The notes under the pieces were generated by a model that was given only the letters and a program-made list of their open reading frames with translations, did no database searches and was not told the DNA's origin. The translations under genes were made by a program, and so were the position numbers. A stretch of 32,143 nucleotides of DNA from Ionaspis alba (Eukaryota): assembly GCA_964255285.1 (NCBI GenBank), contig CAXUUL010000104.1, positions 1 to 32,143 on the forward strand. Reading direction: 5' to 3'. Of the stretch, positions 1 to 32,143 are shown piece after piece. Numbering within the stretch: position 1 is the first letter of the stretch; every line of letters begins with the position of its first letter.

Positions 1-675
1 AATAGTCCTCCGTGATCTTATCCGTGGGAACCATACTCAAGGAGGAAACGTTGAAGGGGGCAAACAAGGATACTGTACGAAGGACATAACGAATGGGCTC
101 GATACATAGAAAGGCAGTGACGTTGAAGATGGGACGATCGACTCAAGTGCTTGGTTTGGTGGCTTGAGAATCTGGCAGACTCGTGATCACGGTTCCATGG
201 CGACCAACGATGCAATGCGACCTCAACCTGTAAGCTCATGCTCTACGTGCTTGCGCTGAAGCAATTGTCAAAATGCATTCCTCTTTCTAGCTCATCACGC
301 CATTATCAAGACATCACCAAGTGTCTCAGCTTCCCCACACTCCCACTGCAATTCTGCTGTCATTGGGGCGTAACTGTCCCCGGCCGCATCCTTCAGCTCC
401 TGCGCGCCCGGGTGAAGAGCAAATGACTCGTCGAGCTTCATCTTTCTAGACCACCCTGTATCCACTCACAAGATCTCAAGCTGGCGGGGCTTCGTATTCC
501 TAAAGTCGCCCTTTTCTCCATTCTACTCTTTGCCGGCATTGCTATCATTCTGGCTCTGCCCCTCCGATTTTCCTCGAGGTTCACTACTCTGTTCAGCGCT
601 GTCCGTCCTATCGTGAATCTCAAGCCAGCATTCTCTTCCACTACATCTACAACTCGACCCCTTACGACCTCCACA

Positions 676-3032
676 ATGGCACCTTCAGCGTTCAAGAAGC
701 CGCCTCAGGCACCTCCTACATTTACTGGGACCGCCGAGTCTATTGTGGCAGACACAAAAAAGATAATTGAACAATCTCGAGCGCTTCAGGACAAAATAGT
801 GGCAAAGATCAAGCCGGAACAAGCTTCCTTCGACAACGTTATGCTTCCAATGGCTCATGCCGAAGACAAAGCTGCTCTGCAGACGCACGTTCTGGGCTTC
901 TATCAGGCGGTCTCGACGCATAAAGAGCTGCGGGATGCATCTACTGAAGCGGACAAGATGCTGAACGAGTTTAGTATCGAATCGGCCATGAGGGAAGATG
1001 TATATAGGCTTGTAGACGCTGCATTCGAGAAAAAGGAGCAACTCGATCCTGAATCTCAACGCCTTCTCGAGAAAGAGCGCAAGGAGTACATTCGGAATGG
1101 GTTAGGTCTACCAGTGGGTCCCAAAAGAGACAGATTCAAAGAGATCAAGCAAAGACTAGCCCAGATATCTATTGAGTTCCAGAAAAATCTCAATGAAGAG
1201 AAAGGAGGCATCTGGTTCACTCCCGAAGAGCTTGATGGTGTTCCGGAGGACACTGTCGCGACCTTGACTAAGGGGGATGGAGAGAATGCTGGAAAGCTGC
1301 GCCTGACTTTCAAATATCCCGACCTGTTCCCTACACTGAATTATGCCAAGAACGCTGCGACTAGAAAGAAGGTCTTCGTCAGTAACGAGAACAAATGCAA
1401 TCAGAATGTTCCACTTTTCAAGGAAGCTGTTGTACTCCGAGACGAAGCGGCAAGATTACTAGGATATCCCAACCATGCAGCTTTTCGTATTGAGGACAGG
1501 ATGGCCAAGACACCCGAAAATGTTGATGAATTCTTGGGAGACTTGAGGGAGCGCCTTGCGGAGGTTGGAGCGAAGGAGAGAAAGATATTAACGGAGATGA
1601 AGAAGGAAGATGTCGAGTCAAGAGGAGAGACCTTCGATGGCCATTATTTCATATGGGACAATCGTTTCTACGACCGTCTACAGGTCGAGAAAGACTACCA
1701 GGTCGACCAAGCGAAGATCTCGGAGTTCTTTCCTATCCAAACCACTCTTGCTGCAATGCTTCAGATCTTTGAAAAACTGCTTGGCTTGGCATTTGTTGAG
1801 GTCGTTGGTGATGATCGAGCGGCGATCTCTCCTTCCGGCAAAGGTGAGGATATTGTCTGGCATCCGGATGTGCAGATATTCAGTGTTTGGAATGATGAAA
1901 GCGAGGGCAGCGGCTTCGTCGGTTATCTCTATACTGATCTACATCCTAGAGAGGGAAAGTACGCTATTTTCGACACCTGTACACTCTTGTTGCAAGCTAA
2001 GATATTCTCTTCAGATACGGGCACGCAGCCAATTTCAATATGCAACCAGGGTTTATTTCTGAAAATGGAACGCGTAGATATCCTGCGACATCGCTAGTCT
2101 GTAACTTCAGCAAGCCAATGCCAAAGAAGCCGAGTCTTCTCAAGCACGACGAAGTCGTCACCCTTTTCCACGGTAAGACATTCTCTCCTCATCCGAGCGT
2201 TGCAGATACTGAATTTTCGCTCAGAACTCGGTCACGGAATCCACGACCTTGTTGGCAGATGCCGCTATTCCCGCTTCCACGGTACAAACACTGTCCAGGA
2301 CTTCGTCGAAGCCCCTTCCCAGATGCTCGAGAACTGGTGCTGGACCCCCGGACCTCTCAAAGCCTTGAGTCAGCACTATTCAAGTCTCTCCGATGAGTAC
2401 CTCGCCGCATGGAAGGAATCAGCCAAAGATGAGCCACAGCCTCCGGAGAAGATCCCGGACGAGCTCATTGATAATATTATCAAAAGCAAGCACGTCAATG
2501 ATGGCCTCTTCACTTTGCGACAACTTCACTTTGGAACATTTGATATGACAGTCCACGAACCAAAAACTCATGAGGACATCGAGAAGACCGACTGTTCTAT
2601 CCTATTCAATAAGCTTCGAAAAGACATCACCGCATTTGACGGCCCTGAGACCCTAGGAGACGGCCTAGATTGGGGTCACGGCGAGGCTACTTTTGGGCAT
2701 CTCGTTGGTAAGTTCAACCTTTTTCTCTCGCGCACTCAAGTCTTCCCAGCCTCTGATCCACTTTCGCTGATTGACACTGACACCATTGTACAGGCGGCTA
2801 CGACGCGGGCTACTACGGTTACCTCAATTCCCAAGTCTACTCCTTGGATATGTTCCACAGCGTGTTTGCCAAAAACCCCATGAATGGCAGTGAGGGACGG
2901 AGGTACCGACATGCTGTGCTAGAGAAGGGAGGGAGCCAGGATGAAATGAAGAGCCTGGTCGATTTCCTAGGAAGAAAGCCAAGCTCGGAAGCGTTTTATC
3001 GGGAATTGGGGTTAGAATCCCGGCAGACGTGA
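676..3032 (+). CDS. mepB: Peptidase family M3 metallo-oligopeptidase (thimet oligopeptidase/saccharolysin, MepB/Prd1-like), ~720 aa; exons 676-1958, 2015-2172, 2225-2707, 2794-3032
   Basis: Splicing at canonical GT-AG introns restores DLHPREGK|YGHAANF, the zinc motif TLFH|ELGHGIH (HEXXH split by intron 2173-2224), DFVEAPSQMLENWCW and HLV|GGYDAGYYGY. All are M3A hallmarks, and the exon sum (2163 nt) is in frame. Confidence 0.95.
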
Positions 3033-3357
3033 CGAGTTTATGCAGAGGAGGGGAAGCAAAATTCCTCGCTGTCACTGCTATCCAACCTACTACTTGCTAG
3101 AGCTTGGAAGAATTGACCGATTAGTTACATGGAAAAGAGGGCTATCATCTACAAGATATATATGTTCCCATTTAGCTCGAACAATATCTATAGTAGAAAC
3201 AGAAAATCCAACTAGCTCGTTGTCAGCGTAATGAGGACTCCCAACGCTGTGCTTCGACACTGTCAGTCGTCGTGATCCATGCCCCTAAGTCATCGTAACA
3301 GCATCGAATCTACAAATCATATAGCCCGTGCTAACGATCCTCCTTTCCTCAGAAGCC

Positions 3358-5095
3358 TCACAACCTGGGCGTCAAGCGAACATACAACGGCTTCTTCTGC
3401 CAGGACAGGAAGACCTGCTGATCTGTCCAGGGGCCCTGAGCTTCGGTTTCTGGAGAAAGCTGCAGGTCGAAGCTGAAGATCATCTTTGTCAAGACGAGGC
3501 GAGTTTCTGCTTCGCCGAGTCTAGCAATGGGAGCGCATGTCAGTACGAGCGGGCTTCAGAGCCAAGGCCGATGGATGTAAAGGGGAAAGGCAAGGCAAAG
3601 ATTATAACTTACATCTTGCCTATACAATTTCTAGGACCGTAAGAGAAGGGCCGAAAGACATCCTTGTTGTCTGAGGCATAGTGAGAGTCGGATAGCCACC
3701 GCTCGGGGGCGAAAGTTCCAGGGTCGACAAAGTTGGTTGCGGAGTGGTAGGCGGCGTATTGGTTGATGCTTACTCCGGTCTAATGGAAGTTAGTAAAAGC
3801 GTGATAGAATGTCTGGATGCATGGGGATCAATGAGTTTTGGACTTACGTTTCCAGGCACCCATTGCCCACACACTGTATCGCCTCGAGGCGGTACCACGC
3901 ATGCTTGACCAGTCAATGCAGTCGGATATATTCGGTTGACTTCGGAAAGCACTGCTTGGACGTAAGGTAGGTCTGAAACAGACTGGACTGTAATTTCCGA
4001 ATCTGACTTGAAAGCACCTCGTACTTCGTCCTTGATCTTTTGCATGGTCTTAGGATTTTTCAGGAGGTAGTATGTGGCCCCACTCAGGTTCGTGGCAACT
4101 GATTCACTCCCTGCGATAACAAAGAGTGATGCATTGGACTGGATTTCATCCTGGCTGAGCCCCTTGCCGTTGCCGTTGTTTTTCATGATTGGGGAAATGA
4201 AATCCGGTCTATCTTTCTCTAGTCTCAAACGTTTCGATATCTTGTCAGTTGTATAAGCCCAATGGTCTGCTATCATCTTTTTCACTCGCCCGGGTATCAA
4301 AAGAGGAAGCAAGTGTCGGAACAGGGGAAATCGATTGCAGGCTCCCATGTAGGAAATGCCTTTCAGGTTGCCGAAAACCATTTGGACCCAAGGATGATAT
4401 CTTTGGTCTTCAAGACAGTCAAAGGATTCCGCGAATGCGAGGTCGCCAATAACATCAAAGCTCATCCAATTGTACCACTTAACAACGTCGATGTCGTTGT
4501 CCTGCTCCTTCCCTGCTTCTTCACGTAAACGTCTTATAAGCTTATCGGCATACAGCTGTACGACAGACTCCTGTTCTCTGCAAGCCTTGACTGAAAATGC
4601 ATGCTCGAGCACTCTCCGCATGCGCGCATGATCAGCGCGAGGAGCTGTGAGGAGGGAATGTATCCCGCTCGGAGGCTTTCCATATACTGCAACGTCCTTG
4701 TCGAAATCTTGGTGGCCTACTCTATGCCCGTTGATATCGTTCCATGCGGCGGCGTTGATGAAAGAAAGTTCTCGAGGAGAAATGCGGACGACGTCGGAGT
4801 CGTAGCGGTCGTGTAACTCCTTGACCCATTGAGGCAATTGTCCTCTTATTAGAGCGCTGGCGTACGGTATATGACTGATGGCTGCTACTTTAGGGCCGGG
4901 GAATTTAGCTAATGGGTGAAAGGTGATATTGTATAGCGCTGAGGTGGTATAGTACAACGCAATCTAGCCATTGTTAATTCCATGACTGCAGCAGTAGCAA
5001 CGCATTTTGGGTTGTACCAATCCTATCACTACTTCTAACGCTGTCAATCTACCTCCCACTGTCGCCCACCCTCCTTCATTTGATACCAAGGTCAT
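3358..5095 (-). CDS. Cytochrome P450, CYP65/Tri11-like, ~507 aa; exons 5095-5018, 4963-3848, 3779-3613, 3520-3358
   Basis: N-terminal membrane anchor followed by FHPLAKFPGPK, I-helix FVIAGSESVAT, EXXR (EVNR), PERW and heme motif FSYGPRNCIGK. Three GT-AG introns give an in-frame 1524 nt. The subfamily call is by resemblance only. Confidence 0.93.
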
Positions 5096-6772
5096 GGTCG
5101 TGGAATATGGAGTAGAACACTTCAGGTAAGAGCTGAGGCAGAATCGTCGAGTTCACTTTCAAACGTCAATGACGACGCATCATTCGAAGATTGGATCAGC
5201 TAGCGATCCTGCATCCGCAACTCGAATCTCAAGCCTTGTTTGGCACAGCAAGATGGTGCGACGCTGGGTGGGGGCCATGACACAGTGCTGCTATCGCAGT
5301 GCTATCAACGGGTCGCAATATCAGCCCCCCTCAATCTAGAAGCGGTAAGACCTGCAGCCTCATTCCGGTGAAGCGGGTGGTGGATGACCCGCGCGGACGC
5401 TAGTATGGCGCGCGGCTGCGGCACAGCGAGACGCTATTTCTCTAGCCCGTCAACTTCTTCATCATGACTCCCCAATAACAGGCTGCAAAGGGATGTTGGG
5501 ATGAGAACTATCATGGGGGAGATGAGGGCAAGGATGAAAGTATTGACTTGCAGACCCCTCGCACTACTGGGACCGGAGTATCTAGCCGTTCTATGCTTGC
5601 TTTCTTACCCGAATACTCACTTGGTGATGTTCACGCTTGTGATGTGATTGCATCAATCAGGATCCTAGTACTTTATTCACGGCACGCATTCTTTCTCTGG
5701 ACAACAGCATACTCGTATGTTGTTCCTTACACTGAGTCTTACTGTTTCGACGGGGCGGGTTGGCCTCTTTCCCCAGCTTGTGCTCGATTCCAGGCTTGAT
5801 TGGAGTTTGGAAACTAACAGTCCAAATGAACTATGGCTGCAACCGCCAATAGCTTGTGCGACAACAAACACTTTCCCTCATGACGCAATAACGGTACGCC
5901 CCTGGATAAGGGCCAAATTGAGTTTACTCGACTCAACTCGATTATCCGATTGTCTTCGGCAAAACTCCGTCCCGTGCTTGAAGCCAGCCGCCCACACCCC
6001 CACACAGCTGGTATGTCACCTTAATACCTCTTGTGGTGTGGTGATGTTGCAGTGGCCCTGCCGAAAGGGCCAACAGATCGTGATCTAGCTCTTGAGTTGA
6101 GGCATGGTGCCCTGCTTGTATGTCGTCATCTTTTCGTTGAGGCCTGAAGGGAGGATCTTCAGTCCTTACAATACAAGACATGTCCTTCAGATACGCAAGT
6201 ACGTGGGTAATTTTTGTTGGTACAGTCACAGACTAAGCAGAGTTGCTTGATAGCGCGCAAGCGGTTTGCAAAAATTGGACCGGTCGGGTCAGGGAAGAGC
6301 CATTTAACCGTTCCACTTATATTGCAAATCGTGTGGTGCACAGATCGGGCAAGATACAAGCAGATTCGACATATCAGTTCACCCCGCAAGCGGATAATCC
6401 AGCGTCGCTAAAATAATTTTACTGGCTCTGACTAACGAAATGTACCTTTGATACTGGGTATGCTTGGCAGTACATGCGACAAGCTTCCTCCCATGTCGTA
6501 TGGTCCTAGTTGTTTGGACTATGTTTTCGTGTAGAATTGTGCATTGTACCCTGCTTTTCATGTTGCCGCTTGGGGGGAGTTCTCGGATTGAGTTGTTATC
6601 CCCACGGCCCATCTTTGCGAATTCCTTCTGCATGATTTCAGATTCTAAAGTCCTTCCCACAGGTCGACTCGAGCAAACTGTCCGTAACGACCTGGTTCAC
6701 CTCATCTATCTTACGGAGGAGCATTTGGTGTCAGCGAGAGTTCGTGCACCAAGCTATTGAGAGCTGGTTAAG

Positions 6773-8570
6773 ATGAGCTTGGAGCTTCTCTCCCAGGTGC
6801 CCGTCTGCATTGTTGGTCGTCCCAATTGAACAATGCCACTCAGCGCTGGTAAACTGATTAGCTGGGTACCAGCAACCGGTTATCCTCAAAGGCCTAGCAG
6901 CCAGCAACTGTGGTTTCGATTTTGCATGTATATGTACCAATGACGCATTCTTGAGCCTGTTGCAAGGCTCGGTTGAGCAGGCATGTGACAGAGCAGACAC
7001 TGAGAGTCAGTCTTGATATTCACAAATTTGCCATCACTCTACTATGCTCGTCATGCTAAGCGTTGTCTTCAACCAGAGGTCCTCGTCTTTGCGAGAAATC
7101 TCTGTCTCAAGGCAGTACCCTCGTTGAGTGACAGTCGAGTACCATTGATTCTCGGTATTTTCATCACCATCGCCATACTCTCCGTCACTGCCGTCGTGTT
7201 GCGCTTGATTGCAAGGAAAATTTCTGATGCAGAATTTTGGTGGGATGATTGGTTGATAATATTAGCACTTGCAAGTATAAATCAACGCTCTGCAACTAAA
7301 AGGTGACTAACCGGTCATGCAGGTGTTTACCATAGCCGAGGATTTTAACGTCTTCGCTTGTATGGCTCTCTATCAAGCCGTCTTGAGCAACATTCCCACT
7401 CTGAGCTTCGAAGAAGACTTGCTAATCAGAGTTGTTGGTGCAATTAGCCGTGATCGAAGGCTTTGGAAGACACATTATAACTCTCAACCTCGATGAGCTG
7501 ACCGGGTTTGCAAAAGTAAATCTGATCTACCCGCGTGAACAAGATCCTCGTTGACACAATGTAGAGCTTTTTTGCAACCCAAATACTTTTTGGGACCGCT
7601 GTTACGACGACAAAACTCTCGATCTTATTCTTCTATCACCGGATCCTACCATCTCAACGATTCCGCACACTTTCCGTCATCACGGGCGCTATCATGATCG
7701 CGTGGTGGATCAGCTTAATGTTCACAGTCGTCTTCTCCTGCAAACCCATTCAATTCTTCTGGGACAAATCTATTCCAGGCGGCACTTGTCTGAATGAGAA
7801 TGTGGTTGCATATGGGACAACGGGTGTCAACATCGTTACAGACCTGATTGTCCTTTGTTTGCCTATTCCATGGTTATGGAATCTGCAGATGCCCCTATCA
7901 CGAAAGTTGAATGTTATTGGCATCTTCATCCTTGGAGGCTTGTGAGTGGAATTGTTATTGAGGAAATAGTAGTCTTACTAACGAGTCTGAACACTCAAGT
8001 GTCTGTGTGGCGGGTATTGTACGAATCCCACTTCTGGTACAGCTCGACCAGTCAGACACAACTTGTGCGTACCATGTTACGCATTACACTCCATGATTGT
8101 TACTCACGCTGTCTCCAGGGACAATCGTCAATGCGGGCATTTGGATCAACATAGAGACCAATCTGGGTATCGTTTGTGCTTGCCTTCCAACCATGCGCCC
8201 CCTACTTCTCCGCATTTCGCCTACTCTTTCCAAGCTTTCTGGTTCCCGCTCGTCACAGAGAAGCAGCCAGAGAACCCCTCAAGCCCATTCGTACGACAAC
8301 AAAATCCATCGACACGATCATTACGATGTCACCACAAGACCGTATGATGGTAGCCATGATTCGAACTGGTCTGGCGAGACAAGAGTTCTGGCGAATCCAA
8401 GGAGGAGCGATATTGACGGAAGGGGTATGCTGTCTACGAACAGATCGGTAGGGACGCAGCGCAGTTGGTATGGAAATGTCATGGCTAGCTTTGCAAGGGT
8501 GGATCGCGAGCACGAGATGAGAAGTCGGGAGGAGTGGATGAGGATACGCGAGCAGGGTGGTGTAGTTTGA
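6773..8570 (+). CDS. PTH11-like GPCR (fungal rhodopsin domain) with N-terminal CFEM domain, ~454 aa; exons 6773-6811, 6873-7005, 7077-7270, 7323-7359, 7448-7515, 7565-7941, 8000-8064, 8119-8570
   Basis: PTH11-family motifs LRLIAR..WWDDWLII, GFGRHI, KLSILFFYHRI, CKPIQFFWDKSIPGGTC, NIVTDLIVLCLPIPWLWNLQM and WINIETNLGIVCACLPT. Upstream exons splice to PVC...CGFDFACIC...C...C (CFEM). The exon sum (1365 nt) is in frame. The first two exons are less certain than the TM region. Confidence 0.88.
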
Positions 8571-9037
8571 ACTGTTTTTGTAGATATTGTTCCTCCACTA
8601 TATCCTCAGCCCGATGAATCTTCTCGAGGATTATGTATATGGCGTTCTATCCATCCGACCGCAAACTCAGTGGTATGCAATTGGTACGGTTGCTGCTAAA
8701 TATCGATAGCTACTGACTCGATGCTCAGCTTATTCGATTCTCCCAGCCTGTCTCTCCCCAACCAATGGTCAAGTAACTTGACTCGCCAAGTATCATCAAA
8801 ATAGTAGCCGAATGGCGAGTGTTAGGGGTTTAAAACATTCAAGTATGCTCCGCACACCGGGGACCACCTAAGATTGCCCAGTTAGCTGGCGAGGAGCCTA
8901 ATTTGGCTGCAAGTCATGGTCCCGCGCTCCCAAACTGCACGCACTGCCGGAGTCGGCGAACGCTGATCTTTCCCCGCACAACTCGCTTCACGCCTGATCT
9001 GCAGAATTGCAGATCTCTGACTGCACCAACAACAATA

Positions 9038-10759
9038 ATGTTCGCAGTCCCAGGCTGGTCAATATCTGCAGATATACTTAAAACACAGACGGACGTTTCT
9101 GCGAAGAAGCCTGAGAAATGTCCCATTGCTGACTCGAATGGAACTTCCCCCACTATCAAAACCTCGAAGAAGCGAAAACGAGGTCCAGAAAAAGGCAATG
9201 CAACAGCAATTACGAGTGAAAATCTTGCCGAGCTATGGGAGAAGCATATTGAAGGCAGATCTGCAGTAAAGAAAAATGGCAAAGTCCATACCACGGAAGA
9301 TACACATGAGAAGAGGAAGGAGAAGCGCACAAAGGGAAAGGAGAAAGAGACCAAGCAATCTACGGGAGATGAAGTAGAACATGCTACTGGCGTAAAGCAT
9401 AAGGATAAATCTGCTGGCAAGGAAGACTTCCAGAAGCGGAAGCAACTCAAAGAGGAGAAACGGGCGAAGAAAGCTCGTCTGCAGGCCAATGGAGATCTCC
9501 CACCCTTGAGACCGAAGTCATCTACGACCCAAGAACCTCAGGTCTCCAAAGCGCCATCAAAGGAAGCTCCCAAAGCAATATCTGAACCTACTTCGAATAC
9601 GAGCAACCTCCTCTCTACGTCTTCCAATTCAACCAGAGGAACTCCATCTCTTCCGGCTCCCGCACCAGCCCCAACCTCAACCCTAACGCCCCTCCAAACC
9701 TCCATGCGCACAAAGCTTCTCTCCTCCCGTTTCCGCCACTTGAATCAAACCCTCTACACTACCCCTTCATCTGCCTCTCTCGCACTTTTCGCTCAAACAC
9801 CCTCTTTGTTCTCTGAGTATCACCAAGGATTCAGCCAACAGGTAGCGGCATGGCCCGAGAATCCGGTCGAAGGCTTCATACGCTGGATCCTGGAGCGTGG
9901 TTTTATTGGTCTAAAAGGCACTGGACTGGGGAGCCAGAAGGCGCAGTTCAGAACGAATAAGAAGGGCAAGGGAGGCGCCGATGTCGTGCCCGTAACAACC
10001 ACTCAGGTCTTGGTATCAACGAACTCAGTCCTCGAGCCTCTTCCTCGTGATCGGCGCGCCAACATCTGTACCATCGCAGATCTCGGGTGCGGCACCGCGC
10101 ATCTCGCGGCCACACTTACACCGTCCGTAAAGTCTCTCCAACTCAAACTACACTCCTTTGACCTCTCTGCTCCTTCTCCTCTCGTCACAGTCGCCGATAT
10201 CTCAGCTCTTCCGCTTCCGCCCGCCAGCGTGGACGTGGCCATTTTCTCACTCGCTCTCATGGGTACGAACTGGTTGGACTTCGTGGACGATTCGTGGCGG
10301 GTCCTGAAATGGAAGGGTGAGTGCTGGATTGCTGAGGTCGGGAGTCGGTTTGTTGGACAGAAGGAGTTGAAGAAGGGCGAAAAGGTGAGAGTTGGTCATA
10401 GTGTCGGGAACAGGACGAAGTTTGGGACTGGGAAGGCGAAAGGGGGCGACAAGAAGGGGCACGCAGCAGACAACGGTGAAGAGGAAGACCTTACTGTCGT
10501 TGAGGCGGAACCGTCGGTGAGATCTCCTGCGCAAACTACGGCGGATGTTTCCGCTTTTGTGGAGGTATTGCGGCTGAGGGGGTTTGTGTTAAAAGGGGAG
10601 CCTGAGCTGGGGAATAAGATGTTTGTGAGGCTGAGGTTTCTCAAGGGCTTGACGCCAGTCAAAGGAAGGAATGCGCCTGGAAAGGGAGGGGAGGTGGGAA
10701 ATGAGGATGTAGAAGTAGAGGGTAAGGTTTTGAAGGCTTGTGTTTATAAGACGAGGTGA
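9038..10759 (+). CDS. RRP8: 25S rRNA adenine-N1 methyltransferase Rrp8, 573 aa, intronless
   Basis: Typical filamentous-fungal start MFAVPGWS, a Lys-rich N-terminus, LTPLQTSMRTKLLSSRFRHLNQTLYT, YHQGFSQQVAAWPENPV, SAM motif IADLGCG, FSLALMGTNW and C-terminal LKACVYKTR. Confidence 0.94.
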   Translation: MFAVPGWSISADILKTQTDVSAKKPEKCPIADSNGTSPTIKTSKKRKRGPEKGNATAITSENLAELWEKHIEGRSAVKKNGKVHTTEDTHEKRKEKRTKGKEKETKQSTGDEVEHATGVKHKDKSAGKEDFQKRKQLKEEKRAKKARLQANGDLPPLRPKSSTTQEPQVSKAPSKEAPKAISEPTSNTSNLLSTSSNSTRGTPSLPAPAPAPTSTLTPLQTSMRTKLLSSRFRHLNQTLYTTPSSASLALFAQTPSLFSEYHQGFSQQVAAWPENPVEGFIRWILERGFIGLKGTGLGSQKAQFRTNKKGKGGADVVPVTTTQVLVSTNSVLEPLPRDRRANICTIADLGCGTAHLAATLTPSVKSLQLKLHSFDLSAPSPLVTVADISALPLPPASVDVAIFSLALMGTNWLDFVDDSWRVLKWKGECWIAEVGSRFVGQKELKKGEKVRVGHSVGNRTKFGTGKAKGGDKKGHAADNGEEEDLTVVEAEPSVRSPAQTTADVSAFVEVLRLRGFVLKGEPELGNKMFVRLRFLKGLTPVKGRNAPGKGGEVGNEDVEVEGKVLKACVYKTR

Positions 10760-13145
10760 AAGGGGTATAGATGTATTGTGACTTGGCGACTAATCAGACT
10801 TGCAGGCAGGCTTAGTAGTCCATGATATGTGATGCTTGCGGGTCGACCATGGTCTAAAAGCGTAGTTTCTGTAAAAAAACTGGCTCAATTCAAGGAATCG
10901 TGGCTCATAACATCTTTATAAAATTACATAACTTCGAAGTTGCACTAGAACCATAGTCGGCCGCTTTATCTGTGGCTGATATGTTCCAATTCGTCAAACA
11001 AATCCGTATTTCAGCAGCAACACTTTTTTTCACCTTAAAAGTAGCACTTTATCTCTTGATTGATTAATAATGTCTCCAAATATATACTCCTTTTCTTTGC
11101 CACCAATGATGATTGATGACGGACGCCAAGGTCTAGGTTTTCATGTCGAGATTGATACTTTTATGACCTAGCACTCTTCCAGATCATATCTGCTACACAA
11201 TTCAGCTCGTCGGAAACGAATTTTGGCGGTAATGTACTTGCCAAACAGAAATTGGGGCGTAAAGATTCCAACGAGGTGGAAGTCAGGTAGGCTGAAAACA
11301 TATCGAGGATCAATGACTCTGCAGACCAATCTGGCGATCTGTTCGACTTTCAAACTGCATGCTGCTCTTGATAGATGCAGATATAAAGAAGGTGAACAGG
11401 AAACTAGGCCGCCTGATACGACGGACTGAAATGCGTCAGAAGGAGAGGAGTCTGGTGATTTGGAAGCGCTGGGAACACAGCGAGTGGTGGAATCAGAGCT
11501 TTGCGCTTCACTAGATCCTCATGCAGTCGCAGAACAGCCCAGGAAGTTTCTCCATAGACTCGTGACTCTCGTCAGAGCTTGATAATAGTTGGTTGGAGGC
11601 GTCATTTTGGGACTACGATAGACCCGCTCTCCACTCGATCAGGAAGACGAAACCCGGGAGCTGCTATGCACCCTCTAAGATGACATGCACCTCTAATATG
11701 AAATAGTAATGTAGCTGTCACGGTTTTGTCCCAGTGCCCCGCCTGTCAAATGCTTTTCTCTCAGCCTTACCAGCAAATCCCAGAAATCGCGTTGGCGCTA
11801 GTCTCGGTCGGGGCAGACGATACGAGTGGTGGAATAGTGGTCCGGAGCTACCTCCGCAGCCAATCAGATTGTCTTCCAGAGGCAATCATGCACCCACAAT
11901 CGCATCCTTGTGTCGATGGGATTCTTCAAGAATGCCATCTTCAAGGGATCATGTGGCTTTTAGCCGTGCATGGGAACGGTGACGTTTCTGACCGATTTTT
12001 TTGCCGGAAAAATGGTGGATCTGGAGGACGTCCTTCGACAGGCCCGCTGTGGCAAGAATTGCTGGGTTCTAGGAAACGATGGCCAGCCACACGTTCGATT
12101 TGAGGCGTATGCATTGCGGCCATGCTACTGTATCGAAGTGTCTCGAAGCTTGCCATCTTTGTATGAATCTTGCCGGAATGCTTGCACTCTGCTAATTTTC
12201 GTTGATATTGCCATTGGCTATCTACGCAAGAGCAATTATCAGTAAAAACTGGGATCCGGTAGTCATTAGCAAGTCAAACTTTTCTGTAAGGAACCCAAAG
12301 GCATCTCGCGTTCGTCGAGAGACCATCGGAAGCAACTGGCCAGTCACCCACCAGCTCGAGGGAGACATTCGCCACCGACCAGTAGGAACCCTGGAGTGAA
12401 GGACGAAATAACATATCTTGTTCCAGAGACAGCCAGCCTCTCAGCCGGCGCAAGAGTGAGAACGAATTGAGCTAGCTCTATAGTTCTCTCCACAGGCGAA
12501 AAAGGGAAGGCCATTCTTCTCGCAACGACGATCATCGAGCCACCGTTCTTCCGGTTCCGATTCAGCTCGAATAAAACATTAGAATAGCGACGGGAACTTC
12601 GGATTGTTCAACATCGTTCTACGCGAACAACAACGATCCTTTGGACGTCCTACAACTTGCGGACAAACGATCTGTCGAAGTTGCGAGCAAGTGTCTTGCT
12701 GGTCGTCGTGGTTGACCTCGCTCTGTATACCAGAAAATCCACGATTAGCGCGACGTCAACCACTTTTTCGCCCTCTTTTGTCCCACGATCGAACGCGCAA
12801 ATGCTGAACTATTTCTTTTGAATTGCCACAGACGTCTCCTGAACAAACAACTCCTCGAGTCGGTGGTCCTATACTGCCAGAAATCAAAGCTCGCGTGCTT
12901 GGGACCTCAATAACTGCTGTGGTGTTGAGGGACGAGAGATGAGCGGTTCTGGACCGATGATGCTGGCGTGATGGAATTTGTGGGTGAACCCTCTCGCCTA
13001 TGTACCGATCCATTCAAGATCAGTATCAAATCCCGATCTCCAGCCAGAACCCCCCAAATTCTCGCACTTCTTTCCACAAACAATCAGGCTTCTACAGCAT
13101 CTACCCGATTATGCCCTTCCTCAACCTCCTTTCACGTTCACTACC

Positions 13146-15549
13146 ATGGCTGACTTCCGTCCAATCGCTCCGGCTCTACAGAGTGAGCATTCTTCTACCT
13201 CTTCCGCCAATCAAAGGGACCATCCTTCGGATACCCCTGGCACCTCGATCGGAGGCTTGTCCGGGCTGGGATCTGGAGTAGGGTCCGGAAGTGGCGGAGG
13301 TGATGGCGGGGGAGATGGCGGGAGACGCGGGCGTGGCCCTCCTGGCGACGCAGGCCAACGTCGCCGTCGATTGCCGGGCCATGTCGCAGTCCTAGCTTGT
13401 AATGAGTGCAGACGTGCCAGAGCCAAGGTACGTATGCCACTCCGCACTATTGCTACAGTGGCCATCGCTCGTGGCCTTACGACCCTTGTTTTTCCTTCGC
13501 CTTGACGATGCCAAATCGTCTCTACAAATCAGTTGACTAAATCACCGCGTTACAGTGCGATGGAGAAAGACCGGAAACATGTAGCAGATGCGCCGCTCGC
13601 GGCTTCAATTGTGTTTACGAGCCTCACACCAAGACCCACAAGGATGATCTTATCAAAGAAATGGAGAGTATTCGAGCGCAGCACGCTGGTCTGCAAGGCA
13701 CGTACTCAGGCTTGCAAGAGGACACCAAAAACCTTCAAAGAGTCAACGAAGATCAAGGCATCATCCTCGACATCCTCACCAACAACGGCCATGTGGAAGA
13801 AGTCATTCGGAGACTGCGATCTGGCGAATCTCGAGAATCTGTCGCCGATTGGCTGCACAGCCGTCCGGAACTCGAGAAATACATCCAAACCATCTCTGGA
13901 TCACGGCAAAACATCCTCAACGTTGTGTCTCGCGTCGAAGACCTCTACCACACCGCGAACAGACCCCCTGGAACTGATGAAACGCCTCATAGCTGGACCA
14001 AAGTCACGAACAGTCAAGTTCTCATCCGTCATCTTTTCGAATTGTACTTCACCTGGGTCCATCCAGTCCACATGCTCTTCGGGGAACTGGACTTCTTGCA
14101 CAGCTATGAGGCGGGAGATCCGACCTACTGTTCTCCTCCTTTGGTCAACGCCGTCTGTGCCATGGCTTGCCATCTTCTCGAAAATCCAATACCCGGTGTG
14201 ACGAACAGAGAGATCAGTGATAGGATGAAACTCCGGGAGGCTTTCATGGACGAAGCCCGGCAAAGACTTGAACTATCATCGCTGCTGCCAATGACATCCA
14301 TCCAAGCATTTGCTGTCATGTTTCTCGTCGATCTAAGCTCCGGCAAAGCTCGACGCGCCGCGGCCTACCTCAGATGCTCGGCAGATAATCTTAAATCAAC
14401 GAACTTTGGGAAAAGAACAGAGGAAGTCATGGAGTTGTCACAGTGGGGAATCCATACCTTGAATACGTTGGTTTTTCCTATTGTTATCCCATTCCCCTTA
14501 CATTTTTGATCGTTCTCCTAGTGCTTGGTCCGGTATCACATTTCAAAAACCTTTCAATCCGGTATCCCCTCGGAAAAATGTTTTCTTCAATGTCGAAATG
14601 CTCAAGGATTCGGTGCCGGCTCAGTGGCGATACTACCGACAACCTGGAGACGAAGCCAACATTCCAAAACGTCCCAGTTATGCGATCCTGACAGCTTGTC
14701 ATCAAGCCAAGCTCTACCGAATCGTTCACGATAGTATCAACATATACTGTGGTGCTCGTGGCAAGGTAACGGCCAAAGAAATTATCGGATGTTACCGGCG
14801 TTATCTCGACTGGGAGGAGAGACTACCCGACCAGGTCAGACGAACGGACGAAGATGCCCAACCATTGCCTCATGTTCTAGGTCTTCAGTAAGTTTTTACC
14901 GGTACTGCAACTCTCGGGTCTGTATTGACCAGGTCAAATCAGCATTCAATACCACACAGCACTGATCCAGCTCTTCATACCCTTGGCCGAATGCGACTAC
15001 TTCCCACCATCTGACACTGCAGAGATTCGAGCCTTGATAGCAGATCATGCTCGCCAAGGACTTGCTGTTCTGGAACAATCTCATCGACTCTATTCATGTC
15101 GGTACAACATGCCTCTCACCACTTTCTGCATCCTGCACCTCGGCGATGCAATCATCCGCTATTCGACTGAACCACCAAGAAAAGAAGTAATCGAATTCCT
15201 CATGATGACCATGAAAGCGAACCGTGCGGGCTTCTCCATTTGCGGACCACTGCAACAGATGTTTCGGCGGTCGCTCGAGGACGCGCACGTCAACCTGCCA
15301 GAAAATATGGATGCTTTGATGGAAACTGGCATCACATATTCCGTCGATGATGTCCTCGACGCTTGTACACGATTGTCGTATGGACAACCTACGGACCAAA
15401 TTATCCGTTGGATTGATAGCTCGATTGCGGAGGGGTGGGTCGAGGAATGGCAGGACCAGGTTGATGTGCCACTCGATCCAAAACGGCGATCGAGAACGCT
15501 GTCGACGGGTACCCGATCAATGGAAATCACATCGTTATTGAACGATTGA
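13146..15549 (+). CDS. Zn(II)2Cys6 transcription factor with fungal-specific TF (middle homology) domain, NirA-like class, ~721 aa; exons 13146-13427, 13556-14466, 14522-14887, 14943-15549
   Basis: Spliced binuclear cluster ACNECRRARAK|CDGERPETCSRCAARGFNCVY, then a coiled coil and WTKVT...HLFELYFTWVHPVHMLF...YCSPPLVNAVCAMAC. Three GT-AG introns give an in-frame 2166 nt. Confidence 0.92.
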
Positions 15550-18518
15550 AATAGGTGGATGAAATTATGGAAGGACTGTCTTTTAAGATGGAATAATGCT
15601 GAAGAGAAAGATTCAAATGACATCGCGCGAAGATGGGCGGCAGCACAAATACCCTACTTTCGTTGTTTTTTTGCCAATTTGTGAAACTACCACATTCAGC
15701 TCTATTAGGGAGTCGGAGGAATAGTCACAGCACTCCATCGAAATCTCGTACAACAAAGTGGACTTGTGCATGCTTGATTGCTCTGCTTGGTATCTTGCTA
15801 TCGACATTGAAACCGGATTCTTCCAAATAATGAGCTTGCGACAAACGTAGGCTCGGCACTCGACCCTTGACAAGGGAAGTATGGCATGTCATCGTACTCC
15901 GCGTATCTTCACCCTTATATATGGACGCAGGGTCGGAGGGTACAGGTATGGTGGACCCTACTCCTGTTCTACCACTTCTCACTGCCATGACGATGTCTAC
16001 TTGCCCAACGATCTCGACCAAGCTATCTTCATCACTGCTGCGCACGGGAACAATAAGTATATTGATGGTATATGTCCCACAACGGCGACCATCAAACCAA
16101 GTCGGCGACAGATTCAAAACAGCGCCTGAACGCCGCGTAGAATCGCCACAATTCATACAGAATCCTCCCAGCATGCAGACTGCTACCGGATACCGGCAGG
16201 CCACTGTTTGATCGGATGACGGTTCCACCGTATCAGACACGGTGGCCTTCCATACCCCCAAACACCCAAACGTAGGGCCTGCGCCAAGTAGAATTTTCTT
16301 CGCGATGTTACCTCTGGGTCTCCAAGCATTCTCCTCTCATACCATAGCCTGTCTTCGCAATTGCGAAAGTAACTTCCACCAAGCCTCAGGATGCTGCAGC
16401 TGCAGGGTCTGGACCACAAGGCAGAAACCTCATCTCGATTTCTGCTCTGCAACCATGTACAGTATGCACGAAGGGGCTTGGCTGATTGTGACTGAGGCTT
16501 GGATCTTCGCCGTAAATTCAAACCCATCTACCGTTCTCAGCTCGACCCAACCTCCTCCTTCCAACAACCATTTCCCCTGCTAGTCCCCACCCCATTCAAA
16601 ACCGCACCGTACAAGCTCTCATAGCCGACCCATTGCTTACAAATCCACCCAGCGCGATACCAAAACCCAGACAACAATGGCCGATGCCCTCCCCTAACGC
16701 CAGATCTTTTCATGCCCAGAAGCGCCACGCTTCACATGTGCCCTGCATACCTAGCATCCGGATCCTAACGTCATCTGGACCCCAAGTGGGGCAGATCAAG
16801 TGACCGGAGTGGATTAGTGGCTTTCGAGTGGACCCCTTTCGGGTTGCGGAGTAGGGAGCATTTTGTCAGATCGTGCGCCAGAGGAGCCGATTTCTTGGAT
16901 TTGGAATCGGACTGGATGGAGAGGGATAGGCCAAGGTGACGTCGGTGGTGGAGAGCGGGGCCGGGAGAAGGACGAGATGAGGGGTCGTAGGGCTGGGAGC
17001 CTGTGGCGAAGACGGATGTGGCTGAGAAGGTCGGTTGAACCTTTGAGGCTACACAAGTTCGAATCTCACTTGAATATTTGTGGAGTGCTCCAGCATGGTC
17101 TATAAGGTGGGTTGGGGTCCTCCAGTTCTCTTCTCTGTTTCTGACTACATAAAGAGCAATACATCATGATGCACATAACAGAAATCTTGTCCCTAATCCT
17201 TCCAGGTAAAACTGACCTAGACCTCCCTCCAGCAAAGCATCATAAGAAATCTTCAACTTTCATACCAGTAATGTCTTCGTCGACATCCGGTTTGCCCATC
17301 ACATATACAGATTTGATGTTACCGAGGTACCGCTGTAGAGTGACTCCCCACCCAAGAGTATATAAATCAATCGTTGCCATAAACATTTTCGTCGGCCTTT
17401 CTGCAGACCCTCCTGACACCACTAGGTCGAACTTGGCCCTTTGTCGCTGTGCATCTACCTCCACCAAATCCTCTGTTCCTAAGACAGCAGCGTCAGTAGA
17501 GAGATGTAATGGTGATACTACCACCAGACGCAATTACCAAGAATACTTGCATCCTTTTCCAGAAGTTCTATGCGCACTGGATTATAGAAAATGATATAGG
17601 GAAGTTTTGGCTCTGGATTGGCGTTGCTAGGAGAAGGCTGTGCCGGTTCCTGTGTCTGGAGCTCACCGAGAGTGCCTGTTTCTGAACCTTGGGACCTTAC
17701 CTCGCAACACATGTTCTTCTTCTGGGGGTCTGAGCCTGTCGTCATTGTCATAGACAATAAAATGTCAGATCTAGAAAAGAAACAAGTAAAGAATTGCCGT
17801 TTTGAATTTTGATCGAGTTGAACAGGGAAGTCAGGGTGATCTGGAGAAAATAGCGAAGAAAAGTAAGTTAAGGGCACTGGCATTCACGAAAGCGTTTAAA
17901 ATCAATGCGAAGAACTGTGAATCATAAATAGAATCACCTGTCTAACCCACGAAGACCATAATGCTGGAAAGTGAACACAGTCCCCCGCGTGCACCTCTTG
18001 TGAAGCACGCTACGAACTTGAAGACAAGTTGACAGGAAGGATGCCACAATGCATGGATGCTTGACCATTTCTCATCGTATACCACTGATCTCGGAAGAAT
18101 GCAAGGAATCCAACTTTGTATAGTTCAACACAAGGCAAAGAGTTCGCCTCTGCCCGGACGGGGCGGCACAAGCGAGCAGGAAATGAATTATAAGTAAGCC
18201 AAGAACGCAGAACCATATGCGCTTGTTCAAGATTCTTTCAAATAGCCATCCGACCTATTTGCAATCAAGTCTTCCGACTCCGAGATATTGCAACTCACCG
18301 GCCCAGATACTTATGTTTTCATGAAGCAGCGAATCATGGCGCACGCTCGCTACCTCCACTCGTAGATCTAGCCAACTCCTTCTTTTTCCCTCCCACAGCT
18401 TACCGTCTCTGGGCCCTCGAATTCTTCCCAATTGCGCTCCTCCCCCACCAAGGTACTACCTGTCGCACAACGACATGTCAACATCCCCTCCAGCTCATTC
18501 TTCACCAAAACCTTCTCG

Positions 18519-19923
18519 TCAAGCTCCGGGTCCTTGGTCCACAATCTCATATACCTAAAAACATCTAGCATCAGCTTTCAAGCATTCAGCAACAACTTCC
18601 TCATCGTCCTTTCATCCACCACTTTTCACTTCACGAGCAACCCTCTGCCACCTGCTCCACTACAATCACTTCCTGAAGAGACAGTTCAAACTCACCAAAT
18701 CCCTCCATCCTCCACCTCCAAACCCAACCTTACTCCCCCCCTTCTCCTCAAACCCAAACCTCCCCACATACCACCCCACCATATCCGGCCTCGCTACCAG
18801 CGCAACCCGATCTGCTATCCCACTACCTTCCATCCGTTGCAAATAAGCCTTCAATAACGTCCTTCCTAAACCCATTTTCTGGTGCGTGGGTAATACACAG
18901 AGGGAGTGTATAGTAATGGTGCGACCATGGGGTGTATGTCCTTTCGTCGTGTCCCCGCCAGACTTTGGGGAGGGAGCGGGGGGTATCTTTGCGGGTGAGG
19001 TGGCCTCGGCGGAGGTGTGAGCAGGAATCTCGGGTGGAATGAAACCTTCGGGGATTTCCATGCAGGCGTCTGTGACTGTTGGAGAGGTCGTTTGCGTTGC
19101 TATTATTTGGGCGAGGAGGAGAGCGCGGTGGGAGGGTGTGGTGCTGTCGGGTGGTCGGGCGGCGTTGTGTGCGGCTTGCGTGGATGGCGTGGGGTGGATT
19201 GTTGTTGAGGAGAAGAGGCCCAGGGTTAGTTCTGGGGAGGTGGTGAGGCGGTAGATGAACTATTTGGAGGGAGTGGTTGTTAGTTGTTGCTGGTTGAGAA
19301 TGCTGCGCTTTGAAGAGCTGACAGAATGGTTTCAACATAAGGAGAGAATGATGCTGGGCGCATGTGAGCCGCGACTGGGTTATAAAGAGGATGTTTCATG
19401 AGGCGTCACAGGCGCAATATTTTCCTGCGAATTGAATCCAAGTATATCACATTTTCAACAGAACAGTTTCTGACCATTAAAACGCATAGACGAATTCTCC
19501 GGCTTCACGTCCCACACAAGAAGCATACCCCTTCCAGTCTCTCGACATATCCTTTATTCAAGTCACATCTTATGCCATAGTAAATTATCCACAAACCTTC
19601 TCCCTGCTTCCCCTCTCCTCCTCGGGGAAACACGCCTCCTCAAGCGCCAAACAGCCCTCTAGATCCGCAATCGATAGTGCCTGCACATAAGGATGCAGAT
19701 TCGCCTTCTCCGTACCCGTACGTAATGAATTCGAGAGCTGCATCTCGCGGTCGTCGGAAGGGTCGTGAAGGATCATGAAGGAATCGCTGGCATTTGGATG
19801 ATAGGACGGATCCGGATCGGGCGGGTGGGAAATAGAGGCTGTTTCAGGTTGCGGCGAAGATTGAGGCTCAGGGGAGTGGGAAAGCGGAGGAGAGGGGGAT
19901 GGCGGGAAGAGGTCGCGGGGCAT
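18519..19923 (-). CDS. GNAT N-acetyltransferase (Paa1 polyamine/arylalkylamine acetyltransferase-like), ~308 aa; exons 19923-19597, 19259-18696, 18554-18519
   Basis: LHPYVQALSIADLEGCLALEEACFPEEERGSREK|FIYRLTTSPELTLGLF, acetyl-CoA motif A IHSLCVLPTHQKMGLGRTLL, and WYVGRFGF...FGGGGWRDL|VYE. Two GT-AG introns give an in-frame 927 nt. Confidence 0.88.
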
Positions 19924-20142
19924 CGAAGGAGGGTTGATGAGCCTGCGACGGCACCGTTAGGAGCGAGGGTGAGGGAGGAAGACCGATAGGATTAGAGTAG
20001 TCTATAGGCTCCAATTGAGAACTTCAGAAGTTCGAGATGCGCCTCGACGCTGACTGGGCGCAAAATACTTCGAGGACGTATCGTCTTCACCTTGGCAGGC
20101 GGGGTGGAAGCACGTGAGCCGGACAATTCAGCTAACCCCTTT

Positions 20143-20253
20143 CAAAAGTGGTACAACAAATGGGCAAATTGAAACACTATTAATAACAATATATGTGATC
20201 AGGACGTTCCTCTTTTGGCTTTCTTATCGGAGATGCAAAAGTGGTACAACAAA
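20143..20253. repeat. Perfect 18-bp direct repeat CAAAAGTGGTACAACAAA (20143-20160 and 20236-20253)
   Basis: Read directly from the sequence; a degenerate third copy AAAAGTGGTCCAAC lies at ~20388-20401. Confidence 0.85.
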
Positions 20254-20343
20254 GGGGTACATTTAGAACATCCTAATCGTTACTTTCGGCATGTGTGGGC
20301 AATTCATAAGTGATACAACTCATTCAGGTTGGCCATTACTGGT

Positions 20344-20353
20344 ATCACGTGAT
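20344..20353. promoter_or_regulatory. Palindromic E-box ATCACGTGAT (candidate bHLH site) in the GNAT/DDI1 divergent promoter
   Basis: Perfect 10-bp palindrome with a CACGTG core, and a second CACGTG at 20111-20116. Function is inferred. Confidence 0.35.
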
Positions 20354-21050
20354 CGAAAATACTACCACTTCTGGCTTGCTCGTTGGAAAAAGTGGTCCAA
20401 CCTGTGATCCAACCTGTCAGGGTGGTGGCCGCTAAGTACCAGCACATCAAACACGATACATATGCTTGTCTATGGGAACCATGGCATACAGGAGTGTTCT
20501 GCAAGGATTGTTTGCTGCTTCATACAAGAACAGCCAATGATGGTAGGATTATCCAAGGATAGTAGGTACTTGATAGGTCGTATTTCTAGCCAGATCATGC
20601 ATGCAAATGTAGCGTATTGGACGTGCACGCATGCTCCTGGTGAAATCTCGTCGAGTGAAGCATTCAGCTCGATGAATAAGGTGATCAGCTCCAGTATTCT
20701 CATGTTGTCCCTCTTCGAGAATCCGTGTCGTCTGGATAGCGACTGCCTGGATTATGAGGCGCTAGCTTCGAGCACCTTCTGTGACATGATGCAGCCACCA
20801 CAGCTTACCCATCCCGTTTCCTCAAGCTTCCACAATCAACGCTCGCAGCAGGTGATCATAATCGGAAAACGCATCAATCTCTTGCCGAGCTTTCGTCGTG
20901 CATTGCAATAGCTCCTGTATTCACTTCAGCCTTATCTCCTGGTCGGTCTTCACGATTTACAGCAGTACGACTTCAGCATTTATCTCATAGACTTCGTTGC
21001 ATATATTGCTCGCGTTTTAGCATACCTTTGCAATTAGAGGAGCCACAGAC

Positions 21051-22524
21051 ATGTCTCTATCCGATACTAGCGTCATGAACTTCACTGACCAAATCACAGG
21101 AGAATCTCTATAGCCACCCCGACTGCGAATGCCGAAGACATCTTGAATTTGGATGTTGGGAAGGACATGAACATCGGAGACCTAAAAGCCGTAATACAAG
21201 AAGACGTACATATACCAGCAAATCGCCAACTAGTCTATTACCATCAGACTCTCCTCGAAGACCCAGCCCAAACGCTTGAAGGTATTGGCATCAACGATCA
21301 AGATGTTCTACAGGTCCACGAAATCGTATCCGTCCCTCAGGGCCAAGCAGCCCGAGCTGTATCTTCGCAACAAGGCGGACAAGGCGGTGGAAGAACACGA
21401 GACGATGCAGAGACACTACGTCTCGCTGCGCTGAACGATCCGTCAATAATGGAACAGATGCGGCGTTTTCGGCCTGAGCTCGCACGAGTGATCCAAGACC
21501 AACAACATTTCCGCGAGGTATGGAATGAAGTGGTAAGGCGACAGAGTGAAGCGGAGACGGAAGTACAACGTAATATAGCACGTTTAAACAATGATCCTAC
21601 CAATGTGGAAACGCAGCGGAAAATCGAGGCGATGATCCAGGAGGAGGCTGTTGAGGAGAACTTACAGTATGCCCTAGAGTGGATGCCCGAAGGTGAGACT
21701 TCTGTTTCATCCTTGTGGATTGATTGAGAACATCTACTAAACACATCTCTGCAGTTTTCGCAAGAGTACACATGCTCTACATCCCCGTCGAAGTCAACAA
21801 TACCAAAGTCAAAGCCTTCGTCGACTCGGGAGCCCAGACGACCATCATGTCGCCTTCCTGCGCCGAACGCTGCGGTATCATGCGGCTCCTCGACAAGAGA
21901 TTCTCCGGCATTGCACGTGGAGTTGGAACGGCCAGCATTCTCGGCAGAGTCCACAAAGCTCAGATCAAGATCGGGACAAGATTCCATCTGTGCAGCTTTA
22001 CCGTCATGGAAGGGAAGGACGTTGATCTGCTTCTGGGACTAGACATGCTTAAGAGACACCAGGCATGCATCGACCTGCGGAAGGGTGCATTGATCATTAG
22101 CGACGAAGAGGTGCCATTCCTGGCAGAGGCTGATATCCCGAAGAATGAGGAAGCGTTCGCGGATGAGCCAACCGTCGAAGGACCAGGAGGGCTACAGATC
22201 GGTGGGAGAAGCGGTACGGTCTTGCCTCCTTCCACAGAGCAGCCCGCTCCTGGTACCGGTAATTTCCAAGGCAAGGGCCAGACAGTGGGTTCGTCGGCGC
22301 AAGCACAACAGCCACCACAGCAGCAGCCGCAGCCTTCGGTGCGACAGCAGACGCCTTTGCGAGCTCCACAGCAGAGACCACAAGGCACTGCGTCGTTCCC
22401 GCCAGCAGCTATTGCCCAGTTGATGGATTTGGGATTTTCGAGGGAACAAGTTTTGCAGGCGTTGCTGAGGGCTGAGGGCAACGTTGAATTTGCAGCAGGG
22501 TTCCTATGGGAAAGGCTTGGCTAG
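21051..22524 (+). CDS. DDI1: DNA damage-inducible protein Ddi1 (UBL - helical - retroviral-type aspartyl protease - UBA), ~454 aa; exons (21051-21052), 21100-21692, 21755-22524
   Basis: UBL-like N-terminus, PE|VFARVHMLYIPVEVN..VKAFVDSGAQTTIMSPSCAERCGIMRLLDKRFSGIARGVG, DLLLGLDMLKRHQACIDL and C-terminal UBA LMDLGFSREQVLQAL..AEGNVEFAA. The exact 5' end is inferred. Confidence 0.95.
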
Positions 22525-23356
22525 GGTTAGCTCATCGAGGCCTGCATTGATTGGTGTTTAGAGTCATTTGAAATTGGATAGGAAGCATTGGACAATGAAT
22601 CATTGATGTTTATTCTTCCTGTGCTCGCAAACCGGGTTTCACTATCATCCTCAACATGACCGCACTACTGACTTAAAGGTGATACTCATGTAGCGTATGC
22701 ACAAAAGCAAAAATCAGGATAACTCTCCACCATCACCCATGCCACCTGAAAATCCGAACTCCTCATCAGCCTCATAAAATACCGTTAGCGGCCCCATCGT
22801 CACGACTTCGCCTCGTTTGGATGTCAATGCAATCATTCTGTCTTTGGCACGTCGCAGTGACGATTGAAGAGCACTGGATTGGTCGACATCGATCTGAATT
22901 GGTAGCGAGTTGAGGTTAGCACTTGCAAAGACGAGCACAAAATATTCCAGGGTTGCCCAAGAGTACAACGTGATCATGCGAGATTTTTCATGGCCAGGTA
23001 CAACACCGAGGAAGATCGGAGTGGATAAGGAGGGGCGTGACGCCGAAAGTTGAACACAACAGGTAATGCCAAATGAAACAGGCGTCCAGATTTGGTGTCG
23101 ACTTTGCTTCTGGGAACATAAAGAGCATGTTCAGAACGGAGCAAACGATAGCGGGGAGGACAGTAGAGAGGACGGTGGTGGAGCCAGTGTATTTGTGGTG
23201 GTGCTAGCTTTTGACAGCATATGTGTTGGATACGTCTAGAGGGCAAGTGAACGAGAGATGCGGCCGAGTTTAAGGCCAAATCATATTGCTATGAAAGCTA
23301 AATGCTGTAAATCAGTCAGGGTAGTCACGACTGTCTTCAGTAGCTTGGCTGCGATC

Positions 23357-23371
23357 ATATATATATATATA
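23357..23371. repeat. (AT)n microsatellite
   Basis: ATATATATATATATA read directly. Confidence 0.8.
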
Positions 23372-26300
23372 ACCCGGCCAACTAGGTACAAGGGAAGCGG
23401 CCTTCAACGGACAAAGTACACCCCGAGAGTACACCCACAGAGCACAACTGAGATGAATGGAGGAAAGGCCACAGCGATATACAGGACGGAGATCACTATA
23501 TGTCTCAAGAGGGAGTGTCTCAATACTTGGAGGAAGAAAGTGAACGGTAAGGACAGACTCTTGACAGAGAAGAATCGGCAAGAGTTTAGCATTGCATGAC
23601 TTGATCTAACCACAATTAAGATAACAGTGCTTGCCTCGAGTTGCGATTCCTGAATTTCAGCACAGTCGTTTGACATACCCTAGATAATTACAATATGTGG
23701 TGCATCCAGAAAATGTGGAGCTCTCCCAAAGAATGCTCAGTTCATAACATCGTGGGGTGCCCACCATTGCTGCATCCCTGATTCAAACCGGGATACTAGT
23801 ATTCAGCTTTCGTCTTCGAGTTGAATGTCTCATATGATTCAGCTTTGTTCTGTCAGCACCTTGCAGCTCCGTCATCAGCATCTTACCAGTACTTTGGCTT
23901 GTCAGCATCTTATTCCTCCACGAACTTTGGGAATTAGGCAACAGGCATGCGTGGCGCCAGCCCTTGACAAATAACGTTATCTTTGACCACTCGGACAGCA
24001 GAGCTGGATATGCCCTCTAGCTTTTTGCAAATTCCGGGAAATTTTGCGTCTCTCTGCCGTCCCGCTCCTCGTGCTGATGACTAGGCAGCCGTTAACGTCA
24101 ACTCTATCTGCCATACCGATATGTGAGGATGAGTATTAGAAATATAGACATTTGGTGGACAGAGCCATTTGCGTGGAAATAAGGCTGCAGGAACTACTGC
24201 ACAGCGAATTGTCACCAAGTGTCTAGATATATAAAAGTTATCTTGCAGGCGCCAGAGTCACAAATGCTGGTATGTTTGTTGCCATGTAATGGATGAAGCC
24301 TAGAGGTCACAACAGACTCCTACTGTGCAAATGGCACGTCAACATACAACAGTTTCGCAACAACTAGCACGTTCTTGAACTCGGAGTATGAGGTTACATA
24401 GGCCGACCCCGTTGGTAGCCCCTGACCGGGTCTTAAAATACACGGGGCACTAACGTATAGGGCCATGGATGGCATCACTGCGTCGGAGCGCAAACGGCCC
24501 AAGTTCTTCTGCGCAAGAGCAACACCCCCACGACTTCAAGCCTGCTAAGAATAGAATCGAGCCCGTGGAACATGCACTTCTCATGGAGTACAAAACGTGA
24601 GTACGAGGCAACGATGCTTCTCAGCGCGACGGAGCCCGTGGATATGTCTGTGGCGTACAAAGAACCGTTCACCATTCGATGCTACCTTATTCCTGCGCCG
24701 CGGATCCGGCAACGCTGCCGCGTCCAAGCTTCTGCATGTAAGGCTGTCATGATGGAGTGACGCCAGTGGTGATGATGGTGGTCTCGGCAGTGGTGGTGGT
24801 AGTAGTAATGGTGCTGTTTTTGTGCCAGGCTCGCAATCTGCTTGGGAGAATGAGGGGACGAAGGATCAGACGACGGCGGATTCAACAACCTGATTTGGCC
24901 GCATATTGAAAGCCACGGTGCGCATACACCACCCCCTCCATAAATAAGTTCCTCGGGTACATACCGAGGCAATATGTATATTGTGTTCCCATTTTGTGGC
25001 GGCTGTTAGAACGATGATTATGCAAGATTTAGGATTTTTTTTGCTGGTCCAATTTTGTAGATCTGTGGAACAAAAGTAGGTATTCAGCTGGAGCTAGGGG
25101 AGTTGCTTTCTTTTCCAACAAGGTCTGACTCTCAATCGCCTTTTCCTCGCCACAAGCCTGCGTTTTGGTACATGATGATGAGACACTGTGGCAGACTAGG
25201 GCAGTATTGAGAAGATCGGATGATCTACAGTGATCAGTAAGACGGAGCACTTTTGGCTGACTTGAGGAGAATTTGGACCGTTTCAGAAATTCGCGAGGTC
25301 ATCGTGCAGTAGTCGATATAAGCATAGTAGTCCCCTAAGCATCTGCATGGAATAGGGATGGAGAATGAGGCTGGTGGGCACTTTGGAACAGTGATCGGTG
25401 GATCGTATTATTCATTCCCATGGTACAGTATTGTGGTAGGCTGCGTCCTTGTGCCGAGATGGCAGGGACCTTCGATTCTAAGGCTTCCTGCAGTAGAACC
25501 GCAAACATGCATCGACGACGTTGACTCATTACTAACTCTTCATTTTCCTGGGACTGGCTGTATGGAAGCTTTAAAAAGGTAAGCTTGCATTGACTATCAT
25601 TATTAGTAGTTGCGGTTGTTGCAACCATGCGTTATCGAAACGAGGCACAGAGTGCACCTGATAATGGATAGGAGGATCTAATCATGTCGCGGCAGTAGTG
25701 CGAACAACAATAGTGGCCGGCGTGGCAGCTAAGCAATCCACTCAAAGCCACCCGAGGCAGATTGCGGTAGCGGGCCCTCCAAGGTAATCCCAGCTTACTC
25801 CCCCAGCTGCAGAAGGACGGCACCAAGGAGAGGGACCCGCAAAGGACCAACTGGATCAGCCAATTACTCCAGGGGACCTTCCACTGGCTTGCTGCTTGCT
25901 TCTTTTCCCCAGGATCCTGGCCCGGTGCTTCCACTTGCAGTCTTCCAACTGCAAGCTTGCAGCTGTCAATACTCCGTCTTTTCGTAATGTTGCCAAAACC
26001 GTCCCTCTTCTCGTGCTGGAGGATCAACCAACCTACGACTCGAAACAAAGTCAATTGACGTGTAACCCATCACGCCCAAAAGGACAACTTTCATGCTCTC
26101 GCTCCTACACAGTTATTGCAGGTTCTCTCCATCGAGTGGGGGGTTCTTCGTGCATTACGTCCGTTAGCCATTCCCTCGGCTCTCTCCTGCAGAAGAAGCC
26201 TTATGCCTACATGCTTGTACATTAAATCCAGTCCGAGTTCAACAGAGCGAATCGGGCGGTAGATACAGTCGTTACCATCGCCCATAAACCCTTCACAATC

Positions 26301-26460
26301 CTCTGGACTATACGTACCACGCTATTTGTGGAACTCATGACGATCTGTCGTGGGCTTGCCATTGCATTTTTAATCTCCATTTCTGTCCACACCTTCCCAC
26401 CATCTTATTTCTCTGTCAAAAAGCAAGGACGCTTTGTATGGATACCCGACGACACATATA

Positions 26461-29400
26461 ATGACTGACGACCTTTACGCACGCGAGCAAGGCTTTACCT
26501 CACCGACAATGGAAGAGGAGGAGGACAACAACAACAACACAGTCAGCAACAATGCACACCCTATACCTGCAGGATCGGAAGAGGGGATCGCAGGTTTGGG
26601 ACAAGATCCAGCAACAAGCACATCGACAACGAATCCTGATACGACCAAGGTACAAAATGGACTGAAGGCTCGAAAGAGAACCAAGACTGGCTGTCTCAGT
26701 ACGCCTCATAGTTATTGTCTCGTTGCCGACGGATAATGCTAACATTCAGATAGCGTGTCGAAAACGGCGGATAAAGTGTGGAGAGGAGAGGCCAACTTGC
26801 GCCAATTGCATCAAGTCCAAGAGAAGCTGTGAAGGTTACGCTCCTCGCCTGACATTCAAAGATCCTATCGGAGCTTATCGATCTGGATGGGCTGCGAAAG
26901 GGAATGACACTCAATATCAGAATCTGCCTCATCACAATGGTATCGCAGGACAATACAGGCTACCAAATCCTGGGACTGGAGCACAGAATCAATTACCTGC
27001 CATAGCGCCTCGGCCCTTACCTCCAGGGTCACGCAATGGCATGTTTCATTCTCTGGACGGAGCTACTTCCACCTGGCCAGGAGCACCATACAGTTCGACC
27101 CAGAGAGATGCTCCAATCGCAAATATATCCTCAAGCGATTTGCCTCCAAGGATGCGCGCGGCATATAGGCAGCAGGATAATTCGTCCTACGGTACTCCTG
27201 CCCTTGCTCAAAGAGCTCTCCCTCCAAATGGGCAGCACACCCAGCCGTATCTCTCGAGCTTGCAAGATCAGGTGTCAGCATCACTCGAGCCCAACAGACG
27301 GTACAGTCTTGCAGAAGCTACGCAGGCACGACCACAGGTTTCTACGAGCGATGCAGCACCCGCCGAATACATCCAAGCTCAAGCAGAATATACACCTACG
27401 TCCAGTGTTTCCGGATCTAGTATGCCTCAACTCAACACCGACCAAGAGCTTGTCCCGGGCAATCTTGGGCAACAAATACCTCTCGAGTTCGCTGAAATTC
27501 CGAGTCCTCCACAGCTCCTCCACTCAGGCCAACTCTATACCCCTGCCACCACGGACTCCACTAATCTGGAAAACTACAATTGGACCCCACAACAAGAACT
27601 CTCGCCAACCGTCCATACAAGCTCAGGTACGTATCACCGATCTTTCCTCAGTATATCCATAGATCAGGGTTTCAAGCATGTGGAGCAACACTTTTTCTGA
27701 CTACTCGTTCCTTGTAGGTTATGTTGGCCAGATCACCTCCACCTCAGGCTTCACACCTCCGAGCACGATATTGGAAGACAATCTTGGATATCCAAAACCA
27801 TGGCCAAGGATTTCTCAGCGGCAACTACCTCCTCCACCAGATGATGGAGATGACGACTATTATGACGTAGAGTCCGACGAGGACGCAGTGCCAAATCCTC
27901 CTTACATAGCGACCACTCCACAAAACGATCTTGGTCTACTTCTGGCGCTATCCGCAAGTCAGGATGATCGCGCCATTCGTTCCTACACGGCCTTCTTGCA
28001 TCATTCGAATATTCTTTCGACATATCAACCAACATTCACAGCGTCTCCTTTGATGGATGCCACGACCGCGAGAATCTTTTGTCACTTCATCACAGCCACA
28101 GGTCCCAGTCTTTCAATTTTCGAGCGGCATCCAATGAACCCATCTGTTATGTTTACCGGTAGACCCGTACCCAAGTCGCAGCAGGCATTATGGACCTATA
28201 CTTTACCTATGTTGGCGTTATCCAATCAAGGTCTTCTTCACGCTATGCTTGCTCTCGCAAGTTTGCACATCTCCAAGCTCCAATCCACACCTCCCACTTC
28301 CTCTTTAAAGCATTACCACTTTGCCCTGAGACGGGTCAGCAAAGCCGTCGCAACACCTTCGAAGCGTACCGATATTGCTACTATCGCTGCAACTTTGGTG
28401 CTAGGGCATTATGAGGCCAGTACGGCTGAGCATAGCAAGTGGAACAGTCATCTTGCTGGCGCTAGACAGCTTCTTATGGAGATCGACTTCAAGGGCATGA
28501 CCAAACATATCAAGGACGAAAAGGCGAGGAGGGAGGCACGCTACGGCTCCTGGCAAGATCCTTACAACAGCTTGACACAAAAAGGTCAACTCCCGGAACT
28601 GTACACTTCCAAGGAGGATGAGATCGATGAAACCATTGTCAGTTCGATCATGGGCTGGAAAGTTCGCTATGATGAATTTGGACGTGTCGTCGAAGATGAG
28701 CAGGGCGATCCAATGAATGTTTCTATTACCGAAAAGGATATTGAAAACCATCACGTCTATACCGATCTGTTCTGGTTCTATTGTAAGCTGGACGTCTATC
28801 AATGCCTAATCAGTGGCAACAGATTACTGTAAGTGCTCAATGCTTCTGCACATGTCTTTCAGCTAACATGCTGATTAGAATGCCGTATGATCGTTGGGGT
28901 CACTGTCCTCCACGTGGACCCATCAGCAGGCTAGACGCCATCTATGGAACTCTTGATCATCTTGTTCTCTTGATGGGCAGAATTTCGGACTTCGCGGCGA
29001 AAGATTCTGCGAGGAAACGCAAAGCCGTGGAAGCCAACGGCGGTCAATGGCGGCCTCCGCCTGGTATGTTTCCAAGCCCACCTCCTGGCACTTCCAGAGG
29101 ACCTCCTGGTGGGATGCCACCAGGTATGCCACCAGGTCCGCCAGGAGGGATGCCATCAGGGATGGCAGGATCTACGCCACCTTTTGGACAAGGTCCACCA
29201 CCAGGAGCTCCAAACGGGAGTCCACAGACATCTACCCCTCAGCAGCCTCCCGTATACGGAATGATGCCCCCCCAGCCCCAAAGGGAAATGCCGAACGCCT
29301 TCACGCAAGCTCCAAGAGACAAGATCTTCATTCCCACCACCCCAGAAGAAGACCAAGACCTCGCCGCCGCCACCGCCGCCGCCGAAAAAGAATGGCACGA

Positions 29401-30094
29401 CATCGTGGCCGCCCTCGACCTCTTCGAAGCCTGTCTCGGCCCAGGCTGGGCTCCGCTCTCCACAGACCATACTCCTCCCATCGCCACCCCCTTCGGCCCC
29501 GCAATCCAATACCGCACCTACTCCATCTCCTGTATCTGGGTCCTCTTCTACGTCGGCCGCATCGTCAGCAAACGCATGCACCCCTCCATGCCTCCCGCAG
29601 CCATGACTGCCGCTGCTGTCGCCGCTGCTCAGACAGCCGAGTGGGCCAACACCCTCGGTCGCATCGCCTGCGGTCTTTACCTCCCTCCTCCAAATCAACC
29701 CCTCAATCCCAATCTCGGCGCCGCTCTCATGGAATCCACCCTCGGCCTCTTCTTCGGCGGCATCCAATACACAGACCCTATACAGCGCTCCCAAACAGTC
29801 ACTCGTCTCCGTGCCATCGCTGACATGAGTGGATTTCAATCAGCGGCACTCATCGCTGCTGGTTGCGAAACTTGCTGGATCAAGATGGCGCAGGCGGGCA
29901 GGGGTCCGCCGTATGAACGCACGCATAATCCTAGGGCTACGGATTATAGGGAGGCGGGCAAGAGGCCTCCGAAGGGCGATGAGCATGATCGTACGATGGT
30001 TGCTGTTAATCCGGGGACGAGAGTGCATTGGGCAATGGGGATTATGAGCTTGGATGAGGATTTTAGGGATATGAGGTTGGTGAGAAAGGGGTAG
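26461..30094 (+). CDS. Large Zn(II)2Cys6 transcription factor with Fungal_trans_2-type C-terminal domain, ~1145 aa; exons 26461-26698, 26754-27626, 27718-28828, 28879-30094
   Basis: Spliced RKRTKTGCL|TCRKRRIKCGEERPTCANCIKSKRSCEGY, then IFCHFITATGPSLSIFERH, LLHAMLALASLH, HYHFALRR and WNSHLAGARQLL. Three GT-AG introns give an in-frame 3438 nt. The start could instead be ATG 26509. Confidence 0.92.
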
Positions 30095-30439
30095 TGGTCT
30101 GGGTTATAGTTCTCTGGTCGTGGAAGGTTGGGAGTGGGATGGTACTGGTGTTTGAAGAGTAGACGGTCGTTTGGGTTCTTACGTTGGTAATGTCATTTTC
30201 CTTCCTCTCATTTCTTAATGCTTCCGGTATTGGCATGGCAGTCCATCATAGGAAGCATGAGTGGCGCACTTAATGCATATACACAGATGGGAGGACAATT
30301 GAATACAAGTGTTTGTTTGGCACAGGGAAGGAAGCTCTTTGAGGCATTACATAGGTACCTTGGAGGTAATCGGGCTGCCTTATATACGAATACTACTGCA
30401 ACGCTTTTAACTTCCTTGACGCTTCGTCCTGTATGAGTT

Positions 30440-30890
30440 CGAAAGTATATTATGTTTCATTCACATAATATTTTATATTGATTGATATAGTGACCAGTTT
30501 TTGTGTTATCCACGCTAAATGCGTGACGATTCAATATAATATATATATATATATAGTTATTCGGCCGTTTTAAGAGAATATTGACAGGTGAAAATAAGTT
30601 GTAATATAATAATACTTATAATAATCATCTACTGATCAATTTTACAGAGGTTGGAGGTATTATGTAAAAAAAACAACGACAATCTTTATAACTCATAATT
30701 GATGAATCGATAAATTGAAATAGTAGATTTTATTGCAATAAAATCAACCAAGTTTTTTGATATAAAAAATCGTAGGGGTGATAGTCTATAAAAATGTTTG
30801 GATAACCCACGCCAAGGACCCGCCCCATTATGGGCTGGGTTCTATAAGCGAAAACCCAACCCAACCCACATAATGGTGCAGCGTAACTAG
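30440..30890. mobile_element. AT-rich probable DNA-transposon remnant (possibly RIP-mutated) ending in a structured terminus
   Basis: Abrupt drop in GC with many TpA steps, followed by an imperfect inverted repeat (CCATTATGGGCTGGGTT / AACCCAACCCACATAATGG) and (AACCC)3. No transposase ORF or partner terminus is visible. Confidence 0.4.
30539..30555. repeat. (AT)n microsatellite within an AT-rich island
   Basis: (AT)8 run read directly. Confidence 0.8.
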
Positions 30891-32143
30891 GAATCCTTAG
30901 ACCGCCAGATAAAGTTGTGTCTAGAGAATTCGAACCGATATCGCCGAGTGCGGAGATGTATCATCATCAATGGGAATCTAGCCGTATGGCGCCTCCCACG
31001 TTTCTTGCTGTTGTCCGGCCTGTAATTTTCCAACTCCAATATGTACAGAGAGGCCGCCGACGAATATTTGGCTGTGTTTTGTAATATTGCCCTGTTTCTT
31101 CGTTACCTCTACAATGCTCCTCGGACTTGGCTTTGAGTATGTTTTATCTTCTCTTTCCATCATGATATGCAACGAGTTATACCGCCAGATGTTCGGACAG
31201 CATTCCACAAGGCACCATGGTGAGCGGGAAGACAGCTGGAATCTGACGACGAAGAACGGCCCGCTTATGAAAACCATCATCAAGGCGGACGTAAAAGCCA
31301 GCCCATGCAAGGCTAGAGTCCGGCATGAGTTCCGGCAACGTTCCGTGACCGATACTGTTTTGTGCGGATTAGATGCTTTGACAGTTATCTCGAATGGCAA
31401 ATCCACCGCTCTTACAATGTTCAAATTATCGCCAAGGACTCAATTAAGCCGGGAGGCTCAACATGGTCCAGTGGACTCTTTCCATGAACATCTTGGACGT
31501 TCGGGAAAGCCGGTGGGCAGAGTCGGAGTAGAACACGACCGACTCGTACATTACTACGACCGGGGTTCAGGATGCCAATGTAGCCGCGAAGAAGCAGGAG
31601 GAAATTCAATCCAAACGGGCTAAGATATCAAATAAGCCCTCATCGGTAAGCGAACGAGCTATACCAAATGCATTGACGCTAGGGTTTTAAATACCCACTC
31701 TCGACTCCTTTTGAAATTTCAACGCCTCATGGGCCGCAAGAGAACCGGTGACCTTAAGCCTACAGGCATAAAACCCTTCCATACCTCCAATCCTACTGGC
31801 ATCTTCCTAATACCTATTCTATCTCGGCAAACCCAGTACGCTAAGCTGAAACCACTGAGGTCCTCCCCTAGCCACAAAGGGCTGGCATGCGTTTGCAAAA
31901 GATAGAACAGCGAAGATCAAGCCTATCTTCCGGACGTTCAAGAGTAGTGAGCGATATAAGCTTAGGGCTTATATTTCGATAAAAACAAACACTATGACAA
32001 GGCGTAAAAGCAAATCTGCCAAAAGTTATCTGCTAGGGGTTTGTACTCCGGACTAGTCTTTAACCTATCGAATTAAAGGTTTTTGATAATGGCTTAGGCT
32101 GGACGTCCAACTAGAATGTCACTTCTAGAGGCGATGGTGTTTG

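What the first reader, a model, noticed from the sequence alone, without database searches (positions are those of the whole stretch)
481..678. Cryptic AUG-less N-terminal targeting extension on the M3 oligopeptidase, likely CUG-initiated
Seen: the peptidase frame is open from the TGA at 424-426 to the ATG at 676, with no in-frame ATG in between. From CTG 481 (context CTCAAG-CTG-G, with A at -3 and G at +4) it encodes 65 residues: (L/M)AGLRIPKVALFSILLFAGIAIILALPLRFSSRFTTLFSAVRPIVNLKPAFSSTTSTTRPLTTST. This has no Asp or Glu, a basic N-terminus, an ~18-residue hydrophobic helix and an Arg/Ser/Thr-rich spacer. Established: M3A peptidases are dual-localised (yeast Prd1 in cytosol and mitochondrial intermembrane space; mammalian neurolysin via alternative N-termini), and fungi use near-cognate starts to add targeting signals. 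Inference: leaky CUG initiation makes a membrane-anchored mitochondrial or secretory isoform, and AUG676 makes the cytosolic enzyme. Standard annotation would miss the longer form. Alternative model: an exon from ATG238 spliced through an intron 370-480 (GTAACT...CTCAC...AAG) joins the same frame.
Basis: partly seen in the sequence, partly recalled or inferred. Interest (0 to 1): 0.75.

Follow-up and report, generated by a model that had tools for sequence, protein, structure and literature searches.

The report
Two hidden starts on fungal peptidase
A fungal peptide-degrading enzyme gene appears to have two conserved non-AUG start codons ahead of its normal start, so one gene probably makes a membrane-anchored, a mitochondrial and a cytosolic form, and most gene models miss the first two.

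Summary
The frame is open from 427 to ATG676. In 24 distinct Pezizomycotina loci (window plus 23 of 33 fetched), the extension has no in-frame stop (0 of 1505 codons), no ATG in any frame and almost no Asp/Glu. Two near-cognate codons are conserved. Site 1 is CTG481 (CTG in 19 of 24 loci). Both favour A at -3 and GC at +4/+5, whereas no conserved core Leu column exceeds 57% for one codon. Best reading: leaky scanning gives a membrane-anchored form (481), a mitochondrial matrix form with a classical presequence (550) and a cytosolic enzyme (676). The splice alternative is not supported (AG before site 1 in 3 of 19 loci). Yeast Prd1 is a matrix protein, not intermembrane space (PMC5561175). All evidence is comparative: no RNA, TSS or ribosome data, and the long form's destination is open.

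The parts
423..449 (+). 8-codon out-of-frame uORF in weak context (C at -3, A at +4); may lie upstream of the transcription start
   Evidence: similarly placed short uORFs in some other loci; not tested against chance
424..426 (+). In-frame TGA that bounds the open frame, 18 codons before site 1
481..483 (+). Near-cognate start site 1 (CTG; A at -3, GC at +4/+5); predicted 785-aa membrane-anchored form
   Evidence: CTG followed by GCG/GCT in 19 of 24 loci, A at -3 in 17 of 19
484..558 (+). Basic n-region and hydrophobic helix (helix codons 505-558): predicted uncleaved signal anchor
   Evidence: best 17-residue KD mean 1.93-3.05 in 24 loci; reading frame 0 is the most hydrophobic in 24 of 24
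550..552 (+). Near-cognate start site 2 (CTG; A at -3, GC at +4/+5); predicted 762-aa mitochondrial precursor
   Evidence: CTG 19 + GTG 5 = 24 of 24 loci; A at -3 in 22, G in 2; C at +5 in 24
553..675 (+). Mitochondrial-presequence-like segment (Ser/Thr/Pro/Leu/Arg-rich, net +5, no Asp/Glu)
   Evidence: net charge +2 to +6 in 24 loci; dN/dS 0.21-0.44 in 10 of 12 pairs, undefined in 2
655..657 (+). Invariant Arg of an R-x-[L/I/V]-T-T-S motif, 7 codons before the Met; resembles an MPP R-2/R-3 cleavage site (motif recalled)
   Evidence: invariant column R59 in 23 aligned sequences; at -7 from the Met in 21 of 24 loci
676..1958 (+). ATG676 (cytosolic form, 720 aa) and the rest of exon 1 of the M3A peptidase
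1959..2014 (+). Intron 1 (GT...CAG)
2015..2172 (+). Exon 2
2173..2224 (+). Intron 2 (GT...CAG), which splits the HELGH zinc motif
2225..2707 (+). Exon 3 (third zinc ligand Glu509)
2708..2793 (+). Intron 3 (GT...CAG)
2794..3032 (+). Exon 4 to the stop codon

Best explanation
The MepB/Prd1-type M3A oligopeptidase gene of Pezizomycotina has three in-frame starts read by leaky scanning. (1) A few ribosomes start at CUG481 and make a form with a basic N-terminus and an uncleaved hydrophobic anchor. Its destination is the least certain step: I put it at about 0.45 for the ER/secretory membrane, 0.4 for a mitochondrial membrane and 0.15 for other fates. (2) Some start at CUG550 (GUG in two other clades) and make a precursor with a classical matrix presequence, probably cut by MPP just after the conserved Arg, so the mature enzyme is nearly the same as the cytosolic one. 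(3) Most reach AUG676 and make the cytosolic enzyme. Shown here: the open frame, coding-type constraint, codon-level conservation and context of both sites, and the absence of AUG and of competing strong in-frame CUG/GUG between the sites. Inferred: that ribosomes start there, that one mRNA carries all three starts, and each location.
For: Site 1 is CTG-GC[G/T] in 19 of 24 loci; site 2 is CTG or GTG in 24 of 24. In 28 conserved core Leu columns the commonest codon reaches at most 57%; CTG is 28.6% of core Leu codons (276 of 965) and 8 of 124 in the helix. Frame-blind scan: 42 of 43 [C/G]TGGC in the 300 nt before the ATG are in frame and are these two sites, against 28/22/25 by frame in the core and 17/8/17 further upstream. 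Stops: 0 of 1505 codons in frame; ATG: 0 in 4515 nt. dN/dS is 0.16-0.58 in 12 pairs; indels inside the extension are multiples of 3 in the 6 closest pairs, unlike upstream. Asp+Glu 2 of 1505, against 153 of 1440 in the core and 45 of 952 upstream. Largely independent protein records: of 61 database proteins with an extension of 55 aa or more, 35 show [L/V]-A at site 1, and in 31 of those 35 the preceding residue is K, T, I or N, whose codons all start with A, i.e. A at -3 (a few records overlap with my loci). Two unnamed records begin with Met exactly at site 2 (P0037, P0168) and two at site 1 (P0002, P0197); their start codons were not seen. The yeast orthologue Prd1 is a soluble matrix enzyme that degrades presequence peptides (PMC5561175, passages). 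Conserved near-cognate starts with A at -3 and G at +4 are used in N. crassa cpc-1 (PMC5487733, passages).
Against: No RNA evidence: TSS, splicing and initiation were not observed. Site 1 is not CTG in 5 of 24 loci: L009, L015 and L018 have ATT/ATA with A at -3 instead, and L002 and L022 have an in-frame ATG further up. L033 lacks the arrangement, and L025 keeps both CTGs but is shifted by one base before the ATG; both were left out of the 24. Loci are related (15 clusters at 80% core identity), and the motif was first seen in the same loci that were then counted. dN/dS was computed on protein-guided alignments, which lowers it. The orthologues lack the N-glycosylation sequon excess of signal-bearing paralogues (observed/expected 0.84 and 0.31 against 1.71), which does not favour a lumenal long form. 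MepB and its A. niger homologues are described as intracellular or cytosolic (PMC7804941 passages and a cited title). No targeting predictor was run.
Confidence: 0.72

Rival explanations
1. Both codons are real starts, but the forms are chosen mainly by alternative transcription starts (long, middle and short mRNAs) rather than by leaky scanning on one mRNA.
For: The helix-coding stretch is 73% pyrimidine (921 of 1254 nt), like the CT-rich tracts near fungal transcription starts (recalled). Cryptococcus genes combine both controls (PMC7049704 section 19). Nothing here maps a TSS.
Against: If each form had its own mRNA, AUG would serve as the start. Keeping weak CUG/GUG codons and excluding ATG from the whole 4515 nt is what leaky scanning requires.
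Confidence: 0.12
2. Only one near-cognate start (CUG481) is used; the codon at 550 is an ordinary Leu of the helix or of a cleavage site.
For: Leu/Val-Ala at the end of a hydrophobic helix resembles a signal-peptidase site, and a single long precursor with a bipartite signal is simpler.
Against: Protein constraint cannot fix the codon: 19 of 19 Leu at site 2 are CTG while helix Leu are CTG in 8 of 124; 5 of 5 Val there are GTG while 22 of 95 extension Val codons are GTG; a purine stands at -3 in 24 of 24. Pro follows the Ala in 13 of 24 loci, which blocks signal peptidase (established knowledge).
Confidence: 0.07
3. The extension is reached by splicing from an upstream AUG exon (ATG238, intron 370-480), with no non-AUG start.
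For: The join would be in frame (132-nt exon). Some database models do extend to upstream Met residues.
Against: AG precedes site 1 in only 3 of 19 loci. The proposed intron ends in AAG with a non-consensus branch, while the gene's three real introns end in CAG. A second allele in the one laid run has a 1-nt insertion behind 304, inside the proposed exon (one contig, depth 32 of 114). The upstream parts of extended database models appear unrelated to each other on inspection. Splicing does not explain two invariant CTG/GTG codons.
Confidence: 0.04
4. The region is untranslated: a CT-rich promoter or leader element with two conserved CTGGC protein-binding sites, and the peptide features are by-products.
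For: Synonymous divergence in the extension is lower than in the core in close pairs (0.20 against 0.54; 0.43 against 0.64), so some nucleotide-level constraint exists. CTGGC is the reverse complement of part of the PacC site GCCARG (recalled).
Against: Strong 3-nt periodicity in the helix (T at codon position 2 in 252 of 384, C at position 3 in 276 of 384; chi-square 361, 6 df); frame 0 is the most hydrophobic in 24 of 24; the motifs keep frame while their spacing varies. The -1 base needed for a PacC site is not conserved at site 1 (G5, C5, A4, T5). No conserved hairpin was found (mean z -0.27 and -0.05).
Confidence: 0.03

Closest known systems
S. cerevisiae Prd1 (saccharolysin) and A. fumigatus MepB, peptidase family M3A
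   Same: Same family (PF01432, HELGH plus Glu 29 residues on); database names of close hits include MepB, saccharolysin and 'Prd1 homolog'. Prd1 works in the mitochondrial matrix (PMC5561175).
   Different: Yeast Prd1 is recalled to have an AUG-started presequence and a second Met (not checked here). MepB is described as an 82-kDa intracellular enzyme (cited title only). No near-cognate start or membrane anchor was found described for either.
Neurospora crassa cpc-1 near-cognate N-terminal extension (PMC5487733)
   Same: Pezizomycotina-wide open frame ahead of the main AUG, with several conserved near-cognate codons in good context.
   Different: There the extension bypasses an inhibitory uORF of a transcription factor. 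Here each start uncovers a different targeting signal.
Cryptic targeting by non-AUG starts: Ustilago Pgd1 PTS2 (PMC7214817, abstract) and yeast Ala1, Grs1, Hfa1, Hyr1 (PMC6582344, passages)
   Same: A near-cognate start adds an organellar targeting signal to a cytosolic enzyme.
   Different: Those add one signal and give two forms. Here two starts 22-28 codons apart give nested anchor and presequence signals, i.e. three forms.
Mammalian neurolysin (EP24.16)
   Same: M3A relative with solved structures (E 1.8e-65); listed with Prd1 as its yeast orthologue and with the alias 'microsomal endopeptidase' (PMC7290828 table).
   Different: Its forms are recalled to come from alternative promoters and AUG starts, not from CUG.
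AUG-started fungal M3A paralogues with signal peptides or anchors (e.g. Penicillium roqueforti P0356 cluster, Dactylellina P0280, Ophiocordyceps P0330)
   Same: Show that fungi put hydrophobic N-termini on M3A enzymes.
   Different: Separate genes, Met-started, mostly without the presequence and the internal Met, and enriched in sequons.

Membership tests
Peptidase family M3A (thimet oligopeptidase / saccharolysin / MepB) | Peptidase_M3 domain | tested here: met
   PF01432 over cut-off on all four exons
Peptidase family M3A (thimet oligopeptidase / saccharolysin / MepB) | HEXXH plus downstream Glu zinc ligand | tested here: met
   HELGH at 480, Glu at 509
Peptidase family M3A (thimet oligopeptidase / saccharolysin / MepB) | Oligopeptidase activity | not testable with these tools
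   needs an assay
Conserved non-AUG-initiated N-terminal extension | Open in-frame region ahead of the main AUG, with no AUG | tested here: met
   0 stops in 1505 codons, 0 ATG in 4515 nt, 24 loci; L025 and L033 were exceptions left out
Conserved non-AUG-initiated N-terminal extension | Conserved near-cognate codon in good context (purine at -3, G at +4) | tested here: met
   site 1 in 19 of 24 loci, site 2 in 24 of 24
Conserved non-AUG-initiated N-terminal extension | Coding-type evolution that ends at the start codon | tested here: met
   dN/dS 0.16-0.58 and frame-keeping indels; in-frame stop within 60 codons upstream of site 1 in 21 of 24 loci
Conserved non-AUG-initiated N-terminal extension | Region lies in the mRNA and ribosomes initiate there | not testable with these tools
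   no RNA holder listed; no fetched locus could be shown to be a transcript with a 5' end
Mitochondrial matrix presequence (site 2 form) | Net positive, no acidic residues, rich in Ser/Thr/Leu/Arg | tested here: met
   net +2 to +6; Asp/Glu in 2 of 24 loci, one each
Mitochondrial matrix presequence (site 2 form) | Amphipathic helix | tested here: inconclusive
   best 18-residue moment 4.0-10.5, no control set
Mitochondrial matrix presequence (site 2 form) | Arg at -2/-3 of a processing site | tested here: inconclusive
   invariant Arg before x-[L/I/V]-T-T-S; motif recalled, cleavage not shown
Mitochondrial matrix presequence (site 2 form) | Import into the matrix | not testable with these tools
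   needs an import or localisation assay
Cleavable ER signal peptide (site 1 form) | Basic n-region followed by a hydrophobic h-region | tested here: met
Cleavable ER signal peptide (site 1 form) | Signal-peptidase site without Pro at +1 | tested here: not met
   Pro follows the conserved Ala in 13 of 24 loci; other cut sites were not scored
Type II signal anchor (site 1 form) | Hydrophobic segment of 17 or more residues, more positive charge on the N side | tested here: inconclusive
   N flank more positive in 16, equal in 7, less in 1 of 24 loci, mostly by one charge that includes the N-terminal amine
Type II signal anchor (site 1 form) | Lumenal domain enriched in N-glycosylation sequons | tested here: not met
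   observed/expected 0.84 (45 full-length homologues) and 0.31 (24 loci, first 400 aa) against 1.71 in 15 proteins with a hydrophobic N-terminus

The most novel reading that the evidence does not exclude
Across filamentous ascomycetes one peptidase mRNA uses a ladder of two weak starts and one AUG to divide a single enzyme among a membrane (ER/secretory or mitochondrial), the mitochondrial matrix and the cytosol. The second start codon doubles as the last residue of the first form's anchor helix, so the split would follow global start-codon stringency (eIF1/eIF5, stress). Nested anchor-plus-presequence leaders could be a general, unannotated design in these fungi, and MepB would have an overlooked membrane-bound or extracellular form.
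Probability: 0.5. Interest if true: 0.8.

Novelty: new variant of a known kind. Interest (0 to 1): 0.7.

Why it matters
Non-AUG targeting extensions are known in fungi, but the cases I read add one signal. Here two deeply conserved near-cognate starts appear to give three forms from one gene across at least five classes of Pezizomycotina. It explains how filamentous fungi could supply the matrix Prd1 activity from a gene whose usual model has no presequence. It predicts an unrecognised membrane-anchored MepB. It also shows that current gene models are either truncated or extended to arbitrary upstream Met residues. Two silent point changes in a laboratory fungus would test it, and the CTG/GTG-GC, A at -3 signature can be scanned for genome-wide.

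Tried and rejected
RNA evidence: no RNA holder listed. The one run laid is DNA-like contigs with no joints. Apparently intronless loci were examined as possible transcripts: L022 and L027 keep intron-sized insertions, L026 and L034 are long genomic contigs, and L017 lacks the 5' end, so none gives a TSS. RNA structure downstream of the starts: none conserved (z below -2 in 2 of 19 and 1 of 24 loci). PacC-type site and CT-box readings: rejected. ATG423 joined to the frame by a short intron: considered by eye and dropped, because its donor is weak and no such ATG position is shared by most loci. Copy number: only this M3 gene was found in the own assembly, but the expected Oct1/MIP gene was not found either, so this is weak evidence. 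Literature: 10 full-text searches (others listed each, 2) showed no paper describing non-AUG starts for MepB/Prd1. In one search none of the 25 listed papers contains mepB or Prd1. PRD1 does not occur in the main text of PMC6582344 or of bioRxiv 2022.03.25.485750, and 'peptidase' does not occur in PMC7049704. Their supplementary gene lists were not read and could name it. Wei et al. 2013 (PMC3611022) is not held, and most subscription papers are outside the library. No structure or complex prediction was run, as it would not bear on initiation.
Full report
OBSERVATION. TGA424-426 opens a frame that runs without an ATG to ATG676; CTG481 lies in ctcaag-CTG-gcg and starts 65 codons with no Asp or Glu. 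The gene has four exons (676-1958, 2015-2172, 2225-2707, 2794-3032) that give 720 aa with HELGH at 480 and Glu509, and matches Pfam Peptidase_M3. On a FastTree tree of exon-1 proteins the window groups with Trapelia, Xylographa and Lambiella (support 0.96), i.e. lichen-forming Lecanoromycetes (class names recalled); deep branches are unresolved. A single contig of the one listed run covers 305-694 at depth 128 without other letters.

COMPARATIVE SET. A metagenome scan returned 33 loci. I dropped 10: four duplicates (L003, L006, L012, L016), four with little or no DNA upstream of the ATG (L005, L013, L017, L028), L025 (both CTG sites present but a one-base shift in an ATC repeat before the ATG) and L033 (no such arrangement; an in-frame ATG opens a short basic leader instead). 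The 23 others plus the window make 24 loci, median core identity 67%, 15 clusters at 80%. Their named neighbours on the tree are Lecanoromycetes, Geoglossomycetes, Eurotiomycetes, Dothideomycetes and Sordariomycetes, plus one clade of seven loci with no named member.

THE EXTENSION IS CODING. Between site 1 and the ATG there are 0 stops in 1505 in-frame codons, against 44 and 23 in the other frames. In the 60 codons before site 1 the three frames have 42, 43 and 44 stops, and 21 of 24 loci have an in-frame stop there (for the five loci without a site-1 CTG the start was set 23 codons before site 2). There is no ATG in any frame in 4515 nt, against 44 in 4220 nt upstream; codon shuffles give a mean of 7.5 and never 0 in 2000 trials. 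dN/dS is 0.16-0.58 in 12 pairs (core 0.04-0.06 in the close pairs), and indels are multiples of 3 in the six closest pairs but not upstream (protein-guided alignment lowers dN). Asp+Glu make up 2 of 1505 residues. The helix shows strong codon-position bias, and frame 0 is the most hydrophobic in 24 of 24 loci, so it is not a by-product of a CT-rich tract.

TWO NEAR-COGNATE STARTS. Site 1 (481): CTG in 19 of 24 loci, always followed by GCG or GCT, A at -3 in 17 of 19, with -2 and -1 free. Site 2 (550), 22-28 codons later at the end of the helix: CTG in 19 and GTG in 5 loci, purine at -3 in 24 (A in 22), G at +4 in 23, C at +5 in 24. The main ATG has the same context (purine at -3 in 24, C at +5 in 24). 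As control, none of 28 conserved Leu columns of the core has one codon above 57%; CTG is 28.6% of core Leu codons and only 8 of 124 helix Leu codons. A frame-blind scan found 43 [C/G]TGGC words within 300 nt of the ATG, 42 of them in frame and at these two sites; control regions are spread over the frames. This motif was first noticed in the same loci, so the scan is not independent. No other in-frame CTG/GTG in strong context lies between the two sites. GTG at site 2 occurs in two separate clades. The five loci without a site-1 CTG still have the helix: three Penicillium-like loci have ATT/ATA with A at -3 16-17 codons before site 2, and two have an in-frame ATG further up. Protein records give a second, largely independent test. 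Of 61 with an extension of 55 aa or more, 35 have [L/V]-A at site 1, preceded in 31 cases by K, T, I or N, residues that share only an A-initial codon. Upstream of that point the records look unrelated to each other, as expected if annotators reached for any upstream Met; most records simply start at the internal Met (81 of 223 scored have any extension).

SPLICE MODEL. AG precedes site 1 in 3 of 19 loci. The proposed intron ends in AAG, the three real ones in CAG. A minor allele carries a 1-nt insertion inside the proposed ATG238 exon (one contig). I give this model about 4%.

WHAT THE FORMS WOULD BE. From site 2: 29-60 residues, net +2 to +6, rich in Ser, Thr, Pro, Leu and Arg, ending in an invariant Arg followed by x-[L/I/V]-T-T-S, 7 codons before the Met in 21 of 24 loci. 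That is the make-up of a matrix presequence with an MPP-like site (motif recalled). From site 1: a short basic n-region and a strongly hydrophobic helix (best 17-residue KD mean 1.93-3.05), with Pro right after the conserved Ala in 13 of 24 loci, which argues for an uncleaved anchor. For the ER: high hydrophobicity, a slight N-side charge excess (16 of 24), and the existence of Met-started paralogues with hydrophobic N-termini in P. roqueforti, Dactylellina and Ophiocordyceps. Against a lumenal fate: those paralogues have 1.71 times the expected sequons, the orthologues 0.84 and 0.31 (related sequences, weak test). A helix followed by a presequence-like segment also resembles Bcs1-type inner-membrane targeting or an outer-membrane anchor (recalled). 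I cannot decide this step.

COMPARISON WITH WHAT IS KNOWN. It works like the near-cognate extensions of N. crassa cpc-1 (PMC5487733, passages), Ustilago Pgd1 (PMC7214817, abstract) and yeast Ala1/Grs1/Hfa1/Hyr1 (PMC6582344, passages), and like the two-AUG dual targeting of Cryptococcus and Neurospora (PMC7049704, passages and section 19), whose authors found no enrichment for a signal peptide ahead of an alternative start. It differs in having two conserved weak starts that expose nested signals. A. niger M3A enzymes are annotated as cytosolic (PMC7804941, passages); MepB hydrolyses collagen and is not needed for virulence in mice (PMC3105077, passages). Ten full-text searches found no description of non-AUG starts for this gene; supplements were not read. 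The scan's own notes had nothing for this sequence, but list near-cognate leaders on two other genes of this genome and on AGX1 in another genome; I did not test those.

VERDICT. Real and conserved. Probability that the extension is translated from near-cognate starts about 0.9; that both sites are used about 0.8; that site 2 gives a matrix form about 0.75; whole three-form model 0.72, with the long form's destination open. New variant of a known kind; interest 0.7.

Noticed in passing
window 423-449; L008, L029, L021, L024, L007, L010, L014: A short out-of-frame uORF ends 7-34 nt before site 1 in several loci (8 codons in the window, L008 and L029). It could tune re-initiation at the CUG, but ATG density upstream is at background level.
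   Followed up: partly
L009, L015, L018 (Penicillium-like), 16-17 codons before site 2: Site 1 seems to have changed from CUG to AUU/AUA with A at -3, and site 2 to GUG, in this clade.
   Followed up: partly
L025:2806-3006: Both CTG sites are present but out of frame with the ATG by one base in an ATC repeat: an assembly error or a real loss of the long forms.
   Followed up: partly
proteins P0238, P0244, P0280, P0320, P0330, P0337, P0339, P0356, P0370: Fungal M3A paralogues with Met-started signal peptides or anchors and extra N-glycosylation sequons: a probably secreted or membrane-bound M3A group.
   Followed up: partly
window 198-334, 665-786, 2714-2769, 3037-3092: The laid run holds a second allele at about a quarter of the depth (24 substitutions, one 1-nt insertion), so the sample is a mix of genotypes.
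   Followed up: no
window 3770-4963 (-), 8834-10759 (+), 13541-14509 (+), 21089-22524 (+), 26666-28832 (+): Neighbouring genes by Pfam: cytochrome P450; Methyltransf_8 (RRP8-like); a Zn2Cys6 transcription factor; a ubiquitin-like + aspartyl protease + UBA gene (DDI1-like); a second Zn2Cys6 factor. The frame 28787-30094 (435 aa) has no Pfam match.
   Followed up: no
protein P0018: A record annotated as Carpinus fangiana (a tree) groups with Dothideomycete M3A proteins and carries the extension: probably fungal contamination of that assembly.
   Followed up: no
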